Positions 1-64,000 of a DNA stretch of 64,000 nucleotides are shown here, piece after piece. The notes beneath the pieces are model-generated. The model was given only the letters and a program-made list of their open reading frames with translations, was not told the origin of the DNA and did no database searches. Each line of letters opens with the position of its first letter. The first letter of the stretch is position 1. Both the position numbers and the translations under genes were made by a program. The stretch comes from Berkelbacteria bacterium GW2011_GWE1_39_12 (GTDB lineage: Bacteria > Patescibacteriota > UBA1384 > UBA12157), in NCBI GenBank assembly GCA_001029735.1, contig CP011213.1, positions 591,929-655,928 on the forward strand, read 5' to 3'.

Positions 1-1185
1 GATGGAATTTATTTGAGTAATATCGCTACCAGCTACGAAGATGTGCCTTACTTTCTCTATAATCTTATTTCTAAAATTACACTCGATTTGGTAAAAATAA
101 TGGATTGGTATCCAGACGTAATTCATTACCACGATAGTTTTGAAGCTCTAACTTCTAAGTGGTTAAACATAAAATATCAAAAACATTCAAGTTATCGCAA
201 AATCGCGACTGTTATGACAATACATAATTTAGCTACCCAACCAAAATTCAGGCTTACTGCGGCAACAAAATTAGGTTTTAAAAGAAAAGATTTTTCAAGG
301 GTAAATAAAATATTAAAAACTAAAGTTATAAATTTGACGGCTGAGGCGATCGACAATGTTGATATGATGAATACAGTCAGTCCTACTTATGCCAAAGAAG
401 TTTTAAGTAAAAAATATGGTGCAGGTTTAAATAAGCTATTAAAAATGCACAAAAAACAATTTACGGGAATTGTAAATGGTATTGATTATACTGATTTCGA
501 CCCTAGGACAAATAAAGATACCCCGGTAAATTACGGTACGACTTCGCTTTATAAAAAAGTTGAAAATAAATTGTATTTACAGAAAAAATTAGGCCTAACA
601 CAATCAGCAGAGTTACCACTTATTTGTGCTGTAACTAGGATAGTTGGTCAAAAAGGCGTTGACTTAATGGAAGATGTTTTGAAAGATTTAGTCGATATGG
701 GCGCGCAATTTGTCATTTTAGGATCTGGCTATGGCCGAGAGTTAGAAAAAATATTTATTAAGGCTGAAAAAGAAAATCCAAAAGAAATAGCGGCCGAAAT
801 TGGTTTTGATGCAAATTTTGCTCAAACAATTTACGCTGGTGCAGATATGCTATTGATGCCATCACGTTATGAACCTTGCGGATTATCACAAATTATCGCC
901 ATGCGTTTCGGCACGGTTCCGATTGTTAGAAAAACTGGTGGGCTGGCCGACACAGTTAAAGACGGGAAAACTGGCTTCGTATTTAAGGAATATGATAAAA
1001 ATGCTTTTTTATGGTCAATCAGACGCGCAGTTGATCTTTACTACAATGACAAAGAAGCATGGCAAAAAATGCAAGTTAACTGTATGAAGGAAGACTTTTC
1101 TTGGGAAAAATCGGCTAAAAAATATATGTGGCTTTATAGAAAAGCCGTAAGTAACCATAAAAATTATTTAAATGGATTAAAATGA
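1..1185 (+). CDS. glycogen/starch synthase-like glycosyltransferase (GT1-type C-terminal domain); 5' end lies outside the window
   Basis: The reading frame is open from base 1. The C-terminal GT-B motifs 'EPCGLSQIIAMRFGTVPIVRKTGGLADTV' are typical of GlgA-like synthases, but the N-terminal KxGGL region is missing, so the gene is truncated by the window edge. Confidence 0.6.
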   Translation, partial: DGIYLSNIATSYEDVPYFLYNLISKITLDLVKIMDWYPDVIHYHDSFEALTSKWLNIKYQKHSSYRKIATVMTIHNLATQPKFRLTAATKLGFKRKDFSRVNKILKTKVINLTAEAIDNVDMMNTVSPTYAKEVLSKKYGAGLNKLLKMHKKQFTGIVNGIDYTDFDPRTNKDTPVNYGTTSLYKKVENKLYLQKKLGLTQSAELPLICAVTRIVGQKGVDLMEDVLKDLVDMGAQFVILGSGYGRELEKIFIKAEKENPKEIAAEIGFDANFAQTIYAGADMLLMPSRYEPCGLSQIIAMRFGTVPIVRKTGGLADTVKDGKTGFVFKEYDKNAFLWSIRRAVDLYYNDKEAWQKMQVNCMKEDFSWEKSAKKYMWLYRKAVSNHKNYLNGLK

Positions 1186-2132
1186 CAAACGATTCAAACG
1201 ATTTTTATTTATTAGATAAAGAAAATGCAGAGAAATTTTTCCAAGAATTCTGTAAGGAAATTTTTGGAAAACAGATTATCATCAGTGTCCTCGATCTAAA
1301 GAGATCTCATACTTATAATCCTGATAATTATAATATTTATTATTTATTGAAGACCGACGGCGAAAAAAAAGGTATTCGACTTTCAACTTCAAAAGTTTTA
1401 AGTAAAAAAGATGATTTTCTTGTAATGAATTTTTTTCACAAAAACGGTTTTCAGGATGGTATGTTTATAGCACCTAAACCATTGGCCTACTTGGAAAAAG
1501 ATAATATTTTCATATATGAAGATACTTTGGGTGATAGATTAAGTGATAGTTTATCAAAAATAGATAATTTAGATTCAGTGGTGGAAAAGATTGCCTTACT
1601 GTTAAAAAAAGTGCATAATCTTTCAAAACCAGAGTTTACAGCAAAAAAGAGTGATTTTATTTTTGAAAATTTTCAATTCCAACTCATTGAAAATAATTTT
1701 CCAAAATTAGAGGGAAAGTTAAAGCCATTAATAGATCAAATAAAAGAAAAAAATTTAGATGGTCATCTAGATTTTTGTCATGGTGATTTCAATCCGAACA
1801 ATATTCTTTTACAAGGTGAAAAAATTGTATTAATTGATTTTGGCTCGAGTTGTTTTTTAAAAAAAGAGCTCGACATGGCTTCGTTTTTAGTACATTTGGA
1901 AATTATGCTTTGCAAAACAGATAAAGCCATTTTATTTGATAAATTAGAAAAAACTTTTTTGAATAATTACGGCGAGTATGATAATACTAATTTAGTAAGT
2001 TTATCGATAGCAATTAACTTACGGTTACTGGAGATATCTTTAGTCTATCCTTGGGCTGATCGTAACCAGGAATTCCAGTCTTATATTTATAATTTACTGG
2101 AAAAAAATATTTCTAAATATAATGAACTATGA
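1182..2132 (+). CDS. aminoglycoside/choline-kinase-like phosphotransferase (APH family)
   Basis: Brenner-type kinase motifs 'FCHGDFNPNNILL' and 'LIDFG' are present. Its start overlaps the upstream stop by 4 nt. Confidence 0.55.
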   Translation: MTNDSNDFYLLDKENAEKFFQEFCKEIFGKQIIISVLDLKRSHTYNPDNYNIYYLLKTDGEKKGIRLSTSKVLSKKDDFLVMNFFHKNGFQDGMFIAPKPLAYLEKDNIFIYEDTLGDRLSDSLSKIDNLDSVVEKIALLLKKVHNLSKPEFTAKKSDFIFENFQFQLIENNFPKLEGKLKPLIDQIKEKNLDGHLDFCHGDFNPNNILLQGEKIVLIDFGSSCFLKKELDMASFLVHLEIMLCKTDKAILFDKLEKTFLNNYGEYDNTNLVSLSIAINLRLLEISLVYPWADRNQEFQSYIYNLLEKNISKYNEL

Positions 2133-4134
2133 TTTACCGATTTCAAATTTGTTAGGTGTCGGTCCTAAAATGGCCGAAAAATTAGAAAGGTTGGGGATAG
2201 AAACTATCCGCGATCTTCTTTTTTATTACCCTCGAACTTACGATGATTTTACAAATCCTGTGCCAATCAAAAGTTTAAGAATTGATGACGAAAAAATCAT
2301 TAAAGCCAAGATTATTAAAATAAGCGAGGCCCGAACGAACCGCCGGTGGATGAGCTTAATTAAAGCCAAATTGGCAGACGAAACTGGTGAAATTGAAGCC
2401 GTTTGGTTTAATCAATCCTTTTTATTAAATGTTTTAAAAGAAGGTAGTGAATTTTTGTTTTTAGGCAAAGTGCATTGGGATTTTAAAAATAAGAAGAAGA
2501 ATTTTACTGTTACTAGCTATGAAAAAGAAGCGAAAATACTACCGGTTTACGGTGAAACCGAAGGTTTAACCAGTAAATTTTTGCGTAAATTGATCGAACC
2601 TTTGCTCGAAAAATTTTCTATCGTTGACTATTTGCCTGACGAAATTAAAAAGGAGCAAAGCTTAATTGATTTAGCCAGCGCAGTTAAAAACATTCATTTC
2701 CCAGCTACGAATGATCAGATGCATGCGGCCAGACGGCGCATTGCTTTTGACGAATTGTTTTTCATTGCTTTAAAAATGCAAGAGGCTAAAAAAGAGCTGT
2801 CTGTTTCACGTGCGCCAAAAATAAAATTCGATGAAAATATTTTAAAAAATTTTGTGAATGACTTGCCGTATAAATTAACAAACGCACAAAGAAAAACGGC
2901 ATGGGAAATAGTCCAAGATTTAGAAAATAGTCGGCCGATGAATCGTTTATTGGAAGGCGATGTCGGTTCCGGCAAAACCGTAGTCGCTGCGATGGCGGTA
3001 TTAACTACGGTTAAGGCTGGCTTCCAAGCAGTTTGGTTGGCGCCAACAACGATTTTGGCTAATCAGCATTACCAAAATGTTTCAAAATTATTAAAAGATA
3101 TTAAAGTAGGTATTTGGACGGCCGGCAGTAAACTGGCAGATTTTAAAAACGATGATTTAATTATTGGTACCCACGCCTTGGTGCAAAAAGGTGTAAACTT
3201 TGATCGCTTAGCCTTGATTATTGTCGATGAGCAACATCGTTTTGGTGTAAAACAACGAGCCTTTTTGAAGGAGGGTGCCTTTAAAAAAAATGACACAGTC
3301 CCACACTTTCTTTCGATGACAGCCACGCCGATTCCGAGAACTTTAGCCCTAGCTTTTTATGGTGATTTAGATCTATCGATTATCAATGAAATGCCAGCGG
3401 GCCGCCAAAAAGTCATTACGAAAATTGTGCCTCCAAAAGAACGTAATCAAGCATATGATTTTATTAAAAACCAAGTTGAAGCTGGCCGACAAGTCTTTGT
3501 CATTTGTCCTTTAATCGACGAAAAGGTTTCATCAGATCGTTTATTGGACGTGGATAGAAAATCAGCGGTTAAGGAGTATGAAAAGCTTTCAAAAAAAATA
3601 TTTCCGCAGTTCAAGGTTGGTCTTTTACATGGCAAGATGAAGGTGTCGGAAAAAGACGAGGTGATGCAAAAATTCAAAAACAAAAAGATTGATATTTTAG
3701 TTTCCACAGCCGTAGTCGAAGTTGGCATCGATATTCCCAACGCTACTGTTATGATGATTGAAGATGCGGAGCGTTTCGGTTTAGCTCAACTTCATCAATT
3801 TAGAGGTCGTGTGGGTAGAGGCAAAGATCAGTCATATTGTTTAATTTTCTCCGAGAGCTGGTCGGATTCGACGAAAAAGCGCTTAAAAGCGATGATCACT
3901 TGCGACAATGGTTTTGACCTAGCAGAAATCGATTTGGATTTAAGGGGTCCAGGTGAATTCACGGGATTTTGTCAATCAGGTTTACCGGACTTGAAAATGG
4001 CCTCACTTTCAGATAGAATAATGATAGAAAAGGCCAAGGTGGCAGCAGAGAACGTGGTTAAAAAAGGCATCGAAAATTATCCAAAGCTATTGGAAAAATT
4101 TAAAGAATTTGCTATCACTAAGCATTTGGAATGA
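2122..4134 (+). CDS. recG: ATP-dependent DNA helicase RecG
   Basis: Walker A 'GDVGSGKT', the 'DEQHRFGV' motif, an N-terminal wedge/OB region and the 670 aa length all fit RecG. Confidence 0.85.
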   Translation: MNYDLPISNLLGVGPKMAEKLERLGIETIRDLLFYYPRTYDDFTNPVPIKSLRIDDEKIIKAKIIKISEARTNRRWMSLIKAKLADETGEIEAVWFNQSFLLNVLKEGSEFLFLGKVHWDFKNKKKNFTVTSYEKEAKILPVYGETEGLTSKFLRKLIEPLLEKFSIVDYLPDEIKKEQSLIDLASAVKNIHFPATNDQMHAARRRIAFDELFFIALKMQEAKKELSVSRAPKIKFDENILKNFVNDLPYKLTNAQRKTAWEIVQDLENSRPMNRLLEGDVGSGKTVVAAMAVLTTVKAGFQAVWLAPTTILANQHYQNVSKLLKDIKVGIWTAGSKLADFKNDDLIIGTHALVQKGVNFDRLALIIVDEQHRFGVKQRAFLKEGAFKKNDTVPHFLSMTATPIPRTLALAFYGDLDLSIINEMPAGRQKVITKIVPPKERNQAYDFIKNQVEAGRQVFVICPLIDEKVSSDRLLDVDRKSAVKEYEKLSKKIFPQFKVGLLHGKMKVSEKDEVMQKFKNKKIDILVSTAVVEVGIDIPNATVMMIEDAERFGLAQLHQFRGRVGRGKDQSYCLIFSESWSDSTKKRLKAMITCDNGFDLAEIDLDLRGPGEFTGFCQSGLPDLKMASLSDRIMIEKAKVAAENVVKKGIENYPKLLEKFKEFAITKHLE

Positions 4135-4565
4135 ATGAATTTGATAAGCTAATTTATCAATACAGATTTATTGTCGGTGGCGTTCTAATCGCCGTCATTT
4201 TGACCGGTTCCGGTCTTCTAGTCTGGGAAAAGATTGTTCAATCTCGTCAATCAAAAAACGAGGCGATGGAGTTGCTAGAAAAAGAAAATGAAGCTCTGCG
4301 CCAAGAGTTGAGTGGTCAAGCGAAAGTTGTGGCTGGATCCGAAGCTTCCGTTGTACAGGGTGAAAGCGACAAAATCAACATTAATACTGCGGCTTTGACT
4401 GATTTAGATAAAATTCCCAGTGTTGGTCCGGTAATTGCGCAAAGAATAATCGATTACAGAAATGAAAACGGCGCTTTTAAAACGATCGAAGATTTAAAAA
4501 AGGTCAAAGGCATTGGGGAAAAAACATTCGAAAAAATTTCAGGCTCAATAACAGCAGGAGAATAG
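4131..4565 (+). CDS. comEA: ComEA-like helix-hairpin-helix DNA-binding (competence) protein
   Basis: N-terminal TM helix followed by tandem HhH motifs at the C-terminus ('INTAALTDLDKIPSVGPVIAQRIIDYRNENGAFKTIEDLKKVKGIGEKTFEKI'). Confidence 0.75.
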   Translation: MNEFDKLIYQYRFIVGGVLIAVILTGSGLLVWEKIVQSRQSKNEAMELLEKENEALRQELSGQAKVVAGSEASVVQGESDKININTAALTDLDKIPSVGPVIAQRIIDYRNENGAFKTIEDLKKVKGIGEKTFEKISGSITAGE

Positions 4566-5162
4566 ATGGGTGAAATACTAAATGAATCAGTTGGCCAGAT
4601 TACCACAAAGACCCTTAGCGATGTTGAACCGACTGCTTTTTGTAGCTCAACGATAATATTAAATCCTGAACATTTAAGAGAAGTAGTCGAGGAACCATTA
4701 ATTCCCGCTTGCGAAATTTTATACCAAAAAAATATCGAGACGGCAGATAGCTCTGCTAATAATAAAGATATCAGATCCGGTGGGGATGCGAGAATTTGTA
4801 TCAATTGGGATTCTTTATCTGAGGAAAACAGAAAAATTGTCGAAGGCTTGGGTTTGGAGCCTGTACCCTTTAATAATTTCCAGGTAGTAATATTACAAGA
4901 ACCGATTGAAGAAAAAACGACAGTTCAGGAGCTTTCAAACAAGTTCACAGAAAAAGCAAACATGTTCTTATTGCAAGAGCCAAAATGGATTCCAAGCTTT
5001 ACAATGGATGACTTAAGAAAAGAATATGGATATAGTGAAAGTGATGAGAGCACGCCAGAAGATTTTGAACAAGATTATTATGATCAAGAGTCAAAGAGAT
5101 TTTATTTGAGTGAAGATCATTATCGTAAAGTAAAGGAATGGGAAGATAGTCAAGTTAAATAA
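4566..5162 (+). CDS. hypothetical protein with acidic C-terminus
   Basis: Long ORF translationally coupled to comEA. I recognise no motifs. Confidence 0.4.
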   Translation: MGEILNESVGQITTKTLSDVEPTAFCSSTIILNPEHLREVVEEPLIPACEILYQKNIETADSSANNKDIRSGGDARICINWDSLSEENRKIVEGLGLEPVPFNNFQVVILQEPIEEKTTVQELSNKFTEKANMFLLQEPKWIPSFTMDDLRKEYGYSESDESTPEDFEQDYYDQESKRFYLSEDHYRKVKEWEDSQVK

Positions 5163-5167
5163 TTTAT

Positions 5168-5251
5168 GCCCGGGTGGTGAAATGGTATACACGCCAGTTT
5201 TAGGAACTGGTGTCGAAAGACGTGGAGGTTCGAGTCCTCTCCCGGGCACCA
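5168..5251 (+). tRNA. tRNA-Leu (anticodon TAG), class II with long variable arm, CCA encoded
   Basis: Hand-folded. Acceptor GCCCGGG pairs with CCCGGGC; anticodon stem CCAGT/ACTGG; loop TTTAGGA; variable arm GGTGTCGAAAGACGTG; T-arm GGTTCGAGTCC. Confidence 0.85.
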
Positions 5252-5286
5252 ATGCAATAATAATCCAATGATATTTTATGACCGAT

Positions 5287-5329
5287 GGTGTCGAAAGACG
5301 TGGAGCTAGTTGTCTAAAGGCGGGCACCA
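5287..5329 (+). pseudogene. degenerate copy of the tRNA-Leu(TAG) 3' portion (variable arm plus acceptor end, T-arm replaced)
   Basis: A 19-nt exact repeat GGTGTCGAAAGACGTGGAG and the terminal CGGGCACCA recur 36 nt downstream of the intact tRNA. Confidence 0.6.
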
Positions 5330-5349
5330 AAAAATACAAGGAATAACCA

Positions 5350-5676
5350 ATGATTAATTACGATGATTTCTCAAAAATTGAAGTTAAGATCGGCAAAGTT
5401 ATAAATGCTGAAAAGGTGCCGGAAACTGATAAGCTATTAAAATTAGAAGTCGATTTTGGCGAAGAAACCAATCGCACGATCGTATCAGGCATTGCCCATG
5501 CCATTAATACAGAAGATATTATCGGTAAAGAGGTCCCATTTGTTGTTAATCTTGAACCAAGAACTATTCGCGGCATCGAAAGCCGAGGCATGATTATGGT
5601 GGCAATTGATGCAGAAGAAAATCCAGTTCTGCTAAATCCATCAAAAGAAGTGCCGCCGGGTTCACTTGTAAGATAA
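5350..5676 (+). CDS. tRNA-binding domain protein (CsaA/Trbp111-like; EMAP/MetRS C-terminal OB fold)
   Basis: The N-terminal segment 'DFSKIEVKIGKVINAEKVPETDKLLKLEVDFGEE' is the characteristic tRNA-binding OB motif. Confidence 0.75.
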   Translation: MINYDDFSKIEVKIGKVINAEKVPETDKLLKLEVDFGEETNRTIVSGIAHAINTEDIIGKEVPFVVNLEPRTIRGIESRGMIMVAIDAEENPVLLNPSKEVPPGSLVR

Positions 5677-5691
5677 ATTAATCGGAGGGGA

Positions 5692-6090
5692 ATGAAAAAA
5701 ATAGCCAAGGTTAGTACCTTTTGGAAAATTGTTCTCTGTTTTAATATTGCCGAGATATTGATTTTTGTGTTTTCTAGAATTTCTTCGTTTATCGAGCCTC
5801 ATCTTTCTTTTCAAAATCAATTAAATTTGGATTCTATTGTTGGTACCTATTATTTTAGATTGAGTTTGGATGTTTTAATTTTAAATTTTATTTTTTTCTT
5901 TCTTTCAGTTTTGGGTATTTTTCTTACTTTTCAAAATAAGACCGCTGGTAAAATATTACTCGTAGTTTCTGGACTATTTTTTCTGATCAATAGCTTGCCG
6001 GATTTTTTAGGGTTAAATAATTTTCTGTTTTGTTTAATTTTAATTTTAATAACTTGTCTGATTATAAATAAATTTTCAAACGAGGTTTAA
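5692..6090 (+). CDS. hypothetical polytopic membrane protein
   Basis: The translation is dominated by hydrophobic helices, and an RBS-like GGAGGGG lies upstream. Confidence 0.4.
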   Translation: MKKIAKVSTFWKIVLCFNIAEILIFVFSRISSFIEPHLSFQNQLNLDSIVGTYYFRLSLDVLILNFIFFFLSVLGIFLTFQNKTAGKILLVVSGLFFLINSLPDFLGLNNFLFCLILILITCLIINKFSNEV

Positions 6091-6276
6091 ATGGACGAAA
6101 TGAATGATTTTGATACATTTGAAAAAGAGATAAGAGAAAAAGAGGCAGAGAAAAACAAATCGAAACACAGAGTTTCTGGCAGGTCAGTTTTTAAGTTGCA
6201 AGAAATCATTCAAGAAAAAGCGAAAGAGGAGGAAAGTGGAGATTCCAAAAAACCCATGGCAGGGAACAAGCGATGA
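6091..6276 (+). CDS. small highly charged protein (61 aa), overlaps the start of the P-type ATPase gene
   Basis: ATG with a GAGGT RBS. Lys/Glu-rich sequence with no TM segment. Its 3' end overlaps the GTG start of the next gene in a different frame. Confidence 0.3.
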   Translation: MDEMNDFDTFEKEIREKEAEKNKSKHRVSGRSVFKLQEIIQEKAKEEESGDSKKPMAGNKR

Positions 6277-8776
6277 CCTGCTAAAAAAACTAGCAACGAA
6301 TCGAGGTGGATTAACTGATCTTGAAGCGCAAAAACGCTTGCTTGAGAATGGACCAAATTCCATTTCGAGGCAAACTCCCATCCCGTTGCTTAAAATATTT
6401 TTAGATCAATTTCTTGATCTGTTGGTTTTAATGTTAATTTTTGCATGTGTTTTATCTTTTATGCTGGGTGACCTAAGAAATGGTGTTGTCATCGGTTTGA
6501 TTGTTGTCTTAAATGCCATTATAGGATTTGTACAAGAATATAAAGCTGAAAAAATTTTGAAGGCCTTGGTTAAATTATTGCCTGAAAAAGTTAAGGTCAA
6601 GCGTAATGGCGAAGAAAAAGAAATTTCCGCTGAATATTTAGCATTAGGCGATATTGTGGTTATTAATGAAGGCGACAAAATACCGGCCGATATCCGCGTG
6701 ATCGAAAGCTATGAATTGAGAATAAATGAGCAGATATTAACTGGAGAAGTTAATCCGCAAAATAAAGAGGCAAAGGATTATAAGGACGGGAATCTTTTAA
6801 TAACAGAAAGGCTAAATCTTTTATTTGCCGGCACAAATGCGGCTGACGGAGAAGCAATAGGTGTTGTTGTGGCTACTGGCCGCGCAACGGAATTTGGTAA
6901 AATCGCTCAAAAGACGATGCAAATCAATAAAGAGCACTCACCTTTGCAAGAAAAGACTCGTCAAGTCGCAAAAAAAATAGCTATCTTCGCCGCTATTTGG
7001 ATGATTGTTTTAATTTTTTACCATTTTTACTTTGTTAGCTCTAAAATTGTTGACGCTTTAATTTTCGCCGTGGTTGTTGCGGCAGCCTTGGTTCCAGAAG
7101 GGCTACCGGCAACTGTCTCAGTGGCTCTTTCATTCGGTGCTCGTAACTTGGCAAGAAATAAGGCATTGATTAAAAATTTGGTTTCTGTCGAAACATTAGG
7201 TTCAACGACGGTTATTTGTACTGATAAGACTGGGACTTTAACGACTGGTAAAATGACCGTTAGAGAAGTTTGGGAATTTGCCAATCCTGAAATTAATCCT
7301 GCGGAAAAAAAACAACTTATTCGTCAAGTTGCGATTTTATGTAATGACGCTGAGGTTGAGACGGATAATGCCGTTGGGGATCCGACTGAAATCGCTTTGC
7401 TCGAATGGGCTAAAAAGGAAGGCGTTGATGTTGCAGAATATCGAAAAAAATATTTGAAGATTGATGAATTGCCTTTTAATTCAAGACGTCGATTTATGAG
7501 TACAACGTACAATTTAAATGGCAATAAGTTTAATTGCGTTAAGGGTGCGCCAGAAATAATTGCCGAAAAATGCCATCTTAACGATGAAGAAAAATCGCAA
7601 ATAAATAAAAAAATGGAAGAATACGCTTCGGAAGGATATCGTGTTTTAGCTTTAGCCTATAACCATATTTTCTTGGGGTTAGTATCAATTTTTGATCCAC
7701 CAAGACCCGAAGTAAAAGAAGCAATCGAAAATTGCAAAAAGGGCGGTATTAGAGTTATTATGGTCACTGGTGACAATCCCTTAACAGCTGCATCAATTGG
7801 AAAAATAACAGGGATCACATATGACTCTTTTCCAGAAGTGATTGACGGAAAAAGTTTATCGAAAATGTCTGATCTGGAATTACGTCAAAAACTCCACCAT
7901 GTAAATATATTTGCCCGCATTCTACCAGAGCAAAAGTTTCGAATTGTCGATAATTTAATGAGTATGGGCGAAATAGTAGCGGCTACTGGTGATGGTGTAA
8001 ACGACGCTCCAGCTTTAAAAAAGGCTGATATCGGGATCGCGATGGGAATAACGGGGACCGATGTTTCCAAGCAAGCCGCTGATCTGATCTTGTTAGATGA
8101 TAACTTTGCAACTATTGTTAAAGCAGTAGTTGAAGGTAGAGTTATTTTTGATAATGTAAAGAGATTTCTTTTTTACATTTTTACTCATAATTTCGGAGAG
8201 TTAATGATTGTCGCCTTGGGTATCTTTTTCGGATTACCTTTGACTATGTTGCCGGTACAAATTCTAGCAGTCGATCTAGGTACTGATATCTTGCCATCGA
8301 TGTCTTTTATTGCGGAAAAAGAAGAAAATGTAATGTCTTCCAAACCCCGTTCCAAATCAGTTCAGTTGCTAAATTTAGAATCTTTTATACATCTTTCTCT
8401 TTTAGGAACCGTAGTTGGTTTTGGCGCAATCTGGAACTTTACCTCGGTTCTAAATACGACTGGAAATTATGCAGCTGCCACAACTGTTTCACTTAGTACT
8501 TTGGCGGTAGCCCAGGCGTTCAATGCCTTTTTAGCTCGGTGCCCTCATGTTTCAATTTTTAAGTATTCTTTTTGGTCGAATAAATATTTAATTGGTTCTG
8601 TTTTGATTTCATTGATTATATTATTGCTTATAGTTTATACTGAACCATTAAATAACTTTATCTTAACCAGCCCATTTCCTGCGGTATATTGGTTGAGAAT
8701 ATTGCTGGTAGGAATTGTATTTTTAATAGTCGAAGAACTTTATAAATTAATTAAGAAAAAACATGCAAGAGTATAA
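6236..8776 (+). CDS. P-type cation-transporting ATPase (type II, Ca2+/Mg2+-like)
   Basis: Phosphorylation motif 'DKTGTLT', 'TGDGVNDAPALKKADIGIAMG' and 'TGES'-like actuator motifs, with about 10 TM helices. GTG start with a strong upstream RBS GAGGAGGAAA. Confidence 0.85.
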   Translation: MEIPKNPWQGTSDDLLKKLATNRGGLTDLEAQKRLLENGPNSISRQTPIPLLKIFLDQFLDLLVLMLIFACVLSFMLGDLRNGVVIGLIVVLNAIIGFVQEYKAEKILKALVKLLPEKVKVKRNGEEKEISAEYLALGDIVVINEGDKIPADIRVIESYELRINEQILTGEVNPQNKEAKDYKDGNLLITERLNLLFAGTNAADGEAIGVVVATGRATEFGKIAQKTMQINKEHSPLQEKTRQVAKKIAIFAAIWMIVLIFYHFYFVSSKIVDALIFAVVVAAALVPEGLPATVSVALSFGARNLARNKALIKNLVSVETLGSTTVICTDKTGTLTTGKMTVREVWEFANPEINPAEKKQLIRQVAILCNDAEVETDNAVGDPTEIALLEWAKKEGVDVAEYRKKYLKIDELPFNSRRRFMSTTYNLNGNKFNCVKGAPEIIAEKCHLNDEEKSQINKKMEEYASEGYRVLALAYNHIFLGLVSIFDPPRPEVKEAIENCKKGGIRVIMVTGDNPLTAASIGKITGITYDSFPEVIDGKSLSKMSDLELRQKLHHVNIFARILPEQKFRIVDNLMSMGEIVAATGDGVNDAPALKKADIGIAMGITGTDVSKQAADLILLDDNFATIVKAVVEGRVIFDNVKRFLFYIFTHNFGELMIVALGIFFGLPLTMLPVQILAVDLGTDILPSMSFIAEKEENVMSSKPRSKSVQLLNLESFIHLSLLGTVVGFGAIWNFTSVLNTTGNYAAATTVSLSTLAVAQAFNAFLARCPHVSIFKYSFWSNKYLIGSVLISLIILLLIVYTEPLNNFILTSPFPAVYWLRILLVGIVFLIVEELYKLIKKKHARV

Positions 8777-9743
8777 GAATAAATTAAAAAAAGTCATAGC
8801 AATCATTGGCCCTACCGGATCAGGCAAGACATCTTGGGCGAAAGCTTTGGCTAAGAAATTTAATGGCAAGGTTATTTCTGTTGATTCGCGACAAATTTAT
8901 AAAGGCATGGATATTGGTACAGCTAAAGATAAAACTTTTCCGCAGGATCTAATTGATATTGTAAATCCCGACGAATCTTATACCGTATCCGACTATCAAA
9001 AGGCTGCGACAGAGCTAATTAATGGCTATTTGAAGGTTAAAAGCTTGCCGATTTTGGTTGGCGGTACGGGTTTGTATATGGAATCTGTTTTATATGGTTT
9101 TGTTTTACCTGAACTTAAAGAGCAAAGCGAAAAACTTAGAGAAGATTTAGGAAAATTAACCGATGTAGAACTCTATAAAAAATTACAGGAAATTGATTTT
9201 GAAGCTTCAAAAAAAATCGACCCTCGAAACAAGAGACGGGTTATCCGCGCTTTGGAAGTAACTATTCTTTCAGGAAAACCGTTTTCAGCTCAGCAAAAAA
9301 AATTAAAGCCAAAATTCGACAGTCTGATAATCGGTATAAAAACCGATCGCGAGACACTTTATTCCAAGATCGATGCTCGTGTTGATCAGATGATTAAAGA
9401 AGGTTTGGTGGAAGAAGTTCGTAAACTTGCCGATAAATACAGAAAAGACTTGCCGGCATTTAATACTATTGGATACAAAGAAATTTTCGAATATATTTCG
9501 GCAAACGAAATTCCGCGACAATCGCAGCTTGGCCATATTTCGGCTACCGAAATTCCGCGCCAAGATAATCTTGGCTATTTAAGTGGTAAGCAAACACTTA
9601 AAGAAGCAATCGAAAAAATAAAAAATAACACTCATGCCTATGTTCGCAGACAAGATACTTGGTTTAATCGAGATAAAAATATTCATTGGGTCGATGATTT
9701 AAGCCAAGCAGAAAAACTAATTGAGAAGTTTCTAAAAAAATAG
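8763..9743 (+). CDS. miaA: tRNA dimethylallyltransferase
   Basis: P-loop 'GPTGSGKT' and the 'DSRQIYKGMDIGTAK' motif. It contains an in-frame 39-nt tandem duplication at 9496-9573. Confidence 0.85.
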   Translation: MQEYKNKLKKVIAIIGPTGSGKTSWAKALAKKFNGKVISVDSRQIYKGMDIGTAKDKTFPQDLIDIVNPDESYTVSDYQKAATELINGYLKVKSLPILVGGTGLYMESVLYGFVLPELKEQSEKLREDLGKLTDVELYKKLQEIDFEASKKIDPRNKRRVIRALEVTILSGKPFSAQQKKLKPKFDSLIIGIKTDRETLYSKIDARVDQMIKEGLVEEVRKLADKYRKDLPAFNTIGYKEIFEYISANEIPRQSQLGHISATEIPRQDNLGYLSGKQTLKEAIEKIKNNTHAYVRRQDTWFNRDKNIHWVDDLSQAEKLIEKFLKK

Positions 9744-9783
9744 CTAATTGATGAGCTTTGTTTTATAATGTACTCGAGGGGAA

Positions 9784-12555
9784 ATGAAATTATCTTTTCT
9801 CAAAAAAAACACAAGAAAAAAGAATGCTATCATTGCTGCTGGCTTTGTTTTGCTTGTTGCTGTAATTGCCATTTTTTTAATCTGGCTTGTCAAGAATAAA
9901 CCTCAAGCTTCGGATATAGTAGGTGATGTAGAAATTGCTGATTTTGTTAAAGCCCCTAAATATCCAAGCCACCTTTTGTACTCTGAGGATCAATCAAGAC
10001 TTTACACCTCGGATCAATTTGGGGTCCGAATTTTTGATATCGCCGATGAAGAAAATCCAATTGAAATTGGAGAGTATAGCAGTGCATCAGTGGTTCAGGA
10101 TATGCTGCTTGATCAGAACATGCTTTATGTCTTACTGACAAACAGAATCAAGGTTATAAACGTAGCTAATCCAGCAAGCCTTGTTCTTGTAAAGGAATTT
10201 ACATTTAGGCCATCGAGTAATATATACATGTCCACAAGCATGGATCTCTATCAAGGGAAGCTTTACATCGGTGATGATAACCCTGAGATTTGGGAAATAA
10301 ACGTTAATGATCCTTCCAATCCTATAGTTGAAAGATTAATTAATATTAAAACAGCTTTAAGTCGATATTCTAGGGATTTAGTTGTTAAAAAGTTTAATGG
10401 TAAGCCGTATATCTTTGTAGCAAATGATGCTGATGGTTTGAAAATCGTTGATTTAGAAACTGGCGAGCTAGTCATAGCTTTACCGGTTACAAGAATAGAC
10501 GGCGAAGCCGATTCAGCAAGGGCAATAAACTTTAATGGCAACTATTTATATTTAGGCGCAAGTAACAGCAATCTTCAGGTTATAGGTGGGTTCGAAAATC
10601 TTGGCACTCCGGAATTTAATCCTCAGGTTGTTGATCGCGCATTTCCCGAAAAGGCTTGGGGATTTTTGTCTCGAACAGTTTTGGTTAATAACCATTTGTA
10701 TGCCGTTAATTCCGATATTATTCCAACTGCTGGAGCATATGTGTTTGACGTGTCAAACCCCGCCGACCTTGTTTGGTTACCTGGGCCCGAATCAACTGGT
10801 AGTGGTTTTATTCCAAATCCAAACTTCCCAACTCAAGGCGTCTCAAGAGATTTGGTTTATACAAAAAATGGTTATCTAATTGTGAGTGATGACACAAACT
10901 TATTTGATGTTTTTAAACCCAATGAAAATCCTGGGAGTATCAGAACGAATAATTTTATTAAGCGAGCGCCAACTCTTCATGGTACTTATGATGTTTCGTT
11001 CTTGGAAAATAGAGGCATGGTTGCGGTTTCCCATACCGGTATCGACTTATTCGACGCTTCAAATCCTGAAAAACCTATCTATAAATCAAGTTATGGCCGA
11101 CAAAACGTTAATGTTTTACTTGTCCCGAATAGTGGAACAGGTGCGGCAACCACAAAAGGTAATTTGGTTTTCTTTTCAAAATCCGATCCAGACTCTCAAT
11201 TTGTCATTGCTGATGCAACCGATCTTAATCAACCTCAATATATTTCTAGTTTAGTCCTTGATCCGTCAGCAACTTTGAATAACGGATCTTGGAATGCGAA
11301 AGAATTATTAATTAAAGATAATTTATTGTTTCTTGCCGGAGGCTCTCAGGGGAATGTTGGTTTGTATACAATCGATATTACCGATATTGCAAATCCTGTT
11401 TTAAAAAGTTTTATTAAATTAGGACAATCACCTTGGCGAATTGCCGAATCAGGAGGATATGTTTATTATGGCGACTCTGGACAAGGCTTAATAACATTGG
11501 ATGTTAGCGATCCGGCCAATCCTAAAATAGTCACACCACAATATTTAGATGGTAATGGTCAGCCAATTGATACAAATAATCCGAATGTTTTAACCTACTC
11601 ACATTATTTAGTTTATACAAACTTTTATAATGGATTTTATATTTTTGATGTGGCTGATCATTTAAATCCGGTTTTTGTCACGCATTACCATGACGGTTAC
11701 ATGGGAGGCTGGGGTTATGATGTGGTTGGAAATTTGCTCTACTCTGGCGGTAACACCTCGGGTATGAATTTATGTGTTTATGACATCGAAAACCCTCTGA
11801 ACCCTAGAAGATTAACGTGTGGTGGGCGTACTGAGTTTTCTGAAGCAGAAACCAAATTAAAGGTATACAACGGTTTAGCATTTGCAACGGGTACTTTCCC
11901 TTATACTGCGTATCATGTGCGAATTATGCGTGTCCCGGTTTTGTTAAATTACGATTACACGATTAATATGACAGTATCTGACGATGATGAGAAGGATCAG
12001 ATCAAAACCACTTCGAATAAAGGTGAAATATTAGAATACAAAATAAATTATTCCAACACGGGTAATGCTCCTTTGACCAATATTACTATTTCAAGTAATG
12101 TGCCAACTTTGACTAATTACGATAGTGGGGGAGTGTTAGATCCTGAAAATAAAGTGGTAAATTTCTCGATCGATTCTCTTGCCCCGGGAATTTCAGGCAC
12201 AGTTTTCTTTAAAGTTAAAGCAAATTCGGATCTTGCAGATGGTAATTATGAAATAACAAATAGCAGTTCAATTTTGGCCAACGAGCTTTCTGAACTTCAG
12301 AGCAACGAAGTTATTTCTAATATTTTTATTAATACGCCAATCCCTCCGGTTATCCCTCCAGTTGCCCCTCCGGTTATCCCTCCAATTCCGCCGTCAAGTC
12401 CGACGCCAGACGAACCTTTATCACCCATTACGCCGATTATTGAGTTGATTGAGTCTGGAACAGGTATCACAGTCATAATTATTGGATCTCTCGCTATTGC
12501 CTCTCTGATTACTTTTTTATGGGTGAAAAGAAAGAAGCGAAATGTCATTAGCTAA
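9784..12555 (+). CDS. large cell-surface protein: N-terminal signal/TM anchor, multiple LVIVD-type beta-propeller repeats, DUF11-like repeat domain, proline-rich stalk, C-terminal TM anchor
   Basis: At least 7 repeats of the form '...Y(V/L)xx(G/D)xxGLxIxDVSNPxxP' (e.g. 'GGYVYYGDSGQGLITLDVSDPANPKIV'). The C-terminus carries 'PIPPVIPPVAPPVIPPIPPSSPTPDEP' followed by a hydrophobic helix and 'KRKKRNVIS'. Confidence 0.65.
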   Translation: MKLSFLKKNTRKKNAIIAAGFVLLVAVIAIFLIWLVKNKPQASDIVGDVEIADFVKAPKYPSHLLYSEDQSRLYTSDQFGVRIFDIADEENPIEIGEYSSASVVQDMLLDQNMLYVLLTNRIKVINVANPASLVLVKEFTFRPSSNIYMSTSMDLYQGKLYIGDDNPEIWEINVNDPSNPIVERLINIKTALSRYSRDLVVKKFNGKPYIFVANDADGLKIVDLETGELVIALPVTRIDGEADSARAINFNGNYLYLGASNSNLQVIGGFENLGTPEFNPQVVDRAFPEKAWGFLSRTVLVNNHLYAVNSDIIPTAGAYVFDVSNPADLVWLPGPESTGSGFIPNPNFPTQGVSRDLVYTKNGYLIVSDDTNLFDVFKPNENPGSIRTNNFIKRAPTLHGTYDVSFLENRGMVAVSHTGIDLFDASNPEKPIYKSSYGRQNVNVLLVPNSGTGAATTKGNLVFFSKSDPDSQFVIADATDLNQPQYISSLVLDPSATLNNGSWNAKELLIKDNLLFLAGGSQGNVGLYTIDITDIANPVLKSFIKLGQSPWRIAESGGYVYYGDSGQGLITLDVSDPANPKIVTPQYLDGNGQPIDTNNPNVLTYSHYLVYTNFYNGFYIFDVADHLNPVFVTHYHDGYMGGWGYDVVGNLLYSGGNTSGMNLCVYDIENPLNPRRLTCGGRTEFSEAETKLKVYNGLAFATGTFPYTAYHVRIMRVPVLLNYDYTINMTVSDDDEKDQIKTTSNKGEILEYKINYSNTGNAPLTNITISSNVPTLTNYDSGGVLDPENKVVNFSIDSLAPGISGTVFFKVKANSDLADGNYEITNSSSILANELSELQSNEVISNIFINTPIPPVIPPVAPPVIPPIPPSSPTPDEPLSPITPIIELIESGTGITVIIIGSLAIASLITFLWVKRKKRNVIS

Positions 12556-14053
12556 AGTTTATTCAACCTCCGTATTGGGGCTCGATGCGATGCCGATTGA
12601 AGTTGAAGTTGATATTTCAAATGGCCTACCGTCATTAACGATTGTTGGACTTCCCGATAAAGCAATTGAAGAATCAAAAGAAAGAGTACGGTCAGCTATT
12701 AAAAATTCTGGTGCAAACTTTCCGGTTAAAAAACTAACGATCAATTTAGCGCCGGCAGATTTAAAAAAAGAAGGTCCGGCATATGATTTGCCGATTGCTA
12801 TCGGTATTCTTACTGCCGATGAGCAAATCCCAAAAATTAGTGAAAAAGTTTTATTTGTTGGTGAATTGGCATTAGATGGAAATCTACGCCATATCAATGG
12901 AATTTTGCCAACCGTTTTAATGGCTAAGGAAAAAGGATATCAAAAGGTCTATTTACCGGATGTGAACAAAGATGAAGCGATCATGGTCAAAGGAATCGAA
13001 ATCATTCCGGTAAAAAATTTAAAAGAATTAATATATCATTTAAAAAATGAAAAAGCTATACCAAGTTTTTTTAAGAAATTCCAAATAATAACTGATAGAA
13101 AATACGAAAATGACATGACCTTTGTTAAGGGTCAGGAAAATGCTAAACGGGCATTGGAAATAGCGGCGGCCGGGGGACACAATATTTTGATGTCTGGCCC
13201 CCCAGGATCGGGAAAAACATTACTAGCCAAAACTATTCCATCGATTTTACCTGAACTCAATGAAGACGAAATTTTAGAAGTCACAAAAATTTATTCCGTT
13301 GCAGGGTTATTGCCTCATGACGAACCTTTAATATCGATCCGACCTTTCAGGTCACCGCATCACACTACTTCGAATGTTGCCTTAGTCGGTGGCGGCACTT
13401 TTCCGCGACCGGGTGAAATTACTTTATCGCATCGCGGCGTGTTATTTTTAGATGAATTTGCTGAATTTCCGCGAAGTGTTTTAGAAGCACTACGCCAACC
13501 TTTGGAAGATGGAGTTATAACCGTTTCTAGGGCGCAGGGTTCAATAACATATCCAGCCAAGTTTATTTTAGTTGCCGCACAAAATCCTTGTCCCTGCGGT
13601 TATTTAGGTGATGAATCTAAAAATTGTATATGCACCCCGACGCAAATTATTCGTTATCAAAAAAGAGTTTCAGGTCCGTTATTAGATCGCATCGATTTGC
13701 ACGTGGAAGTGCCGCGAATTAAATACGAAAAGCTGGCTTCTGAAAGTGTCGCGGAAAAATCCATAGAAATAAGAAAACGCGTCGAAATAGCGCGAAAAGT
13801 ACAAAATAAGAGAGCTAAAAAAACTAATTCCGAATTTAGTCCAAGAGATATTAAAGCTTATTGCGGCTTAGACGAAGAGGGGAAAAATTTATTGAAGCAT
13901 GCAGTCAATAACTTAAATCTTTCAGCCCGTCAATATTCGAGAATTTTAAAAGTTTCTCGAACAATTGCCGATCTATCTGTAAGTGATGATATTAAAAAAG
14001 AACATATTGCTGAGAGCTTGCAATATAGACCTAAAGAGCAAAATATATATTAA
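12542..14053 (+). CDS. comM: YifB/ComM-family Mg-chelatase-like AAA+ ATPase
   Basis: N-terminal Lon-like domain 'VLGLDAMPIEVEVDISNGLPSLTIVGLPDKAIEESKERVRSAI', Walker A 'GPPGSGKT', a Cys-rich insertion, and about 500 aa length. Confidence 0.8.
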   Translation: MSLAKVYSTSVLGLDAMPIEVEVDISNGLPSLTIVGLPDKAIEESKERVRSAIKNSGANFPVKKLTINLAPADLKKEGPAYDLPIAIGILTADEQIPKISEKVLFVGELALDGNLRHINGILPTVLMAKEKGYQKVYLPDVNKDEAIMVKGIEIIPVKNLKELIYHLKNEKAIPSFFKKFQIITDRKYENDMTFVKGQENAKRALEIAAAGGHNILMSGPPGSGKTLLAKTIPSILPELNEDEILEVTKIYSVAGLLPHDEPLISIRPFRSPHHTTSNVALVGGGTFPRPGEITLSHRGVLFLDEFAEFPRSVLEALRQPLEDGVITVSRAQGSITYPAKFILVAAQNPCPCGYLGDESKNCICTPTQIIRYQKRVSGPLLDRIDLHVEVPRIKYEKLASESVAEKSIEIRKRVEIARKVQNKRAKKTNSEFSPRDIKAYCGLDEEGKNLLKHAVNNLNLSARQYSRILKVSRTIADLSVSDDIKKEHIAESLQYRPKEQNIY

Positions 14054-14074
14054 TTTAATCAGATCAAGCTCTGA

Positions 14075-14437
14075 TTAATGAATGTTTAAATAATTAAATA
14101 ACCAATTGCCGAAATTCATTAGGATTCCGTATTTTAGGTCTAAATAATACAAAGCAACTATTATTGCTGTCAAAAACAAAACGACAATGGCGGTTTTTTT
14201 AAGATCATATCTAATTTGCGGTAAGTTGAATTCACTATCCGCTAAGGCCGTTGCCGATGTCTTTTGAGTTATGTTCTTATCTACTATGCCATTCCCAACG
14301 GCCACATTTTCTGGTGCAATCTCCTTCGCTTTTTGAGGCGATTGAATTGATTGTATTTGAGCTGACGCTTGAGAGACTTCTTGTAATAATTGCGCTTTAA
14401 TCTGTTTTTTGAATTTTGATTTATCTTTTTTAGACAT
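14075..14437 (-). CDS. hypothetical small membrane protein (Lys-rich N-terminus, C-terminal TM helix)
   Basis: It is the only convincing minus-strand ORF in this neighbourhood. No motif recognised. Confidence 0.35.
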   Translation of the reverse strand: MSKKDKSKFKKQIKAQLLQEVSQASAQIQSIQSPQKAKEIAPENVAVGNGIVDKNITQKTSATALADSEFNLPQIRYDLKKTAIVVLFLTAIIVALYYLDLKYGILMNFGNWLFNYLNIH

Positions 14438-14619
14438 TTATTCACTCCTGTTATGACTTCATTGTACATCAGCATTGTATCTGAAACAATATTATTTTCA
14501 AGAGGCTGAAAGCCTAATTGGAAACAAACTTGATTTATTTCAATAGATTGATTACCATGCGGATTGCCGTCTTGGACGAAACCTTGTTGGAAACAGAATT
14601 ATCTATTAAGAAGTTTATC

Positions 14620-14648
14620 TTTACAAGGTCTATTCTTTTTGCTATCAT
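14620..14648 (+). promoter_or_regulatory. candidate sigma70-type promoter for the tRNA-Gly/tRNA-Cys cluster
   Basis: TTTACA, a 17-nt spacer, then TATCAT, about 10 nt upstream of the first tRNA-like hairpin. Confidence 0.3.
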
Positions 14649-14668
14649 ATAAGGGAACTTCTTAATTA

Positions 14669-14757
14669 GTGAGAGTAGTTCAGCTTATCTGAACTACCTG
14701 CAAAGAATACGCGAGAGTAGTTTCAGCTGTTCCTGAACTATCTCGCAAAAACAATTA
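14669..14757 (+). repeat. two tandem hairpin-forming partial copies of the 5' end of tRNA-Gly(GCC)
   Basis: GTGAGAGTAGTTCAG..CTGAACTAC and GCGAGAGTAGTTTCAG..CTGAACTATCTCGC both share the GCGAGAGTAGTTCA 5' end of the adjacent tRNA. Confidence 0.6.
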
Positions 14758-14832
14758 GCGAGAGTAGTTCATCGGTAGAACGTCTCCTTGCCAAGGAGAA
14801 GGTAGCGGGTTCAATTCCCGTCTCTCGCTCCA
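14758..14832 (+). tRNA. tRNA-Gly (anticodon GCC), CCA encoded
   Basis: Acceptor GCGAGAG pairs with CTCTCGC; D-stem GTTC/GAAC; anticodon stem TCTCC/GGAGA with loop TTGCCAA; T-arm GCGGGTTCAATTCCCGT. Confidence 0.85.
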
Positions 14833-14884
14833 ATGTCTTTCCGGTAATAATAATAACAGGTCAGCGTTATATAAGTTTCAGTAC

Positions 14885-14958
14885 GGCTTGATGACCGAGC
14901 GGCCAGGTAGCGGTCTGCAAAACCGCGCACGCCGGTTCGACTCCGGCTCAAGCCTCCA
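14885..14958 (+). tRNA. tRNA-Cys (anticodon GCA), CCA encoded
   Basis: Acceptor GGCTTGA pairs with TCAAGCC; anticodon stem GCGGT/ACCGC with loop CTGCAAA; T-arm GCCGGTTCGACTCCGGC. Confidence 0.75.
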
Positions 14959-15077
14959 ATAATAAGATTTGTTTTCTAAAAAAAAGAATAAAAAAGCAAA
15001 TCATTAAGATCTGCACAAAACTTCTGGTGAAAAATATAGCAAATTGCAAATTTTCGCAGAAATTTTTGAGGAAAATT

Positions 15078-15299
15078 ATGACAACAACGTTTAATTATAT
15101 ACAAATTGGGATCGCCTTACTTTTATTGGTTAGTATCTTGATGCAGCATCGTGGTACTGGCTTAGGTGGGGCTTTCGGTGGTGAAGGTAATGTTTACAGA
15201 TCTCGTCGTGGCGCTGAGAAGTTTCTTTTCTATGCTACGATCGTTTTGGCCGTCGCTTTTGTTGCTTTGGCTGTTGTCAATATTCTGCTTCAAAAATAA
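15078..15299 (+). CDS. secG: preprotein translocase subunit SecG
   Basis: 'LLLLVSILMQHRGTGLGGAFGG' is the SecG signature. The ATG at 15078 has a GAGGAAAAT RBS; the longer ORF starting at 15027 has none. Confidence 0.75.
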   Translation: MTTTFNYIQIGIALLLLVSILMQHRGTGLGGAFGGEGNVYRSRRGAEKFLFYATIVLAVAFVALAVVNILLQK

Positions 15300-15325
15300 G
15301 CCAGACAGTTTACTAGAAAAATAAA

Positions 15326-16690
15326 ATGATCAAAAACAAAATTAAATATTTTTTTAATAATTTAAAAGTCTTAACTAAAAAAAGCTTGAAATGCCTTAAG
15401 TTCATTCCTCGTTTTTTGAAAACAACGGAAAAGGTAGTTTTAGGTGTACTATTTGTGGCTATCGCCATTGCAGCTTTTTTTATTTGGCAAAATCATTGGA
15501 TCAAAACAACTCATGAGGCCCCGGCTTTTGGTGGAACTTTAGTTGAAGGCATTGTTGGGGAAGCGAAAGATCTAGATAAGCATACAGCTCGTTTAACTGG
15601 TGCCGGTTTAACTCGTTTAGAAGAAAACGGTGATGTCAAAGGTGATTTGGCAGAAGGCTGGGAAATAAAAGATGATGGCAAAACTTATCAATTTAAAATC
15701 CGATCAGGTTATTCAGCCAATGACTTGCTTAGCCAAATTCAAAATAAAAATACTTGGTCATCAATCGACATGTCTGCACCAGACGATCAAACCTTGGTTT
15801 TTAAATTTAAGTCGCCATTCAGTCCGTTTCTCTATGTTTCTACTGAGCCCCTCTTTAATTACGGACCGTATCAGATAACCAAAGAACAAAAGGATCAAGT
15901 TACTTTAACTGCCAATAAAAACTATTGGCAAGGTTCGCCTTACATTCAAAATATTCAGATTAATCTTTATGAGAATAAAGATCTATTAACCAAGGCGGCT
16001 AAGCGCGGTGAAATTATGGGTTACCTAGAAAATAGCACGAACAATGTTCAAATGAGTAATTCGCAAACTTTTGGTTACAATCTTCCAAGAGAATTAAATT
16101 TATTTTTTAACTTATCCAAAGCCGATTTGCAAGACATCAATATTCGTCGCGCTTTGCGTGACGGAAAAACACCAGGCAAAACTTTGAACTTAGTTTTGGC
16201 AACTTCTGATAGCGATAAAAATGAAGCCGAGGCCCAAAGATTGAAGGACACTTGGGCAACTCTCGGTGTTAATTTGGAAATTAAAACCTACGACAATGTT
16301 GCTTTGCAAAAGGATATTATTCCTAATAGAACCTATGATTTACTGCTTTACGGACAAGATTATGGTCCTGATCCAGATCCGTATCCATTTTGGCACTCTT
16401 CTCAAATTGGTACCGCTGGGGCAAATCTAGCGAACTTTTCGAACAAACCGGCAGACAAACTATTGGAAGATGCGCGACAAACTTTTGATTTCACTGTTCG
16501 TGATCAAAAATACAAAGCTTTTCGCGATATCCTAGCCGATCAAGTGCCATATATTAATTTAGAAAAAACTTCAGTTAATTATATTGTTTCAAATAAAGTA
16601 AAAGACATTAATAAAGTCTTCGGTTTTTCTGAAGCCGATCGGTTCTTAAATGTTAATCAGTGGTATATTAAAAGTAAACGAGTGAAGTAG
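15326..16690 (+). CDS. membrane-anchored solute-binding-protein family 5-like protein
   Basis: N-terminal TM helix, then 'AGLTRLEENGDVKGDLAEGWEIKDDGKTYQFKIRSG', which resembles the SBP_bac_5 N-terminal motif. The protein is shorter than canonical OppA/DppA. Confidence 0.45.
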   Translation: MIKNKIKYFFNNLKVLTKKSLKCLKFIPRFLKTTEKVVLGVLFVAIAIAAFFIWQNHWIKTTHEAPAFGGTLVEGIVGEAKDLDKHTARLTGAGLTRLEENGDVKGDLAEGWEIKDDGKTYQFKIRSGYSANDLLSQIQNKNTWSSIDMSAPDDQTLVFKFKSPFSPFLYVSTEPLFNYGPYQITKEQKDQVTLTANKNYWQGSPYIQNIQINLYENKDLLTKAAKRGEIMGYLENSTNNVQMSNSQTFGYNLPRELNLFFNLSKADLQDINIRRALRDGKTPGKTLNLVLATSDSDKNEAEAQRLKDTWATLGVNLEIKTYDNVALQKDIIPNRTYDLLLYGQDYGPDPDPYPFWHSSQIGTAGANLANFSNKPADKLLEDARQTFDFTVRDQKYKAFRDILADQVPYINLEKTSVNYIVSNKVKDINKVFGFSEADRFLNVNQWYIKSKRVK

Positions 16691-16697
16691 AAGTAGT

Positions 16698-16783
16698 GCC
16701 CGGATGGCGGAATGGTAGACGCGCTGGCTTCAGGTGCCAGTGATCGCAAGATCGTGGAGGTTCGACTCCTCTTTCGGGCACCA
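16698..16783 (+). tRNA. tRNA-Leu (anticodon CAG), class II, CCA encoded
   Basis: Acceptor GCCCGGA pairs with TTCGGGC (one G-U pair); anticodon stem CTGGC/GCCAG with loop TTCAGGT; long variable arm; T-arm GGAGGTTCGACTCCTCT. Confidence 0.85.
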
Positions 16784-16833
16784 AAAATTTGATTAATTTG
16801 TAATTGTTAGTTAATATGGCCCTAGAATAAAAA

Positions 16834-16855
16834 GTCAAGCAATGCTTGGCTTTTT
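16834..16855 (+). terminator. putative intrinsic terminator downstream of tRNA-Leu(CAG)
   Basis: GTCAAGC-AAT-GCTTGGC hairpin followed by TTTTT. It overlaps the first ATG (16842) of the purH ORF, which argues for a downstream start. Confidence 0.4.
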
Positions 16856-16886
16856 ACGTATCTCAAAACTTGAGGAGGAATGGGTG

Positions 16887-18581
16887 ATGATTGCGGTAAG
16901 AGCAAAGAAAAAGAGAGATCCGTACAACATGTCTCTGCAGAGTCTACTGAAGTTCAAAAAGATCGCTCTTGTCTCGGTTTACGACAAGACTAATCTGGCC
17001 GAACGAGTCAGACGTCTGACCAAACAAGGCTACGGCATCCTTAGTTCTGGCGGAACAGCCAAGATGCTACGGGAAAACAAGATTCGCGTCTGTGATGTGG
17101 CAACACTTGTCGGTGGCGGCGCGATTTTAGGCCACAAGGTGGTAACCCTGTCGCGTGAAGTCCATGCGGGTCTATTGGCTGCCGATTGTGAAATCGAGGT
17201 ACTAGAACAGCTTGGCATTCCGCGTATTGATCTGGTAGCGGTTGATCTATATCCTCTTGAGGAAGAAATCGCCAAACCTGATTGCACCCGTAAGAGCGTC
17301 ATCGAGAAAACAGACATCGGCGGACCAACTATGCTTTCTTCGGCAGCCAAAGGTGGACGGATCGTTATTAGTATTCCCGAAGACTGGGAGCCGACGTTGA
17401 CTTGGATCGAATCGGGTTGCCCGGATTTCGACGAAACTGTCAATGCTCAGCGAGCCAAAGCCGACTATGTTGTCGCCAAGTATCGATTGCTTTCGGCGAA
17501 TTATCATAGCGGCGGCATCTACGCCGGCGTGATTGGGCGCAAGGTCAGAGACTTAGCCTACGGCGAAAATCGTGACCAGTCTCCGTCAGCGCTCTACGAA
17601 GAAGATCCGACTGATTCCCTTGGTATGGGTAAATTTGATGTCTTAACAGGTGATCCCAGTCACATTTCTGTCGCCGACGGAGACCGTGCGCTCGGAGTGA
17701 TGTGCGCGGCGGCCGATGCCTTCCGTCTCAACTGCAATGCCGTGCCTTTCATCGCCGTTGCCTGTAAGCACGGCGCTCCATGTGGCATCGGCGTGTCCTT
17801 TGAAACAAGGAACACCGCTCTCGAGAGAGCGCTGATGGGAGATTCGATCGCAGTAATGGGAGCGGAGGTAATGACCAACTTCGCGATCGATGAAGATCTC
17901 GGGAGACTGCTTTACGAAGTGCCAGAGTCACTTCGTGCTCAAGTTGGCTGTAAGTACTGGGGTATCGATGTACTTTACGCTCCTGCAGTTGACGATGCTA
18001 CCATTGATCTCCTCGGCAAAAAAGAGCGTCGACGCATCTTGGTCAATCCGGCGCTTATCTATCCATTCAGCTCCAAGCAGGAGCTGATGGGAAGACCGGT
18101 CCGTGGAGGGTTCCTCAGTCAGAAAGCATACCACTTCATCCTCGATCTTCACGATCTTCATTTACCGCTAACGGCGGGAATGAATGACGATCAAAAGATT
18201 GACGCCATTATCGCTTGGGCTGCATGTTGGCGATCTGTCTCCAATACCGTTGCTTTGGCAAATGATGGCACGCTTATCGGTCTTGGTTGCGGCCAGCAAG
18301 ATCGCATTGCCTGCGTTGAGCTATGCCTGAATCGGGCTAAACGCTCTGGTCATAACACCAATGGCTCGATGTTTGCCTCCGACGCTTTCTTCCCGTTTGC
18401 CAAGAGGAAACGTGAAGAAGATCCGTTAGAAGGACCGGAAATTCTTATCCAGGCTGGCTGCGCCGGCGGCATAGTACCCCATGATGGTAAGAACATAGAA
18501 GAGGTAAGTGCGCTTTTTGATGAGCATAAACTGCTAGTAGGATATCTTCCGTCGATTCACCGTGGCTTCTTCGGCCACTAA
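16887..18581 (+). CDS. purH: bifunctional AICAR transformylase / IMP cyclohydrolase (PurH), GC-rich
   Basis: MGS-like domain 'ALVSVYDKTNLAERVRRLTKQGYGILSSGGTAKMLRENKIRVCDVATLVGG...DLVAVDLYPL'. AICARFT motifs 'LAYGENRDQ', 'ASDAFFPF' and C-terminal 'HRGFFGH'. Start chosen at the ATG preceded by GAGGAGG; 16842 and 16929 are alternatives. Confidence 0.8.
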   Translation: MIAVRAKKKRDPYNMSLQSLLKFKKIALVSVYDKTNLAERVRRLTKQGYGILSSGGTAKMLRENKIRVCDVATLVGGGAILGHKVVTLSREVHAGLLAADCEIEVLEQLGIPRIDLVAVDLYPLEEEIAKPDCTRKSVIEKTDIGGPTMLSSAAKGGRIVISIPEDWEPTLTWIESGCPDFDETVNAQRAKADYVVAKYRLLSANYHSGGIYAGVIGRKVRDLAYGENRDQSPSALYEEDPTDSLGMGKFDVLTGDPSHISVADGDRALGVMCAAADAFRLNCNAVPFIAVACKHGAPCGIGVSFETRNTALERALMGDSIAVMGAEVMTNFAIDEDLGRLLYEVPESLRAQVGCKYWGIDVLYAPAVDDATIDLLGKKERRRILVNPALIYPFSSKQELMGRPVRGGFLSQKAYHFILDLHDLHLPLTAGMNDDQKIDAIIAWAACWRSVSNTVALANDGTLIGLGCGQQDRIACVELCLNRAKRSGHNTNGSMFASDAFFPFAKRKREEDPLEGPEILIQAGCAGGIVPHDGKNIEEVSALFDEHKLLVGYLPSIHRGFFGH

Positions 18582-18606
18582 GATCGAAGATCTCAAACTT
18601 ATTGTC

Positions 18607-18632
18607 AGGCTGGATTTTTTCCAGCCTTTTTA
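18607..18632 (+). terminator. rho-independent terminator after purH
   Basis: GGCTGGA-TTTTTT-CCAGCC hairpin followed by TTTTT. Confidence 0.65.
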
Positions 18633-18651
18633 AATACAAAGACATAAAGCC

Positions 18652-18680
18652 TTGAAGTAATACCTGTTAAATGTTACAAT
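18652..18680 (+). promoter_or_regulatory. sigma70-like promoter upstream of purB
   Basis: TTGAAG, a 17-nt spacer, then TACAAT. A GGGGAGG RBS lies before the ATG at 18729. Confidence 0.45.
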
Positions 18681-18728
18681 CCAAGCGTCTGAAATAGGGG
18701 ACAATATGTTTGGGGAGGTTCGTTAACA

Positions 18729-20096
18729 ATGTTAAGTAGGTATTCATCAAAACAAATGCAAGCCCTTTGGGGCGAGCGTTCAAAGTGGTCGCTGATGCTC
18801 CTGGTTGAGTTAGCCTACATAAAGGCGAAAGCTCAACTTGCGTATCTGCCAATGAGTCTCTATGAGCAGTTTCGCAAACACTCAAAGTTCACGCTGAAAC
18901 GGATCGATGAAATTGAAAACGGTCCGGAAGGTACCGGACATGATGTCTTGGCGTTTGTGAAAACGGTCCAAGAATCGCTGAGGAAAGCGGGGGTTGAACG
19001 TGATGGCGAGTTCCATAAGGGCCTGTCTTCATACAATGCGCAAGACCCCGCGAATATGCTCCGTCTGCGAAAAGCTAATGGGTTAATAATCGAAGCGTTG
19101 TACAAGCTGTACAACAGTTTGAAGAGCATGTCTTTGAAACATAAATGGACTCTGATGCTGGCCTATACTCATGTCCAGGACGCAGAACCGACGACTTTCG
19201 GGCACTTGCTGGCAAACTATGCTTTTCAAATCCGACAGAGGATTCACAAGCTTGAGCGAATCATGGAGGAAGATCTCTGTTGGGGCAATATGGGAGGTAC
19301 AGTTGGCACCTATGCCGGAATTGATATAAAGGTTGCCGAGTTGGCGCTGAGTGAGCTTGGTCTTAAGCCTCGTATTGACACTCAAATCATTTCTCGTGAT
19401 AATCATGCGGAGTTCATGTGTGAATTGGCGATCATCGCCGGTGTCATTGAAGAGATGGCGCGGACTTTCCACATCAGGATGCACAGTGCTATCCATGAAT
19501 TGGAAGAGCCGAAGAAGAAAGGTTATCGTGGCTCCTCGGCAATGTCACATAAGAGAAATCCGAACCTGACCGAACAATTGTTTGGCCTAGCTCGACTGAT
19601 TCGTGCCGCAGCTATGGCAGCTCTGGAGAATATTGAAACGCTGGATTATAGGGACATTGCACAGTCGATCGTCGAGCGTCACATTTTCCCAGATGCTACA
19701 TCTTTGGTTCATCATGCGGTGACGAAGATGACCAAGCTGGTCGAAGGTTTGGTCGTATGTACAGACAGAATGAAGGAACGCGTCGAAGTGGATTCACTCG
19801 GCGTTTGGGCTACGCAGCAGGTAAGAATAGCACTGATGGATGCTGGCGTCTCGTATGACGAAGCATATCTTTACACACAAGCCTGTGCATTTCAGGCTGT
19901 GTCTGAGAAGCGCCACATACTGGACGTCATGTGTGTCAAAGAAGTCTCGGAGACCAACAAAAACACCGCCGATGGTGTCTTGGGTGTAGATAAGTTAAAG
20001 AGCTGTTTCGACGCCAAGAGTTATATCGAATCCGGCATTGAATACAGTTTCACCAAGGCGTTTCCTGAGCTAACAGAAATAAGCGCAGCGGTGTAG
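18729..20096 (+). CDS. purB: adenylosuccinate lyase (PurB), GC-rich
   Basis: Fumarate-lyase signature 'GSSAMSHKRNPNLTEQLFGLARL' and an N-terminus 'YSSKQMQALWGERSKWSLMLLVELAYIKA' typical of PurB, at 455 aa. Confidence 0.8.
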   Translation: MLSRYSSKQMQALWGERSKWSLMLLVELAYIKAKAQLAYLPMSLYEQFRKHSKFTLKRIDEIENGPEGTGHDVLAFVKTVQESLRKAGVERDGEFHKGLSSYNAQDPANMLRLRKANGLIIEALYKLYNSLKSMSLKHKWTLMLAYTHVQDAEPTTFGHLLANYAFQIRQRIHKLERIMEEDLCWGNMGGTVGTYAGIDIKVAELALSELGLKPRIDTQIISRDNHAEFMCELAIIAGVIEEMARTFHIRMHSAIHELEEPKKKGYRGSSAMSHKRNPNLTEQLFGLARLIRAAAMAALENIETLDYRDIAQSIVERHIFPDATSLVHHAVTKMTKLVEGLVVCTDRMKERVEVDSLGVWATQQVRIALMDAGVSYDEAYLYTQACAFQAVSEKRHILDVMCVKEVSETNKNTADGVLGVDKLKSCFDAKSYIESGIEYSFTKAFPELTEISAAV

Positions 20097-20129
20097 AACA
20101 AAGGCGAACAAAATACGAAAGAAAAAGGA

Positions 20130-21470
20130 GTGGAAACGGAAATGATCAAATACGAAAAGGGCGAAATGATCAGCGAAGGGAAGACCAAACAGGTCTTCAA
20201 GGTGGTGGGACATCCCGGTTTGGTAATCATAAGGGCTAAGGACGACATCACTGCTTTCGATCAGGCAAAGTACACGAAGCAATTTCCTGGCAAAGGCATC
20301 TGCTCTACTACGATTACCTGCCGTGTTTTTGAACTGCTAAAGGCAGCCGGAATACCGGTGGGGTATCGTGAACAGCTTTCGGAGCGGGAATTCCTGGCCG
20401 AGGAAGGCACGATGATTCCGCTTGAAGTAATTGGGCGGCGCTGTGTTGCACCGGAAAGCAGTTGCCTGAAGCGGACACCTCAGATCGATCCGAAATCTAT
20501 TGACCCCGTGATCCGTCTGCCGAGGCTTTCTGTGGAGTTCGACCTCAAGACGACGGGAGGCGGCTTCATAGATCGATTCGGTGATCGGGTGGAGCTTGGA
20601 TTGAACGCTGAGCGCAAAGAGGAAGATCCACTGATCGAAGATCCTTATTCTCAAGAATGGCAGTTGCTGCACAGCAAAAAGCCCGCTTGGGAGGATGGGG
20701 CTCGGCTTGGATCCGTTCAGCGTGACCAGGTCATTTCGGACATAGCATTGATCGACAAAATGGATGATCTGACACGCCGGCTGTTCCTGGTTCTCGAAGG
20801 TATGTGGAAAATGCTCGGCTACCACATCCTCGACATCAAAGTCGAATACGGCTTCAACGCTCGTGGCGAATTGATGTTGTTTGATGTTATCGATGCCGAC
20901 TCCTGGAGACTGCGCGACCGGAAATGGGAAGACTTCAGCAAGCAGTCTTTCCGAGACGGTCAGGACCTGGATCGAGTTGCCCGCAAGTTCTGGATTGTCG
21001 CTGACAAGATCCAGCAGTTTGCCATTCCGGATCAGACTCTTGTGGTTTGGCGCGGTTCCGATAAGGATAGCTGGCCTTTGGCGCCAGAATCATATGAGGA
21101 CGTGCCGAATCTTAAGATCGAAATGGTCACGCTTTCAGGGCACAAGCAGACTGGGATGTGCCTCGACAAGCTCAACGATCTGCAGCGCGACTATCCTTCA
21201 GGGGTAATTCTTGCGGCAGTTGGCATGAGTAACGGGCTTGGCCCTGTCTTGGCCGCCCACTCTGTCTGGCCGGTGATTGGAATGCCAGCAACGGCGAAGG
21301 AATTTCCTGAAGACGTCTGGAGCAGTCTTCGGACACCGTCGCAGACCCCAATGCTTGTTTGTCTAGAGAAAAACGCTGTTAATGCAGCACGGAATCTCTT
21401 GGCACTCCAAAACCCCGTACTGTATATGAAACAGCAGCGAGCGGTCGAAGAACTTGATCGCTGTGCATAG
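20130..21470 (+). CDS. fused SAICAR synthetase (PurC, N-terminal) and AIR carboxylase/PurE-like (C-terminal) protein; PAICS-like domain order
   Basis: N-terminus 'EGKTKQVFKVVGHPGLVIIRAKDDITAFDQAKYTKQFPGKGICSTTITCRVFELLKAAGIP' is a PurC signature. C-terminus 'LVVWRGSDKDSW...SGHK...GVILAAVGMSNGLGPVLAAHSVWPVIGMP...NAVNAARNLLAL' is a PurE fold. Confidence 0.7.
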   Translation: METEMIKYEKGEMISEGKTKQVFKVVGHPGLVIIRAKDDITAFDQAKYTKQFPGKGICSTTITCRVFELLKAAGIPVGYREQLSEREFLAEEGTMIPLEVIGRRCVAPESSCLKRTPQIDPKSIDPVIRLPRLSVEFDLKTTGGGFIDRFGDRVELGLNAERKEEDPLIEDPYSQEWQLLHSKKPAWEDGARLGSVQRDQVISDIALIDKMDDLTRRLFLVLEGMWKMLGYHILDIKVEYGFNARGELMLFDVIDADSWRLRDRKWEDFSKQSFRDGQDLDRVARKFWIVADKIQQFAIPDQTLVVWRGSDKDSWPLAPESYEDVPNLKIEMVTLSGHKQTGMCLDKLNDLQRDYPSGVILAAVGMSNGLGPVLAAHSVWPVIGMPATAKEFPEDVWSSLRTPSQTPMLVCLEKNAVNAARNLLALQNPVLYMKQQRAVEELDRCA

Positions 21471-21486
21471 AGTATGTTTCACGTAG

Positions 21487-21520
21487 GAGTCAGCCTTTTA
21501 GGCCGGCTCCTTTTTAATTA
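21487..21520 (+). terminator. putative terminator after the purC-purE fusion gene
   Basis: GC-rich imperfect hairpin GGAGTCAGCC..GGCCGGCTCC followed by TTTTT. Confidence 0.4.
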
Positions 21521-21631
21521 CTTTACATTTCTAATAGATCGGCTTATCCACAGCCTTTTGCTGTATTTTTTTTTAATTTATGTGTTACTTTGAGGTGGGA
21601 GTACTTTTTATAAACTAATAGGGACCGGAGG

Positions 21632-23092
21632 TTGGAAATGAGTGGAGAACTACATGAAGAATGCGGAGTATTTGGGATTAGCGCTGAAGGCGAAGACGTT
21701 GCTAGATTAACCCATGCAGCCATACTTTGGTTGCAACATCGAGGGCAGGAATCGGCCGGTATTGCTACATCAGATGGTCAAGAAATTAGGTTGCAGAAAC
21801 AAGATGGTAGAGTTGACCATTTTACAGAAGAACAAATGGTTATGCTAACCGGTAAGAATCCGTTGGCCATGATGGCTATTGGTCATAATAGATACTCTAA
21901 CACTGGTGGAAATATCTATGAAAACTTTCAACCATTTGTGGTTCAAACTTCATTAACTCCACTAGCTTTGGCTCACAATGGGAATTTGGTTAACCCTGAT
22001 GCTATTGCAAAAAAGTTGAAAGATCTAGGTGTTACGCCTCAGGGCTCATCTGATAGCGAATTGATTGCTTTGTTAATTGCAGCGGAAAGTCAGAATGCAT
22101 CGAGTATTGAAAAAGCAATCGAGCTTACCATAAAACAATTGGTTGGTGCTTATTCATTAGTGATAATGACTAAGGATCAATTGATTGGCGTTCGTGATCC
22201 GTGGGGCATCAGACCGCTTAGCTTGGGTCGACTTAATGATCATCATTATCTTTTGGCTTCAGAAACCTGTGCAATAGAGGCTGTAGGTGGTAGTTTATTC
22301 AGAGATCTGGAACCCGGAGAAATGGTTGTAATTGACAAAGGCGCTGAGCCAAGATTTTCTCAAATATTGCCAAAACAATGCAAAAAACTCTGTATTTTCG
22401 AGTTTATATATTTTGCTTCTCCAGGAAGCATTATGTATAATCGTTTGTTGCAAACTGCCAGACGTCATATGGGAGAAATGCTCTGGAAAGAATTTCCTCT
22501 CAAAATAGATAATCCTGACGAATGGGTAGTTGGCGGCGTGCCAAACACAGGTCTTCCAGCAGCTCAAGGATTTGCCGAAGCCTCTGGACTTGAGTTTCGT
22601 AATATTATAGTCAAAAATCCCTATGTTTTTCGAACGTTCATCCAACCAGATCAACGACTCCGAAAACTTGGAGTTAAGGCCAAGCTATTGCCTCTTCCTC
22701 GCGAAGTCATGAAGAAAAAAGTGATTTTGGTTGAGGATTCGATTGTTCGAGGTAATACCTCGGGTGAGATTATTGAAATGCTTCGTAAAGCTGGTGCCAA
22801 AGAAGTGCACATGATGATTTCTTCGCCGCCATATATACACCGCTGTTACATGGGTGTAGATACTCAATATAGTAGCGAGTTGATTGCTGCCCAAAAGTCG
22901 ATCGAAGAGATCCGACAGTTTATCAAGGCTGATTCATTAAGCTACCTCTCGTTGCCTGGACTCATTGCTGCAATCAATAAGGAAAAATACGAGGAACCAA
23001 TCCCGCCAGGATCTTTCTGCGACGCCTGTTTCACAGGTAAGTATCCTTTCCCCATCCCTCAGGAAGAGGGAAGATTCGAGCTGAGCGCTTGA
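21632..23092 (+). CDS. purF: amidophosphoribosyltransferase (glutamine-PRPP amidotransferase, PurF)
   Basis: A propeptide precedes the catalytic Cys ('EECGVFGI'); 'IGHNRYSNTGG'; PRTase motif 'VILVEDSIVRGNTS'; C-terminal Cys pattern. Its composition is closer to the host than the three genes upstream. Confidence 0.85.
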   Translation: MEMSGELHEECGVFGISAEGEDVARLTHAAILWLQHRGQESAGIATSDGQEIRLQKQDGRVDHFTEEQMVMLTGKNPLAMMAIGHNRYSNTGGNIYENFQPFVVQTSLTPLALAHNGNLVNPDAIAKKLKDLGVTPQGSSDSELIALLIAAESQNASSIEKAIELTIKQLVGAYSLVIMTKDQLIGVRDPWGIRPLSLGRLNDHHYLLASETCAIEAVGGSLFRDLEPGEMVVIDKGAEPRFSQILPKQCKKLCIFEFIYFASPGSIMYNRLLQTARRHMGEMLWKEFPLKIDNPDEWVVGGVPNTGLPAAQGFAEASGLEFRNIIVKNPYVFRTFIQPDQRLRKLGVKAKLLPLPREVMKKKVILVEDSIVRGNTSGEIIEMLRKAGAKEVHMMISSPPYIHRCYMGVDTQYSSELIAAQKSIEEIRQFIKADSLSYLSLPGLIAAINKEKYEEPIPPGSFCDACFTGKYPFPIPQEEGRFELSA

Positions 23093-23100
23093 GTTCAATT

Positions 23101-23125
23101 CCCCGTGAGCAATCACGGGGTTTTT
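23101..23125 (+). terminator. rho-independent terminator after purF, in the convergent gap
   Basis: CCCCGTGA-GCAA-TCACGGGG hairpin followed by TTTTT. Confidence 0.7.
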
Positions 23126-23129
23126 GTAT

Positions 23130-23705
23130 TTAAAGTTCTTCCCACTCGATTGGTTTTTCGGGGAATGCGGCCATGTAGGCATAGCCGCGAAAGTTTCGAT
23201 ATATCTTTCCGACATTTAGAGTTCTTAAAAAGTCGACCATTTCAGAGGTGACATCTTTGGGTTTTTTGTCAGTTTCGCCCGCAAATTCGATTTCCACAAA
23301 GTCACCCAGACCTTTAACCTTGTCGATGCTTATTTCATATTTTTTATATTTATAAATGATTCGGGTTTTATCGACTTGGCAAATCTTTTTATGTTCTAAT
23401 GCCTCAAAAATTCTTTCTAAGTTTTTATAATTTTCAATTTTAGTTTCATATTCATCACAATGATGGCTACGTCCGGTTTCGTCATATTTCCAATTCTTAT
23501 AGTTAATGGAATCTCCCTTTTCTGAACTACGAAGTCTGAGCCATTCGTTCACTTTTTTCTTCGCCAAAAAATTCCTATGTTTAGGTGTAAAATATTTATC
23601 GATTTGTCTTTGTGTGCCAGTCAGTTTTGCATTTTCTTTCAAAAAATCGATCAATGGTTTGGTTTTTTGTAATTTAACTTGAATTTCGATTTCAATATTT
23701 TTCAT
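23130..23705 (-). CDS. CYTH-domain protein (CyaB/thiamine-triphosphatase-like)
   Basis: The N-terminal 'EIEIQVKL' ExExK-type motif and acidic/basic strand motifs fit the CYTH triphosphate-tunnel fold, at 191 aa. Confidence 0.55.
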   Translation of the reverse strand: MKNIEIEIQVKLQKTKPLIDFLKENAKLTGTQRQIDKYFTPKHRNFLAKKKVNEWLRLRSSEKGDSINYKNWKYDETGRSHHCDEYETKIENYKNLERIFEALEHKKICQVDKTRIIYKYKKYEISIDKVKGLGDFVEIEFAGETDKKPKDVTSEMVDFLRTLNVGKIYRNFRGYAYMAAFPEKPIEWEEL

Positions 23706-23772
23706 AATGATTAATAAAATCTTACACCCATGGTTGATTTTTTGCCACTTTTAAGGTAGAATATAGGTGTTG

Positions 23773-23858
23773 GCCCGAGTGCTGGAATGGTAGACAGGCT
23801 ACCTTGAGGTGGTAGTGTCCGCAAGGGCGTGGAGGTTCGACTCCTCTCTCGGGCACCA
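23773..23858 (+). tRNA. tRNA-Leu (anticodon GAG), class II, CCA encoded
   Basis: Acceptor GCCCGAG pairs with CTCGGGC; anticodon stem CTACC/GGTAG with loop TTGAGGT; long variable arm; T-arm GGAGGTTCGACTCCTCT. Confidence 0.85.
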
Positions 23859-23896
23859 ACAAATGACAAAATTAGGCGGTTTGAATTTATATCTGA

Positions 23897-23971
23897 GGGT
23901 GGCTAGCTCAATGGTAGAGCATCTCGTTTACATCGAGGAGGTTACAGGTTCGAATCCTGTGCTACCCACCA
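23897..23971 (+). tRNA. tRNA-Val (anticodon TAC), CCA encoded
   Basis: Acceptor GGGTGGC pairs with GCTACCC (one G-U pair); D-arm GCTCAATGGTAGAGC; anticodon loop TTTACAT; T-arm CAGGTTCGAATCCTG. Confidence 0.8.
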
Positions 23972-23983
23972 ATAAGGAATTAT

Positions 23984-24511
23984 ATGTTAGAACTCGTAGC
24001 TCCATCAAAAAAATATAAAAAATCTTTTCTAGAAGCTAGTGAAGAATATAAGAATACGGACTCCGGTCAGGGGATTGACCAGTCAATGAAAGAAATCTGT
24101 TCGGAAATTGATTTTAATAAATTTGTTGAAGAAAAAATTGACCATTCTAAAGGAATTAATATAGCTAATGGTTATGTTCCTGCAAGCGAATTTTGGTTAA
24201 TTGAGGGAGATGAATTTATTGGGCGAACAAGTATTCGGCATTCTCTTAATGAAAATTTAAAAAAAATTGGTGGTCACATTGGATATACAATTAGACCAAG
24301 TAGGAGGAAAATGGGATATGGTACAAAAATACTTCAACTTTCATTACCTAAAGCAAAAGAACTTGGTATTGATAAAGCACTATTAACTTGTGACAAAGAT
24401 AACATTGGTTCGGCAAAAATAATCGAAAAAAATGGCGGTGTTTTGGAGAACGAATTAGAGCAAAGCGAAGGAAAGCCACCCAAGCTTCGGTATTGGATAA
24501 ATTTTAATTGA
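23984..24511 (+). CDS. GNAT-family N-acetyltransferase
   Basis: Acetyl-CoA-binding motif 'RRKMGYGTKILQ' (R/Q-x-x-G-x-G/A) and a 'LTCDKDNIGSAKIIEKNGG' core. Confidence 0.7.
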   Translation: MLELVAPSKKYKKSFLEASEEYKNTDSGQGIDQSMKEICSEIDFNKFVEEKIDHSKGINIANGYVPASEFWLIEGDEFIGRTSIRHSLNENLKKIGGHIGYTIRPSRRKMGYGTKILQLSLPKAKELGIDKALLTCDKDNIGSAKIIEKNGGVLENELEQSEGKPPKLRYWINFN

Positions 24512-24655
24512 TAACCTATTGGATTATCAAATTCGTTTTTTTCTTCTGACGGATGTTTTATTTGGTGAATGCTCGGAATTTCTTTTGCCTGTTTGAGCCG
24601 AATGGATTTTCTACTTGATTAAAAACCCATATTTTGGTAAGATGTAAAAGTAATT

Positions 24656-24730
24656 GCCTGGGTAGCTCAGTGGTAGAGCACATGACTGAAAATCATGGTG
24701 TCGGCAGTCCGATCCTGCCCCCAGGCACCA
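24656..24730 (+). tRNA. tRNA-Phe (anticodon GAA), CCA encoded
   Basis: Acceptor GCCTGGG pairs with CCCAGGC; D-arm AGCTCAGTGGTAGAGC; anticodon stem CATGA/TCATG with loop CTGAAAA; T-arm GGCAGTCCGATCCTGCC. Confidence 0.85.
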
Positions 24731-24793
24731 GTTTCTTATGAGTAGCAATAGATGATTTTCGTTGGCTGGTTGAATTTGGTCTGTCTTTCGACA

Positions 24794-24835
24794 GACCCTG
24801 CCCGCGTGCTGCTGCAGGCACCAGTTTCTATCTTG
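24794..24835 (+). pseudogene. degenerate copy of the tRNA-Phe 3' end plus 6 nt of its 3' flank
   Basis: CCCTGCCCGCGTGCTGCTGCAGGCACCAGTTTCT matches CCTGCCCCCAGGCACCAGTTTCT at the tRNA 3' end. It is preceded by a perfect 8-bp hairpin at 24778-24797. Confidence 0.55.
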
Positions 24836-24939
24836 TACCGCGTTCAGATAAATATTAATTACTGACGAGATTTTTTGCATAGCAAAGATTACCCAACGCG
24901 GAAAGAAAAATATAGCCAAGCTTTCCTTGTCGCGAAAAT

Positions 24940-25395
24940 TTGCGAACAATTATGAAAACATTTTCCAACATTGCTATGGGCAAACTATTTCGTCCAGATT
25001 ACATCTTTTCGGCCACACCGCCGGCAAATGGTTTGTATATTTATCTGCTGATTGTTTTTGGTTTGATGATTGTAATTGCAATTTTGCTGGCGTTTTTCAA
25101 ATCAAAGTTAGAAAAAATATATCTAAAACTGCAAAACAGAATCTTTAATCTACTGCTGACACTTGGAATTATTGGTTTATTCTTTGTACTTTTCCGCTAT
25201 GAACAAATTCCATATTTCGGCAGTCGACTAATGATCCTGCTTCTACTTTTAACTTTTCTTTTTTGGGGCGGCTGGATCGCATTTTATTGGATCTTTGAAA
25301 TCCCGCAAGAAAAATTAGAAGCACGTAAGAAGCAAAAATTTATCAAATATTTGCCGCAAGCCGCGAAGCGGAAAATTCGCGGGTCAACCCGGTAA
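24940..25395 (+). CDS. hypothetical membrane protein (3-4 TM helices)
   Basis: Hydrophobic translation. The real start may be the second ATG, at about 24952. Confidence 0.4.
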   Translation: MRTIMKTFSNIAMGKLFRPDYIFSATPPANGLYIYLLIVFGLMIVIAILLAFFKSKLEKIYLKLQNRIFNLLLTLGIIGLFFVLFRYEQIPYFGSRLMILLLLLTFLFWGGWIAFYWIFEIPQEKLEARKKQKFIKYLPQAAKRKIRGSTR

Positions 25396-25437
25396 CCGGG
25401 TAGATCTGTCCTGAAAGACAGCGAAAGGAAATATATC

Positions 25438-26574
25438 ATGGCAAAAGAAGGTAGCGACAAGATTCAAGAGATTACGACAATGAAGGATCTAGCGGAAAGT
25501 TTTTCTAACCGTTTGGTCCCGTTTAAGAATGGGGAAATTATTGAGGTTAAGGTTCAAGAAATCCTCAAGAGCAAAATTGTGGTCGATGTGGCCGGATTTT
25601 GTGTAGGAATCATTCCTGAGAGAGAATTTTCACCGGATATGAGCGAAGTAAAAGTCGATGAAAAGATTTTGGCTTACGTTTTGACTTTAGAAAATTCAGA
25701 AGGAAACTGTATTTTGTCTTTACGACGCGCAGACAAAGAAAAAGTTTCCAAAATTTTGGACGAGAAATTTACCGCTGGTGGTGTACTGACGGTTAAGTGC
25801 AGCGATGCTAACCGTGGTGGACTTCTTTGTTCCTTTGGTGATTACGAAGGTTTCTTACCAGTTTCTCAGTTATCTTCATCTCACTATCCAAAAGTTTCTT
25901 CGGGCGACAAAGAAGAAATTTTGGGTAAGCTTCGCCAATTTGTTGGACAAAATTTTCAAGTTAAAATCTTGTCTTTTGAGCCAGCCAATAATAAATTAAT
26001 CTTTTCTGAAAAAGCAGCTGGTGATATTGTTCAACAAGAAAAAATAAAAAAATATAAAGTTGGGGACGAGTTAGACGGGGAAATCACTGGTATTGTTGAT
26101 TTCGGCTTATTTATTAATTTAGGTGAGATCGAAGGCTTGGTCCACATTAGTGAAGCCGCTTGGGAGCATGTCGAAAGTTTGAAAGATTTATTCAAAGTTG
26201 GCGAAAAAGTTAAAGTGGTTATCATCTCAATCGAAAATAATCGTATTTCGCTTTCAATTAAACGATTAACCCCAGATCCTTGGATTAAATCAGTTGAAAA
26301 ATATAAAATTGGAGCCGATGTCAAAGGCGAAGTAACGCGTATTACTCCTTATGGCGCTTTTGTTTCTTTGGGTGAAGTTGGTGGCTTAGTTCACGTTTCC
26401 GAAATGGGTGAAAAAGTAACCAACCCGTCTGAAGTATTGGAAGTTGGAAAATCGTATAACTTTAAAATCATTTCAGTTGAACCGGAAATTCATAAACTAA
26501 GTCTTTCGATGAAAGACTCGGGCGCGCCTAAAGAAAAAAAGTCTGCCAAAAAAAGCACCAAAGAGGAGAAATAA
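25438..26574 (+). CDS. rpsA: 30S ribosomal protein S1 (four S1 domains)
   Basis: Repeated S1 OB motifs 'GDELDGEITGIVDFGLFINLGEIEGLVHISE' and 'GADVKGEVTRITPYGAFVSLGEVGGLVHVSE'. Confidence 0.8.
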   Translation: MAKEGSDKIQEITTMKDLAESFSNRLVPFKNGEIIEVKVQEILKSKIVVDVAGFCVGIIPEREFSPDMSEVKVDEKILAYVLTLENSEGNCILSLRRADKEKVSKILDEKFTAGGVLTVKCSDANRGGLLCSFGDYEGFLPVSQLSSSHYPKVSSGDKEEILGKLRQFVGQNFQVKILSFEPANNKLIFSEKAAGDIVQQEKIKKYKVGDELDGEITGIVDFGLFINLGEIEGLVHISEAAWEHVESLKDLFKVGEKVKVVIISIENNRISLSIKRLTPDPWIKSVEKYKIGADVKGEVTRITPYGAFVSLGEVGGLVHVSEMGEKVTNPSEVLEVGKSYNFKIISVEPEIHKLSLSMKDSGAPKEKKSAKKSTKEEK

Positions 26575-26603
26575 ATAATGAGACTGCATAGAGCGGAGGC
26601 GAG

Positions 26604-27080
26604 ATGATTATTCATTGGGAGGGGGGCAAAGACTTTTCAATTAAGACTAAAACCATCACCGCTAAAATCGGAGAAAAAACACAGCTAGGTGATTTGCAAA
26701 TTTCCGGCCCTGGCGAATACGAAGTTGGCGGCGTGCAAATCGAAGTGGTCGATGGAATTGTTGAAGTCTATGCCGAAGGAATCTGCATCGGTCATATTCA
26801 GAAAGCAAAAATTCTTTCGGAAACTGAATTGGAAAAATTAAACGGCATCGATATTTTGCTTGTTGGTGTTGGTGGCGGTGATTTTACTGAAACCAAGACA
26901 GCTTTACAGTCAATCGCTCAGATTGATCCATCAGTTGTTGTGCCGATGTATGAAAGTAATTTAGAGGAATTTGCCAAAGAAGAAGGAATTACCACAGAGG
27001 GGAAAGACGAATTAAAAATCTCCAAAGCCGATCTTCCTGTTGAAGGAAGACAAGTGGTGGTTCTCAATGCTTGTCGATAA
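26604..27080 (+). CDS. hypothetical protein
   Basis: 158-aa ORF with no recognisable motif. It overlaps the nrnA start. Confidence 0.35.
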   Translation: MIIHWEGGKDFSIKTKTITAKIGEKTQLGDLQISGPGEYEVGGVQIEVVDGIVEVYAEGICIGHIQKAKILSETELEKLNGIDILLVGVGGGDFTETKTALQSIAQIDPSVVVPMYESNLEEFAKEEGITTEGKDELKISKADLPVEGRQVVVLNACR

Positions 27081-28041
27081 AGTTATCTCGAAAATTCTTC
27101 GAAGCGAAAAGATACTTCTCATTGTTCACGAAAACCCTGATGGTGACACATTGGCATCTGCCTCTGTGGTTTATCAGGTGCTAAAAAGGCTTGGCAAGGA
27201 AGTTGCAATTGTTTGCAAGGACCCGGTGCCAAAGCCTTTTTTGTTTTTGCCGGAAATGGATAAAATCCAAAATGACATGCTGTTTGGAGATTACGAATTA
27301 ATTTTAGTGATTGATTGCGGCGATAGTCGTCGGACTGGTTTTGATCGAAGATTAAAAGACTTTGTTCGGAACAAAAAATCCTTAATTAACATAGACCATC
27401 ACCCGAAAAACGATTTGCATAAGATCGCAAATATTAATTATGTCGATCAGACTGCGTCATCAACAGCGGAAATAATTTGGGAACTTGTTGAAAGAATGCA
27501 GGTAGATATCGATAAAAACATCGCAACTGCTTTATTTGCTGGTCTATATACTGATACTGGTGGGTTTAAGCATTCCAATACGACGCCTAAAACTTTACAA
27601 ATTGCCGCAGAACTGATGCATCACGGTGCAAGAATAAAGTTAATTACTCAAAATGTGAGTTTAAATAAAACCATACCAGCGTTAAAACTTTGGGGCGTTG
27701 TTTTGTCAAGACTTTCAAAACACAAGGAATTGAAAATTGTCTCTTCTGTTGTTACTCGTAAAGATTTAATTACTTGCGGTGCAACCGATGATGATATTGC
27801 AGGTGTGGTAAATTTAATGAATACTATTCCCGATTCTAAAGCAGCTGTTTTATTTTATGAGACAGAAGATGATAAGATAAGGGCATCGGCCAGGACAGAA
27901 GATGATCATGTAGATGTCGCAAGATTAGCAGCAGTTTTTGGTGGCGGCGGGCACAAAAAGGCAGCTGGCTTTACTATTGATGGTAAAATTGAAATTACCC
28001 AAGACGGTTGGAAAATTGCCTTCAATAATACTTCCGCTTAA
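27067..28041 (+). CDS. nrnA: DHH/DHHA1 phosphoesterase (NrnA-like oligoribonuclease/pAp phosphatase)
   Basis: 'LLIVHENPDGDTLAS' and 'NIDHHP' DHH motifs plus DHHA1 'GGGGHKKAAGF'. The second in-frame ATG was chosen to match the usual NrnA N-terminus. Confidence 0.75.
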   Translation: MLVDKVISKILRSEKILLIVHENPDGDTLASASVVYQVLKRLGKEVAIVCKDPVPKPFLFLPEMDKIQNDMLFGDYELILVIDCGDSRRTGFDRRLKDFVRNKKSLINIDHHPKNDLHKIANINYVDQTASSTAEIIWELVERMQVDIDKNIATALFAGLYTDTGGFKHSNTTPKTLQIAAELMHHGARIKLITQNVSLNKTIPALKLWGVVLSRLSKHKELKIVSSVVTRKDLITCGATDDDIAGVVNLMNTIPDSKAAVLFYETEDDKIRASARTEDDHVDVARLAAVFGGGGHKKAAGFTIDGKIEITQDGWKIAFNNTSA

Positions 28042-28083
28042 GTCTTGTGATTTTGTCATTTTTAAGGTACAATTTAAATATGT

Positions 28084-28171
28084 GCCGGGGTGGTGGAACG
28101 GTAGACACGAAGGACTTAAAATCCTTTGAGGTTAACCCCTCATGCGGGTTCGATTCCCGCTCCCGGCACCA
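28084..28171 (+). tRNA. tRNA-Leu (anticodon TAA), class II, CCA encoded
   Basis: Acceptor GCCGGGG pairs with TCCCGGC; anticodon stem AAGGA/TCCTT with loop CTTAAAA; long variable arm; T-arm GCGGGTTCGATTCCCGC. Confidence 0.8.
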
Positions 28172-28198
28172 GTCATCACCAATTCTTAGGAGGAAAAT

Positions 28199-28825
28199 TT
28201 GAGAAAGATTACCAAAATACTGATATCTGTTTTTTTAACCATTGTATTCGTACTCGGCTTCTATTACTTTTTCCCTCAAGTCTGGGGAGATGCAGTTTAT
28301 CCATTGGACTATAAAGACTCAATCCAAAAGTATTCGTCACAATGGAATGTGAGGCCTAATTTTATTTGTGCCATGATTTACGCAGAAAGCCGCTTCCATG
28401 CAGATTCGGTTTCTGGCGCCGGCGCGGTTGGCATTATGCAAATCATGCCAAGCACTGGCGCTTCGATTGCATCCGAGCTTAGCGAGAGCGGCTATAGTGT
28501 TGATAAACTTTATGATCCTGAAACAAACATTCGTTACGGTACTTGGTATATAAAAGGATTGTTAGATAAATATGACGGGAATTCTGATCTTGCCGTAGCT
28601 GCATATAATGCCGGATCAGGAAGAGCCGATGCTTTTAAAGACGGTCGAGGAACCTTGCCGTTTGAAACAGTGGCCTATGTTCAAAAAGTAAAAGATATCG
28701 AAAAAATGTATGACAAAGTCTACGGCGATTGGGCGTCTGAACCTGAAGTTAAGAAGCCTAGTCCGTTTTATCAAGGCATGACTAATATCAAAGATTTTGT
28801 TAAAGGATTAATATTGGGCAAGTAG
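28199..28825 (+). CDS. membrane-anchored lytic transglycosylase (SLT domain)
   Basis: 'YAESRFHADSVSGAGAVGIMQIMPSTG' and 'AYNAG' SLT motifs, with an N-terminal TM helix. Confidence 0.75.
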   Translation: MRKITKILISVFLTIVFVLGFYYFFPQVWGDAVYPLDYKDSIQKYSSQWNVRPNFICAMIYAESRFHADSVSGAGAVGIMQIMPSTGASIASELSESGYSVDKLYDPETNIRYGTWYIKGLLDKYDGNSDLAVAAYNAGSGRADAFKDGRGTLPFETVAYVQKVKDIEKMYDKVYGDWASEPEVKKPSPFYQGMTNIKDFVKGLILGK

Positions 28826-28872
28826 TTACTTGCCACGGAAATTTTCTGAAGAAAAATTAAAGGAAGAGTTAT

Positions 28873-30663
28873 ATGACATCGAAAGAATTACGAAAAAAAT
28901 TTATTGAATTTTTTGAAGGAAATGGCCATAAAAAAATTGAATCAGCGAGTCTATTGCCAACTGATCAATCGGTCTTATTCACAACGGCTGGCATGCAGCC
29001 ATTGGTGCCGTATCTTTTAGGTGAAAAACACCCTGCTGGTGATAAATTAGTCAACATCCAAAGATGCATTCGTACAAATGATATTGACGAAGTAGGCGAC
29101 GATAGTCATGGAACTTTTTTTGAAATGCTTGGCTATTGGAGTCTGGGCGCTTATTGGAAAAAAGAAGCGATAAAATATACGTTTGAATTTTTTACACAAG
29201 AACTAAATGTGGCAATCGAAAATATTGCGGTAACTTGTTTTGAAGGCGATGAAACAAACAGTATTGCTAAAGATACGGAATCCGCTGAAATTTGGGAAAG
29301 TTTGGGTATTCCAAAAAATCGAATTGCTTTTTTGGGTTATGATGATAATTATTGGGGTCCGACCGGTATTGAAGGGCCATGTGGGCCTGATACGGAAATT
29401 TTTGTATGGACTGGTGATGGCGAAGCGCCATTTGATTTTGACCCAAACAATAAAGATTGGGTTGAAATCGGTAACGATGTATTCATGCAATACAATAAAA
29501 CGTTAACTGAAAAATCATGGGAAAACGCCTGCAAAGACGTAAATCCGTTTGGGCAAGAGGATTTTAAATTTGAATCATTGAATCAAAAAAATGTTGATTT
29601 CGGAACGGGTTTTGAGCGAGCTTTGATGGTACTAAATAACTATAGGAATATATATGAAACCGACCTTTATGAAAGTTTAATCTTAAAAATTGAAGATTTA
29701 TCTCTGAAGAGATACATGGAATTTCCAGTCGAGATGCGCATTATTGCTGATCATATTAAAGCGTCAGTTTTTGCCCTAAATGACGGTATTTTGCCATCAA
29801 ATAAAGATCAAGGTTATGTAATACGACGTTTGATTCGTCGTGCGATTGTGAAAGCATACCAGCTAGGGTTGAAAGAGAATTTTCTTATAGAGCTTTCAAA
29901 AGTAGTATATCCTATTTATGATGGCGTGTATGAATTTGATAAAGCTAAAATCGAAGTCGAATTAGAAAAAGAAGAAGTAAAATTTAGAGCGACTTTATCT
30001 TCTGGAATGAATAAAATTCAAGATGCTGAGAGTTTAAGCGGTAAAATGCTGTTTGATCTCCATCAATCCTTTGGCCTTCCGCTAGAAATAGCTCAAGAAA
30101 CGGCTAGATTTTACGGCGTAGAAATAGTCAACGGCGCGGTTGAAGAATATAAAGAGATGGTGAAAAAGCATCAAGAATTGTCTCGCACAGCATCTGTCGG
30201 AATGTTTAAGGGGGGATTGGCCAGCGGCGGGGAAATGGAAACCAAGTATCATACCGCAACTCATCTTTTACTGGCGGCGCTTAGAAAAACATTGGGCAAT
30301 GATGTTAATCAAAAAGGTGCGAATATCACGGCTGAAAGAATACGTTTCGATTTTAATTATCCCGATAAATTAACACCTGAACAAATTAAGCAAGTTGAAG
30401 ATGAGGTGAATAAAAATATCGTTGCCGACTTACCGGTGGATTTGGAAGAAATGCTTTATGAAGATGCAAAAAAATGCGGCGCTACCGGTAATTTTGAAAA
30501 TAAATACGGTACAACAGTAAAAGTTTATACCATCGCTGAAATTTCGAAAGAAATTTGCGGCGGGCCTCACGTTGCTCACACTGGTGAATTAGGACACTTT
30601 AAAATTTCCAAAGAAGAATCGTCTTCATCTGGTATACGCCGAATTAAAGCTATTTTAGAATAG
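28873..30663 (+). CDS. alaS: alanyl-tRNA synthetase, short form (catalytic plus editing domains, no C-Ala domain)
   Basis: Class II AlaRS N-terminus 'FFEGNGHKKIESASLLPTDQSVLFTTAGMQPL...TFFEMLGYWSLGAYWK'. Editing-domain motifs 'HTATHLL' and 'CGGPHV'. The protein is 596 aa against roughly 870 aa for canonical AlaRS. Confidence 0.75.
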   Translation: MTSKELRKKFIEFFEGNGHKKIESASLLPTDQSVLFTTAGMQPLVPYLLGEKHPAGDKLVNIQRCIRTNDIDEVGDDSHGTFFEMLGYWSLGAYWKKEAIKYTFEFFTQELNVAIENIAVTCFEGDETNSIAKDTESAEIWESLGIPKNRIAFLGYDDNYWGPTGIEGPCGPDTEIFVWTGDGEAPFDFDPNNKDWVEIGNDVFMQYNKTLTEKSWENACKDVNPFGQEDFKFESLNQKNVDFGTGFERALMVLNNYRNIYETDLYESLILKIEDLSLKRYMEFPVEMRIIADHIKASVFALNDGILPSNKDQGYVIRRLIRRAIVKAYQLGLKENFLIELSKVVYPIYDGVYEFDKAKIEVELEKEEVKFRATLSSGMNKIQDAESLSGKMLFDLHQSFGLPLEIAQETARFYGVEIVNGAVEEYKEMVKKHQELSRTASVGMFKGGLASGGEMETKYHTATHLLLAALRKTLGNDVNQKGANITAERIRFDFNYPDKLTPEQIKQVEDEVNKNIVADLPVDLEEMLYEDAKKCGATGNFENKYGTTVKVYTIAEISKEICGGPHVAHTGELGHFKISKEESSSSGIRRIKAILE

Positions 30664-30776
30664 TTTCTGCAGAAAAGTGGTCTGGTAATTTTACCTAAGT
30701 AATAACTGATGAATAACTAAATAGATAAACCAAAGAGAGTCTAAATAAGATCTTTGAGGATATTAAGGAGGGCCTA

Positions 30777-31472
30777 GTGCTCAAAAACAAACGAACCAGG
30801 GTTTTACTGTACATCTTAAGTGGGCTAGTTGTAGTCGCTGTCGGTATTCTGATTATTGGGAAAATAACTGGTAAATTCAGTATCCTTGCTGCTGATCGAG
30901 GCTCTTTTGTCCCGACTTCCAGCACCCTTACTGGTCAAATTAAAGACGAAGATGGAGCCGCTTATGTTGGCAAGGTAAATTTATTAAAATGGGCGGGCGA
31001 TCACCCGACTTCTATCATTTCGACAATTTCCAATGCTCAGGGTGTTTACACTTTTAAAACCTCGGATGGTTCTTACAAAGTAAACGTTTCTTCTCAAGGT
31101 GCTAGGTGTCTTGGTGGTATAACAAGTGAGCCATTCTCTGTTTCAGCGGGTAATACTACGACTAAAAATTTTACGCTTAAATATTATCAACCATATATTA
31201 AAGGCCAGATATCATATAATGATACGCCTCTTGCAGGTGCCAATGTCCTAATTAGGTATTGGAATGAGTCTCTTAAACGCAATTTTATTGTGGCTGATCT
31301 TAGAAGCACTTATAAAGGAAACTATGCTAAATACTGTCTTGATGCTGGCAAGGTTTACACTCTAGATGCTACTGCTACCTATCACGGGGTCTGGCCGATT
31401 GGAGCTTTAGGTATAACCAAGACTTTGCAATTGCCAGGAGAGACAATTAACCTGACCCTGAGGAGAGATTAG
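30777..31472 (+). CDS. hypothetical secreted/membrane-anchored protein
   Basis: N-terminal TM helix and a Ser/Thr/Gly-rich beta-type body. No motif recognised. Confidence 0.4.
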   Translation: MLKNKRTRVLLYILSGLVVVAVGILIIGKITGKFSILAADRGSFVPTSSTLTGQIKDEDGAAYVGKVNLLKWAGDHPTSIISTISNAQGVYTFKTSDGSYKVNVSSQGARCLGGITSEPFSVSAGNTTTKNFTLKYYQPYIKGQISYNDTPLAGANVLIRYWNESLKRNFIVADLRSTYKGNYAKYCLDAGKVYTLDATATYHGVWPIGALGITKTLQLPGETINLTLRRD

Positions 31473-31557
31473 GAATTAGAATAAGTTATCGGAGACCGCT
31501 AAAAAGGCGGTCTTTTGGTAGAAATAAGAATATTGCGGTATAATGTTATTGACATAG

Positions 31558-31619
31558 CATGCGGAAATTTCTGACGAAATTATACTGATATTCATGCGGA
31601 AATTTCTGACGAAATTATA
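31558..31619 (+). repeat. two 27-nt direct repeats (35-nt period), each with an internal dyad AATTTC-TGAC-GAAATT; operator-like
   Basis: CATGCGGAAATTTCTGACGAAATTATA occurs at 31558-31584 and at 31593-31619, upstream of the ftsA-like gene. TATAAT and TTGACA hexamers lie just upstream. Confidence 0.6.
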
Positions 31620-31674
31620 ATAAAATCATAAGGATAAGAATTTCCGAATTTTTGATGTATAAGGAAGGGAAAAA

Positions 31675-32931
31675 GTGGGATTATTTAACTTTCTAACTGG
31701 CAAAAAAATTGAAGATAATTACGCCATCGCACTCGATATTGGTACGGAATTTGCTAAATCTTTGATATTTAAGGTTGAAGATGGTAAAGGTATTGTGGTT
31801 GGCTCGGGTCGTCAACACCAGAAACTTTCAGATATGGCTGGTGGAGCTGTGACCGATATCGCTGGGGTCGTAAAAAACTGCCAAAAATCATTAGAGCGGG
31901 CAGCAACTCAAGCTCAAATTATGCCAACCCAAGTTATTATGGGTATCGCTGGCGAACTGGTCAAAGGCAATACTACAACCATTAAATATACAAGGCCAAA
32001 TCCCAAAACTAATATTACAATAGACGAACTCAAGGATATCGTCTCAAGAATTCAACGCCGTAGTTTTGATCGTGCCCGACAAATTTTATCTTGGGAAACC
32101 GGCCATGCCGAAGTTGATGTTAAACTTGTAAACGCCGCGGTTGTCGATGTAAAAATTGATGGACATAAAGTGACTAATCCGCTCGGTTTCCAGGGTCGTG
32201 AAGTTCAAGTCGGTGTTTTTAATGCATTTGCACCAATTGTTCATTTGGGAGCAATTCAAACTATTGCTGATGAGTTAGGTCTAGATCTTCTTGGCGTCGT
32301 TGCCGATCCATATGCTTTAGCTAAATCAATTGGTCCTAAAGAATCTACTGAATTTTCAGCTATATTTGTCGACATTGGCGGTGGCACAACCGACATTGCA
32401 GTTGTTCGCCAAGGCGGGGTGGAAGGAACGAAGATGTTTGCCTTGGGTGGCAGGAGCTTTACCAAAAGAATTGCTACAGCTTTGGGCTCAAGCTTTGAAG
32501 AAGCAGAGGAAATGAAGATCAAATATTCCCATGGTGAATTGGACGCTGAAGATCAACAATTTATTAAAAAAGCCTTAGAGACAGATTGCCAAGTCTGGCT
32601 TTCCGGCGTAGAATTAACCTTAGAGGAGTTTTCAAAACTCGATCTTCTACCTTCGAGAATCTTGATGTGCGGAGGAGGTTCAGGCCTTCCTGATGTTGCT
32701 GAAGTCCTTGAAAATGCTAAATGGAATCCAAAGTTACCATTTGCCAGAAAACCAGTCGTTCATTTTATCAAAGCCGATGATGTAGAAAATGTCGTGGATT
32801 CAACTGGAAATTTAAATAACCTTTGGGATATTACGCCAATGAGTTTGGCTAATATGGCCATTGACCTAGTCGGCGAAGAAAGAGTGATGGATTCTGTTTT
32901 AAATAAAATAGTTGGTGGATTAAACCAATAA
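31675..32931 (+). CDS. ftsA: actin-like ATPase, FtsA-like
   Basis: 'AIALDIGTEFAKS' phosphate-1 and 'FVDIGGGTTDIAVV' phosphate-2 motifs at 418 aa. GTG start with an AAGGAAGGG RBS. Confidence 0.6.
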   Translation: MGLFNFLTGKKIEDNYAIALDIGTEFAKSLIFKVEDGKGIVVGSGRQHQKLSDMAGGAVTDIAGVVKNCQKSLERAATQAQIMPTQVIMGIAGELVKGNTTTIKYTRPNPKTNITIDELKDIVSRIQRRSFDRARQILSWETGHAEVDVKLVNAAVVDVKIDGHKVTNPLGFQGREVQVGVFNAFAPIVHLGAIQTIADELGLDLLGVVADPYALAKSIGPKESTEFSAIFVDIGGGTTDIAVVRQGGVEGTKMFALGGRSFTKRIATALGSSFEEAEEMKIKYSHGELDAEDQQFIKKALETDCQVWLSGVELTLEEFSKLDLLPSRILMCGGGSGLPDVAEVLENAKWNPKLPFARKPVVHFIKADDVENVVDSTGNLNNLWDITPMSLANMAIDLVGEERVMDSVLNKIVGGLNQ

Positions 32932-32943
32932 GTAAAGGATAAT

Positions 32944-34662
32944 TTGGACGAGATAATTTATTTAGAGCCAGATGAAGAGATTACTTCTGTAATCGATAAA
33001 ATAAAAAACGCAACAAACGTCAATCTTGGCTTAGTTATTCCTCGTGATGCAACTTTGTTGCAAAGCGTAGTAAATCTAAGACTCCTTTCTCGCGAAGCCA
33101 ACACGCTTGGGAAAAAGATCAGTATTGTTACAGCTGATAAAATTGGCAGAAATTTAGCGTCGCAAATCGGCTTGCCAGTTTTTTCGTCGCTTGAAGAAAA
33201 AACACCTATTTACCAATCTCATGCTCCAGTAGCGCCAGAAGACGAAGTTCTTGAAGTTGAGCCAGAAGAAGCTAATCAAAAAAAAGGCTCTGCTTTTAAG
33301 GTCCAACACTATCAGACATTTCAAACAGGGGAAGCAAGTCAAATAGTAAACAATCGCCAGGCGCCTTTAAATAGCCCAGCCGTCCCAAGAGAAGAGTCTG
33401 GTTCTGTTGCCTGGAATCGAAATGAAAAACCAGTTTTCAAGAGTAGAAATAAAGACACCAAAAGTGTCGGCTCTATTTTAGAAAGAAAAGATAAAGAGTT
33501 TAAAAGCTTGCACAAAATTCTTTGGCCGGTTATTGGCGTTTTTGTGCTTTTGTGTTTTTTGGCGACTTATCTTCTTTTACCAAAAGTAACTGCAACTGTT
33601 TTTGTACCATCTGAAAGTTTGCAAAAAGATTTGACACTCTCTGTTTCTGGGCAAGTAAAAGTTCCGAGTATTGAAAACAGCGTTTTACCAGGTACATTGA
33701 TTGAATCGGAGAGTAGTAAAGATGGTAAATTTGCTACTACCGGCAAAAAAGACATTGGTCAAAAAGCTAAAGGTACGATTACTATATACAATAATTTAGA
33801 TTCCAATAGTCATTCGTTTGCGGCAGGAACGCAGGTTTCTTCGTCGAGTAAAACATTTTTAATTCAAAATGCTGTGACTATCCCCGGCGCGACTGTTCAG
33901 AATTTAAAAATAGTGCCAGGCTCTGCTTCGGTGGCTATTGAAGCACAAAATCCGGGCGCCGAATACAATGTTAAAGCCGGCCGTTTTACTATTCTTGGTA
34001 TTTCAGCTGTTCAGCAAGATGCTATTTATGGACAAACATCTGCAGATCTAACTGGTGGTCTAAGTAAGGTTGCTCAAGTTGTTTCACAGCAAGATTATGA
34101 TACTGCTAAAGATGGCTTAATTAAAGATATAACTGACACAATCAATAAAGATATACAGCAAAAAGCCGAAGGAAAAAGATTACTAGAAAAAGCGATTTTA
34201 TCCTCATCCCCGGAAATTACATCCACTGCTAAGGTTAACGATGAAGCATCCGATTTTCAAATGACTGTTAAGATAAAAGATCAAGCGGTTATTTTTTCTA
34301 ACGATGACTTGAGTGTTTACTTAAACGACGCATTGCAAAAGCAAGTTTCATCAGACAAAATGGTGACGATTCCAACAGACGCTGATTTAATTTTGTCTGT
34401 AACTGAAACCGCTTACGATAAAAGCCAGCTAGATTTGACTGCGAAAGTAAACGCCAAGGTTTCTGCCAAAGTCTCTGCGAATGATATTCAGCAACAGATT
34501 TTAGGCAAAAAAGTTTCCGAAGCTCAGAGTATTATTTTAAATCAAAAAGGTATTGATCATGTTGAAATCAATTTTAATCCTTCTTGGTGGCTTAAAATCA
34601 TCCCAAATCTTAAGAGAGGCGTCATAATAAAGACTGAGTATATTAGCAGAGAACAAGAATGA
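32944..34662 (+). CDS. hypothetical bitopic membrane protein (about 190-aa cytoplasmic N-domain, one TM helix, about 360-aa extracytoplasmic domain)
   Basis: TTG start with an AAGGA RBS. The TM helix is 'ILWPVIGVFVLLCFLATYLLL'. No motif recognised. Confidence 0.45.
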   Translation: MDEIIYLEPDEEITSVIDKIKNATNVNLGLVIPRDATLLQSVVNLRLLSREANTLGKKISIVTADKIGRNLASQIGLPVFSSLEEKTPIYQSHAPVAPEDEVLEVEPEEANQKKGSAFKVQHYQTFQTGEASQIVNNRQAPLNSPAVPREESGSVAWNRNEKPVFKSRNKDTKSVGSILERKDKEFKSLHKILWPVIGVFVLLCFLATYLLLPKVTATVFVPSESLQKDLTLSVSGQVKVPSIENSVLPGTLIESESSKDGKFATTGKKDIGQKAKGTITIYNNLDSNSHSFAAGTQVSSSSKTFLIQNAVTIPGATVQNLKIVPGSASVAIEAQNPGAEYNVKAGRFTILGISAVQQDAIYGQTSADLTGGLSKVAQVVSQQDYDTAKDGLIKDITDTINKDIQQKAEGKRLLEKAILSSSPEITSTAKVNDEASDFQMTVKIKDQAVIFSNDDLSVYLNDALQKQVSSDKMVTIPTDADLILSVTETAYDKSQLDLTAKVNAKVSAKVSANDIQQQILGKKVSEAQSIILNQKGIDHVEINFNPSWWLKIIPNLKRGVIIKTEYISREQE

Positions 34663-35060
34663 ATATTTTAGGACTTGATTTAGGCGATAGGCGAATTGGG
34701 GTCGCGATTTCTTTTGATGATTTAGTCAGCTCTCTTGATACAATTGTTTATTTTAATCGTGAAGAGGCAATTAAAGATATATTAGAAATCTGTCGCAGTC
34801 AAGAAATTGGAAAAATTGTTATTGGAATGCCAATTGGTAATGAGCAATCGGAGGATGTGGTCAGAAGTTTTGCCAATGAATTAAACAAAATTGCCGGAGT
34901 ACCGATTGATTATGAAGATGAGACATTAACTTCGAAGGAAGCGGAAAGAATTTTAAAAGATAAAAAACTTAATTATAAAAGTGAAAAATATAAACAAGAA
35001 ATAGATCGCATTTCAGCCAAAATAATTTTAGAACAGTATTTAAACCGAGGACTAAATTAG
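34659..35060 (+). CDS. ruvX: Holliday-junction resolvase-like RNase H-fold protein RuvX/YqgF
   Basis: 'MNILGLDLGDRRIGVAIS' N-terminus, at 133 aa. Confidence 0.8.
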   Translation: MNILGLDLGDRRIGVAISFDDLVSSLDTIVYFNREEAIKDILEICRSQEIGKIVIGMPIGNEQSEDVVRSFANELNKIAGVPIDYEDETLTSKEAERILKDKKLNYKSEKYKQEIDRISAKIILEQYLNRGLN

Positions 35061-35971
35061 TGAAAAAATACCTTCCCCTTGGAATAATTTTTATCATTTT
35101 AGTTGCCATATTAAGCCTTGTCTGGCTCTCTTTTTTTAAAAGCTCAGGCAGAACAGCGACTCTTGAAGTAAAACCCGGTGACGGCACAATGTCGATTGCC
35201 AAAGTGCTGAAAACAAAAAAGGTGATTTTTTCTCCTTTTATTTTTTATTCTTATGTACACGCTCGACATCTTATATTGCAACCGGGAATTTATGATTTGG
35301 GTTCAAGATTAAATTTAATTCAAATCGTCCAAAAGATAGCCTCAGGCGATTCGTCTGAGGTGGCGGTAACAATTCCAGAAGGCTATCGGCTAACGCAAAT
35401 CGATGCCTTACTTAAAGAAAAGAATTTAATAGAATCAGGTGATTTGATTAAAATCGCTTCTTCGGATGAAGGAAAATTATTTCCAGACACTTATCGCTTC
35501 AAAAAAGACGCTACAGCAGAAGATATCCGCAAGACGATGCTGGATAATTTTACAAAGCAAACAGAAAATCTCCATGATGGAAATGTTGATCGCGAGGTTT
35601 TAATTATTGCCTCCATTGTTGAGCGCGAGGCAAAATTTGATGATGACCGAGCTAGAATCGCCGGTGTTTATTTTTCTCGTTTGGATATTGGCATGAGATT
35701 GCAAGCTGATCCGACGATTCAGTATGCAAAAGGTTCTTGGCTACCGATCACTCTTAGTGATTATCAGAATGTTTCCTCTCCTTATAATACTTATCTTCAC
35801 GATGGTTTGCCGCCGACTCCTATTTGTAATCCTGGAATCAAGTCCGTTCAAGCGGCGTTAAGTCCGGTCAAGGACGGTTCGCTTTACTTCGTGAGTGATA
35901 GTGCTGGTAAAGCAATTTTTGCTAAAACCCTTCCGGAACACAATAGTAATGTAAGAAATTTAAGAAAATAA
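35060..35971 (+). CDS. mltG: endolytic murein transglycosylase MltG (YceG family)
   Basis: N-terminal TM helix, 'LIIASIVEREA' and C-terminal 'YFVSDSAGKAIFAKTLPEHNSNV' YceG motifs. The ruvX-mltG pairing is conserved. Confidence 0.75.
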   Translation: MKKYLPLGIIFIILVAILSLVWLSFFKSSGRTATLEVKPGDGTMSIAKVLKTKKVIFSPFIFYSYVHARHLILQPGIYDLGSRLNLIQIVQKIASGDSSEVAVTIPEGYRLTQIDALLKEKNLIESGDLIKIASSDEGKLFPDTYRFKKDATAEDIRKTMLDNFTKQTENLHDGNVDREVLIIASIVEREAKFDDDRARIAGVYFSRLDIGMRLQADPTIQYAKGSWLPITLSDYQNVSSPYNTYLHDGLPPTPICNPGIKSVQAALSPVKDGSLYFVSDSAGKAIFAKTLPEHNSNVRNLRK

Positions 35972-36096
35972 GTTAATAACAATGTAAACTAGATCAAAAG
36001 TCTTCACTTATTCCAAGTTATAGCATAAACTAAATTAAGGAGGGCTAAATGTTAGCGCGCCTTTTTGATAGACTAAATTGAATTAGGAATAAAACA

Positions 36097-37146
36097 ATGC
36101 CATTAGTTGATAAATTTTGGGGAATGTTTTCCCACGACATCGGAATAGATTTGGGCACGGCCAATACATTGGTCTATGTTCGTGGTAAAGGCATTGTCAT
36201 AAACGAGCCATCGACAGTTGCTATAAATCAAAAAAATAAACAAGTATTAGCAATTGGTGAGGAAGCTCGTAAAATGGTTGGACGAACTCCAGCCCATATT
36301 GTAGCTGTTAGGCCTTTAGTCGATGGTGTTATTTCTGATTTTGAAGTTACTGAACAGATGCTTAAATATTTTATTGATAAAGTTCATAGGGAAAAATTTA
36401 GTATTTTTCCTAGACCTCGTGTTGTTATTGGGATACCTTACGGTGTTACTGAAGTAGAAAAGCGTGCTGTCGAAGAAGCAGCGTTGAACGCAGGTGCAAG
36501 ACAAGTTTTTCTCATCGAAGAGCCATTGGCTGCAGCAATAGGTGCTCGACTTCCCGTTCAAGAGGCGGCTGGTAATATGATTGTTGATATTGGCGGTGGT
36601 ACAACCGAAGTAGCGGTTATTTCATTAGGTGGGATTGTGGCGTCGAGATCTTTACGCATAGCCGGAGATGAATTAAATCAAGATATTATCGATTTTGCGC
36701 GGGAACAATTTAATTTAATGTTGGGTGAGCGCACAGCAGAGGAACTTAAAATAAAATTAGGCTCAGCAAGGGAACTTTCTGAAAAAGCAACTTGTCCGAT
36801 GCGGGGTCGAGATCTTGTTTCTGGCTTGCCTAAAGAAATCATTGTTAATGACGAGCAGATTAGGACGGCGATGAATAAATCAATTCAGCAAATTGTAGAA
36901 GCCGTGAGACAGACAATTGAAGAAACACCGCCAGAATTAGTTGCCGATGTGATGGAAAAAGGGATCGTTATGGCTGGCGGTGGAGCTTTGCTCAGGGGAT
37001 TGGATAGATTAATCGCCCAGGCAACTCAGACAAAAGTTCATGTGGCAGATGATCCTTTAACATCAGTGGTTCGAGGTGCTGGATTAGTTCTGGAAGATTT
37101 AGAGACTTTAAAGCAAGTTTTGGTTCCAACACAGCCAAATATGTAG
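36097..37146 (+). CDS. mreB: rod-shape-determining protein MreB
   Basis: 'DIGIDLGTANTLVYV', 'MIVDIGGGTTEVAVISLGG' and 'GIVMAGGGALLRGLD'. Confidence 0.9.
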   Translation: MPLVDKFWGMFSHDIGIDLGTANTLVYVRGKGIVINEPSTVAINQKNKQVLAIGEEARKMVGRTPAHIVAVRPLVDGVISDFEVTEQMLKYFIDKVHREKFSIFPRPRVVIGIPYGVTEVEKRAVEEAALNAGARQVFLIEEPLAAAIGARLPVQEAAGNMIVDIGGGTTEVAVISLGGIVASRSLRIAGDELNQDIIDFAREQFNLMLGERTAEELKIKLGSARELSEKATCPMRGRDLVSGLPKEIIVNDEQIRTAMNKSIQQIVEAVRQTIEETPPELVADVMEKGIVMAGGGALLRGLDRLIAQATQTKVHVADDPLTSVVRGAGLVLEDLETLKQVLVPTQPNM

Positions 37147-37156
37147 ATGATAAATT

Positions 37157-37960
37157 ATGCATAAACGAAAAATGATCAACAAGTGGAAAGGGGCGATTGT
37201 CGTTTTTTTGATTATACTCACTGGGCTTATTCTCTCTCCGACAAAGTATATGAAAAATATTCGAAACTCTTTTTGGGTTATGGCCAAGCCAGTTGGGCTA
37301 GGATTTCGGCATAGCGTTGGCCAAGCTTTTCCTTTTGTTAGGCAGATCCTTCAGATAGGTTATGTTGTGAGACAAAACTCTAACTTAATTTCTGAAAACC
37401 TGGGTCTTCAAAGCCAAGTAGCAAAAATGACAGAAGTTCAATACGAAAATGAAATCTTGAAAAAGGAATTAGGTTTTTTAAAAAATACCAATTCGACTAA
37501 AATCGTTCCGGCTGCTATTATCGGCCAATCAAGCGGCTATTTAAGATCTGTTGTGATTGATAAAGGTAAAAAAAATGGTTTAACAAACGGTGATGCTGTG
37601 ATTTCACAGGGGGTTTTGGTTGGCACTGTTTCCGATGCTAGAGATAATAATTCTGAAGTTACACTGGTTACAGACTTTAACTCTTTAATACCTGTAGTTT
37701 TGCAAGATTCTCGCGGAACAGGGCTTCTTCGCGGTGGTTTGCAAGGCATGATGGTAGATGAAGTTCCCCTCAATATTTCAATTAAAAAGGGTGAAAATGT
37801 TGTCACCTCCGGATTGGGTGGTCAGATCCCCGCTGGTATTTTGGTTGGTAAGACGACAGAGATTATATCTAAAGAAGGAGAAATTTTTCAAAAAGTGGCT
37901 GTTTCTTCACCAGTTGATTTTTCTAGGTTAGAAGTCCTTTTTGTAACAAAGAATGAATAA
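37157..37960 (+). CDS. mreC: rod-shape-determining protein MreC
   Basis: Sits after mreB. N-terminal TM helix plus coiled-coil, and a beta-rich C-terminal domain ('GDAVISQGVLVGTV', 'GENVVTSGLGGQIPAGILVG'). Confidence 0.75.
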   Translation: MHKRKMINKWKGAIVVFLIILTGLILSPTKYMKNIRNSFWVMAKPVGLGFRHSVGQAFPFVRQILQIGYVVRQNSNLISENLGLQSQVAKMTEVQYENEILKKELGFLKNTNSTKIVPAAIIGQSSGYLRSVVIDKGKKNGLTNGDAVISQGVLVGTVSDARDNNSEVTLVTDFNSLIPVVLQDSRGTGLLRGGLQGMMVDEVPLNISIKKGENVVTSGLGGQIPAGILVGKTTEIISKEGEIFQKVAVSSPVDFSRLEVLFVTKNE

Positions 37961-38426
37961 AATTTTAAAGATTATAATTTTCATTTTGATAGGCATTTTA
38001 CAACTCACCTTGATGCCGTTGTTGCAAATAAAGGGAATGATCCCGGATCTCGTTTTAATTGGCTGTGTGGTTTTTGCAATCGTTGATCTTCAAGACGATG
38101 CCTTGCTATTAGCCATTGCAGGTGGGCTCATTTTAGATTGGGCCGGTCCTTTATTTTTCGGTTTTCACACGATTGTCTTTGTTGGATTTGTGTTAATTAT
38201 TCGGTTTCTTTTGCAAAAAATTTTGCCAGATATGAATTCAATTTTAATATTTATAATTACATTTTTTTTCGCACTAGTTTATTCATGTTTTCAAAATTTG
38301 TTATATAACCGCTGGCCTTCATTGAATTTATTTTCCTACGGCTTGTATTCAGCCGTGCTATCAATTGTTTTTTTCTTTTTATTGCAACGGTTACACAACA
38401 ATAGAAATTTGGCGGTGAAGCTATGA
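37953..38426 (+). CDS. mreD: rod-shape-determining protein MreD (polytopic membrane)
   Basis: Position after mreC, about 5 TM helices, 157 aa. Confidence 0.55.
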   Translation: MNKILKIIIFILIGILQLTLMPLLQIKGMIPDLVLIGCVVFAIVDLQDDALLLAIAGGLILDWAGPLFFGFHTIVFVGFVLIIRFLLQKILPDMNSILIFIITFFFALVYSCFQNLLYNRWPSLNLFSYGLYSAVLSIVFFFLLQRLHNNRNLAVKL

Positions 38427-40318
38427 GTATATTTAGCCAGTATGATAAATATTTGCCGGGTGATAAAAAATACAGAAAAATAAAATTTAAATATTCAGAA
38501 TATCAATATTTTTCTGAAGAAGAGACTGAACTCAACGAAAAATCCCGAAATGTTTTTTGGCCTTTTTACTTAGTGAGTGCAATAGTCTTTACCGTATTGG
38601 TTTCCCAGCTTGTTAATTTACAAATTACCCAAGGTAGTTGGAATAGAGTTTTAGCCGAAGGTAATCGTATACAACAACAATATATTTCAGCGCCTCGTGG
38701 CATTATTTATGACCGTAAAGGGAAGAGCTTAGTCTTAAACGATGCTTTGTACCGTTTAAGTATTTATCCACTTAATTTGCCTAAAACCGAACAAGAGAGA
38801 AATGATGCGTTGGAAAAAATTAGCATTGCCACCAGTATTCCATCTTCGGAAATAAACGATAAAGTAAGAACAAAAGGCTATAGCAAGGCGGACCCAGTAA
38901 TTTTACGAGAAAATCTTGATCGCGATACTGCACTGCTTTTAGAAGTAAAAACAATGAACTTATCATCGGTTGTAATTGAAAAAAAACCGTCGCGTAATTA
39001 TTTGCAGGTTAGTGGGCTTTCACATGTTTTAGGTTATGTGGGAAAAGTGACAGAAAATGAATTAAAAAGTAATAGCAATTTTCAAGCCAACGAATTAGTC
39101 GGAAAAGATGGATTAGAAAAAACATTTCAAAGTTTTTTGAAGGGTCATGACGGTATAAAAGAAATTGAGGTTGATTCTCGTGGCAGAGTTCAGCGAGTCT
39201 TGTCAAATCTTGCCCCCCAGCCGGGCGATAGTCTGACTTTAGCGCTTGATAGTGGGCTTGAAAATAAGATGTCGCAAATTTTGCAAATAGAACTCGATAA
39301 AACAAATTCCAAGGCTGGGTCTGTCGTGGCAATCGATCCAAGAACTGGTGGGATTTTAGGAATGGTATCATTACCGAGTTATGATAACAACCTCTTTGCC
39401 AAAGGCATTTCTTTGAGCAATTATCAAAAACTTATCGATGATCCACTAAATCCTCTTTTCAATCGCTCAATTTCCGGTACTTATCCATCCGGTTCGACTC
39501 TTAAGCCTTTGGTAGCAGCTGCTGGTTTGGAAGACGGAACGATAACCGGCAATACCACACTAGACACCTCCATTGGGGCAATTAAAATTGGCAGCTGGAC
39601 TTTTCCGGACTGGAAAGTCCATGGATTGGCCGATGTTCGCAAAGCAATCGCAGAATCAAACGATATTTTTTTCTACGCTGTTGGCGGCGGCTGGGACAAG
39701 GTTAAGGGTTTAGGCGTGGAAAAATTACATGATTATCTAGTAAAATTTGGACTCAGTAAGCCATTGGGTATTGATCTTCCCGGTGAAGCAGGTGGATTAG
39801 TACCAACGCCAGAATGGAAACAGCGAGTTAAAAAAGAATCTTGGTACTTGGGTGATACTTACCACATGGCTATTGGCCAGGGCGACGTTTTAGCCACGCC
39901 CTTGCAGATTACCAACGCTATTGCCGCAATTGCAAACGGTGGTCAACTTCTTAAACCTTATCTTGTTCAAACGATTAAAGATAGTAATGGCCAAGTTATC
40001 AAAGAAACTCAAAAAACAGTTTTAAATAAGGATTTTATTTCTGGTGACAACATCCAGATTGTTAGAGAAGGTATGCGTCAAGCCGTCACCTCTGGAACTG
40101 CTCAACAGTTTAAAGACTTACCAGTCGAGGTGGCGGCTAAAACAGGGACAGCTCAGTTTGGCGACCAAGATAAAACCCATGCTTGGATGGTTGCTTTTGC
40201 TCCTTATGATGACCCGCAAATTGCCATCGCTGTTATCGTTGAGGGGGCAGGTGAAGGTTATGCGGCAGCTGGGCCTGTAGTTAAAGAAAGCTTGAATTAT
40301 TTTTTTAGTAATCCTTAG
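38423..40318 (+). CDS. mrdA: penicillin-binding protein 2 (class B transpeptidase)
   Basis: N-terminal TM helix, 'SGSTLKP' (SxxK), 'SND' and 'KTGTA' motifs. Sits in the mreBCD-PBP2 cluster. Confidence 0.8.
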   Translation: MSIFSQYDKYLPGDKKYRKIKFKYSEYQYFSEEETELNEKSRNVFWPFYLVSAIVFTVLVSQLVNLQITQGSWNRVLAEGNRIQQQYISAPRGIIYDRKGKSLVLNDALYRLSIYPLNLPKTEQERNDALEKISIATSIPSSEINDKVRTKGYSKADPVILRENLDRDTALLLEVKTMNLSSVVIEKKPSRNYLQVSGLSHVLGYVGKVTENELKSNSNFQANELVGKDGLEKTFQSFLKGHDGIKEIEVDSRGRVQRVLSNLAPQPGDSLTLALDSGLENKMSQILQIELDKTNSKAGSVVAIDPRTGGILGMVSLPSYDNNLFAKGISLSNYQKLIDDPLNPLFNRSISGTYPSGSTLKPLVAAAGLEDGTITGNTTLDTSIGAIKIGSWTFPDWKVHGLADVRKAIAESNDIFFYAVGGGWDKVKGLGVEKLHDYLVKFGLSKPLGIDLPGEAGGLVPTPEWKQRVKKESWYLGDTYHMAIGQGDVLATPLQITNAIAAIANGGQLLKPYLVQTIKDSNGQVIKETQKTVLNKDFISGDNIQIVREGMRQAVTSGTAQQFKDLPVEVAAKTGTAQFGDQDKTHAWMVAFAPYDDPQIAIAVIVEGAGEGYAAAGPVVKESLNYFFSNP

Positions 40319-40423
40319 TAATAACACATTGACTTTTAATTCAGGATATAATAAAATAACATTTGTAAGTGTATTTTGTGGGGGATTTTTATTTTTACAG
40401 CCCCCATTAATTGAGGATTTATA

Positions 40424-40867
40424 ATGTTTTTAACACAAAGCGGCTTGCAAAAGCTAAAAGAAGAATTGGCAGCCCTTAAAGGAAGACGAAAAGAAATTGC
40501 TGAGCGGATTAAAACGGCACGTGAATTTGGCGATTTATCTGAAAACAGCGAATATGAAGATGCTCGAAATGAGCAATCTTTTGTTGAAGGCAGAATTCAA
40601 GAGTTAGATGAAATGATTAAAACCGCTAAAGTGGTAGTGAAAAATGGTGGTGACAAAGCAGAGCTTGGTTCTATTGTTACGATAGATATGTCAAATGATA
40701 AAGTAACTTATGAGTTAGTCGGCGCTAACGAGTCCGATCCTTCAAAAGGAAAGATTTCCATTGAATCGCCAATTGGCCATTCGCTTCTGGGCCATATAAA
40801 AGGCGAGAAGATTCAAATTCATTTGCCGTCTGGCATTCTTGATTGTAAGATTTTAGACTTAAAGTAA
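40424..40867 (+). CDS. greA: transcription elongation factor GreA
   Basis: 'GDLSENSEYEDARNEQSFVEGRIQELDEMI' coiled-coil with the conserved acidic tip, plus an FKBP-like C-terminal domain. Confidence 0.85.
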   Translation: MFLTQSGLQKLKEELAALKGRRKEIAERIKTAREFGDLSENSEYEDARNEQSFVEGRIQELDEMIKTAKVVVKNGGDKAELGSIVTIDMSNDKVTYELVGANESDPSKGKISIESPIGHSLLGHIKGEKIQIHLPSGILDCKILDLK

Positions 40868-40966
40868 AACACAATATCAAAATTAGCGGTATGGGAGATT
40901 TAACAATTGCTTCTGGGCCGCTTTTTTGGTAAAATCAGGTTAAGTTAACGTTACAATGGAGGCCAT

Positions 40967-42526
40967 ATGTTTTGGGTTGACGAAATAATTGAAGACATTC
41001 TAAAAAAAACCAAAAAGGATTCATATTTAGTGACCGACTGGAAAACTCCATCGGGTCATATTCACGTGGGCGCGTTACGAGGGGTAATCGTTCACGATCT
41101 GATTCGTCGCGGGCTTTCTGATAGCAATAAAACCGCTTCCTTTCAATGGGGCTATGATGACTTTGACCCGATGGATGGTATGCCAATATATATCGACGAA
41201 TCATTTGATCAGTACATGGGAAAGCCTCTTTGTGACGTCCCAGCTCCTGATGCGAAATCTAAAAATTTTGCCGAACAATACGCAAATGAATTTACTCAAG
41301 TTTTTGAGGGAATTGGAATCAAGCCCAAAATTGTATGGACTTCTGAACTCTACAAAGAAGGAAAATTTAACGATTCAATAAGAATTATTCTCGATCATGC
41401 TGATCAAATTAAAGATATATATAAAATAATTTCTGGCTCCGAAAAGCCAAAAGATTGGTTTCCATTGCAAGTAATTTGTCCACAGTGTGGCAAAGTTGGA
41501 ACTACTAAAGTAATAAGTTGGGATGGCGAAGAAGTCGAGTTTAGCTGCGAAGAAAATTTAGTTGAATGGGCAAAGGGCTGCGGATATAAAGGAAAGATTT
41601 CTCCGTTTGACGGTAATGCGAAATTACCATGGAAAGTCGAATGGCCATCAAAATGGTTTTTGACTGGAACCGATATTGAAGGCGAAGGCAAAGACCATTC
41701 GGCAGCTAGCGGTTCAAGACAAGTAGCTGACGAAATTTATCGTAAAGTTTTCGATAAAATACCACCGTATGATATTCCTTACGAATTTATATTACTTGGC
41801 GGTGCAAAAATGAGCTCATCGAAAGGTCTTGGTGTTACGGCTAAGGATATTTCAGATCTTTTGCCCATGAATATTTTAAGATTTTTATTTACCAGAACTC
41901 GAGCAAAAAGAACAATCGATTTTGATCCGGAAGGCGACACTATTCCAAATCTTTACGATGAATACGATCGATGCTCATCGGCTTTCTTAGAAGATAAGAA
42001 TTCAGATTTAGGACGAGCTTTTTATTATGCAGAGGTTGATCTTGATAAAGAGCAACCAAAATATTTGTTACGTTTCTCTAAGATCGCCTACATGTTACAA
42101 ATGCCCCGAGTTGATATCTTTGAATATGCAAAAAATGAAAAAGGCTCAGCCCTTAATGAAATTGAAAAGCAAGAAATTGAAAATCGTATAATCATTGCAA
42201 AAAATTGGTTAGAAAAATTTGCTCCGGAAAGTTTCAAGTTTAATATTTCTGAATCGCTACCAGAAGAAGCGAAATATTTATCAAGTGAGCAAAAAGAATT
42301 TTTAGCCAAAGTATTGGAAGAAATAAAATCAAAAGAATGGACAGGTGAAGATTTACATAAAAGAATTCATGAAATTAAAACAGAAATTCAGATAAATCCA
42401 CGTGATGCTTTTTCAGCCATCTACCTATCTTTTATCGGTAAAGAATCTGGCCCGCAGGCCGGTTGGCTATTAGCAAGTTTAGATAATAAATTCGTTATCA
42501 ATAGACTAGAAGAGGCTTCAAGATGA
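40967..42526 (+). CDS. lysS: lysyl-tRNA synthetase, class I type
   Basis: 'PSGHIHVGALRGVIVHDL' (HIGH-type) and 'KMSSSKG' (KMSKS) motifs at 519 aa. The architecture matches class I LysRS (LysK). Confidence 0.75.
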   Translation: MFWVDEIIEDILKKTKKDSYLVTDWKTPSGHIHVGALRGVIVHDLIRRGLSDSNKTASFQWGYDDFDPMDGMPIYIDESFDQYMGKPLCDVPAPDAKSKNFAEQYANEFTQVFEGIGIKPKIVWTSELYKEGKFNDSIRIILDHADQIKDIYKIISGSEKPKDWFPLQVICPQCGKVGTTKVISWDGEEVEFSCEENLVEWAKGCGYKGKISPFDGNAKLPWKVEWPSKWFLTGTDIEGEGKDHSAASGSRQVADEIYRKVFDKIPPYDIPYEFILLGGAKMSSSKGLGVTAKDISDLLPMNILRFLFTRTRAKRTIDFDPEGDTIPNLYDEYDRCSSAFLEDKNSDLGRAFYYAEVDLDKEQPKYLLRFSKIAYMLQMPRVDIFEYAKNEKGSALNEIEKQEIENRIIIAKNWLEKFAPESFKFNISESLPEEAKYLSSEQKEFLAKVLEEIKSKEWTGEDLHKRIHEIKTEIQINPRDAFSAIYLSFIGKESGPQAGWLLASLDNKFVINRLEEASR

Positions 42527-43752
42527 TCGACATTAAATATGCACGGGAAAACCTAGCCGAAGTAAAAAAGGCGGTTGCCAAAAGACACAAAGATATTGAT
42601 TGGGATACTCTGTTAAAACTAGACGATGAAAGAAAAGAGCTTCAGAAAAGTCTAGAAACATTACGAGCGAAACAAAATGAGCTTTCTAAATCAAAAGAGC
42701 GATCAGATGAAGCGGTAGAAGTAAAAAGAATGATTAAAGATTTAGAGCCAAAGTTAGCTGAAGTTGAAGAAAAGTTTAAGCTTGCCATTATCGAAGTGCC
42801 AAATATTCCGCTAGATGATGTGCCAGACGGTGCCGATGAATCAAAAAATGTTGTAATCAAAACCGTCGGTGAAATCAAACGAAAAAATGGTAAAGACCAT
42901 TATGAATTAGCCAAGGCTTTGGATATTATTGATATAGAACGCGCTGCAAAAGTTTCCGGCAATCGTTTTTACTACTTAAAAAATCAAGCGGTTGAATTAG
43001 AATTCGCTCTTGTCCGATATGTTTTGGACATTGTTCAAAAAGAAAATTTTCAGCCGATAATTCCGCCAATTTTAATTAAAGAAGATATGGCTTGGGGCTC
43101 AGGTCATTTCGAAGCTATCAATGATGATGCATACCACACTACTCAGGATTCAATGGTGGCAGTGGGAACATCTGAGCAATCGATTTTACCATATTATGCC
43201 GGAGAAACTTTGACAGAAATGCCAAAGCGCTTTGTTGGTTTTTCCACTTGTCTGCGTCGTGAGGCTGGTAGCTATGGCAAAGATGTCGCCGGAATCTTAC
43301 GCGTCCACCAATTTGATAAATTAGAAATGTTTTCTTTTTGCAAACCAGAAGATTCCAAAAAAGAGCATGAGTTAATTATTTCTTTGGAAGAGAAAATCAT
43401 GCAAGGCTTAGAGCTACCTTATCAAATGTTGGCCTTGTGCGGTGGCGATATGGGTTTGCCTTCAGCTAAAACAGTCGATATCGAAACGTGGATGCCAAGT
43501 CAAGAAAAATACCGCGAAACTCACTCATCTTCAAACTGTACTGATTTCCAAGCGCGCAGATTAAAGATCCGTTACAAATTGCCTGTAGACGGAGAAAAGT
43601 CAATCTTAGTTCATACATTGAATGGAACTGCTTTAGCAATTGGTCGTGCCTTAATCGCTATTATAGAAAATTATCAAAATGACGATGGTTCGATTGATGT
43701 GCCAAAAGCTTTGCATCCTTATTTAAGCTTTACCAAAATCGAAAGGAAATAG
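42523..43752 (+). CDS. serS: seryl-tRNA synthetase
   Basis: N-terminal coiled-coil arm and class II motifs ('FRREAGSYGKDVAGILRVHQFDKLE'; 'GTALAIGRALIAIIENYQ'). Confidence 0.85.
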   Translation: MIDIKYARENLAEVKKAVAKRHKDIDWDTLLKLDDERKELQKSLETLRAKQNELSKSKERSDEAVEVKRMIKDLEPKLAEVEEKFKLAIIEVPNIPLDDVPDGADESKNVVIKTVGEIKRKNGKDHYELAKALDIIDIERAAKVSGNRFYYLKNQAVELEFALVRYVLDIVQKENFQPIIPPILIKEDMAWGSGHFEAINDDAYHTTQDSMVAVGTSEQSILPYYAGETLTEMPKRFVGFSTCLRREAGSYGKDVAGILRVHQFDKLEMFSFCKPEDSKKEHELIISLEEKIMQGLELPYQMLALCGGDMGLPSAKTVDIETWMPSQEKYRETHSSSNCTDFQARRLKIRYKLPVDGEKSILVHTLNGTALAIGRALIAIIENYQNDDGSIDVPKALHPYLSFTKIERK

Positions 43753-43755
43753 AAA

Positions 43756-44094
43756 ATGCGAGTTATTATTAAAACCAAAGGTGGGGATTTGCCACAAAAT
43801 GTTCGAGATTATGCAATGGAAAAATTCTCTAATTTAGAAAAGTTAGTAGAAGAGCCGGCAGTATGCGAAGCAATGCTCTTCGATGACTTTGGTCCGCAAG
43901 GCGGAGTTGATAAAACTGTTGAATTGGTGCTAACGATGGCAAATGAAAAGAATCCGATTCACGTCGAGTCTAAAGCAGTTGAATATTTGGCGGCGATTGA
44001 CATGGCGCATGATTGTCTTGAGTCTCAGCTAATTAAACATAAAGAAATGAAAAAAATTGGTGATCGTTATCCAAAAAAATATTTCGACAAATAA
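43756..44094 (+). CDS. hpf: ribosome hibernation-promoting factor / RaiA family
   Basis: 'MRVIIKTKGGDLPQNVRDYAMEKFSNLEKL' is a YfiA/HPF N-terminus, at 112 aa. Confidence 0.65.
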   Translation: MRVIIKTKGGDLPQNVRDYAMEKFSNLEKLVEEPAVCEAMLFDDFGPQGGVDKTVELVLTMANEKNPIHVESKAVEYLAAIDMAHDCLESQLIKHKEMKKIGDRYPKKYFDK

Positions 44095-44106
44095 TAAAGG
44101 AATTTA

Positions 44107-46692
44107 ATGCCGAACTTTTTTAGTAAGTTATTTGGTTCAAATGAAGGTGTGGTTAAAAGAATGCAGCCATTGGTTGATAAGATTAATAGTTATGAGGTAG
44201 ACTACGAAAAACTATCAGACGATGAATTAAAAAATAAAACTAAAGAATTCAAAGAAAGATTGGCGAAAAATGAAACGCTTGATGATTTAATGCCAGAAGC
44301 ATTTGCGTCAGTTCGAGAAGCCGCTAAGAGAACAATCGGACAAAGACATTTCGATGTCCAGCTTATTGGTGGTATTGTTCTTCATCAAGGTAAAATCGCA
44401 GAAATGAAAACCGGTGAAGGTAAAACTCTGGTAGCTACATTACCACTATATCTTAATGCATTAGAGGGCAAAGGTGCGCATTTAATTACAGTTAATGATT
44501 ATTTAGCTCGCTTTCACTGTGCCTGGATGGGCCAAGTCTACTATAAGCTAGGATTATCAACTGCTGTTATTAACCATGAAAAATCTTTTTTATATGTACC
44601 TGAGAAAAAAGACGCAGCTGTAGACTCTGATCAGGATCCAGTATCTATTGAATACGCTAATCTAAAAGAAATCTCGCGCAAAGCGGCTTATGCCGCCGAT
44701 ATTACATACGGCACAAATAATGAATTTGGATTCGATTTTCTGCGCGATAACATGGTCCAGACTTTAGAGCATATGGTTCAAAGAGATCTAAACTTTGCGA
44801 TCGTCGACGAAGTTGACTCGATTTTAATTGATGAAGCTAGAACTCCATTAATTATTTCTGCTCCAGCCGAAGAATCGGCTTCTTTGTATCGCAAATTTGC
44901 ATTGTTAGTTAAAAATTTAAAAGACAAAGAAGATTTTGCTATTGATGAAAAAATGCATTCGGTTACTTTAACTGATGCAGGTATTGATAAAGTTGAAAAG
45001 TCGTTGGGCATTTCTGAAATTTATTCGTCCGAAACTATTCATCTTGTTCATCATTTAGAAGAAGCTTTAATTGCGGAAAACTTGTACAAGCGCAATAAAG
45101 ACTACGTTGTTAAAGACGGCGAAGTAATCATCGTTGATGAATTTACCGGTCGCATGATGCCAGGCCGACGTTATAGTGAAGGTCTTCATCAAGCGATTGA
45201 AGCCAAAGAAAATGTGGAAGTACAAAGAGAGTCTGATACATTGGCGACCATTTCTTTTCAGAATTTATTTAGAATGTATAACAAGCTTGCCGGTATGACT
45301 GGAACCGCATCAACGGAAGCTGAAGAATTTTGGAAAATCTATAAATTGGATGTAGTTGAAATTCCGACAAATAAAGAAAATATTCGAAAAGATTCTCAAG
45401 ACCAAATCTATAAATCTGAGGATGCTAAATTTCATGCTGTAGCGCGCGAAGTAATTGAACGCAGTAAAAAAGGCCAGCCGGTTTTAATCGGTACTATTTC
45501 AATCGAAAAGTCAGAAAAGTTATCAAAAATGTTGAAGCGAGATGGTGTGAAACACGAAGTGTTGAATGCAAAACACCATGAACGTGAAGCGAAAATAATC
45601 GAACAAGCGGGCCGCGTGGGTGCTGTCACTGTTGCTACCAACATGGCCGGACGTGGTGTGGATATTATTTTGGGCGGCGTACCTTTGGATAAAGAAAAAA
45701 GAGAAGCAGTCGCAAAATTAGGCGGTTTACATATTATCGGTACCGAGAGGCATGAATCTCGACGTATTGATAATCAGCTTCGAGGTCGTGCCGGGCGTCA
45801 AGGCGATCCTGGTTCATCATTATTTTATGTTTCAATGGAAGATGATTTGATGCGTATTTTCGGTGGAGAAAAAATGAAGAATCTAATGGACCGTTTAAAT
45901 TTGCCAGATGATATGCCAATTGAACACGGTCTGATTTCTCGCTCTATTGAATCAGCTCAAAGAAAAGTTGAAGGACATAACTTTGATATCCGTAAACATT
46001 TAGTCGACTACGATGACGTCGCCAATAAACATCGCCAAGCGATTTATACAAAACGTCGCGCTATTTTACAAGGTGCCAATATTCATCAAGAAATAATTGA
46101 TCTGATGGATGATCAAGCAAAAGAAGAATATTTAACCAAATACAATAAAATCGGCGAAGAAGTGATGAGCCAAATTGAGAGAATGGTATATCTTCGCAGC
46201 ATTGATACAATGTGGATCGAACATTTAAACGCTATGGACATGCTGAGAGAGGGAATTGGGCTGCAAGGATATGGTCAAAGAGATCCGTTAGTAGAATATA
46301 AATCTCGGGCTTATGGTCTCTTTCAAAGACTCAATGAAGAGATAAATGGGCAAGTTGTTGATGTTTTGTTAAAAGCTGACATTCGTCCAGTTGAAAAAGA
46401 ATTGACAATCGAACAAGCGCCAATTAACCGTTCGATGCAATTGCAAGTCGCAAGTGAAGAAGAAGCGGCAGGGACTTTTGACAACGTTGCTTCATCGATG
46501 GGCGAGGAGCCAATAACTGTTGAATCGGACGCTACACCGGCCCCGATGACAAATAATGGCGTAGAAGTAACGGTTCGAAAAACCGGATCAGTCAATAATT
46601 CAACCACGCCATCTGCTTTCGGCGAAGTCGGCCGCAATGATCCATGCCCTTGTGGCAGTGGAAAAAAATATAAAAAATGTCACGGCAAATAA
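44107..46692 (+). CDS. secA: preprotein translocase ATPase SecA
   Basis: '[14 protein letters not shown]' Walker A, DEAD-like '[21 protein letters not shown]', and the C-terminal Zn finger '[14 protein letters not shown]'. Confidence 0.9.
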
Positions 46693-46718
46693 ATTTGTGC
46701 GGAGGTTTGAATTAAATT

Positions 46719-47165
46719 ATGGAAAGTAAAACATTAGATTTTTTAATTAAATCTAGACAAAGCACTTACGCATCCGGGATCAAGCCGAAAATTATTGACG
46801 GAGCTAATGTTTATACTATCAAAGATGGAGACTTGGAATATCGAGATGTGTACTACGATCAGCATTTATTTTTTCAAGGTCAAGAAGTTCTTATAAAAAA
46901 CGGAGCGCCAATTTGGTCAATGAGTTATCGTGGGGCGGCTATTGAAGATTTTGATCCTGGCGAAGTTTTTACGGTTTTGCAGAAACTTATTAAAGAAAAT
47001 GCGGACAAAGTTAGATTTGGCGATTTTTTTGAAAAATCCGAAGGTGGCTACAACTACGTGAGTAAAGGCGAGGGCAATTCAGATGAATTTAAAGGCAGAG
47101 AAGAAATGTACCAAAATAAAAAATTGGCTCACTGGATGGAATATTTTGCCGGAACTATTAAATGA
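46719..47165 (+). CDS. hypothetical protein
   Basis: 148-aa ORF with no recognisable motif. Confidence 0.35.
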   Translation: MESKTLDFLIKSRQSTYASGIKPKIIDGANVYTIKDGDLEYRDVYYDQHLFFQGQEVLIKNGAPIWSMSYRGAAIEDFDPGEVFTVLQKLIKENADKVRFGDFFEKSEGGYNYVSKGEGNSDEFKGREEMYQNKKLAHWMEYFAGTIK

Positions 47166-47386
47166 AGTTAGGCAAGTACAAACATTACAAAGGCGATCTG
47201 GTAGAAGTCATTGGCAAATCTTTACATAGCGAAACATTGGAAGAGTTTGTTACCTATAAACATATTTCTGGCAAAAGAAAAGATGAAGAATATTTTTGGG
47301 TAAGGCCGATTAAGATGTTTAAAGAAAATGTTATAATCGAAGGCAAAGAAACGCCAAGATTTGAATTTATTGAGGGAAAACAATGA
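47162..47386 (+). CDS. small DUF1653-like protein
   Basis: The 'YKHYKGDLVEV...EEF' pattern resembles the DUF1653 family, at 74 aa. Confidence 0.35.
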   Translation: MKLGKYKHYKGDLVEVIGKSLHSETLEEFVTYKHISGKRKDEEYFWVRPIKMFKENVIIEGKETPRFEFIEGKQ

Positions 47387-48321
47387 AGAAAAAAGTTGCA
47401 GTCTTATTTGGTGGGGTTTCACCTGAACATGAAGTCTCTTTGATTTCCGGTCAAGCTGTGATCGATAATTTGAACAAAGATCTTTTTGATGTTAGTCCTG
47501 TAATAATCTCGAAAAAAGGGGAGTTTGACGAAGAAAAGGTAAAATCAGCAGATTTTATTTTCCCCGTGCTTCACGGCATCGGTGGGGAAGACGGTACGAT
47601 GCAACTCTATTTAGAAGAATTGGGAAAGCCATATGCTGGTTGCGGTTCTAAGTCATCCGCGGTTGCACTTGATAAAATACTTTCGAAAGGAATTTGGCAA
47701 AATCATAATTTACCAATCCCCTCTTTTACTTATTTTAATAAGGATGAATGGGTTAAAAACAAAGAAGAAATAATCAAGAAAATTTCATTGCCAGGTTTTA
47801 TTAAACCTTTTAACACGGGCTCAAGTTTAGGAATTTCCAAAGTAAAAACTAAAGAAGAAATAATTTCTGCAGTTAACGAAGCCTTTAAAATTTGCGACAA
47901 AATAATCGCCGAAGAATCCATTGAAAATATCCGTGAGATCGAAGTGGGAATCGTTGGTAATAATGAATTAATTATTTCTAAGCCTGGCGAAGTTGTTCCA
48001 TGTGAAGAATTTTATACCTTCGATGCTAAATATAAGGGCAACTCAAAAATAATTATTCCGGCTGAAATTTCAAGTGTCAAAGTTACCGAAATTAGAGAAT
48101 TGGCCGAAAAAGCGTATAATGCTTTGGAGTGCCGCGGCTTTGCCCGCGTTGATTTATTTATGCAGAAGCCAGAAGGTAAAATATTTTTAAATGAAATTAA
48201 CACAATCCCCGGCTTCACTCAATTTTCAATGTTTCCAAAATTAATGGAAAATTCAGGGATAAATTTTGAAAGACTATTAAATAAAATAATCGAGCTAGGA
48301 TTAGAAAATGCAAAAATTTGA
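47383..48321 (+). CDS. ddl: D-alanine--D-alanine ligase
   Basis: 'KVAVLFGGVSPEHEVSLISG' N-terminus, an ATP-grasp fold, and the C-terminal 'FARVDLFM...NEINTIPGFT' motif. Confidence 0.85.
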   Translation: MKKKVAVLFGGVSPEHEVSLISGQAVIDNLNKDLFDVSPVIISKKGEFDEEKVKSADFIFPVLHGIGGEDGTMQLYLEELGKPYAGCGSKSSAVALDKILSKGIWQNHNLPIPSFTYFNKDEWVKNKEEIIKKISLPGFIKPFNTGSSLGISKVKTKEEIISAVNEAFKICDKIIAEESIENIREIEVGIVGNNELIISKPGEVVPCEEFYTFDAKYKGNSKIIIPAEISSVKVTEIRELAEKAYNALECRGFARVDLFMQKPEGKIFLNEINTIPGFTQFSMFPKLMENSGINFERLLNKIIELGLENAKI

Positions 48322-48850
48322 TACTTTTCTATTAAAAAACGGACGTGAAGTTGATATTGTATTTCCATCTATGGAGTATTTAAAAGCAGTTACTGATTTT
48401 GTAAATAAATTATCGAAAGAAGATACTTATCTTTCATTCGCCGGTGAAGAATATAGTCTAGAACATGAAAGGGCTTGGCTAGAAAATATTTTAAATGAAA
48501 TTAAATTCAAAAAAAATTATATTATTTGGGCGGTAGTCGATGGACGGATTATTGGCGGCTGTGATATAAAAGTGGGGCGAAAAAGAGAAGAACATGTTGG
48601 TACGATCGGCTTGATGGTAGATTCAAATTTTCGCGGTCAGGGTCTTGGCGAATATTTAATCAGAAAAATTTTAAAGATCGCAAAAGAAGCGGGCTTACAA
48701 ATTGCAAAACTTGATGTTTTTTCTGACAATGTGCCAGCCGTTAGTTTGTATAAAAAAGTTGGATTTGTTGAATACGGTAGATTGCCAGATGGATTTTTTA
48801 GAAAAGAAAAATTCAGCGATAAAGTCGAGATGTATAAAAATCTAAAATGA
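48308..48850 (+). CDS. GNAT-family N-acetyltransferase
   Basis: 'RGQGLGEYLIRKIL' acetyl-CoA-binding motif. Confidence 0.65.
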   Translation: MQKFDTFLLKNGREVDIVFPSMEYLKAVTDFVNKLSKEDTYLSFAGEEYSLEHERAWLENILNEIKFKKNYIIWAVVDGRIIGGCDIKVGRKREEHVGTIGLMVDSNFRGQGLGEYLIRKILKIAKEAGLQIAKLDVFSDNVPAVSLYKKVGFVEYGRLPDGFFRKEKFSDKVEMYKNLK

Positions 48851-50571
48851 CAAATAAAGAAATCGCCAAAATTTTATTTCAAATTGCTGAAATATTGGAA
48901 CTAAAAAATAGCTCTGATCGATTTCGAATTGTTGCATATGAAAAAGCGGCTCAAATAGTTGAAAATTATCCGATAGAAATGAAGGAGCTCTATGTCAGAG
49001 AAGGAGTAAAAAGTTTGGTCGAAGTGCCGGGAATTGGTCAATCAATCGCTGAAAAAATAGAGGAGCTATTAAAAACTGGAAAGTTAAAATATTTAACGGA
49101 AATTGAAAAAGATGTTCCTGCATCACAAATGAAATTTATTAAAGTCCCAGGCATCGGCCCGAAGATGGCTATAAAAATTGCCACAGAATTAAAAGCTAAA
49201 GATATAGAAGATTTGGAAGTAAAAATTAAAAGCGGTGAGGCAGACGAAATATTCAAAGAAAAGACAAGAAATAATATTTTAAGAGGCATTGAGATCTCGC
49301 GAAAATTGACTGGCAGGATGTTGATTACCGATGCTTTACCAGTAGCCGAAGATTTTGTTAAAAGAATAAAAGAGATTGACGGCGTTAAAGATGCTAACTT
49401 TGTTGGCTCGCTTCGCAGAATGAAAGAAACGATTGGTGACATTGATATTGTCGCCGCTAGCTCTGAGCCTAAAAAAATCATAAACGAATACATAGCTTTT
49501 CCTGGAATAATTCATATTGTTACGCAAGGCGAAGCCAAATCGACTATTATTCATCGTCAAGGCTGTCAGCTCGATTTGGAAATTGTCTCTGAGGCAGAAT
49601 ACGGTTCTCTCCTGCAGCACTTTACTGGTTCTAAAGAACACAATGTAGCTCTAAGAACTTATGCTCAAACTAAAGGCATGAGTGTTTCGGAACACGGTGT
49701 AAAAATCGGCGAAAAGCTACATACATTTAAAACAGAAAAAGAATTATACAACTTTTTAGGAATGGATTTTATTCCACCGGAGCTCCGTGAAAACCGCGGT
49801 GAAATTGCAGCGGCTTTAAATCACAGATTACCGGTTTTGGTAGAAGTATCTGATATATTAGGCGATTTACATGTCCATTCGGATTGGTCAGATGGAAACA
49901 TGAGTATTTCTGAAATTGCCTTGGCCGCGGAAAAACTTAACTATGAATATATCGTTATCTCTGATCATACTGTCGGTTTGGGTATTGCTAATGGTTTGGA
50001 TGAAAAACGTTTAGAGGAACGACAGAAGGAAATTGAAATTGTCCAAAAAGATCATCCTAGAATTAAAATTTTATCATCTGTCGAAGTAAACATTAAGGCT
50101 GATGGGAGTTTGGATATTCAGGACTGGATGTTGGAAAAGTTGGATATAGTTACGGCTTCTGTCCACACCAGTTTTTTCCAAGAAAAAGAAGTCATGACAG
50201 ATCGGCTTATAAAAGCAATTTCTAATTCCCATGTGGATATTATCGGTCATCCTTCAGGAAGAGTCATCGGCCAACGTGAACCATATTTGGTTAATTGGGA
50301 ACGGGTCTTTAAAGCTTGTAGTGAATATAAAACCGTCTTAGAAATTTCTTCTTTTCCGAATCGACTCGATTTACAGGATTACCTTTGTCAACAAGCAAAA
50401 AACCTTGGTGTCAAATTTGCAATCAATACTGACGCTCATCAGGCTGCGCATTTACAGTTAATGCGCTATGGGGTCTCTGTTGCAAGACGCGGTTGGCTTG
50501 AAAAAAAAGACATAATTAACACTTTTAAATTAGAAGATCTCTTAAGATGGGTTGAACTAAGAGAAAATTGA
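48847..50571 (+). CDS. polX: DNA polymerase/3'-5' exonuclease PolX (Pol beta-like domain plus PHP domain)
   Basis: HhH motifs ('VPGIGQSIAEKI', 'VPGIGPKMAIKI'), nucleotidyltransferase 'GSLRRMKETIGDIDIV', and PHP 'DLHVHSDWSDG'. Confidence 0.8.
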   Translation: MTNKEIAKILFQIAEILELKNSSDRFRIVAYEKAAQIVENYPIEMKELYVREGVKSLVEVPGIGQSIAEKIEELLKTGKLKYLTEIEKDVPASQMKFIKVPGIGPKMAIKIATELKAKDIEDLEVKIKSGEADEIFKEKTRNNILRGIEISRKLTGRMLITDALPVAEDFVKRIKEIDGVKDANFVGSLRRMKETIGDIDIVAASSEPKKIINEYIAFPGIIHIVTQGEAKSTIIHRQGCQLDLEIVSEAEYGSLLQHFTGSKEHNVALRTYAQTKGMSVSEHGVKIGEKLHTFKTEKELYNFLGMDFIPPELRENRGEIAAALNHRLPVLVEVSDILGDLHVHSDWSDGNMSISEIALAAEKLNYEYIVISDHTVGLGIANGLDEKRLEERQKEIEIVQKDHPRIKILSSVEVNIKADGSLDIQDWMLEKLDIVTASVHTSFFQEKEVMTDRLIKAISNSHVDIIGHPSGRVIGQREPYLVNWERVFKACSEYKTVLEISSFPNRLDLQDYLCQQAKNLGVKFAINTDAHQAAHLQLMRYGVSVARRGWLEKKDIINTFKLEDLLRWVELREN

Positions 50572-50640
50572 TAAAGTTGCTCTAACTTACTTCTTGCTGT
50601 AACATAAGATAGAAGGGGTATTTTAATTGTAAGGAGCCAA

Positions 50641-51318
50641 TTGATTGAAATCGCTGGCGCAACCAAACAATATAATACAGTGAAGGCTTTAGATAATATT
50701 AATCTAAAGATTGCTCGTGGTGAATTCGTTTCTATCGTCGGCCCTTCTGGTGCCGGCAAATCTACTTTAATTAAAATGTTAACCTGTGAAGAAAAGCCAA
50801 CGACTGGTAAAATTTTGATTGCTGATCGTAACATTGCCAAATTAAAGTCTGAAGAGCTGCCTTATTACCGCAGAAAAGTCGGCGTGGTTTTTCAGGACTT
50901 TAAATTGCTGCCACAGAAAACTGTCTATGAAAATGTTGCTTTTGCATTGGAGGTTTGTGACGCAACGGACGAAGAAATCAAAGATCGAGTGCCGAAAATC
51001 CTTGATCTAGTGGGTATGCTTAAAAAGAAAGATAATTTACCGACGGAACTTTCTGGCGGGGAACGTCAGCGTGTTAGCATTGCTCGTGCCTTAGTGCATA
51101 GTCCTAAAATATTGATTGCCGATGAACCAACTGGTAATCTTGATCCGATTAACTCATGGGAAATTATTGATTTATTACTACGAATTAATCGTCAGGGAAC
51201 CGTTGTAATTTTAGCTACTCATAATAAAGAAATTGTCGATCGGATAAAGAAACGAGTGCTGTTGATGAAAGGCGGCAAATTAATTTCGGATCGAATAAAA
51301 GCCGGATATTGCATTTAA
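50641..51318 (+). CDS. ftsE: cell-division ABC transporter ATP-binding protein FtsE
   Basis: Walker A 'GPSGAGKST' and ABC signature 'LSGGERQRVSIARAL'. TTG start with an AAGGAG RBS. Confidence 0.85.
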   Translation: MIEIAGATKQYNTVKALDNINLKIARGEFVSIVGPSGAGKSTLIKMLTCEEKPTTGKILIADRNIAKLKSEELPYYRRKVGVVFQDFKLLPQKTVYENVAFALEVCDATDEEIKDRVPKILDLVGMLKKKDNLPTELSGGERQRVSIARALVHSPKILIADEPTGNLDPINSWEIIDLLLRINRQGTVVILATHNKEIVDRIKKRVLLMKGGKLISDRIKAGYCI

Positions 51319-51330
51319 ATTGGAGAAAAA

Positions 51331-52245
51331 TTGAGCTGGAAAACATTTACAAGAATATTTAAATTGGGCATAACTAATTTTTGGCGAAACCGCTGGCTTT
51401 CTTTGGCAGCAACTTTAGTTATGACATTAACTCTTCTTATTATTAGTATTTTTGCCATGATGACATTGGTAATCAGTAAAACTACTGATTCGATTCGCGA
51501 CAAAATGGATATAACGGTTTATTTTAATGATTCTGCAACAGTCGATCAGATCGTCAGTTTTCAGCACCAAATTGCAGCGCGTACCGATGTTAAAGAAGTA
51601 AGGTATATTTCAAAAGAAGAAGCTTTAGTTAGCTTTAAAAATCAACAAGCGGGCAAGAAAGTGGCTGATTTAATTGACCCGAACGAAAATCCGCTTCCTC
51701 GCAGTTTGGAAGTTAAAGCTAATCAAGCCGAAAGTCTTGATCAAATTGCCACTTTTTTAGGGCAAGAAACCTTTACTCCAATGGTCCATGTTATCAGTTA
51801 TCAGGAAAATAGAGTTGTGATAAATCGATTAATCGGTTTTACAACTTTTCTAAAAAAGGTTGGCTGGCTTTTCTCTGGTGTCTTTGTGCTTATTTCAATA
51901 TTGGTTATTTTGAACACAATTCGGCTAACAATTCTAACTAGGAAAAATGAAATCGAAATTATGCGCTTGGTTGGCGCTAATGATAATTTTATTAAAGTGC
52001 CTTTCATTATCGAGGGTTTATTGTATGGTATTATTGCCACGATTATCTCAACTATGTTCCTTAAAATTGGCATGCAGATAATTACACCAATGATGAATCA
52101 GTATTTGGGGATGGATTTTAGCAACCAAATGACTAATTTCTTTTCCGGTAATTTTTTATCGATTTTCGGTATGGAAATATTAGTCGGTATTGCGATTGGA
52201 ATTGGCTGTAGTTTAATTAGTATCAGAAAATACTTAAAGGTTTAG
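51331..52245 (+). CDS. ftsX: cell-division ABC transporter permease FtsX
   Basis: Sits after ftsE. Four TM helices with a large first extracytoplasmic loop. TTG start with a GGAG RBS. Confidence 0.75.
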   Translation: MSWKTFTRIFKLGITNFWRNRWLSLAATLVMTLTLLIISIFAMMTLVISKTTDSIRDKMDITVYFNDSATVDQIVSFQHQIAARTDVKEVRYISKEEALVSFKNQQAGKKVADLIDPNENPLPRSLEVKANQAESLDQIATFLGQETFTPMVHVISYQENRVVINRLIGFTTFLKKVGWLFSGVFVLISILVILNTIRLTILTRKNEIEIMRLVGANDNFIKVPFIIEGLLYGIIATIISTMFLKIGMQIITPMMNQYLGMDFSNQMTNFFSGNFLSIFGMEILVGIAIGIGCSLISIRKYLKV

Positions 52246-52247
52246 GC

Positions 52248-53402
52248 ATGAATAGCATAAAGATTTTTAAAAAAGCTTCAAGAATTTTCTTTTTCGCGGT
52301 TTCCTTTTTGGCCATCGCTAATTTCGCGGTGCCAGTTAATGCTGAATCGATTGAGGAGCTTCAGCGTCGTCAAATAGATATTGACGCGCAAATTCAAAAA
52401 AATAAGGATGCCATTAACGCAACGCAAAAAAATATCAATACCATTGAAGGTTTGATAGATAGTTTGCAAAGTCAGATTGCGACTGCTGAAAACGATGTTA
52501 ATTTATCCGTTCAAAAAATTAATCTGACAACTTCCCAGATTAATCAAACACAGATCGATATTGATACAAAATTGAAAGAACTTCAGGCAGAAAAAATAAA
52601 ACTTTACGAAACCGTAAAAGTCTATTATGAAAATTCCCAGAGCGATACTTTAGTAGTGGTGGTCGGTTCTAACTCTCTGAGTGAAGCGATCGATCGTACA
52701 CAATATCTTGAAGCAATCTCTACGCAATTAAACGAGCAAGTTGCCAAAATCAATCAAGCCAAGGCTGACCTAGAGACAAGAAAAAAACAATTAGAAAACG
52801 AAAAGACAAGTCTAGAAGATCAGAAGAACGCTTTGGTAAGTAAACGAAATAGTTTAAATGCGCAGAAAAGTCAAAAGGATAAACTTCTTAATCAGTCTGT
52901 AGCCGAAAAAAGTAATTACATGGACAAACTTGAAGATTTGAAGAAAGAACATAGCAATATTTCGGATGCTATTTATGCTCAAAGGCGAGCGAGCGGGGGA
53001 ATTTCATATGGTTCGTCTGATTATCCATTTTATAGTATCGATATACCTGATCCATGGGGATTTTTAACCAGGGAATGTACTTCCTATGCGGCTTGGTATT
53101 TAAATGAAAAAGAGGGGAAGAACTGGTATAATACACAGCCGGGAAGGGGTAGTGCAAAATACTGGGATGAGATTGCTAACACCTTAGGCTGGACTGTTAG
53201 TAGCTCACCGAAGGTCGGCGCCGCTATTTCTTGGAAGGGTCCATTGTATTCAGGCGATCAATGGGGCCATGTAGCAATTGTTGAAGCTGTTAATTCCAAC
53301 GGTACAATTGATATTTCTGAATACAACTGGGTAAAATATTCTTACTCTTACCGCTCAAATGTAAATCCTGGTATCTACGGTTCGTATGTCTACATTTATT
53401 AA
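52248..53402 (+). CDS. PcsB-like peptidoglycan hydrolase: signal/TM, long coiled-coil, C-terminal CHAP domain
   Basis: Gln/Asn-rich coiled-coil region, then the CHAP catalytic motifs 'CTSYAAWYLN' (Cys) and 'GHVAIVEAV' (His). It lies immediately downstream of ftsEX. Confidence 0.7.
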   Translation: MNSIKIFKKASRIFFFAVSFLAIANFAVPVNAESIEELQRRQIDIDAQIQKNKDAINATQKNINTIEGLIDSLQSQIATAENDVNLSVQKINLTTSQINQTQIDIDTKLKELQAEKIKLYETVKVYYENSQSDTLVVVVGSNSLSEAIDRTQYLEAISTQLNEQVAKINQAKADLETRKKQLENEKTSLEDQKNALVSKRNSLNAQKSQKDKLLNQSVAEKSNYMDKLEDLKKEHSNISDAIYAQRRASGGISYGSSDYPFYSIDIPDPWGFLTRECTSYAAWYLNEKEGKNWYNTQPGRGSAKYWDEIANTLGWTVSSSPKVGAAISWKGPLYSGDQWGHVAIVEAVNSNGTIDISEYNWVKYSYSYRSNVNPGIYGSYVYIY

Positions 53403-53424
53403 ACAAACTTAATATATTTTTAAA

Positions 53425-53649
53425 ATGTCTATACTACTAATTATTTATGTTTTATTCATCGTTGTCTATTTGGTTTTTAATGCCTATATTCTTTTTCGTG
53501 TGAACGCTATGCGTGTTAAGAACGATCTGACGAGCCGTGGCATGATTATTTATGTGATAGCGATCGCGATTGTTTTTGGTGTTAGTTTTGTAATTATTGG
53601 CTCTCTTAATTGGGACAAAAGCCTAATTGGAGGTAATTTTGCCATTTAA
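53425..53649 (+). CDS. small membrane protein (two TM helices)
   Basis: Hydrophobic 74-aa ORF. Confidence 0.3.
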   Translation: MSILLIIYVLFIVVYLVFNAYILFRVNAMRVKNDLTSRGMIIYVIAIAIVFGVSFVIIGSLNWDKSLIGGNFAI

Positions 53650-54388
53650 TCTTGAAGAATATTTCTGCTCAACCCCGAGTTCAAAGAAGCAAAAGAATAT
53701 TGTTATTTTCGCGCGTCGCCATTGGATGTCTTTTTTAGGCGACATTCTTGTTTCAGCGATGTTAATTATAGTGCCATTAATTATCCTGTTTTTCTTACAT
53801 TCTAAGTGGCCAAACCTCATTCAGGGACGTTTTGTAAATGTGTTAGCGGTTTTTGGCAGCGCATATTATTTATTACTTATCAGCTCAATTTTTAATGCAT
53901 GGATTTCTTATTACTATGATCTTTATATTTTAACCAATGATTCGATTGTGGATATTGTCCAAAATGGTTTTTTTAATCGCAAGATTTCACAGCTTTCTTT
54001 AACTCGAGTTCAGGATGTTTCATCTAAAATAGACGGCATTTTTCCTACCATGTTCTCTTACGGGGATGTTTTAGTTGAGACAGCAGGTGAACGCGTCGAA
54101 AACTTTTTACTTCACGCCGTACCAAATCCACAGGTATTTTCAGCGAAAGTTTTGGAATTGCACGACCAATTAATTGAACGTGATGGTCGTCGGCAAGATC
54201 TGATGGACGGAGAAGGTGTTTTGCGGCGAGGAAAAAATCCTGAAAATATGAATAATTCATCGGTTTTAACGAAACAAAGTTTTGAAGAGGCAAGTCAGAA
54301 TGTGGAATCGGTAAATCACTGCCAGATAAAAGAATCAGGTGAAATTAAAAAAGACGATCTCAACCTAGGTGGTGAAGTTATACTTTAA
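53627..54388 (+). CDS. membrane protein with a bacterial-PH-like (YdbS/YdbT-type) domain
   Basis: Two N-terminal TM helices followed by about 90 aa of soluble domain. Resemblance to bPH_2-type proteins is by layout only. Confidence 0.3.
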   Translation: MEVILPFNLEEYFCSTPSSKKQKNIVIFARRHWMSFLGDILVSAMLIIVPLIILFFLHSKWPNLIQGRFVNVLAVFGSAYYLLLISSIFNAWISYYYDLYILTNDSIVDIVQNGFFNRKISQLSLTRVQDVSSKIDGIFPTMFSYGDVLVETAGERVENFLLHAVPNPQVFSAKVLELHDQLIERDGRRQDLMDGEGVLRRGKNPENMNNSSVLTKQSFEEASQNVESVNHCQIKESGEIKKDDLNLGGEVIL

Positions 54389-54418
54389 ATTACCAATGCG
54401 TAGATTGTAAATAACGAT

Positions 54419-56191
54419 TTGAGAATTAGAAAAGTGAAAAAGTTATTTTGGATTATTTTGGGGATAATTCTGTTAGGGTATAGTTTTTTATTACCGCAGA
54501 AAGCTCAGGCAGAAGAAATATCTCCGCAGCTTGTTATCAATGAAGTGATGGCTAATCCTCAAGGTGCAGATATTGGCAAGGAATGGATCGAACTTCTTTG
54601 TCTATCAGATATTGATCTCAAAGATTGGAAGATAAAAATCTTCAATGATCCGGATAGCGTTTCGCCAACAAAAACAATTACTTTAGTTTCAGAGCTGATG
54701 AAGAATGGAGATTATTTAATCATTTCGAATAATACTTCAGTTGCAGTCACTAATGCCAAAGGAAAAATAGTTTTATCCGATCCAAGTGGTGATTACGAAA
54801 ACACTATCAGCTGGACAACTGATATGGGGGACGGTTACTCAATGGAAGTTATTGGTCCGCCTAACGAGCTAGATTATAAAAAGTGGTTAAAAAGTATAGA
54901 ATTAGGTGGTACTCCCGGGATCGAAAATTCGGTAACAAAAATTGAGCCTGTTATAGCGCCGGAATATGTATTACCGCTTGATAATCAAACCTTCTTACCA
55001 ACACAGACAATCGATTTTTCTTGGGTTGAAGAAGAGGGGATAAAATACGTTTGTCAAATATCTAGCGATGAAAGTTTTAGCATTTTGATCGATGCCTCCG
55101 AACTAGAAATTGGTAAATATTTTTGGAGAGTAAAAGCCGAAAATAGTCTCAATTATGTTTATACAATTCCTCGCAGTTTTGAAATTATTGAACCCGTCTA
55201 TTCAAAAGAAATTAGCATTAGCGAAATTTTACCTAACCCAACAGGTGATGATACTATAGGCGAATGGATAGAGCTTTTTAATAAATCTGGTTTAGATGTT
55301 GATTTGAGTGGTTGGCGGATTGTTGACGGCTCTGGAAAATTTTTTTTGATTCCAAAAAGCACTATTATTAAGGCTTACGAATTTATTTCATTTCCAAGAA
55401 CCGAAAGTGACTTAACTTTAAATAATGATGGCGATGAAGTTAAATTGTATCAACCAAATAATAACTTGATCTCAAGTATAATCTATACGGATAACGGCGA
55501 TGAGGGTTTGTCTTGGGTAATTGGGCCTGATGGCGCATGGTCATGGACGACAACGCCTACCAAAGGTAGTGACAATATTATCACTGTGATTTTAGAAATC
55601 GAAGAGGTTCAAGAAATAGAACCCATTATTAATACAACACCAATTGAAATGGCAACGGGTGATTTTGAAAATTATCTCGATAAGTTGGTCAAAATTACTG
55701 GTAAAGTTGTGTCTACGTCTGGTGATACTTTTTATTTGGATGACGGCTCTGGATTAGTAAAAGTGTATATCCAAAAAAAGACTGGAATCAATAAACCAGA
55801 AATGAATAAAGGTGATATTTTCGAAATCGTCGGAGTGGTTGATCTTTATGGCCAGACTTGGCGAGTCTTGCCTCGTAGTCAAAATGATATATTGTTGGTT
55901 GAACATGCGGCTAAGATAGTGTCAACAAAAAAAGCCGTAAAGAAAGTTGCGACAGAAACAGTAAAAGCGATAAATAGTCCGCCGGTTTCTAAGGCAGTTG
56001 CCGCAGCTTCAAATACAGTTTCGGAAAATAAAAAGGAAGAAATTAAAAATTTATCTTTAGGCCAAGCAATAAAAACGATTATTGGTCTGTCGATTATTTT
56101 ATTTGTTTTTTTTATTATCACAATTCGCAAACTCAGTAAACAAAAAACAGGTCGACAGATTGGTGGTCATTTTGGTGATGACGAAACCTAA
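54419..56191 (+). CDS. extracellular protein with two lamin-tail-domain (LTD) repeats, an OB-fold-like domain and a C-terminal TM anchor
   Basis: LTD signatures 'LVINEVMANPQGADIGKEWIELLC' and 'ISISEILPNPTGDDTIGEWIELFNKSGLDVDLSGWRI'. N-terminal signal peptide. C-terminal TM helix 'IIGLSIILFVFFIITI' then RKLSKQK. Confidence 0.65.
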   Translation: MRIRKVKKLFWIILGIILLGYSFLLPQKAQAEEISPQLVINEVMANPQGADIGKEWIELLCLSDIDLKDWKIKIFNDPDSVSPTKTITLVSELMKNGDYLIISNNTSVAVTNAKGKIVLSDPSGDYENTISWTTDMGDGYSMEVIGPPNELDYKKWLKSIELGGTPGIENSVTKIEPVIAPEYVLPLDNQTFLPTQTIDFSWVEEEGIKYVCQISSDESFSILIDASELEIGKYFWRVKAENSLNYVYTIPRSFEIIEPVYSKEISISEILPNPTGDDTIGEWIELFNKSGLDVDLSGWRIVDGSGKFFLIPKSTIIKAYEFISFPRTESDLTLNNDGDEVKLYQPNNNLISSIIYTDNGDEGLSWVIGPDGAWSWTTTPTKGSDNIITVILEIEEVQEIEPIINTTPIEMATGDFENYLDKLVKITGKVVSTSGDTFYLDDGSGLVKVYIQKKTGINKPEMNKGDIFEIVGVVDLYGQTWRVLPRSQNDILLVEHAAKIVSTKKAVKKVATETVKAINSPPVSKAVAAASNTVSENKKEEIKNLSLGQAIKTIIGLSIILFVFFIITIRKLSKQKTGRQIGGHFGDDET

Positions 56192-56229
56192 TCTTTATAT
56201 TAAGCATTATTTTTGTTATAATAACAGGG

Positions 56230-56691
56230 ATGATTACAAAAAGTTCAGAAGAAACAATTGAAATTGCGCTCAAATTAGCCGCCGATTTAAAGGGCGGAGA
56301 AATTTTGGCGTTGCATGGAGATTTGGGTGGAGGCAAGACTACTTTTACAAAGGGTTTGGCAGAAGGCCTAAAGGTAAACGATACCGTGACCTCGCCAACC
56401 TTTGTTTTGTTAAAAGTATATTCGGGAAAAATCGACGATAAAAAGATCGAGCTGGTGCATGTTGATGCTTATCGAGTCGAATCAATTGATGACATTAAAT
56501 CGGTAGGAATAGAAGATTATTTAGATCGTCAGGACATAATATTAGTTGTTGAATGGGCTGAAAAAATTAAAGAAATCTTACCTAAAAATGTTATCAATAT
56601 TTATTTTGAGCGAATTGAAAAACAAGGTTCTGCGAAAGCAGGTTCTTTAGATGAAAACGAAAGGAAGATAAAAATTGATTTTGCAAATTGA
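56230..56691 (+). CDS. tsaE: tRNA t6A37 biosynthesis ATPase TsaE
   Basis: 'LALHGDLGGGKTTFTKG' P-loop, typical of YjeE/TsaE. Confidence 0.8.
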   Translation: MITKSSEETIEIALKLAADLKGGEILALHGDLGGGKTTFTKGLAEGLKVNDTVTSPTFVLLKVYSGKIDDKKIELVHVDAYRVESIDDIKSVGIEDYLDRQDIILVVEWAEKIKEILPKNVINIYFERIEKQGSAKAGSLDENERKIKIDFAN

Positions 56692-57040
56692 TTCAACAAA
56701 TCGTCAAGAAATCACCCTGGGTCTTATCGGTGTTACGGCAAGTTCTGAGACTATAAAAACGGAAAAACAATCTGAAAATTTGTTGCCGGCCTTAAATAAG
56801 TTTCTATCGAAAAATAATATTCAATTAGCGGATTTAAAGGCTGTTTTAGTTAACATTGGTTCGGGCTCCTATACTGGAGTTCGCATCGGCGTTACCGTCG
56901 CTAATACATTAGGCTGGAGCCTGGATCTTCCTGTTTTTGGTTATAATCTAACTAATTTAAATGAAAATATTGCTCTCGCCAATAAAGCGCCCCAGAAATT
57001 CAACCAGCCAGTTCTGCCCACTTATTTAGACAAAAAATAA
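56675..57040 (+). CDS. tsaB: TsaB/YeaZ-like protein (short)
   Basis: 'ILQIDSTNRQEITLGLI' and 'GSGSYTGVRIGVTVANTLGW' match the TsaB N-domain. It is only 121 aa. Confidence 0.6.
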   Translation: MILQIDSTNRQEITLGLIGVTASSETIKTEKQSENLLPALNKFLSKNNIQLADLKAVLVNIGSGSYTGVRIGVTVANTLGWSLDLPVFGYNLTNLNENIALANKAPQKFNQPVLPTYLDKK

Positions 57041-57114
57041 TTTGTTTTGACGCTTTTGTTTGCTATAATTTATATAGAGGGATTTTTTTTATTTATTATC
57101 TATTAAAGGAGATT

Positions 57115-58431
57115 ATGGTTATTCGACACAACGTTGGTCAAATAGTAAAACCGAAAAGAAAAGTATTAAAAGTAGTATTGTTTTCGCTTTTAGCGATAGT
57201 TTTAGGTGTGGGTATTTGGATTAGTGTTTCTGCCTACCGCGCTTTAAATAAAGTTACTGCTCTTTCAGACGGAAAAGGTAGCCTATTTTCTTTTTTAAGT
57301 ACCAGCCAACCAACGTTAAAAGGACAAAGCGAAGGCCGAACTAATCTTTTGATCCTTGGTATGGGCGGCGTGGGTCACCCTGGCGGGACTCTGTCAGACA
57401 CAATGATTGTTCTCTCGATTGAGTGGAAGACTAAGAAAGTGGCGATGATTTCCGTGCCAAGAGATTTGTGGGTTAATGTTCCTGGTTATGGAAGCGCAAA
57501 ACTAAATGAAGCTTATTATTATGGAGAAAAAAATTCAAAAACAACTGGCGGTGGCGGCAAGGTTTCTTCAGACTTAATCGGCAATATTTTAGGTGTACCG
57601 ATTCATTATTTTGTGACTGTTGATTTTAACGGTTTTAAAAAAATGATCGACACTGTCGGAGGAATAGACGTGGTAGTGGATAAAGATTTATATGATCCGC
57701 TATATCCTGCGGACAATATGATAGATTATTCTCCGTTTAAAATCACGGCTGGCCAACATCATCTTGATGGTGCAACAGCCTTAAAATACTCCCGTTCAAG
57801 AGAAACCACCTCAGATTTTGATCGTTCAAAAAGACAACAAAAAGTTATAGCGGCCTTAAAGCAAAAAATGTTGACCGCTAATACGTTAGCTAATCCGAAA
57901 AAGGTTACTGATTTGTTAGGAATCCTGGGGAATCATGTTACGACAAATATGTCAGTGAATGATATAAAAGGCTTTTGGGATTCCGTCAAGGATTTAGACC
58001 TATCTAATATAATTAATAAGGTTCTTGATACTTCTGCTGGCAGCCCATTAGTTTCGGGTACAAGCTCTGGTGGCTCGTATATAATCTTACCGAAAAAGGG
58101 AGCCAATAATTATTCGGATTTACAATTGATCGCTAAAAATATTTTTAATGAAGTTGCGGCTTCGTTAAAAGTTGAAGTCTTGAATGGAAGCGGTAAGGTA
58201 GGGGAGGGAACAGCAGTTTCCGATAACTTAGAAAAAAACGGTTATAATGTGACAAATGTTAGTAATACGACTAAAACTACTGTAACATCGGTCTATAACT
58301 GCTCAGGCGCAAGCGCAACCGATACGGCCGCAAAGATAGCTACCTTAGTTAGTGGAACTGTTCAGACCAAGACTTCCTGTAATAATGTTGACATTCAGGT
58401 CATTGTCGGTCAAGATGCACTTACAAGGTAG
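57115..58431 (+). CDS. LytR-CpsA-Psr (LCP) family cell-envelope phosphotransferase with C-terminal LytR_C domain
   Basis: N-terminal TM helix and the LCP core 'NLLILGMGGVGHPGGTLSDTMIVLSIEWKTKKVAMISVPRDLWVNVPGYGSAKLNEAYYYG'. Confidence 0.8.
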   Translation: MVIRHNVGQIVKPKRKVLKVVLFSLLAIVLGVGIWISVSAYRALNKVTALSDGKGSLFSFLSTSQPTLKGQSEGRTNLLILGMGGVGHPGGTLSDTMIVLSIEWKTKKVAMISVPRDLWVNVPGYGSAKLNEAYYYGEKNSKTTGGGGKVSSDLIGNILGVPIHYFVTVDFNGFKKMIDTVGGIDVVVDKDLYDPLYPADNMIDYSPFKITAGQHHLDGATALKYSRSRETTSDFDRSKRQQKVIAALKQKMLTANTLANPKKVTDLLGILGNHVTTNMSVNDIKGFWDSVKDLDLSNIINKVLDTSAGSPLVSGTSSGGSYIILPKKGANNYSDLQLIAKNIFNEVAASLKVEVLNGSGKVGEGTAVSDNLEKNGYNVTNVSNTTKTTVTSVYNCSGASATDTAAKIATLVSGTVQTKTSCNNVDIQVIVGQDALTR

Positions 58432-58439
58432 TGCAGTAA

Positions 58440-59039
58440 ATGTTTAACAAAAAACATATATTTGAAAAAATAATTTATTTGATAGTTCTATTGGGGTCAT
58501 TTTCTAGTTTTTTGTTTTTTGAAGAAAATGTAACTCTAAAAATCTTGGCAATTATTTTGGTTCTGATTGGTGTATTGCTTACATTTAAAGAAAGGCCAAG
58601 CGGTACAAGCTCTCGTTTTGAGTTAATAAATCTCACCATTTTATATTTAGGTTTTTTTTCTATTTATAACTTACTATACGGCGTAAATCTGCCTCTCTAT
58701 ATAGCGATGATTTTGGTCATTGTTCTCATTGGCCTTGTTTTCTACCCAAGCTTAGTCATCGATGAGATCGGAAAATCGTTGTCAAAAGAAATTATTAATG
58801 TCTATGTAGTTTTAACCGGTTTTGCGATAATTGAGCTATTTTTAAGTTTGTACTTCTGGCCAATTGATCCAGGCGTAAAGAGTTTGGTGTTGGTTGTTGC
58901 ATATTATCAAATTTCGAGCCTTGTTTACTTCTCCTCTCGGTCTATGTTACGATTAAACAAGATAGGGGGCTATCTATTAGTGAATTTTCTTATTTTGGTG
59001 ATTGTTTTTGTAACAGTTTGGTTAAAGACTTCAAGATAA
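58440..59039 (+). CDS. hypothetical polytopic membrane protein
   Basis: About 6 TM helices. No motif recognised. Confidence 0.4.
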   Translation: MFNKKHIFEKIIYLIVLLGSFSSFLFFEENVTLKILAIILVLIGVLLTFKERPSGTSSRFELINLTILYLGFFSIYNLLYGVNLPLYIAMILVIVLIGLVFYPSLVIDEIGKSLSKEIINVYVVLTGFAIIELFLSLYFWPIDPGVKSLVLVVAYYQISSLVYFSSRSMLRLNKIGGYLLVNFLILVIVFVTVWLKTSR

Positions 59040-59059
59040 ATTAACATAAGAAGGGCAAA

Positions 59060-60016
59060 ATGATTGTACTAAAATTTTTCAAACGGATCGGCCATGCTAT
59101 TCATAGGTTTATTAGACATTTACTTCCTCGTCTTAAGCCTCGTTTAAAAGTGGGCTGGATTGTCTCGGCCATCATATGGTTATTGGTTATTGTTTATCTA
59201 GTTTTTGGGATTCTAACCGCAGTCTGGGTTTATGCGGGAAAATCAGAATCAGGCTTAGTAAAAACAACTGTTAAATATTATCCTCTACCTGTTGCAACGA
59301 TAAATGGTCATTTTGTTTGGGCAAAAGATTATTATTGTCAGCTAGACTACATTAGACAGTTTTCCGTAAAGACAAAGCAACCTATCCCAAACGAGACTGC
59401 TTTAAGACAGCAAATTGTTGATCAACTAGTTGAAAATAAGACATTGGAGCTTCAGGCTACGCGCTACCACGTAAGAGTAAGTAGCAAAGATGTAAATGAT
59501 GCTTATCAGAAAATTGTTGATCAAGCCGGTGGTGTTTCAGAAGTTAAGAAAGTCCTAAGTGAGCTATATGGGATGAGTGAAAAGGACTTCAAGGAACTTG
59601 TAAGACAGCAAGTTCTAAAAGAGAAAATCCAAAATGAAGTTATTGCTCAAGTTCAGGTTTCCCATATTTTAATCAAAGATGAAGCTAGAGCAAATGATGT
59701 CGCAAATCAAGCCAAAAACAATGGTGATTTTGCTGCTTTGGCTAAGCAATATTCAGAAGATTCAAAGAGTAAAGATAACGGCGGCGAGCTTGGTTATTTG
59801 GCAAAAGGACAGCTTGTTGTTAATGATACGCCGATTCCCGAGTTTGATAACGCTGCTTTTTCCGCCAAAAAGGGTGATATTGTTGGTCCTGTAAAGACTT
59901 CGATTGGTTTTGAAATTATCAAGATCGAAGACAAAAAAGGTCAAATCTCAGACAGCTTTGATGCTTGGTTATCTGGAGTGAAAAAGACTTCAAAGATCTG
60001 GCGATTCATTAAATAA
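59060..60016 (+). CDS. parvulin-type peptidyl-prolyl cis-trans isomerase (PrsA/SurA-like), membrane-anchored
   Basis: N-terminal TM helix, a chaperone domain, and PpiC motifs 'VSHILIK...GGELGYLAKGQL...GPVKTSIGFEIIKIE'. Confidence 0.75.
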   Translation: MIVLKFFKRIGHAIHRFIRHLLPRLKPRLKVGWIVSAIIWLLVIVYLVFGILTAVWVYAGKSESGLVKTTVKYYPLPVATINGHFVWAKDYYCQLDYIRQFSVKTKQPIPNETALRQQIVDQLVENKTLELQATRYHVRVSSKDVNDAYQKIVDQAGGVSEVKKVLSELYGMSEKDFKELVRQQVLKEKIQNEVIAQVQVSHILIKDEARANDVANQAKNNGDFAALAKQYSEDSKSKDNGGELGYLAKGQLVVNDTPIPEFDNAAFSAKKGDIVGPVKTSIGFEIIKIEDKKGQISDSFDAWLSGVKKTSKIWRFIK

Positions 60017-60030
60017 TAAATATACAAAAA

Positions 60031-60052
60031 AGGCCCGAAAGGGTCTTTTTTG
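60031..60052 (+). terminator. intrinsic terminator, possibly bidirectional
   Basis: AGGCCC-GAAA-GGGTCT hairpin flanked by an A-tract upstream and TTTTTT downstream. It lies between convergent genes. Confidence 0.6.
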
Positions 60053-60112
60053 ATGTGACTCATACGTTATCAGTCTAATGTTTGATTAAATGTCTTGTAT
60101 ACCCTAATGCAA

Positions 60113-60733
60113 CTAATTTTTCGTAAGCATCCCAGACCTTATTAGGGATTTCCTGGTAATTTGAAAACCTTTATTTGGATACTCTTTTATTCTTTGTAAA
60201 TCACCAACCATAATATTTATCGTCTGTTCTTTAGGAATTTTTGATTTTATCATATAATCTTCATAAGTTACCGGTGAAGATGTTACGATAAATTCTTTTT
60301 CAGGCCATTGTTTTTTAAATGTTGCGTAAGCTCTTCGTTCCATATATGGCTTTTGTACTAAAATGAATGAGCTTATATCCAATTGTCTTTCAGCCAAAAG
60401 CTTTTTAACAAAATTAATATTCTCGCTAGTATTGGATGCATTTGTTTCAAGAATTATTTTTTCTTTAGGAACACCTTTTTCTATGGCAATTTCAGATAGA
60501 ACTTCAGCTTCTGATTTGTTCCAACCTGTACTTAACAGATCATTATTATGGGCCATACCTCCAGAAAATATCATCAACGGAGCATATCCTTTCAAAAATA
60601 ATTCTGCAGCATATTCACCCACAGTTTTGTCGATGCTACCCAGTACAAAAATAGCACCAGCTTTTACTAGTGGTTGATTTAAATGATGATATTCCCAAAT
60701 AATCTTTCCTAACCTATCTATTTTTTCATGCAT
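60113..60733 (-). CDS. DUF218 / YdcF (ElyC/SanA-like) family protein
   Basis: 'AIFVLGSIDKTVGEYAAELFLKGYAPLMIFSGG' and '...ETNASNTSENINFVKKLL' fit the YdcF-family pattern. Confidence 0.6.
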   Translation of the reverse strand: MHEKIDRLGKIIWEYHHLNQPLVKAGAIFVLGSIDKTVGEYAAELFLKGYAPLMIFSGGMAHNNDLLSTGWNKSEAEVLSEIAIEKGVPKEKIILETNASNTSENINFVKKLLAERQLDISSFILVQKPYMERRAYATFKKQWPEKEFIVTSSPVTYEDYMIKSKIPKEQTINIMVGDLQRIKEYPNKGFQITRKSLIRSGMLTKN

Positions 60734-60792
60734 ACTGTGATTATATCAAAAAATAACCTCAAGTGTTATCTTCTTTGTTGGCGGTCATATGC

Positions 60793-60892
60793 CTAAGGGC
60801 GACCGGATTATATCGGAAAAGCAGAGGCGGTATTGGCCGAAGGACACAAAATACGAAAAAACACTCCTGAGTATTGAATTTCCAAGTGGCGG
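60793..60892 (+). repeat. direct repeat copy 1 (about 100 bp, about 88% identical to 61980-62082), ends with TGGCGG
   Basis: CTAAGGGCGACCGGATTATATCGGAAAAGCAGAGGCGGTATTGGCCGAAGG...GAATTTCCAAGTGGCGG aligns with the copy next to tRNA-Asp. Confidence 0.8.
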
Positions 60893-60973
60893 CTAATTGT
60901 AAATGATGTTTGAATTATTATGAGGAGAAATAATCATTCCCAAATTAGTTCCTACGGGAAATTATGTGACCGA

Positions 60974-61831
60974 TTAGGGCTGAATTAAAACCAGAGTTCT
61001 TTCTTTTCCATATTTTTCATAATCACCTTGAGCCATTTTCCCGTCTAATTCAAGGAGCTTTTCTCTGTTGGTTGAAACCAGTGAGTTTCTAAAATGAAGG
61101 TCTCCCAAAGCTTGGGCAAAGCCGTCACTATAAAAGAGTATGAAATCACTCGGATCTAAATTTTTAAAACCAGATTTAATAAATGGTTCAGCATTTTTTT
61201 CACCAGTTAAAGCTCCATAAGAAACAAGCTTACCATCAATAACTTTATTAGGATTGTTTCGATATTGTCTACGAATTTCCTTGCGTCTTTTAGGGTCAGA
61301 CCATTTCTCTTTGTGACTTTGTGTATAATGCAGAAAGTCTTCCAATCCATTAGGAGATTCAAATTTAATTTTACCAGTTTTATCTATAATCATTACTTGG
61401 CAATCACCAATCGATGCCCAGAATAATTTACCATCATAAATAAGTCCGCCCGAGGCCACGCAGGCGTAAAAATCATTTACCAAATAGTCGGGGTTAGGGT
61501 TATATTTTTTATTAAGTTCTGCAATTTTTTCATTAGCTGAACTGAAAGCACTTTTAACCGTGTTTTTATCTATAACTTTATTGTTTGTAAAGTCTAAAAA
61601 GCTTTTACAAAAGCAATCAGCTGCCATTTTAGCGGGGCTTGGGCTTGGATAATTTTTTAATAGTTGAATTATTGGTAAATCATTAAAATCACTTGGGCTT
61701 TTAGGATCCCGTGTAATTCCATCGGCAATACAAAAAATATTATCTCTTGTTCCGTAAGAATCTTCTTGTGGCTTTAGATTGCCGTACTTAACGTCATGTA
61801 AATATAATATTTCAATTTGTGGATTATTCAT
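60974..61831 (-). CDS. PP2C/SpoIIE-like serine phosphatase family protein (tentative)
   Basis: 'NIFCIADGITRD' and 'ILFYSDGFAQALGD' resemble PPM motifs. It sits between the two direct repeats. Confidence 0.4.
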   Translation of the reverse strand: MNNPQIEILYLHDVKYGNLKPQEDSYGTRDNIFCIADGITRDPKSPSDFNDLPIIQLLKNYPSPSPAKMAADCFCKSFLDFTNNKVIDKNTVKSAFSSANEKIAELNKKYNPNPDYLVNDFYACVASGGLIYDGKLFWASIGDCQVMIIDKTGKIKFESPNGLEDFLHYTQSHKEKWSDPKRRKEIRRQYRNNPNKVIDGKLVSYGALTGEKNAEPFIKSGFKNLDPSDFILFYSDGFAQALGDLHFRNSLVSTNREKLLELDGKMAQGDYEKYGKERTLVLIQP

Positions 61832-61979
61832 TGTATTTATTATATCATATAAGTTTTTTATTAATTTTAAGCATCTTAGGCCTAAAAAAGCCTAAATATT
61901 AAGTATAAAATTACTATCTCAAGCTTGTTTTTTTTGTGTTTAAAACCAACAAAAAATTGGGGACTATGGCGTCTACATA

Positions 61980-62082
61980 CTAAAGGCGACCGGATTCATT
62001 TCGGAAAAGCAGAGGCGGTATTGGCCGAAGGCCACCAAATACGAAAAAACACTACCTTAAGTAGTGAATTTCCAAATGGCGG
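61980..62082 (+). repeat. direct repeat copy 2, overlapping the last 6 nt of tRNA-Asp
   Basis: CTAAAGGCGACCGGATTCATTTCGGAAAAGCAGAGGCGGTATTGGCCGAAGG...GAATTTCCAAATGGCGG. Confidence 0.8.
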
Positions 62083-62154
62083 GCTCGACCGGATTCGAAC
62101 CGGCGATCTCCTCCGTGACAGGGAGGCGCTTTGAACCGGCTAAGCTACGAGCCC
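62077..62154 (-). tRNA. tRNA-Asp (anticodon GTC), CCA encoded
   Basis: Reverse complement reads GGGCTCG-TA-GCTT..AAGC-G-CCTCC-CTGTCAC-GGAGG-AGATC-GCCGGTTCGAATCCGGT-CGAGCCC-G-CCA. Confidence 0.8.
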
Positions 62155-62185
62155 GTACACAAATACAATCTATTCAATTTTACTT

Positions 62186-62272
62186 CGGGCTCTTGTTCTT
62201 TGCTGGTTCAAAGCAAGCTTTGAAACCGGTAGATCCTTCGGAATTCGTCAAAACCGAAAAAGCTACGAGCCC
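62186..62272 (-). pseudogene. degenerate tRNA-Asp-like copy adjacent to, and upstream in tRNA sense of, the intact tRNA-Asp
   Basis: It shares CGGGCTC, CTTTGAA(A)CCGG and AAGCTACGAGCCC with the tRNA, but the middle is replaced and expanded. Confidence 0.5.
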
Positions 62273-62373
62273 ATAATTTTCTCAGTTCAAGATAGATCAT
62301 ATCACAAAAAGACTATTATTTCAACTCTTATTCTTCCATTTTAAGGTTAAATTTGCTACAATCATGATATAAA

Positions 62374-62453
62374 GCGGGTATGGTTTAGTTCAGAACGTGA
62401 CCTTCCCAAATTTTGCGCAGGTATAGTTTAGTGGCAAAATGCGTCCTTCCCGG
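62374..62453 (+). pseudogene. two tandem degenerate 5' halves of tRNA-Gly(CCC) (acceptor-D arm-anticodon loop TTCCCAA/TTCCCGG)
   Basis: GCGGGTATGGTTTAGTTCAGAACGTGACCTTCCCAAA and GCGCAGGTATAGTTTAGTGGCAAAATGCGTCCTTCCCGGA. Compare the tRNA 5' half GCGGGATTAGTATAGTGGTAATATGTATCCTTCCCAAGG. Confidence 0.6.
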
Positions 62454-62463
62454 ATTTATTGGA

Positions 62464-62537
62464 GCGGGATTAGTATAGTGGTAATATGTATCCTTCCCAA
62501 GGATAAGATGCCAGTTCGATTCTGGTATCCCGCTCCA
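62464..62537 (+). tRNA. tRNA-Gly (anticodon CCC), CCA encoded
   Basis: Acceptor GCGGGAT pairs with ATCCCGC; anticodon stem TATCC/GGATA with loop TTCCCAA; T-arm GCCAGTTCGATTCTGGT. Confidence 0.8.
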
Positions 62538-62588
62538 ATAAATCTGCATGTAGGATGGTATGGCTTACCTGCTCCAGTAAAAATTTTC

Positions 62589-62663
62589 GCCCGGATAGCT
62601 CAGTGGTAGAGCAGTTCCTTCGTAAGGAAAAGGTCGGAGGTTCAAATCCTCTTCCGGGCTCCA
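62589..62663 (+). tRNA. tRNA-Thr (anticodon CGT), CCA encoded
   Basis: Acceptor GCCCGGA pairs with TCCGGGC; D-arm GCTCAGTGGTAGAGC; anticodon loop TTCGTAA; T-arm GGAGGTTCAAATCCTCT. Confidence 0.8.
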
Positions 62664-62681
62664 GCGAAAATTTAAAAGAAG

Positions 62682-62715
62682 AGGTCGGCAGTTCAAATCT
62701 GCCCATCGGCTCCCA
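62682..62715 (+). pseudogene. degenerate copy of the tRNA-Thr 3' portion (variable region, T-arm, acceptor)
   Basis: AGGTCGGCAGTTCAAATCTGCCCATCGGCTCCCA matches AGGTCGGAGGTTCAAATCCTCTTCCGGGCTCCA at the tRNA 3' end. Confidence 0.55.
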
Positions 62716-62780
62716 AACAATAAAAGAAAGTTAGGTTCCGTCTTTAGGCATTCATTCGACTCTCGGAAGCTCCGTAAATT

Positions 62781-63107
62781 ATGAAAATATTAAATTATTT
62801 TTTAAGACAAATTAAATATTTCTTTTTTAACCCATTTTGGTTAAATTGGTTTGTGTTGTTAGAGTTTGTTTTGATCCTTCTTTTGAATTTCATTATTTGG
62901 TATCTCTACTTAGATAAATACAAAGATTTTCTTAATTTAACACCGATTGTTTTTTCATCAGCTGTGGCAATAATTAATCTTTTTATGGCTGTTATTATTT
63001 ATCCGAAAGAAAAAAATATTAGCATCATACTTCTTACCATCGGTTTGATGGTTCAATTTTTGATTTTATTTTTTATTAAAATGACAGTGATTTCCGGATC
63101 TTTTTAA
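62781..63107 (+). CDS. small hypothetical membrane protein (3 TM helices)
   Basis: Hydrophobic 108-aa ORF upstream of the GT2 gene. Confidence 0.35.
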   Translation: MKILNYFLRQIKYFFFNPFWLNWFVLLEFVLILLLNFIIWYLYLDKYKDFLNLTPIVFSSAVAIINLFMAVIIYPKEKNISIILLTIGLMVQFLILFFIKMTVISGSF

Positions 63108-63115
63108 GGAGAAAA

Positions 63116-64000
63116 TTGAAAAAAACTAAAATTATTCGTTTTCTTGAAATTGTTCCTGGAGCTATTATTTGGATTGCATTTATTTTGCCAGTTTTCTTAT
63201 CTTTCATCATTCCGGCCGCTGTGGCGACTTACGTTATTATTTTTGATCTCTATTGGCTCTACAAATCAATTGTAATGGGCTACCATCTTATTACTGGGTA
63301 TAGATTAATGAAACATGATATAAAAATTGATTGGATCGAAAAATGTCGAAATCTTGAGTCTGATCCGATCAATTTAAAATGGACCGGTATTTATCATGCA
63401 GTCATGTTTGCTGTTTCCAAAGAAAACGTGGAAACCGTTTTGTCTTCCGTTGAAGCCTTGGCCCGATCAGATTATCCACTTAAGAAAATTATTTTAGTAT
63501 TAGCGACTGAAGCGCGTTATCCGGTTCAGGGTCAAGAAGTTGTTGACCAGGTGACAAAAAAATTCGATGGCAAATTTTTCAAAATTATTTCTTCGTCACA
63601 TCCAGATATCGTTGGTGAAGTAAAAGCTAAGGGAGCTAACGCGCGTTGGGCAGCTAAGCAGCTTCAAAAATATATAGAGCTAGAAAAAATTCTTTTTGAA
63701 GATGTTATCGTTACTACCGCAGATTGTGATACTCGTTTTCATCCAAAGTATCTTGCTTCTTTAACTTACAAATACATCACCGACCCAAATCGTGATCATA
63801 GAAGTTTTCAGCCAATCCCATTGTATTCAAATAATATTTGGTATGCCCCAGCAATTTCTCGGGTAATCGCTTTTGGCAATTCGTTTTGGCAACTGATTGA
63901 GGTAACCAGGCCATGGCGATTAATGAATTTTTCCACTCATGCGATGAGTTTGAAAATGCTAGTCGAAATTGATTTTTGGGACGTTTCAGTTGTTAATGAA
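63116..64000 (+). CDS. family-2 glycosyltransferase (cellulose-synthase/PNAG-synthase-like), membrane-anchored; 3' end outside the window
   Basis: TTG start with an AAGGAG RBS. The frame is open to the window end. Two N-terminal TM helices, then a GT-A fold with 'VTTADCDTRFHPKYL' (DxD region). Confidence 0.55.
   Translation, partial: MKKTKIIRFLEIVPGAIIWIAFILPVFLSFIIPAAVATYVIIFDLYWLYKSIVMGYHLITGYRLMKHDIKIDWIEKCRNLESDPINLKWTGIYHAVMFAVSKENVETVLSSVEALARSDYPLKKIILVLATEARYPVQGQEVVDQVTKKFDGKFFKIISSSHPDIVGEVKAKGANARWAAKQLQKYIELEKILFEDVIVTTADCDTRFHPKYLASLTYKYITDPNRDHRSFQPIPLYSNNIWYAPAISRVIAFGNSFWQLIEVTRPWRLMNFSTHAMSLKMLVEIDFWDVSVVNE

Follow-up and report, generated by a model that had tools for sequence, protein, structure and literature searches.

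A probable decaying duplicate of the tRNA-Phe 3' portion in Candidatus Berkelbacteria, and structured modules behind tRNAs of related loci

Introduction

In known integration scars at tRNA genes, the intact gene and its partial copy are separated by 9-23 kb (bioRxiv 10.1101/2022.07.05.498093). Group I introns reside in tRNA genes of Patescibacteria, including that of tRNA-Phe(GAA), which is interrupted at position 33/34 (PMC13011429), and multi-intron as well as split tRNA genes occur in archaea such as the Thermoproteales and Nanoarchaeum (PMC4090602). Furthermore, Theta ribozymes, which are HDV-like, are located downstream of phage tRNAs (PMC10879173).

Here, we describe the region directly behind an intact tRNA-Phe gene in a 64-kb stretch of genomic DNA (the window, to which all coordinates without a locus designation refer). 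We propose that positions 24737-24829 are probably an incomplete second copy of the tRNA-Phe 3' portion in a state of decay, arranged in tandem and on the same strand as the intact gene.

Results

The tRNA-Phe locus

The window originates from a population of Candidatus Berkelbacteria (CPR/Patescibacteria) in Rifle groundwater, and contigs of the PRJNA268031 assemblies and GCA_003509005.1 encode its S1-domain protein (25438-26574) with 100% identity. Six independent assemblies of the population are identical base for base from -250 to +450 nt around the start of tRNA-Phe, indicating that the remnant behind the gene is not an assembly artefact. The conserved gene order comprises tRNA-Phe, a small membrane protein, the S1 protein, a metallo-beta-lactamase-fold protein and a DHH phosphoesterase, and the conserved membrane-protein/S1 pair (24952-25395 and 25438-26574) is located downstream of the remnant. 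While these downstream genes are conserved, the slot between tRNA-Val and tRNA-Phe is occupied by a different gene in every lineage examined, a GNAT gene in the window, PAP2 in L008, a Calx-beta protein in L011 and a hypothetical protein in L010. The content of this slot varies between relatives, and tRNA-Phe is its right-hand border.

With regard to the tRNA itself, the T loop of tRNA-Phe (24709-24715) reads UCCGAUC and thus carries a C at position 55, where a U is near-universal among tRNAs. The tRNA-Phe genes of L013, L176, L020, L105, L177, L049 and L055 have UCCGAUC or UCCGAUU, likewise with C at 55, and the usual UUCGAUU is present in other relatives, L008 and L011.

Sequence behind the intact gene

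The window contains two copies of the 15-mer CAGGCACCAGTTTCT, spaced 93 nt apart, and the count does not change when two mismatches are allowed. The features of the region, all on the plus strand, are the following.

24656-24730, plus strand: intact tRNA-Phe(GAA) with encoded CCA (ARAGORN; Rfam RF00005, 67.3 bits)
24722-24736, plus strand: first copy of the direct repeat, consisting of the end of the acceptor 3' strand with ACCA (9 nt) and 6 nt of flank, GTTTCT
24737-24777, plus strand: A+T-rich sequence, either a spacer or that part of the putative second copy which has decayed most
24778-24797, plus strand: perfect hairpin of 8 bp with a 4-nt loop, GGTCTGTC-TTTC-GACAGACC, abutting the T-stem remnant
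24797-24803, plus strand: CCTGCCC, corresponding to the T-loop end, the T-stem 3' strand and the first acceptor base; identical to 24714-24720
24804-24814, plus strand: 11-nt insertion GCGTGCTGCTG within the acceptor 3' strand of the putative second copy
24815-24829, plus strand: second copy of the direct repeat, CAGGCACCA with GTTTCT, the 3' end of the putative decayed second copy
24830-24900, plus strand: downstream flank TTCAGATAAAT..ACTGACG..TTTTTT, orthologous to the flank behind the second copy of L176 (p<=0.001)

An initial annotation of this DNA had placed a copy of the last 16 nt of the tRNA and 6 nt of flank 93 nt downstream of the original. The recurrence at this distance is exact and beyond chance, but the true extent is shorter, with 9 nt of the tRNA (CAGGCACCA, 24722-24730, comprising the acceptor strand end, the discriminator and CCA) and 6 nt of flank. 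Its further observations are confirmed: the duplication is real and tied to the tRNA 3' end, the 8-bp hairpin is perfect, and the sequence noted to resemble the T-stem 3' strand is the CCTGCCC remnant.

A chance resemblance in A+T-rich intergenic DNA is extremely improbable. An exact 15-mer recurring within about 100 nt is expected approximately 0.016 times per 64-kb window of the same composition, and here it lies exactly at the end of a tRNA; in local alignments of the tRNA and its flank with the next 99 nt, the observed score was above 1000 of 1000 shuffles. What could be taken as chance is the 9-nt tRNA match without its flank, which is not significant (p ~0.1), as well as a different 15-nt exact match to the unit at 56996-57010, which we ascribe to chance. 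Perfect 8-bp hairpins are also common in the window (18 versus 9.2 in shuffles, and 5 versus 1.4 for those with at least four G/C), and the one at 24778-24797 is unremarkable by itself. However, fuller homologues reside at the same place in relatives (see below), by which this reading is effectively refuted.

The 78 nt between the repeat copies (24737-24814) contain no plausible ORF. Within the spacer, GAGTAGCAA at 24740-24748 is a sequence that is elsewhere seen directly after the tRNA CCA in front of type A elements of locus L107 (see below), and ATGATTTTC at 24752-24760 is the reverse complement of tRNA positions 34-42 in the anticodon arm; both matches are marginally above chance, with about 0.03-0.05 expected for each.

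Orthologous tRNA-Phe loci

Using an alignment query, 160 related loci around S1 homologues were gathered; a single S1 protein query gave none. Comparison of orthologous tRNA-Phe loci, as proposed in the initial annotation, revealed empty sites in four relatives and fuller versions in three. In L008, L011, L177 and L178, tRNA-Phe is followed by the membrane-protein gene within 9-45 nt, without a second copy. In the closest relative, L176, whose S1 protein is 85% identical, the intact tRNA-Phe is an allele different from that of the window and is followed by a 21-nt spacer and TGTAAATCATGGTGTCGGCAGTCCG, which matches the tRNA allele of the window at 24 of 25 positions and fits it better than the gene of L176 itself. 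Behind it, a T-loop insertion, CCTGCCCGC, a further insertion, CAGACACCA and a flank homologous to window positions 24843-24890 follow in this order.

The window and L176 have two insertion points in common, one in the T loop and one between CCTGCCC and CAGGCACCA. The hairpin at 24778-24797 aligns with the T-loop insertions in the second copies of L176 and L013, the insertion in L176 (GCATCCC...) is located at the same point as GCGTGCTGCTG of the window, and CCTGCCCGC at the T-stem remnant is common to both. Based on CCTGCCCGC and the two insertion points, both second copies are taken as one ancestral object. Their proposed homology draws on position, shared flank and shared insertion points in the sequences; compared to the tRNA, L176 and L013, the interior of the window's second copy is not significantly similar alone (best block 9 nt, p ~0.08), and we take it to be much more eroded than that of L176. 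As the fragment and the insertion points are shared, the structure is likely to predate the split of the two lineages rather than to represent a fresh 15-bp target-site duplication. L176 does not have the 15-nt duplication of the window.

Further variants are present in other relatives. In L013 (S1 protein 80% identical), a longer second copy starts from the D arm, carries three hairpin insertions, one of them with a UUCG loop, and ends in AGGCACCA and a duplicated stretch of 13 nt of flank. In L020, the 3' half of a window-like tRNA-Phe allele lies behind a 21-nt spacer, and the fragments of both L020 and L176 thus represent a different allele from the adjacent intact gene. In L110, a tRNA-Phe copy from position 10 onward is split by five G+C-rich hairpins, and L050 carries a further variant at tRNA-Phe. 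Two further apparent duplications, in L105 and L102, border scaffold gaps of 100 N; these are probably artefacts and were set aside.

Two of the related loci have an interrupted tRNA-Phe(GAA) gene, L010:3236-3519 and L050 ~1600-1867, in which an intron with group I hallmarks is located after U33 (33/34). The intron, about 215 nt long in L010, contains ...GAGAUAGUCC... and ends in G; ARAGORN missed the intron-bearing tRNA-Phe in both loci. In relatives, tRNA-Leu(UAA) separates the DHH phosphoesterase from the gene that follows; in L177, this place is taken by a small HNH-domain ORF (3075-3542).

Copy number and search for an inserted element

The initial annotation had suggested that the unit of about 90 bp might be a multicopy, MITE-like miniature element which had duplicated its target. 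Searches with blastn-short, which covered the 64 kb of the window and 920 kb from related loci, returned only the unit's own locus. A direct repeat flanks 24737-24814, but the unit lacks terminal inverted repeats, and in place of foreign sequence the interior appears to be a collinear, heavily decayed 3' part of the tRNA. Accordingly, a recent insertion of a 78-nt non-autonomous element behind the tRNA, with duplication of 15 bp of target, is unlikely. An exact 15-nt direct repeat across the tRNA/flank border, empty sites in four relatives and GAGTAGCAA at the start of the unit, as after the tRNA CCA before two type A elements of L107, would fit such an insertion; however, the end of the unit is derived from the tRNA and collinear with it, and the same fragment and insertion points in L176, there without the 15-nt duplication, mark the structure as old. 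The same comparison speaks against the fresh target-site duplication that had been proposed. That annotation had also named single-copy occurrence, absence from relatives and a repeat similarity at chance level as observations that would refute its view. The unit is indeed single-copy, but three relatives carry fuller versions and the 15-nt repeat exceeds chance.

Copies of tRNA 3' ends in related loci and in the window

For 144 tRNAs with complete flanks from the 160 S1 loci, the last 12 nt were searched within 300 nt, allowing at most one mismatch. The 3' end was repeated downstream on the same strand in 17 of them (12%), upstream in one, and on the other strand in none. The copies always run to CCA and start in the T loop (the majority, with copies of 16-21 nt), the anticodon loop or the D loop, and the gap is 56-198 nt in this set, the distance between copies being 21-230 nt when the locus is set against known att repeats. 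In the window, adjacent fragments are present at at least four further tRNAs, Leu(UAG), Thr, Gly(CCC) and Asp. For CPR, our literature search found no report on T-loop-antisense modules or on tRNA 3' ends duplicated at short range, and the recurrent pattern of partial 3' copies behind tRNAs is, as far as we could find, undescribed.

Behind tRNA-Leu(UAG) (5168-5251), a second copy of its positions 30-84 is located at 5252-5340, in which 20 identical nucleotides of the variable arm and ...GCGGGCACCA are kept and the T arm is replaced (alignment score 47 versus at most 22 in shuffles). Positions 61960-62720 form a cluster of tRNA scraps, inside which the scaffold of one assembly ends. This cluster includes the following.

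~62155-62275, minus strand: pseudo-copy of tRNA-Asp in front of tRNA-Asp, with the acceptor stem kept and a D-loop insertion
80 nt downstream of the tRNA-Asp gene: GAATCCGGTCG
62376-62409 and 62414-62453: two different 5' halves of tRNA-Gly(CCC), directly before the intact gene
62674-62713: 3' half of another allele, behind tRNA-Thr

Elsewhere in the window, at 16800-23100, a purine-biosynthesis block (purH-like, adenylosuccinate lyase, SAICAR synthase-AIR carboxylase fusion and amidophosphoribosyltransferase) has a G+C content of 46-49% in a 37% genome and looks horizontally acquired. It is located between tRNA-Leu(CAG) and tRNA-Leu(GAG); a single position distinguishes the last 18 nt of the two tRNAs.

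A recurrent double hairpin was observed directly behind tRNAs of related loci. In its first part the CCA is drawn into CCACGC-UNA-GCGUGG, and the second hairpin, GACGC-UUA-GCGUC, ends in ...CACCA and forms a mini-helix with a second NCCA end. It occurs at the following positions.

L010:3517-3556
L032:724-775
L036:1703-1745 and 1854-1875
L022:102-150
L026-L028
L030:1850-1895

Search for an integrated element

The textbook signature of att sites is an intact tRNA with, behind it on the same strand, a 3' fragment that reaches from a loop to the 3' end (bioRxiv 10.1101/2022.07.05.498093). The remnant might therefore be regarded as the scar of a classical integrase element, with the intact tRNA-Phe as attL, the 3' fragment as attR and an interior that was later deleted, and the fragment alleles of L176 and L020, which differ from the intact genes, are in line with this. 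However, an explanation of this kind appears improbable. The gap comprises 78 nt here and 21 nt in L176 and L020, as opposed to the kilobases of known cases, and the variable genes are found on the upstream side of the intact tRNA instead of between the two copies. The att model predicts a chimeric intact gene, whereas that of L020 differs from the fragment allele in both halves, as does that of L176 in the part covered by the contig (positions 19-76); moreover, with the short-range pattern at 12% of the tRNAs, many independent interior deletions would be needed. No integrase, transposase, reverse transcriptase or homing endonuclease was found among the Pfam-annotated genes across the 64-kb window, no recombinase, transposase, reverse transcriptase or endonuclease gene near the repeat copies, and no further tRNA-Phe fragment elsewhere in the window, and the att duplication considered in the initial annotation is not supported in its classical form. 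Pattern scans of IMG/VR with the type A and type B cores (see below) gave 0 matches and 2 irrelevant G+C-rich matches and hence no support for an origin from a phage attP.

Structured modules behind tRNAs of related loci

In many of the cases in which the copy starts in the T loop, the intervening DNA is a conserved G+C-rich module. Seven aligned copies of type A (alignment A3) fold into a three-way junction, in which a 5' guide pairs with the initial 7 nt of the copied tRNA 3' end to give P1. P2 reads GCC-GGAG-hairpin-CGA-GGC, and P3 reads GGUCGA-hairpin(AGCA)-GGUGACC with an invariant G-U pair. Compensatory changes occur in 15 of 29 pairs and 94.6% of the cells are paired, compared to 75.7% in shuffles; none of 500 shuffles reached any of the measures, and slid controls collapse. 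The many G-U pairs in the modules place the structure on the tRNA strand and point to RNA. The covariance model R1, built for type A, detects nine full copies and, in tandem, a truncated one; each of them is located directly behind a tRNA (Leu-CAG, Leu-GAG, Leu-UAA, Val-UAC or Phe-GAA), and none lies in the window. Type A ends in a 13-21 nt copy of the host tRNA 3' end, from C56 to CCA. The modules of type A are located as follows, and in L107 they are present behind all three tRNAs, once in tandem.

L107:1504-1612, 4969-5084 and 1093-1245
L023:1414-1529 and 1799-1914
L055:520-671
L106:915-1011
L028:92-188
L050:1947-2047

Types B (with GGGGUCGGGAAAC...) and C take the same position behind tRNAs and carry a T-loop-antisense guide as in type A.

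L100:1394-1507 and 1820-1935
L034:1521-1638
L031:755-931 and 1822-1944
L035 ~5403-5480
L099, minus strand, at the end of the locus
L039:4515-4671

In type B, the T loop of the copy contains a 45-nt insertion, in front of which the host T-stem 5' strand is found, and the covariation support, from five sequences, is weaker. Of the 15 elements of types A, B and C, 14 have an exact antisense match of 9-12 nt to their own tRNA, in its T loop and the adjacent stem, and the guides cover seven different T-loop sequences. The modules match no Rfam family, either at E<=1 on nine loci or at E<=10 on the isolated elements; ribozymes, riboswitches and group I introns known to Rfam were likewise rejected at E<=10 for window positions 24725-24960 and the isolated elements.

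RNA features of the remnant

At the remnant, two traits recall type A, a GGTC...GACC hairpin (24778-24797) adjoining the tRNA copy and a GAGTAG(C/T)AA spacer (24740-24748), each of them weak alone. R1 gave no match near 24656-24900 at E<=10, and the T-loop antisense GATCGGA or a similar sequence is absent from 24731-24829. The unit has no Rfam match, either with gathering cut-offs on the window or at E<=10 on 24725-24960, and neither ARAGORN nor the Rfam cloverleaf model calls a second tRNA in 24731-24960. The hairpin at 24778-24797 is not an intrinsic terminator, as it is followed by CTGCCCGCG and thus by no U-tract. A weak terminator-like site of 5 bp is located at 24806-24821, with 2.0 such sites expected in shuffles. 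The minus-strand RNA folds somewhat better than shuffles (z -3.5), which is without other support.

The region might alternatively act as a functional RNA, either as the 3' trailer of tRNA-Phe or as the leader of the membrane-protein/S1 operon, in which the hairpin and the second ...CACCA would serve processing, termination or protection. The clearly structured RNA modules at the same position in related loci, the second hairpin ending in ...CACCA that recurs behind other tRNAs, a 195-nt fold in which the tRNA 5' end pairs with the distal copy, and the weak terminator-like site would agree with such a role. However, we consider it quite unlikely: the folding energy on the tRNA strand is not unusual (z ~-1.5), the region is missing from four close relatives that have this operon, the remnants are separated by A+T-rich sequence that shows no conservation, and the region matches neither the type A model nor an Rfam family.

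Discussion

Our analysis suggests that 24737-24829 is probably what is left of a second, partial tRNA-Phe, based on the direct repeat, the collinear tRNA remnants, the fuller homologues and empty sites in relatives, and a pattern of tRNA 3' copies that extends across the genome and the lineage. The remnant is probably inert now and without a function of its own; at most, it would be passively co-transcribed as the 3' trailer of the tRNA. It seems likely that an insertion or recombination event took place at the tRNA-Phe gene, the border of the variable slot, in an ancestor shared with L176 and probably L013, and that this event left the intact gene together with a 3' fragment reaching from a tRNA loop to CCA and the flank. 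Later, hairpin-forming insertions would have entered the former T loop and a further insertion the acceptor strand, and most of the similarity of the fragment to the tRNA would have been lost. The terminal 15 nt may have stayed identical by retention, as the best-preserved end, or by gene conversion with the functional copy.

Some findings do not readily fit such a decay. The similarity of the interior is, as stated above, not significant alone, and the last 15 nt, including 6 nt of flank, are perfect as opposed to the decayed rest; this perfect identity fits a recent target-site duplication equally well. A perfect 8-bp hairpin is also odd for freely decaying DNA.

Three processes might have produced the decaying duplicate. 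Incoming DNA may have replaced the gene with one illegitimate junction in a tRNA loop, which would fit the mismatch between fragment and intact alleles in L176 and L020 as well as the variable upstream slot. A member of a module family that targets T loops or anticodon loops may have been located here and later decayed. The least consistent of the three is an att scar with deletion of its interior. Further conceivable routes are bulge-helix-bulge splicing, reverse transcription primed by a tRNA or templated by a tRNA fragment, with which the coincidence of copy starts and loops would agree, and homology-facilitated illegitimate recombination following the uptake of DNA.

As for the second process, it is tentatively possible, although not probable, that the remnant represents a degenerate member of a hitherto undescribed family of RNA modules linked to tRNAs in Berkelbacteria and related CPR, which reside behind an intact tRNA on the same strand and combine a guide exactly antisense to its T loop, a covariation-supported three-way junction or related core and, reaching from the T loop to CCA, a fresh repeat of the tRNA 3' end. 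The likeness of the remnant to type A is weak, consisting of the GAGTAGCAA spacer motif and a GGUC...GACC hairpin abutting the copy; a guide is missing and R1 does not recognise it. The occurrence of the modules behind Leu, Val and Phe tRNAs, with the guide retuned for each host, would imply mobility and selection on RNA pairing. In this reading, the modules might be new small intron-like or ribozyme-like elements which insert into the T loop while restoring the gene, or, alternatively, RNAs which exchange or repair tRNA 3' ends. Should the modules be mobile or catalytic, they would give an element a new and harmless route into essential tRNA genes, or represent a new RNA with tRNAs as its target, and would explain tRNA-fragment annotation errors and contig breaks that cluster at tRNAs in CPR metagenome bins. 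The decaying duplicate, for its part, identifies tRNA-Phe as a border of recombination, in a streamlined genome of the CPR without visible mobile-element genes.

Comparison with known systems

With the att repeats of prophages, ICEs and islands, the locus shares an intact tRNA with a partial 3' copy on the same strand from a loop to the 3' end, empty sites in relatives, and a tRNA at the border of variable gene content. It differs in the short gap instead of kilobases, in the absence of integrase or cargo between the present copies, in the position of the variable genes on the other side of the intact tRNA-Phe, in the intact gene of L020, which is no chimera, and in a repeat which in the window extends 6 nt past the tRNA. 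MITEs and CIMEs, the latter being cis-mobilizable remnants of integrative elements, are similarly small, gene-less and flanked by direct repeats, but the present unit is single-copy, has no terminal inverted repeats and has an interior that appears to be tRNA-derived.

Phylum and gene are those of the Patescibacteria group I introns, one of which is carried by L010 and L050 in tRNA-Phe at this locus, and the second copies of L176 and L020 start at about position 33-36. In contrast, the tRNA of the window is uninterrupted, and its extra sequence is located behind the gene and has no group I core according to Rfam. As in the multi-intron and split tRNAs of archaea, the copies in L013 and L110 consist of ordered tRNA segments with G+C-rich hairpins at D-, anticodon- and T-loop positions, a likeness in the order of the segments; unlike these tRNAs, the copies belong to bacteria, lack the 5' acceptor strand and have an intact gene adjacent. 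Similar to Theta ribozymes, the type A and B modules are structured RNAs directly behind tRNAs and presumably co-transcribed with them, whereas they have no HDV-like or any other Rfam match and consist of a three-way junction, a T-loop-antisense guide and a duplicated tRNA 3' end. The remnant is probably a known kind of tRNA-fragment scar in a new variant, and the structured modules may be something new in their own right.

Follow-up and report, generated by a model that had tools for sequence, protein, structure and literature searches.

How did a single gene for a PP2C-like phosphatase come to lie between two long direct repeats, one of which runs into the 3' end of a tRNA-Asp gene? We addressed this question in a window of 64,000 nt from Berkelbacteria bacterium GW2011_GWE1_39_12, the window being the whole stretch of DNA that was analyzed. 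Our preferred reading, to which we assign a probability of about 0.5, is that the PP2C-like gene is a lineage-specific single-gene insertion in the slot behind tRNA-Asp, brought in by recombination at the tRNA 3' end, with an att-like scar left behind. The features on which the argument draws are the following:

59060 to 60016, plus strand: SurA-like PPIase (Pfam), the conserved left border of the variable slot
60113 to 60733, minus strand: DUF218/YdcF-family gene (Pfam E = 1.6e-21), with a promoter-like site at 60769 to 60740
60779 to 60892, minus strand: repeat copy 1, tRNA-distal (core 60793 to 60892; nhmmer E = 1.7e-37), with CCGCCA at its start and ..GACCGCCA at its end
60800 to 60809, minus strand: AATCCGGTCG, the tRNA-Asp-like 10-mer of copy 1 (shuffle p ~0.015)
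60856 to 60875, minus strand: decayed form of the terminator in copy 1, with the hairpin AAUACU-CAGG-AGUGUU and then a U run
60893 to 60973, minus strand: unique 81-nt spacer that links the PP2C stop codon to copy 1, with no tRNA similarity except in its terminal two nt
60974 to 61831, minus strand: divergent PP2C/PPM-fold phosphatase of 285 aa, the sole gene between the repeats
61832 to 61966, minus strand: unique spacer 5' to the PP2C-like gene; promoter-like site at 61922 to 61895 (consensus match only)
61967 to 62082, minus strand: repeat copy 2, tRNA-proximal (core 61980 to 62082; nhmmer E = 2.7e-39), composed of the tRNA-Asp tip, the trailer, and a final ..GACGCCA
61987 to 61997, minus strand: GAATCCGGTCG, equal to tRNA-Asp positions 59–69 (T-loop, T-stem, and acceptor start; shuffle p ~0.007)
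62044 to 62066, minus strand: intrinsic terminator of tRNA-Asp in copy 2, CACUAC-UUAAG-GUAGUG followed by U6 (terminator scan)
62077 to 62154, minus strand: intact tRNA-Asp(GTC) with encoded CCA (ARAGORN; full-length match to the Rfam tRNA model, 69.8 bits)

Local alignment of 60793–60892 with 61980–62082 gave 103 columns with 93 identities (90%) and three 1-nt gaps (blastn E = 5e-33). This places the two repeats where the initial annotation had put them and slightly raises its identity estimate of about 88%. Past these cores, about 13 nt of weaker similarity reached 60779 and 61967, where the outer ends read C(C)GCCA on the minus strand in both copies. Over a central block of 31 nt the copies do not differ, and a 26-mer taken from it has two exact occurrences in the window, where the expectation is 0. 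Ten differences between the two are spread along the alignment, with no sharp identity block, a pattern that two diverged alleles or decay in situ would fit equally well. A profile search for further copies of the repeat unit returned only these two in 64 kb, both of them flanking the cassette.

As previously noted, TGGCGG terminates both copies on the plus strand, and in copy 2 this hexamer is, on the opposite strand, the CCGCCA with which tRNA-Asp(GTC) ends, the last 6 nt of the tRNA (62077–62082) being the first 6 nt of the repeat. At copy 1, the last two nt of the 81-nt spacer together with CCGCCA form AGCCGCCA (60887–60894), and the comparison with the tRNA end (AGCC-GCCA against AGCCCGCCA) matches at 8 of 9 nt. 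No tRNA-like sequence was found further upstream of this match, and no tRNA-Asp fragment running from the anticodon or T-loop to the end was found at the copy 1 border; the tRNA-like 10- and 11-mers are internal to the unit. The claim that the repeats incorporate the tRNA 3' end holds for 6–9 nt only. As the rest of the repeat is tRNA-Asp trailer with its terminator, the repeat does not look like a classical "displaced tRNA fragment." The 11-mer GAATCCGGTCG of copy 2 is suggestive of, and possibly a leftover from, an older displaced 3' fragment of tRNA-Asp.

The terminator is strong in the tRNA-proximal copy and decayed in the distal one. The hairpin of copy 2 folds with −12.4 kcal/mol (z = −5.9), and that of copy 1 with −4.3 kcal/mol (z = −1.2) and without being flagged by the terminator scan. 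Copy 2 would end transcription of tRNA-Asp, and copy 1, which appears to be decaying, would act as a weak terminator at most for the PP2C transcript. The PP2C-like and DUF218 genes would each have a promoter of their own downstream of a repeat, as predicted by consensus match.

We then considered what the cassette carries. The repeat-to-repeat segment is 1.19 kb long, about 1.09 kb of it unique DNA between the repeats. Its GC content of 33–36% equals that of the surroundings, with no sign of foreign base composition. By its own Pfam scores, the encoded protein stays below the gathering threshold (PF00481, 16.1 versus 20.3 bits; PF13672, 15.8 versus 24 bits), yet of 30 family members, 27 have a PF13672 match with E ≤ 0.01, the best at 3.4e-9; on these grounds, the cargo is a divergent PP2C subfamily. 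The AF2 model (pLDDT 91.4) places the modeled protein in the PP2C fold, with PstP, tPphA, MsPP, and Stp1 as the best Foldseek matches (probability 1.0, E down to 2e-12, PstP and tPphA at the top). Across 30 homologs, E23, D24, D37 (≥90%), G38, D42, D143, and D236-G237 are invariant or nearly so, and we take the acidic residues among them to be the PP2C metal sites (motifs ED, DG.., GD, and DG). The tentative PP2C call for this single minus-strand gene is thus borne out by the HMM search of homologs, the AF2 model, and Foldseek alike. No recombinase or integrase was found in the cassette or among the 25 of 58 window ORFs that were scanned, in agreement with the initial annotation. The best inverted match between the cassette ends was an A-rich 27-mer (score 20), and terminal inverted repeats were absent.

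Elsewhere, no long flanking repeats were found at loci of PP2C homologs, and no PP2C homologs were found in viral contigs (IMG/VR) or phage records. We observed a borderline 30-nt pair at the homolog in L007 and a tRNA-Glu-like fragment at that in L005. In other genomes, PP2C homologs also lie 16–94 nt behind tRNA-Ser genes. A position directly behind a tRNA was seen at 3 of 9 homolog loci. This enrichment is not robust: P ranges from 0.008 to 0.08 with the choice of baseline, and the signal weakens when the ascertained case is left out.

Comparison of the same slot across relatives supports an insertion. In the window, the gene order is LytR-DUF5656-SurA, the slot with DUF218 and PP2C, and then tRNA-Asp (minus strand), tRNA-Gly, tRNA-Thr, and genes for proteins of 108 and 499 aa. 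DUF218 and PP2C share the orientation of tRNA-Asp in a region that is otherwise almost entirely on the plus strand. The SurA border is syntenic in L018, L023, L024, and distant phyla, and the SurA–tRNA-Asp–499aa linkage recurs in distant phyla too, so direct adjacency of SurA and tRNA-Asp is ancestral. The empty site that was sought near tRNA-Asp exists in L023, where only 186 bp separate SurA from tRNA-Asp. The slot of the sister species L018 holds DUF218 and, next to it, about 7 kb with other genes and an orphan tRNA-Asp 3' fragment, AATCCGGTCGAGCCCGCCA. DUF218, common to both, would be an older occupant; the homology between the window and L018 stops just upstream of its extended −10, no more than about 20 nt from where copy 1 ends. 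In L024, the slot contains a beta-lactamase-like gene and a GIY-YIG gene, the latter bracketed by a 74-nt direct repeat (80%), along with a displaced 3' fragment from another tRNA-Asp allele. An 18-nt repeat of the tRNA-Asp 5' end brackets a GIY-YIG gene in L021, and in L021, L022, and L106, large serine recombinases (Resolvase, Recombinase, and Zn_ribbon) overlap the tRNA-Asp 3' end. Neither the repeat unit nor the PP2C gene was found at this slot in L018, L021, L022, L023, or L024. With the slot empty in one species and filled by different small cargos in others, tRNA-Asp is an insertion hotspot in Berkelbacteria. Judged by gene order across these genomes, the PP2C cassette is an insertion; the relatives lack the two-repeat arrangement, and an ancient shared arrangement is not what they show.

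We propose the following course of events. Both 103-bp repeats would be versions of one sequence, made up of the last 6–9 nt of tRNA-Asp and a trailer of about 100 nt, the trailer comprising the intrinsic terminator, a small GC hairpin, and perhaps the degenerate remains of an older displaced tRNA-Asp 3' fragment. Recombination targeting the tRNA-Asp 3'-end region would have separated the tRNA trailer from the DUF218 gene, already in place, by about 1.09 kb that comprises a promoter, the PP2C gene, and the 81-nt spacer, with the target sequence kept on either side in the manner of attL and attR. The most likely agent is a site-specific recombinase that acted in trans or has since been lost, and it is favored because recombinase-bearing elements use the same tRNA end in relatives. 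The data show the insertion and its repeats, the hotspot at tRNA-Asp, the trailer terminator, and the PP2C fold; how the DNA recombined, in what order the events took place, and whether the internal 11-mer came from a tRNA are inferences from them.

The initial annotation had seen in this arrangement the footprint of site-specific integration at a tRNA. Lineage-specific insertion at a tRNA hotspot stands; the tRNA content of only 6–9 nt and the lack of an integrase in the scanned ORFs fit that description poorly. These two points count against the reading that we prefer, together with the native GC content, the scatter of the ten differences between the copies, and the failure to find an attP-like version of the unit, or a PP2C homolog, among viral contigs and phage records. 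So does the type of enzyme: the recombinases found at tRNA-Asp in relatives are of the serine type, whereas the window has repeats of 100 bp, and large serine recombinases are not known to make long direct repeats, leaving only 2 bp of identity.

Compared with known systems, the cassette resembles the tDNA islands and prophages cataloged by Islander (PMC4383910) in being inserted directly at a tRNA 3' end with the tRNA intact, in having direct repeats that include the tRNA end at both borders, and in being missing from relatives that bear other inserts at the same tRNA. It differs from them in carrying no integrase (Islander looks for a tyrosine recombinase), in its size of 1.2 kb and one gene against the several kb that are typical, in lacking a compositional anomaly, and in its 103-bp repeat, which is mostly trailer with 6–9 nt of tRNA, whereas classical islands end in a displaced fragment starting in the anticodon or T-loop region (PMC4383910). 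"Grounded" islands and prophage remnants share the missing integrase, the att-like repeats, and the location at a known integration hotspot, but the cassette contains no remnant of a phage or ICE gene, its sole cargo being a housekeeping-type PP2C phosphatase of native composition, so a larger ancestral element is not demonstrable. Insertion of a circle in the manner of Campbell would likewise give shared segment, insert, and shared segment in direct orientation, but it requires a 1.19-kb circle carrying the unit, none was found, and the analogy is formal only. As in integron cassettes, a promoter-proximal single ORF is followed by a repeat of about 100 nt, with two such "gene then repeat" units in a row; unlike the attC of integron cassettes, the unit lacks inverted core sites, its ends (CCGCCA and CGCCA) being direct and not complementary, there are only two units, and no IntI was found. 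A transposon or MITE is a poor match, as there are no terminal inverted repeats and a 103-bp direct repeat far exceeds a target-site duplication.

GIY-YIG cassettes in tRNA clusters bear on the first alternative, which we regard as possible though rather doubtful. Here, no site-specific recombinase would be involved: DNA of a related strain comprising tRNA-Asp, trailer, and PP2C would have entered through recombination anchored on the conserved tRNA, either homologous or illegitimate with help from homology, or else through repair of a double-strand break initiated by a GIY-YIG homing endonuclease. Of the two repeats, one would be the donor's allele of the tRNA-Asp trailer and the other the recipient's. 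The 10% divergence scattered over the repeat is what two alleles predict, and no integrase is necessary, matching its absence. The tRNA-Gly and tRNA-Thr neighbors are allele mosaics, and inter-lineage exchange at tRNA genes therefore did occur at this locus. As a rule, however, exchange anchored in homology replaces sequence and does not duplicate it, which counts against such an origin. The donor arrangement of tRNA-Asp, unit, and PP2C was not found in any of the relatives or collections searched, and random illegitimate joins do not predict that every novelty junction in the window comes after C(C)GCCA. As for the GIY-YIG route, endonuclease genes with tRNA-fragment repeats lie beside tRNA-Asp in L021, L024, and L075, the repeats that bracket them in L021 and L024 being derived from tRNA-Asp. 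The cassettes of the T4 SegB type, with a GIY-YIG enzyme in a tRNA cluster, are also small and next to tRNA genes, and they spread by break repair that co-converts flanking DNA (PMC2330249) or duplicates it, with segmental amplification in the case of SegB (PMC13096335). The window slot and its cassette, in contrast, have no GIY-YIG endonuclease gene.

We think it unlikely that tRNA loci of CPR bacteria are remodeled by a recombinase-independent or unrecognized process that drops very small cassettes at tRNA genes or within them and duplicates tRNA ends with their trailers. The cassettes would then be single genes (PP2C-like or GIY-YIG) as well as whole replacement tRNA genes flanked by inverted repeats, and a single mechanism targeting tRNA ends, of which homing-endonuclease-driven co-conversion is an example, would account for the PP2C cassette, for the nested alleles of tRNA-Gly and tRNA-Thr beside it, and for the PP2C homologs just behind tRNA-Ser.

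A purely local event without mobility is distinctly unlikely. Slippage or unequal exchange, perhaps at C(C)GCCA, would have doubled the trailer where it stands, with PP2C arriving between the copies or already being nearby. CCGCCA and C(C)GCCA do bound the unit and could favor slippage, the composition of the cassette is native, and mobility genes are absent. Even so, an insertion is required, because PP2C is missing from the slot in all relatives; two events would be needed, a duplication and then an insertion exactly between the copies, and 103–116 nt were duplicated, yet 1.09 kb of unique DNA separates them. The tandem duplication seeded at the tRNA that the initial annotation had offered is excluded in its simple form, because only 103 bp are repeated and the 1.19-kb segment is single.

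That selection keeps the unit in two copies as a functional element is highly unlikely, whether as a small RNA, as a riboswitch or leader serving the two genes downstream, or as a processing signal that resembles a tRNA and ends in GCCA. The identical central 31-nt block, the minus-strand gene downstream of each unit, and the small helix followed by GCCA that is possible at the 3' end of copy 1 would suit such a role, as would the fold of copy 2, which is somewhat better than shuffles (z = −1.8 to −2.0). For copy 1, however, the fold gains nothing over shuffles (z = +0.6 and −0.4), and covariation has no power with only two sequences. With Rfam 15, searched permissively on both strands, only the three tRNAs reached threshold, the best match of the unit being HPnc0260 at 35.8 versus 59 bits, a match driven by the tRNA. 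Stop codons and the three 1-nt indels between the copies exclude a shared ORF, and promoter-like sites lie downstream of the units. A profile search, moreover, did not find the unit in any relative, at any locus of a PP2C homolog, or at 80 tRNA-Asp loci.

There is only a negligible chance that the arrangement is an assembly artefact with a collapsed or chimeric repeat. Several short-read assemblies do break or turn chimeric here, but the breaks are at a single shared 31-mer as expected of k=31 graphs, and independently assembled contigs from several samples, including ones of 33 kb, 342 kb, and 915 kb, span both repeats.

Returning to the preferred insertion at the tRNA end, we asked whether the cassette could still move. 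No empty or excised form was found at the strain level by a search with the exact flanking proteins; contigs keep the same arrangement or break at the shared 31-mer. A 1,217-bp contig (L004) with repeat halves at both ends was considered as a circle and rejected as a k=31 graph unitig, and a "tRNA-Met + tRNA-Asp" variant (L002) is an assembly chimera inside the tRNA body, because its acceptor strands fail to pair. Exact 22- to 25-mers of the unit had 0 matches in viral, representative-genome, and metagenome collections, a weak negative in that the source region is evidently absent there. The recombinase type of L021 and a 20-mer of the tRNA-Asp 3' end were both absent from viral contigs. The suggestion that the element might be mobilizable thus finds no counterpart in a further copy (in the window or the collections searched), in a viral or plasmid relative, or in a strain-level variant, and the best reading of the structure today is a fixed scar, now immobile.

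How the small, streamlined genomes of CPR/Patescibacteria gain genes is little understood, and this locus offers a clean, dated example in which a groundwater Berkelbacteria lineage can acquire a signaling-type phosphatase as an islet of one gene. The relic is real but, as a scar, fairly ordinary; it is of value as an anchor for tRNA-linked gene flux in CPR bacteria, and it points to the stranger mosaic tRNA genes that adjoin it. At tRNA-Gly and tRNA-Thr, pieces of alleles that match other Berkelbacteria species flank the present genes, and this "fragment graveyard" is an odder feature than the repeat scar next door.

Two copies of a ~103-bp direct repeat (the unit) flank a single PP2C-like gene (the cassette) between SurA and tRNA-Asp in the window:

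59060-60016, plus strand: SurA gene
60113-60733, minus strand: DUF218 gene
60793-60892: unit copy 1, distal to tRNA-Asp
60974-61831, minus strand: PP2C-like gene
61980-62082: unit copy 2, proximal to tRNA-Asp
62077-62154, minus strand: tRNA-Asp(GTC)

A repeat finder and formal local alignment both recovered the initially annotated coordinates of the two copies, with 93 identities in 103 columns (90%) and three single-base gaps (blastn, E = 5e-33). A 26-mer taken from the identical stretch at the center of the unit has two occurrences in the window, where 0 are expected, and a profile built from both copies has these two as its sole matches in 64 kb. On the minus strand, which carries every gene concerned, both units begin with CCGCCA; in copy 2 these six bases are the end of tRNA-Asp itself, as initially described. 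With the AG in front of it, copy 1 reads AGCC-GCCA where the tRNA has AGCCCGCCA, and no tRNA-like sequence was seen further upstream of it. Fainter similarity continues for ~13 nt beyond the boundary first drawn, to a second C(C)GCCA at 60779 and 61967. The same arrangement is found on contigs that were assembled independently from several samples and reach 342 kb and 915 kb in length. Short-read assemblies are prone to breakage right at the single shared 31-mer, which accounts for contigs like L004 and L012. An apparent variant of the locus, L002, was rejected as a chimera within the tRNA body, where a foreign tRNA-Met and the 5' part of a tRNA-Asp (acceptor GCGGGCG) are fused to the 3' part of this genome's tRNA-Asp (L002:1-260). 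Another metagenome contig (L003:1-70) is likewise chimeric, within a tRNA-Gly, and such chimeras call for caution when the context of conserved tRNAs is read from metagenome contigs.

The unit is mostly tRNA-Asp trailer. In copy 2, the CCA is followed after ten nt by a strong hairpin and U6 (-12.4 kcal/mol, z = -5.9; terminator scan and fold), a textbook predicted intrinsic terminator, and at the same place in copy 1 the hairpin is shifted and weak (-4.3 kcal/mol). A small GGCC-UUC-GGCC hairpin comes next after the terminator and is intact in copy 2 only. Beyond it, the unit holds (G)AATCCGGTCG, a co-oriented exact match to tRNA-Asp positions 59-69 that is only moderately unlikely against shuffles (p ~0.007 and 0.015). 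A clear orphan tRNA-Asp fragment in the sister species L018 begins at this very T-loop position, and we therefore regard the match as a possible, if unproven, relic of an older displaced fragment. Copy 2 would today terminate tRNA-Asp, and copy 1 would be a decaying duplicate, at best a weak terminator for the PP2C transcript. The unit matches no Rfam family, copy 1 folds no better than shuffled sequence, and the copies have no common reading frame, so that known RNA, structured element and coding sequence were each rejected. The promoter-like sites of both PP2C and DUF218 are located downstream of the units, which counts against functional alternatives. Unit and cassette are neither integron cassette, MITE nor known RNA.

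We then compared the locus across relatives. With the 499-aa gene right of the tRNA cluster as anchor, five Berkelbacteria relatives were retrieved (66-69% protein identity), all sharing tRNA-Asp (-), tRNA-Gly-CCC (+), tRNA-Thr-CGT (+), a small membrane protein and the 499-aa gene; DUF218 as anchor retrieved L018 (82% identity). The combined maps give a conserved frame of LytR-DUF5656-SurA (+), a slot, and tRNA-Asp (-), with slot content varying by genome.

Content of the slot between SurA and tRNA-Asp
Window: DUF218 and PP2C
L018 (sister species): DUF218 and ~7 kb of unrelated genes, two of which have an orphan AATCCGGTCGAGCCCGCCA between them
L021 and L022 (Berkelbacteria relatives): large serine recombinase of 542/544 aa (Resolvase, Recombinase and Zn-ribbon), preceded by small phage-like ORFs
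L024 (relative, complete chromosome): beta-lactamase-like gene and 83-aa GIY-YIG gene
L023 (relative): 186 bp, no gene

An empty site, looked for since the initial annotation, is therefore present in L023. The orphan AATCCGGTCGAGCCCGCCA (L018:2858-2877) spans tRNA-Asp from T-loop to CCA without a difference from the window's tRNA. It is ~7 kb away from DUF218, the 20 kb of L018 sequence covered contains no tRNA, and it represents a typical displaced att-type fragment. In L024:4233-4756, the GIY-YIG gene lies between copies of a 74-nt direct repeat (80%), with a displaced 3' piece of another tRNA-Asp allele in the tRNA-proximal one. A metagenome scan with the tRNA-Asp 3' end yielded 80 further loci, among them one more serine recombinase overlapping the tRNA end (L106), one more GIY-YIG gene (L075), and the SurA-tRNA-Asp-499-aa linkage even in distant phyla, a micro-synteny that is unexpectedly old. 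The large serine recombinase ORFs (L021:2931-4559, L022:1946-3580 and L106:1335-2918) are convergent on, and overlap, the tRNA-Asp 3' half, with small phage-like ORFs ahead of them in all three genomes. Small GIY-YIG genes (83-90 aa) adjoin tRNA-Asp at L021:4577-4919, L024:4233-4756 and L075:9395-9739, reminiscent of T4 SegB in its tRNA cluster; the one in L021 lies between direct repeats of 18 nt that have the sequence of tRNA-Asp positions 1-18. On four GC-richer contigs (L072, L104, L113, L116), a SurA-like gene, tRNA-Asp and a homolog of the 499-aa membrane protein lie within a few kb, and homologs of this protein in representative genomes are labelled Omnitrophota and Planctomycetia.

By profile search and blastn, the unit is absent from all relatives, the 80 tRNA-Asp loci and the PP2C-homolog loci, and the slot holds a PP2C gene in none of the relatives compared. 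The window and L018 are homologous from DUF218 across its extended -10, up to a point within ~20 nt of the end of unit 1. Since homology stops there and the unit and slot PP2C are absent from the relatives compared, DUF218 would be the older occupant, common to L018, and PP2C with both units appears particular to the window's lineage. The window (1-64000) has a strong strand bias, with almost all of its 58 ORFs on the plus strand; DUF218 and PP2C are among the few on the minus strand, co-oriented with tRNA-Asp.

A shared segment, unique DNA and a shared segment, all in direct orientation, is the topology left by insertion through a shared target sequence. The tRNA-Asp end region is indicated as that target because the repeat starts in the last 6-9 nt of the tRNA, because C(C)GCCA precedes every novelty junction, and because in relatives this tRNA end is where recombinase elements and displaced pieces of tRNA-Asp are located. 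We favor, with a probability of about 0.5, a scar left when recombination aimed at the tRNA-Asp 3'-end region inserted the cassette, the recombinase having acted in trans or been lost; the event would have left the units in the manner of attL and attR. Against a classical integrase picture count the lack of an integrase in the cassette or the window ORFs scanned, the native GC content of the cassette and the tiny tRNA part of the repeat. Moreover, large serine recombinases, the type present at tRNA-Asp in relatives, are not known to produce long repeats. Of the integration footprint initially proposed, insertion at a tRNA hotspot holds, given the differing slots of relatives and the empty one in L023; a demonstrable site-specific or mobilisable element does not, given the missing integrase and no sign of current mobility.

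The main rival yields the same structure without a site-specific enzyme: DNA of a related strain would have entered through tRNA-anchored homology or homing-endonuclease break repair, leaving donor and recipient trailer alleles as the units. In favor of this route, which we rate as somewhat unlikely, the copies differ at scattered positions, the tRNA-Gly and tRNA-Thr genes alongside are clear allelic mosaics, relatives carry GIY-YIG genes beside tRNA-Asp, and T4 SegB offers a precedent (PMC2330249; PMC13096335). That one tRNA-end-targeting mechanism underlies the cassette, the inverted-repeat-flanked replacement tRNAs next door and the PP2C homologs behind tRNA-Ser elsewhere is doubtful indeed, as the enrichment is statistically weak and no agent was identified. 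Tandem duplication, the other origin initially suggested, is excluded for the 1.19-kb segment, as only ~103 bp is repeated.

The cassette resembles a tDNA island (Islander) in working as an island scar, with an intact tRNA and absence from relatives, but has no integrase and, in place of a proper displaced fragment, only AGCC-GCCA (8 of 9 nt of the tRNA end; 60887-60894) at its distal border. It is best classified as a minimal islet without an integrase, or insertion scar at a tRNA hotspot; such features are already known, and this one occurs in a little-studied phylum. The Islander authors name tyrosine recombinases as the sole kind known to target tDNAs (PMC4383910, 2014), in light of which the serine-recombinase elements at a tRNA may merit attention.

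The neighboring tRNA-Gly and tRNA-Thr genes are mosaics, and a pseudo-tRNA precedes tRNA-Asp:

62185-62275, minus strand: pseudo-tRNA immediately upstream of tRNA-Asp, fold -34 kcal/mol
62374-62576, plus strand: nested tRNA-Gly(CCC) locus
~62374-62409: additional tRNA-Gly 5' half
62417-62451: 5' half ending in the anticodon loop, 97% identical to positions 2-36 of L021 tRNA-Gly
62453-62470 and 62527-62544: 18-nt perfect inverted repeat
62464-62537: intact tRNA-Gly (45% GC)
~62565-62576: matching tRNA-Gly 3' end, TACCTGCT(CCA)
62589-62663: present tRNA-Thr
62686-62713, plus strand: 28-nt fragment, 93% identical to the tRNA-Thr 3' end (positions 46-73) of L021/L024 type

The intact tRNA-Gly sits between the 5' half and 3' end of an older allele, and it looks as if a whole tRNA gene had been inserted into an older cognate. 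Leader/trailer pairing lengthens its acceptor stem by 11 bp and that of tRNA-Thr (within 62577-62685) by 8 bp, versus ≤5 bp in the other nine tRNAs of the window; a processing signal and mobile-unit ends are both possible explanations. The 28-nt fragment, directly behind a tRNA-Thr with a different acceptor stem, is a displaced piece of an older tRNA-Thr allele. In the pseudo-tRNA, the initial 13 nt of tRNA-Asp are combined with a long hairpin where the D-loop would be, an anticodon-like hairpin with the loop UUGAACC, and a 3' strand reading GAGCCC; it has no T-arm, and neither ARAGORN nor Rfam calls it. On the complete Berkelbacteria chromosome OY969116 (L024:4661-5035, minus strand), tRNA-Asp alleles are nested, an intact allele B (GGACCGG...) being preceded by two 5' pieces of allele A (GGGGCCG...) and followed by the T-arm and 3' end of allele A; the motif C(T/C)TGCCCCGCA recurs at the junctions, and no intron family was detected there.

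The host is a CPR/Patescibacteria genome of groundwater origin. Alone, the cassette product falls below Pfam thresholds. Its family comprises >200 Patescibacteria proteins, with PF13672 (PP2C_2) matched by 27/30 sampled members and the PP2C-typical acidic and glycine motifs invariant, and its confident structure model (pLDDT 91) matches bacterial PP2C phosphatases, e.g., PstP and tPphA, at probability 1.0. Together, these bear out the tentative annotation as a PP2C-type phosphatase. PP2C homologs stand directly behind tRNAs at 3/9 loci, an enrichment that is not statistically robust. PP2C homologs at L172:3211-3395, L173:252-436 and L174:3896-4001 follow co-oriented tRNA-Ser genes (GCT and CGA) by 94 nt or 16 nt, and the L172 spacer ends in CCTCTCCGC, repeating the tRNA's 3' end. 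In an unrelated context, a 30-nt direct repeat (83%, borderline significance; L007:5957-5986 and 6849-6878) lies 15 nt ahead of the start and immediately past the stop of PP2C homolog P0008, and may be an upstream motif common to two adjacent genes. In L005, a tRNA-Glu-like fragment (5076-5112) follows the stop codon of a PP2C homolog that adjoins a tRNA-Glu/Lys/Arg cluster, and ~3 kb away are a reverse transcriptase fragment (RVT_1) and a bAvd gene (208-1170), hallmarks of a diversity-generating retroelement.

Follow-up and report, generated by a model that had tools for sequence, protein, structure and literature searches.

Why should a tRNA gene of an ultra-small bacterium be accompanied by broken copies of a tRNA gene of its own kind? 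The question is raised by a 64,000-nt stretch of DNA (hereafter the window) of a Candidatus Berkelbacteria organism (Patescibacteria) from Rifle groundwater, in which 11 tRNA genes are called at the coordinates used here by both ARAGORN and Rfam, and at six of whose tRNA loci a sequence-only reading had reported degenerate partial copies. These partial copies are probably the remains of earlier resident tRNA genes, displaced in place by tRNA-carrying cassettes. Such serial replacement recurs across a comparison panel of ultra-small bacteria, comprising 60 related loci (L-numbered, 707 kb).

Each tRNA was aligned by Smith-Waterman with its own ±200-nt flanks, the null being 800 alignments against window sequence outside the tRNAs. 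The null maximum was exceeded at five of the six claimed loci: the downstream flank of tRNA-Leu(TAG) scored 43 (null maximum 22-26), the upstream flank of tRNA-Gly(CCC) 32 (24), the downstream flank of tRNA-Thr 30 (23), the upstream flank of tRNA-Asp 27 (20), and the upstream flank of tRNA-Gly(GCC), which holds two copies, 24 (23). With these five loci beating the random-alignment null and an exact 15-nt repeat at tRNA-Phe, the reported copies are real. When all 11 tRNAs were compared with the tRNA-masked 64 kb by blastn-short, the best four matches all lay within 106 nt of the cognate gene and on its strand. An assembly artefact was ruled out as the source of the copies because independent assemblies are identical, positions 62154-64000 being reproduced with 0 mismatches in L066, which comes from another sample. 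Assembly contigs end at 62154 and 62456; nested loci of the kind described below break assemblies.

The Gly(CCC) locus contains the following features.

62349-62362, + strand: putative promoter motif AAATTTGCTACAAT with a TG-extended -10, ending 11 nt before the outermost relic
62374-62409, + strand: relic A, the 5' half (positions 1-38) of an older tRNA-Gly(CCC) of GCGGGTA type; outermost layer
62417-62451, + strand: relic C, from a second older tRNA-Gly(CCC) of GCAGGTA type: its 5' half, positions 1-36
62451-62463, + strand: left inverted repeat of the cassette, CGGATTTATTGGA, pairing in register with 62534-62546
62464-62537, + strand: functional tRNA-Gly(CCC), allele type B, innermost (ARAGORN and Rfam, 65 bits)
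62534-62546, + strand: right inverted repeat TCCAATAAATCTG, encoded CCA included, pairing with the left repeat
62552-62576, + strand: 3' part of relic C, AGGATGGTATGGCTTACCTGCTCCA, consisting of the anticodon-stem 3' strand and the acceptor 3' strand

The locus is a three-layer nest, A[C[B]C], i.e. A5'-C5'-[IR-B-IR]-C3', in which the older layers are other alleles of the gene. Relic A, which stops in the anticodon loop, matches the functional L004 and L031 genes at 33/37 positions and its intact neighbour at 25/37; for the 5' half of relic C the identity is 34/35 with the functional Gly(CCC) gene in L007 and 27/35 with the neighbour. The 3' part of relic C has its T arm deleted; it is collinear with the outer 3' half in L017 (AGGATGGGATGCGGGTTCGATTCCCGCTATCTGCTCCA), is identical to L031 and L015 at 12 of 12 positions, and its TACCTGC pairs with the GCAGGTA of the 5' half. 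Two tandem 5' halves had been described here from the sequence alone. Both exist, at 62374-62409 and 62417-62451, and they appear tandem because insertion layers are stacked; the third relic at 62552-62576 had been overlooked. The inverted repeats prolong the acceptor stem of the type-B gene to 20 bp. Over its 3'-most 43 nt this gene does not differ from the inner one in the L017 nest, and between the window and L017 a 5-bp block of the repeats is altered on both arms in a compensatory manner. The element AAATTTGCTATAAT and its variants lie about 10 nt upstream of functional Gly(CCC) genes in L004, L009, L012, L013, L016 and L064, a conservation suggesting that the motif at 62349-62362 acts as the promoter; this + strand site was missed by the promoter scanner because it is without a -35 hexamer.

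The adjoining Thr(CGT) locus is organized in a similar manner.

62581-62588, + strand: left inverted repeat of the Thr cassette, AAATTTTC, complementary to 62666-62673 in a run of 8
62589-62663, + strand: functional tRNA-Thr(CGT) (ARAGORN, Rfam)
62666-62673, + strand: right inverted repeat of the Thr cassette, GAAAATTT, pairing with 62581-62588
62673-62715, + strand: relic of an older tRNA-Thr(CGT) of GCCGATG/CATCGGC type: its 3' half, from about position 36 to 76

The downstream copy, formerly described as a 3' third, exists and is a 3' half (62673-62715). It agrees with the genes of L024, L039 and L043 at 34/39 positions and with its neighbour at 31/41; the relic has an intact T stem, GGCAG/CTGCC, that differs from the neighbour's GGAGG/CCTCT, and its acceptor strand CATCGGC is unable to pair with GCCCGGA of that gene. 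The relics in the window are decaying, with the T arm deleted and the D stem broken, and halves joined in silico are not called by ARAGORN. The orthologous Gly-Thr loci of L003, L004, L007 and L062 are compact, with the two genes 2 nt apart and the copies absent.

Among the relatives, the intact form of a nest is an older tRNA gene split in the anticodon loop by an inverted repeat, a complete tRNA of the same anticodon and a second inverted repeat, the repeats lengthening the acceptor stem to an 18-20-bp helix. The outer Gly gene of L017 is broken at 37/38 by TGATTTCCCAGA-[inner Gly]-TCTGGGAAATCA, and the outer Gly and outer Thr genes of L028 are both broken at 35/36; more nests are present in L014, L016, L013, L027, L031, L064 and L015. 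When the insert is removed in silico from L017 Gly, L028 Thr, L028 Gly and L013 Asp, ARAGORN calls a tRNA with the same anticodon in each case. No decay is seen in the outer halves of L017 and L028, yet 15-25% of their positions differ from the inner gene, and the inner and outer acceptor stems of L028 Thr are each self-consistent and mutually incompatible (GCCGATA/TATCGGC vs GCCGATG/CATCGGC). L016 has an intact Gly gene of GCAGATA type, which in L017 is precisely interrupted; the neighbouring GT2 genes of these two loci share 86% amino acid identity, and their Thr genes show the reverse occupancy. Relics in the relatives are riddled with additional hairpin inserts.

The earlier suspicion that the pattern is systematic holds across the panel, which was assembled around two syntenic marker genes and is not a genome-wide or phylum-wide sample: relics lie within 300 nt of 34 of its 190 tRNAs. 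A panel-wide count by blastn-short gave 38 tRNA fragments in 707 kb. Of these, 37 have a tRNA on their own strand no more than 300 nt away, and 33 have a cognate tRNA nearby; breakpoints concentrate in the anticodon and T loops. The acceptor stem is extended in register by 0-3 bp in 190 of 194 tRNAs and by 12-15 bp in the other 4, and relics accompany long leader-trailer helices (7/8 vs 25/178, Fisher p = 1.7e-5). The fold predicted for a nest is a cloverleaf within a cloverleaf (z = -5.1 and -5.6).

The copies at tRNA-Leu(TAG) and tRNA-Phe lie downstream of the functional genes and bring in a second possible source of partial copies.

5274-5329, + strand: tRNA-Leu(TAG) relic, a 3' half that starts in the anticodon loop, has a degenerate T arm and extends to CCA
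24797-24829, + strand: fragment of the palindromic element PE1, CCTGCCCGC-gtgctgc-TGCAGGC, fused to a second tRNA-Phe 3' end and trailer

The Leu(TAG) relic is 22 nt downstream of its functional gene (5168-5251). At the Phe locus, the exact 15-nt repeat CAGGCACCAGTTTCT occurs at 24722-24736 and 24815-24829 and includes 6 nt of trailer. It is an att-like duplication of the 3' end and another kind of repeat than those of the remaining loci; the 3' fragment noted there earlier thus exists, but as an exact repeat fused to a palindromic-element fragment. Integrative elements target tRNA genes at the anticodon loop, the T loop or the 3' end, carry a replacement portion and leave att duplications. 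The copies could on this basis be decayed att sites, left when elements with tyrosine or serine recombinases brought a replacement tRNA part and were later lost, leaving the displaced part behind. The breakpoints in the anticodon and T loops, which are classical integrase sublocations, would fit this account, as would the Phe repeat, the exact 18-26-nt repeats of the T-loop-to-3'-end segment found 59-164 nt downstream in relatives, and the large serine recombinase and AbiE island beside tRNA-Asp in L004 and L005. Downstream 3' direct repeats are present at Thr (62673-62715), Leu(TAG) (5274-5329) and Phe (24815-24829), but upstream 5' halves are left uncovered; these are as frequent as downstream 3' halves, and both may flank one gene. 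The gaps of 8-25 nt contain neither element nor integrase, and around the window repeats, with gaps of 11-84 nt, Pfam searches of all neighbouring ORFs detected no integrase or transposase beside the tRNA loci. Nor are the inner genes hybrids of host and element: both in L028 Thr and in the window, where CATCGGC of the Thr relic faces the retained GCCCGGA unpaired, inner and outer acceptor stems are each self-consistent and mutually incompatible. The inner genes also sit between inverted repeats, which att recombination does not make. Decayed att sites are therefore an unlikely source of the copies in general and fit just the Phe-type exact 3' repeats and the T-loop class of the relatives, and the sequence-only reading was right that upstream 5' halves escape this mechanism.

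Displacement by a tRNA-carrying cassette nevertheless shares features with the action of integrative elements: the nest insertion lies inside a tRNA at the anticodon or T loop, the insert restores the interrupted function, and the displaced old piece stays as a direct partial repeat. In contrast to integrative elements, the nest insert is about 100 nt long and holds a whole tRNA rather than a part; the cassette is without a recombinase, is bracketed by inverted repeats and depends on the old promoter; and both old halves remain a few nt from the new gene, with layers that stack.

The Gly(GCC) and Asp loci differ from the clean nests.

14620-14648, + strand: Gly(GCC) operon promoter TTTACA-17-TATCAT, conserved in L001 as TTTACA-17-TATGAT
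14669-14705, + strand: hairpin copy 1, nt 1-15 of tRNA-Gly(GCC), loop, reverse complement of these 15 nt and an anticodon-loop remnant
14711-14746, + strand: hairpin copy 2, GCGAGAGTAGTTTCAG-ctgttc-CTGAACTATCTCGC, 14 bp with two bulges
14758-14832, + strand: functional tRNA-Gly(GCC) (ARAGORN, Rfam), 74/75 identical to L001
62077-62154, - strand: functional tRNA-Asp(GTC) (ARAGORN, Rfam)
62186-62272, - strand: degenerate whole-length tRNA-Asp relic (alignment score 27 on the same strand, 25 on the opposite strand)
62296-62324, - strand: promoter-like site TTGAAA-17-TATGAT upstream of the Asp relic, with 10/12 consensus matches and a TG

In both the window and L001, the Gly(GCC) promoter is followed by 20 nt and then a GCGAGAG/GTGAGAG start, which belongs to the functional gene in L001 and to hairpin copy 1 in the window; hairpin copy 2 is missing at the orthologous L001 locus. 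The Asp relic retains both acceptor strands, with a 30-nt hairpin insert in the D loop and an inverted copy of the D arm, and is without anticodon and T arms; it is placed between the functional gene and a site that is promoter-like by its consensus match. At Gly(CCC) and Gly(GCC) a conserved promoter, and at Asp a promoter-like consensus match, thus stand ahead of the outermost relic. In appearance, the Asp relic and the hairpins at Gly(GCC) are local partial duplications in which palindromes have formed, suggesting a more general alternative in which slippage or template switching at a hairpin-prone tRNA gene duplicates part of it together with its leader and builds palindromes, the copies then drifting, with no mobile or foreign DNA. 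In line with this, the Gly(GCC) copies, which are near-perfect palindromes, agree with their own neighbour gene over 12-14 identical nt and in the AATTA ahead of them, the Asp relic carries its inverted D-arm copy, the helix change between the window and L017 is block-wise and compensatory, as a template switch would give, and tandem whole-gene duplicates occur in L022 (two Asp genes) and L037 (two His genes). A copy closest to its adjacent gene, flank included, is found in part at Gly(GCC) and neither at Gly(CCC) nor at Thr, where the relics are other alleles with compensated stems, near-identical to functional genes elsewhere. The L017 and L028 outer halves are undecayed despite their 15-25% difference from the inner gene, and L016/L017 present a clean foreign-allele insertion in an otherwise conserved gene, so that local replication errors are improbable as the origin of the copies, to about the same degree as att decay.

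Far less probable still is that the half copies are functional RNAs (processing leaders, anticodon-nuclease decoys, or exons of split or intron-containing tRNAs): they lie between promoter and gene and so are probably transcribed, the L017 and L028 outer halves still form perfect cloverleaves, and between the window and L017 the two arms have changed in a way that preserves the helix, but the copies are unconserved at orthologous loci, the window relics are broken beyond an ARAGORN call, the relics of relatives are full of extra hairpin inserts, no Rfam family (group I introns included) is matched, and inspection by eye gave no bulge-helix-bulge at the junctions. The transcription or processing signal and the decoys proposed earlier are likewise not supported, the orthologous loci of the nearest relatives being compact and free of copies, and the copies themselves differing in kind between loci, decaying and stemming from other alleles. 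The third earlier proposal, a duplication or repair process of tRNA genes, pointed in the right direction, the copies being scars of serial gene replacement.

From the nested anatomy, the allelic (foreign) origin of the relics, the link between long repeats and relics, the presence/absence differences and the position of the promoters, we infer the following insertion mechanism for replacement by cassettes. A short promoter-less cassette, consisting of a whole tRNA gene between inverted repeats that prolong its acceptor stem, would enter a resident gene with the same anticodon, most often at a point in the anticodon loop that lies between positions 34 and 38. The newcomer would be transcribed from the old gene's promoter via the old 5' half, and RNase P and 3' processing enzymes would presumably excise the new tRNA from the long helix. 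What is left of the old gene, its 5' half upstream and its 3' half downstream of the newcomer, would be redundant and then decay, and repeated rounds would pile up layers. Only insertions into a cognate gene would survive, since only there does the cargo replace what was destroyed.

The cassettes are about 100-111 nt long with 8-15-bp inverted repeats and no ORF. They may move as hairpin-type non-autonomous DNA elements that enter the exposed loops of stem-loops, since the GC-rich palindromic elements of this lineage behave in this way, and in some of them the arms enclose a tRNA. PE1 has the character of a DNA insertion: L001 recG contains it as 36 in-frame nt, placed behind nt 4 of the 7-nt loop of a hairpin whose stem is 5 bp, and the window recG is without it. 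Its arms bracket the inner tRNA-Thr in L028 and L064 and recur in L001, L003, L023, L027, L028, L029, L051 and L064. Across the window, a search for GC-rich palindromic elements gave just the fragment at tRNA-Phe; the window cassette repeats are AT-rich and unique and form no multi-copy family. Presence and absence with clean junctions at orthologous sites are seen for L016 vs L017 (Gly) and L001 vs the window (recG), with no target-site duplication seen at either, and the window yielded no candidate for an enzyme able to move cassettes. As a counterpoint to mobility, template switching at the acceptor-stem hairpin (quasi-palindrome correction) could make perfect in-register repeats. A nest, once formed, may also spread by ordinary recombination via the conserved tRNA halves and syntenic flanks.

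Three known systems bear comparison with the cassettes. In Archaea, disrupted tRNA genes comprise split, permuted and multiple-intron forms (PMC4390854, PMC4033280, PMC3218864). As in the nests, these are interrupted in the anticodon, D and T loops, with complementary sequences flanking the break that would draw the two halves together; unlike them, the nests have a bacterial host, the interrupting sequence holds a full tRNA, and the outer gene decays unspliced. The outer pieces give a valid cloverleaf in L017, L028 and L013 and not for the window relics, and inspection of the L017 and L028 junctions by eye revealed no 4-bp helix with staggered 3-nt bulges on either side. In Patescibacteria, group I introns are found in tRNA anticodon loops, enriched at 35/36 (PMC13011429); phylum, target loop and, for several nests, the preferred position 35/36 are the same, but the nest inserts are far too short for a ribozyme and carry a tRNA. 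No group I intron signal was obtained with Rfam in the window at E <= 10 or in 12 related loci at the gathering score, the latter giving tRNAs only. In the window search, tRNAs were the sole real matches and the rest were at chance level; an SpF41 match (E = 0.09) was rejected, as it overlaps the tRNA itself. The Rickettsia palindromic elements are small palindromic insertion elements, and like some of them PE1 sits in frame in a protein gene (recG). With these and with bacterial MITEs and other small palindromic insertion elements (PMC2229807, PMC10969869), the PE-type elements and cassettes share a short, non-coding, hairpin-forming and variably present sequence, and the cassettes have terminal inverted repeats. 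Unlike MITEs, some copies here have arms that enclose a tRNA, insertion is into the loop of a stem-loop, and the window cassettes have unique repeats that belong to no family.

No published description of bacterial tRNA-in-tRNA nests was found in the literature. If replacement by cassettes is true, it would be a new route for horizontal exchange of essential single-copy RNA genes, in which an insertion compensates its own damage via a complete substitute, and a bacterial counterpart to the disrupted tRNA genes of Archaea. Serial replacement may explain the very different alleles at orthologous tRNA sites of these tiny genomes; nests would be a dated, layered record of past tRNA alleles, and they disturb the assembly and tRNA annotation of metagenome-assembled genomes. 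A more ambitious reading, put forward tentatively and with somewhat less than even confidence, is that Berkelbacteria, and perhaps other Patescibacteria, harbour selfish promoter-less tRNA cassettes that home into the anticodon loop of the same tRNA, seize its promoter and replace the gene, spreading between lineages with conserved tRNA halves as homology arms, so that serial invasions give Russian-doll nests and extreme allele turnover.

Scanning genome contigs with the 285-aa hypothetical protein adjoining tRNA-Asp gave no relative, look-ups of P0121 and of the 108-aa ORF returned nothing but short contigs from the same organism, and a viral scan for the type-B 3' half returned nothing. The corresponding metagenome scan returned the window organism and the L017 organism again and no others. 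A homologous nest is common to the window and L017, though closer relatives are without it, a distribution for which horizontal transfer or several losses would be needed.

The sequence-only reading held that partial copies of tRNA genes lie beside the tRNA genes themselves, and this is borne out by alignment. The window has 11 tRNA genes according to both ARAGORN and Rfam; when each was aligned to its own 200-nt flanks, with 800 alignments to window segments free of tRNA as the null, five flanks scored above every null alignment: Leu(TAG) downstream (43), Gly(CCC) upstream (32), Thr(CGT) downstream (30), Asp upstream (27) and Gly(GCC) upstream (24, two copies). The Phe locus contains an exact repeat of 15 nt, including 6 nt of trailer. 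A blastn-short search with all tRNAs as queries, run on the window with its tRNA genes masked, placed its four top hits in 64 kb no more than 106 nt from the cognate gene, on the same strand. Positions 62154-64000 are identical in L066, an assembly from a different sample, which shows that the structure is real DNA. Independent assemblies of the same organism stop exactly at 62154, where the Asp gene/relic repeat begins, and, in two further assemblies, at 62456, inside the Gly nest (an older tRNA gene split by a complete tRNA between inverted repeats, IR); such repeats break short-read assemblies.

From genome to genome, strikingly different alleles occupy the syntenic Gly(CCC) and Thr(CGT) sites. 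Scored against an allele library from these sites, the window Gly(CCC) and Thr relics (partial remnants of older tRNA genes) are other alleles, not copies of the adjacent genes:

62374-62409, first Gly(CCC) 5' half (allele A), 33/37 identical to L004 and L031 versus 25/37 to its own neighbour
62417-62451, second Gly(CCC) 5' half (allele C), 34/35 identical to the L007 functional gene versus 27/35 to its own neighbour
62464-62537, functional tRNA-Gly(CCC) (allele B)
62552-62576, Gly-Thr spacer, a relic overlooked by the earlier reading, comprising the 3' strands of the anticodon stem and the acceptor stem; its allele is that of the second 5' half, whose GCAGGTA pairs with its TACCTGC
downstream of tRNA-Thr, Thr 3' half, 34/39 identical to L024, L039 and L043 versus 31/41 to its own neighbour

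The T stem of the Thr relic is perfect (GGCAG/CTGCC) and that of its neighbour differs (GGAGG/CCTCT); the relic acceptor strand CATCGGC is unable to pair with the neighbour's GCCCGGA.

In related loci, older genes are split by inserts with a full cognate tRNA between inverted repeats, and the alleles of the inserts differ from those of the host genes. An otherwise perfect tRNA-Gly(CCC) in L017 is split between positions 37 and 38 by an insert consisting of TGATTTCCCAGA, a complete tRNA-Gly(CCC) of another allele, TCTGGGAAATCA and gattctt; in L028, Gly and Thr are both split at 35/36 in the same manner. Further nests are as follows:

L013, Asp
L014, Gly
L015, Arg
L016, Thr and Pro
L027, Thr
L031, Glu
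L064, Gly, and Thr with three stacked alleles

In-silico deletion of the inserts yields tRNAs of the same anticodon, called by ARAGORN. The Gly locus of the window and the nest of L017 are collinear, with 43/43 nt of the inner 3' half the same and with homologous repeats and outer 3' piece; the window locus has one extra outer layer and greater decay, and it parses as A5'-C5'-[IR-B-IR]-C3'. Occupancy differs among close relatives: at 86% identity of the adjacent glycosyltransferase gene GT2, the Gly allele that L017 has in interrupted form is whole in L016, and Thr occupancy is the reverse, so the insertions are recent and polymorphic.

Dozens of relatives share the syntenic block Asp(-)/Gly(CCC)/Thr(CGT)/small membrane protein/GT2, and homologues of the window's adenylosuccinate lyase and GT2 are found in Patescibacteria, specifically Candidatus Berkelbacteria. 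The genes surrounding all tRNA loci of the window are housekeeping genes, with no integrase or transposase among them by Pfam. In the nearest relatives at this block (L003, L004 and L007; GT2 identity 69-73%), the Gly-Thr gap is 2 nt, the Asp-Gly spacer is 91 nt versus 309 nt in the window, Thr directly adjoins the next ORF, and there are no partial tRNA copies; relics are also absent from L062, despite a Gly-Thr spacer of ~100 nt. The Gly(GCC) promoter TTTACA-17-TAT(C/G)AT is common to L001 and the window; in L001 it is followed by 20 nt and the gene, and in the window by the same 20 nt and hairpin copy 1, with the gene 89 nt further on. The copies vary between orthologous loci; under the criterion that the sequence-only reading itself set, such variation points to decay rather than function.

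L001 has its own, different relics. A tRNA-Leu 5' fragment at 1656-1690, upstream of Leu-TAG, is 24/26 identical to the L001 Leu-TAA gene, with a matching 3' relic downstream; GCCTGGGTAGCT, at 13679-13690, is the 5' terminus of the window-type tRNA-Phe, and the tRNA-Phe that follows 115 nt further downstream is very different. Tandem complete duplicates occur for tRNA-Asp (L022:1700-2103) and tRNA-His (L037:6898-7136).

Across the panel of 60 related loci, with the allele library as query and relics scored within 300 nt of a tRNA, at least one relic lies beside 34/190 tRNAs, including Gly(CCC) (12/34), Thr(CGT) (6/37), Asp (3/18) and Arg(TCG) (3/7), and none beside His (0/13). When the whole 707-kb panel was searched, 37/38 tRNA fragments lay within 300 nt of a tRNA gene, a zone holding only 12.5% of panel bases; all those near tRNA genes are on the strand of that gene, and for 33 a cognate tRNA is close by. 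The anticodon loop is where upstream relics end and where downstream relics start. A second class starts in the T loop, as exact 18-26-nt repeats 59-164 nt downstream, and resembles the usual att duplication, here around very small inserts; the window Phe repeat belongs with this class and may be an att scar.

Conserved palindromic elements rich in GC also occur in these genomes. One of them, PE1 (CCTGCCCGCA-small hairpin-TGCAGGCGGG), is 'empty' in L001, L003, L023, L029 and L051, and its arms enclose tRNA-Thr in L028 and L064. The recG gene of L001 contains a 36-nt in-frame PE1 insertion (913-948, CCTGCCCGCAGTGCTTCGCAAAGCGATGCAGGCGGG, +12 residues); the window recG (3847-3894) lacks it, and the empty site forms a hairpin (5-bp stem, 7-nt loop); PE1 entered after loop nt 4, which is the geometry of anticodon-arm position 35/36. 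Other palindromic families occupy D and T loops in relic tRNAs, so that this lineage has loop-entering DNA elements, some of them tRNA-carrying. These include a D-loop hairpin family (TTGCCCCGCC..GGCGGGGTGAAG), a hairpin family after GGTT of the T loop (TCCGCCTACGCCGRRGCTAYGGCGGA) and a longer T-loop insert family (..CACTG..ACTAT..AATAGGTTT..CAGTAAGG..), inside which PE1 is nested in L003. These conserved hairpin families are located at:

L028:5311-5339
L039, ~4860-4890
L013, tRNA-Asp leader
L015
L001:1828-1856

GC-rich palindromic elements are almost absent from the window, and the repeats of the window cassettes are unique and AT-rich.

Leader and trailer of the inner genes pair with each other and so prolong the acceptor stem in register. 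The extension measures 0-3 bp for 190/194 tRNAs and 12-15 bp for four (window Gly(CCC), L017 Gly, L014 Gly and L016 Pro), and near-register runs of 11-14 bp occur in several additional tRNAs; relics accompany long helices (7/8 versus 25/178, p = 1.7e-5). In the predicted RNA folds a cloverleaf caps a 19-20-bp helix rising from the outer anticodon stem (z = -5.1 and -5.6). Five consecutive base pairs of this helix differ between the window and L017 on both arms, in a compensatory manner (ATTGG/CCAAT versus CCCAG/CTGGG), which fits either selection for pairing or a template switch copying one arm from the other; the inverted repeats may alternatively have arisen by template switching.

The promoter remains ahead of the outermost relic. 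The cassette itself probably lacks a promoter; it would have inserted as a hairpin-type non-autonomous element and relied on the promoter of the old gene; in essential single-copy tRNA genes only cognate-gene insertions would survive, and the nests may afterwards have spread via recombination. The nests may be likened to known elements that interrupt tRNA genes and mend the damage with their own cargo. The Gly(GCC) and Asp loci may instead have arisen by local duplication. Group I introns are known in Patescibacteria tRNAs (PMC13011429) and disrupted tRNAs in Archaea (PMC4390854, PMC3218864); apart from tRNA, Rfam gave no match to a group I intron or any other family in the window or in 12 related loci, and no bulge-helix-bulge was seen on inspection. 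The classical att model fails for the nests, both in the hybrid-gene test and because no element is present. Full-text literature searches returned intron, archaeal and MITE papers, and none that describes one tRNA lying inside another in bacteria.

In L004 (5786-9180) and L005 (1400-4794) the tRNA-Asp 3' end borders on an island that encodes a large serine recombinase, AbiEii and DUF6922, with a GGATTCGAAC fragment ~80 nt past the gene. The CCA end is encoded in all 11 window tRNAs and is not encoded in several orthologues of relatives (Leu-TAG, Leu-GAG and Val in L001; Gly-CCC in L003 and L004). At the syntenic site of L013 (5122-5193) and L008 (5523-5594), Gly(CCC) is, its altered anticodon apart, near-identical to the tRNA-Gly(GCC) of this lineage, suggesting recruitment of a paralogue through an anticodon switch.
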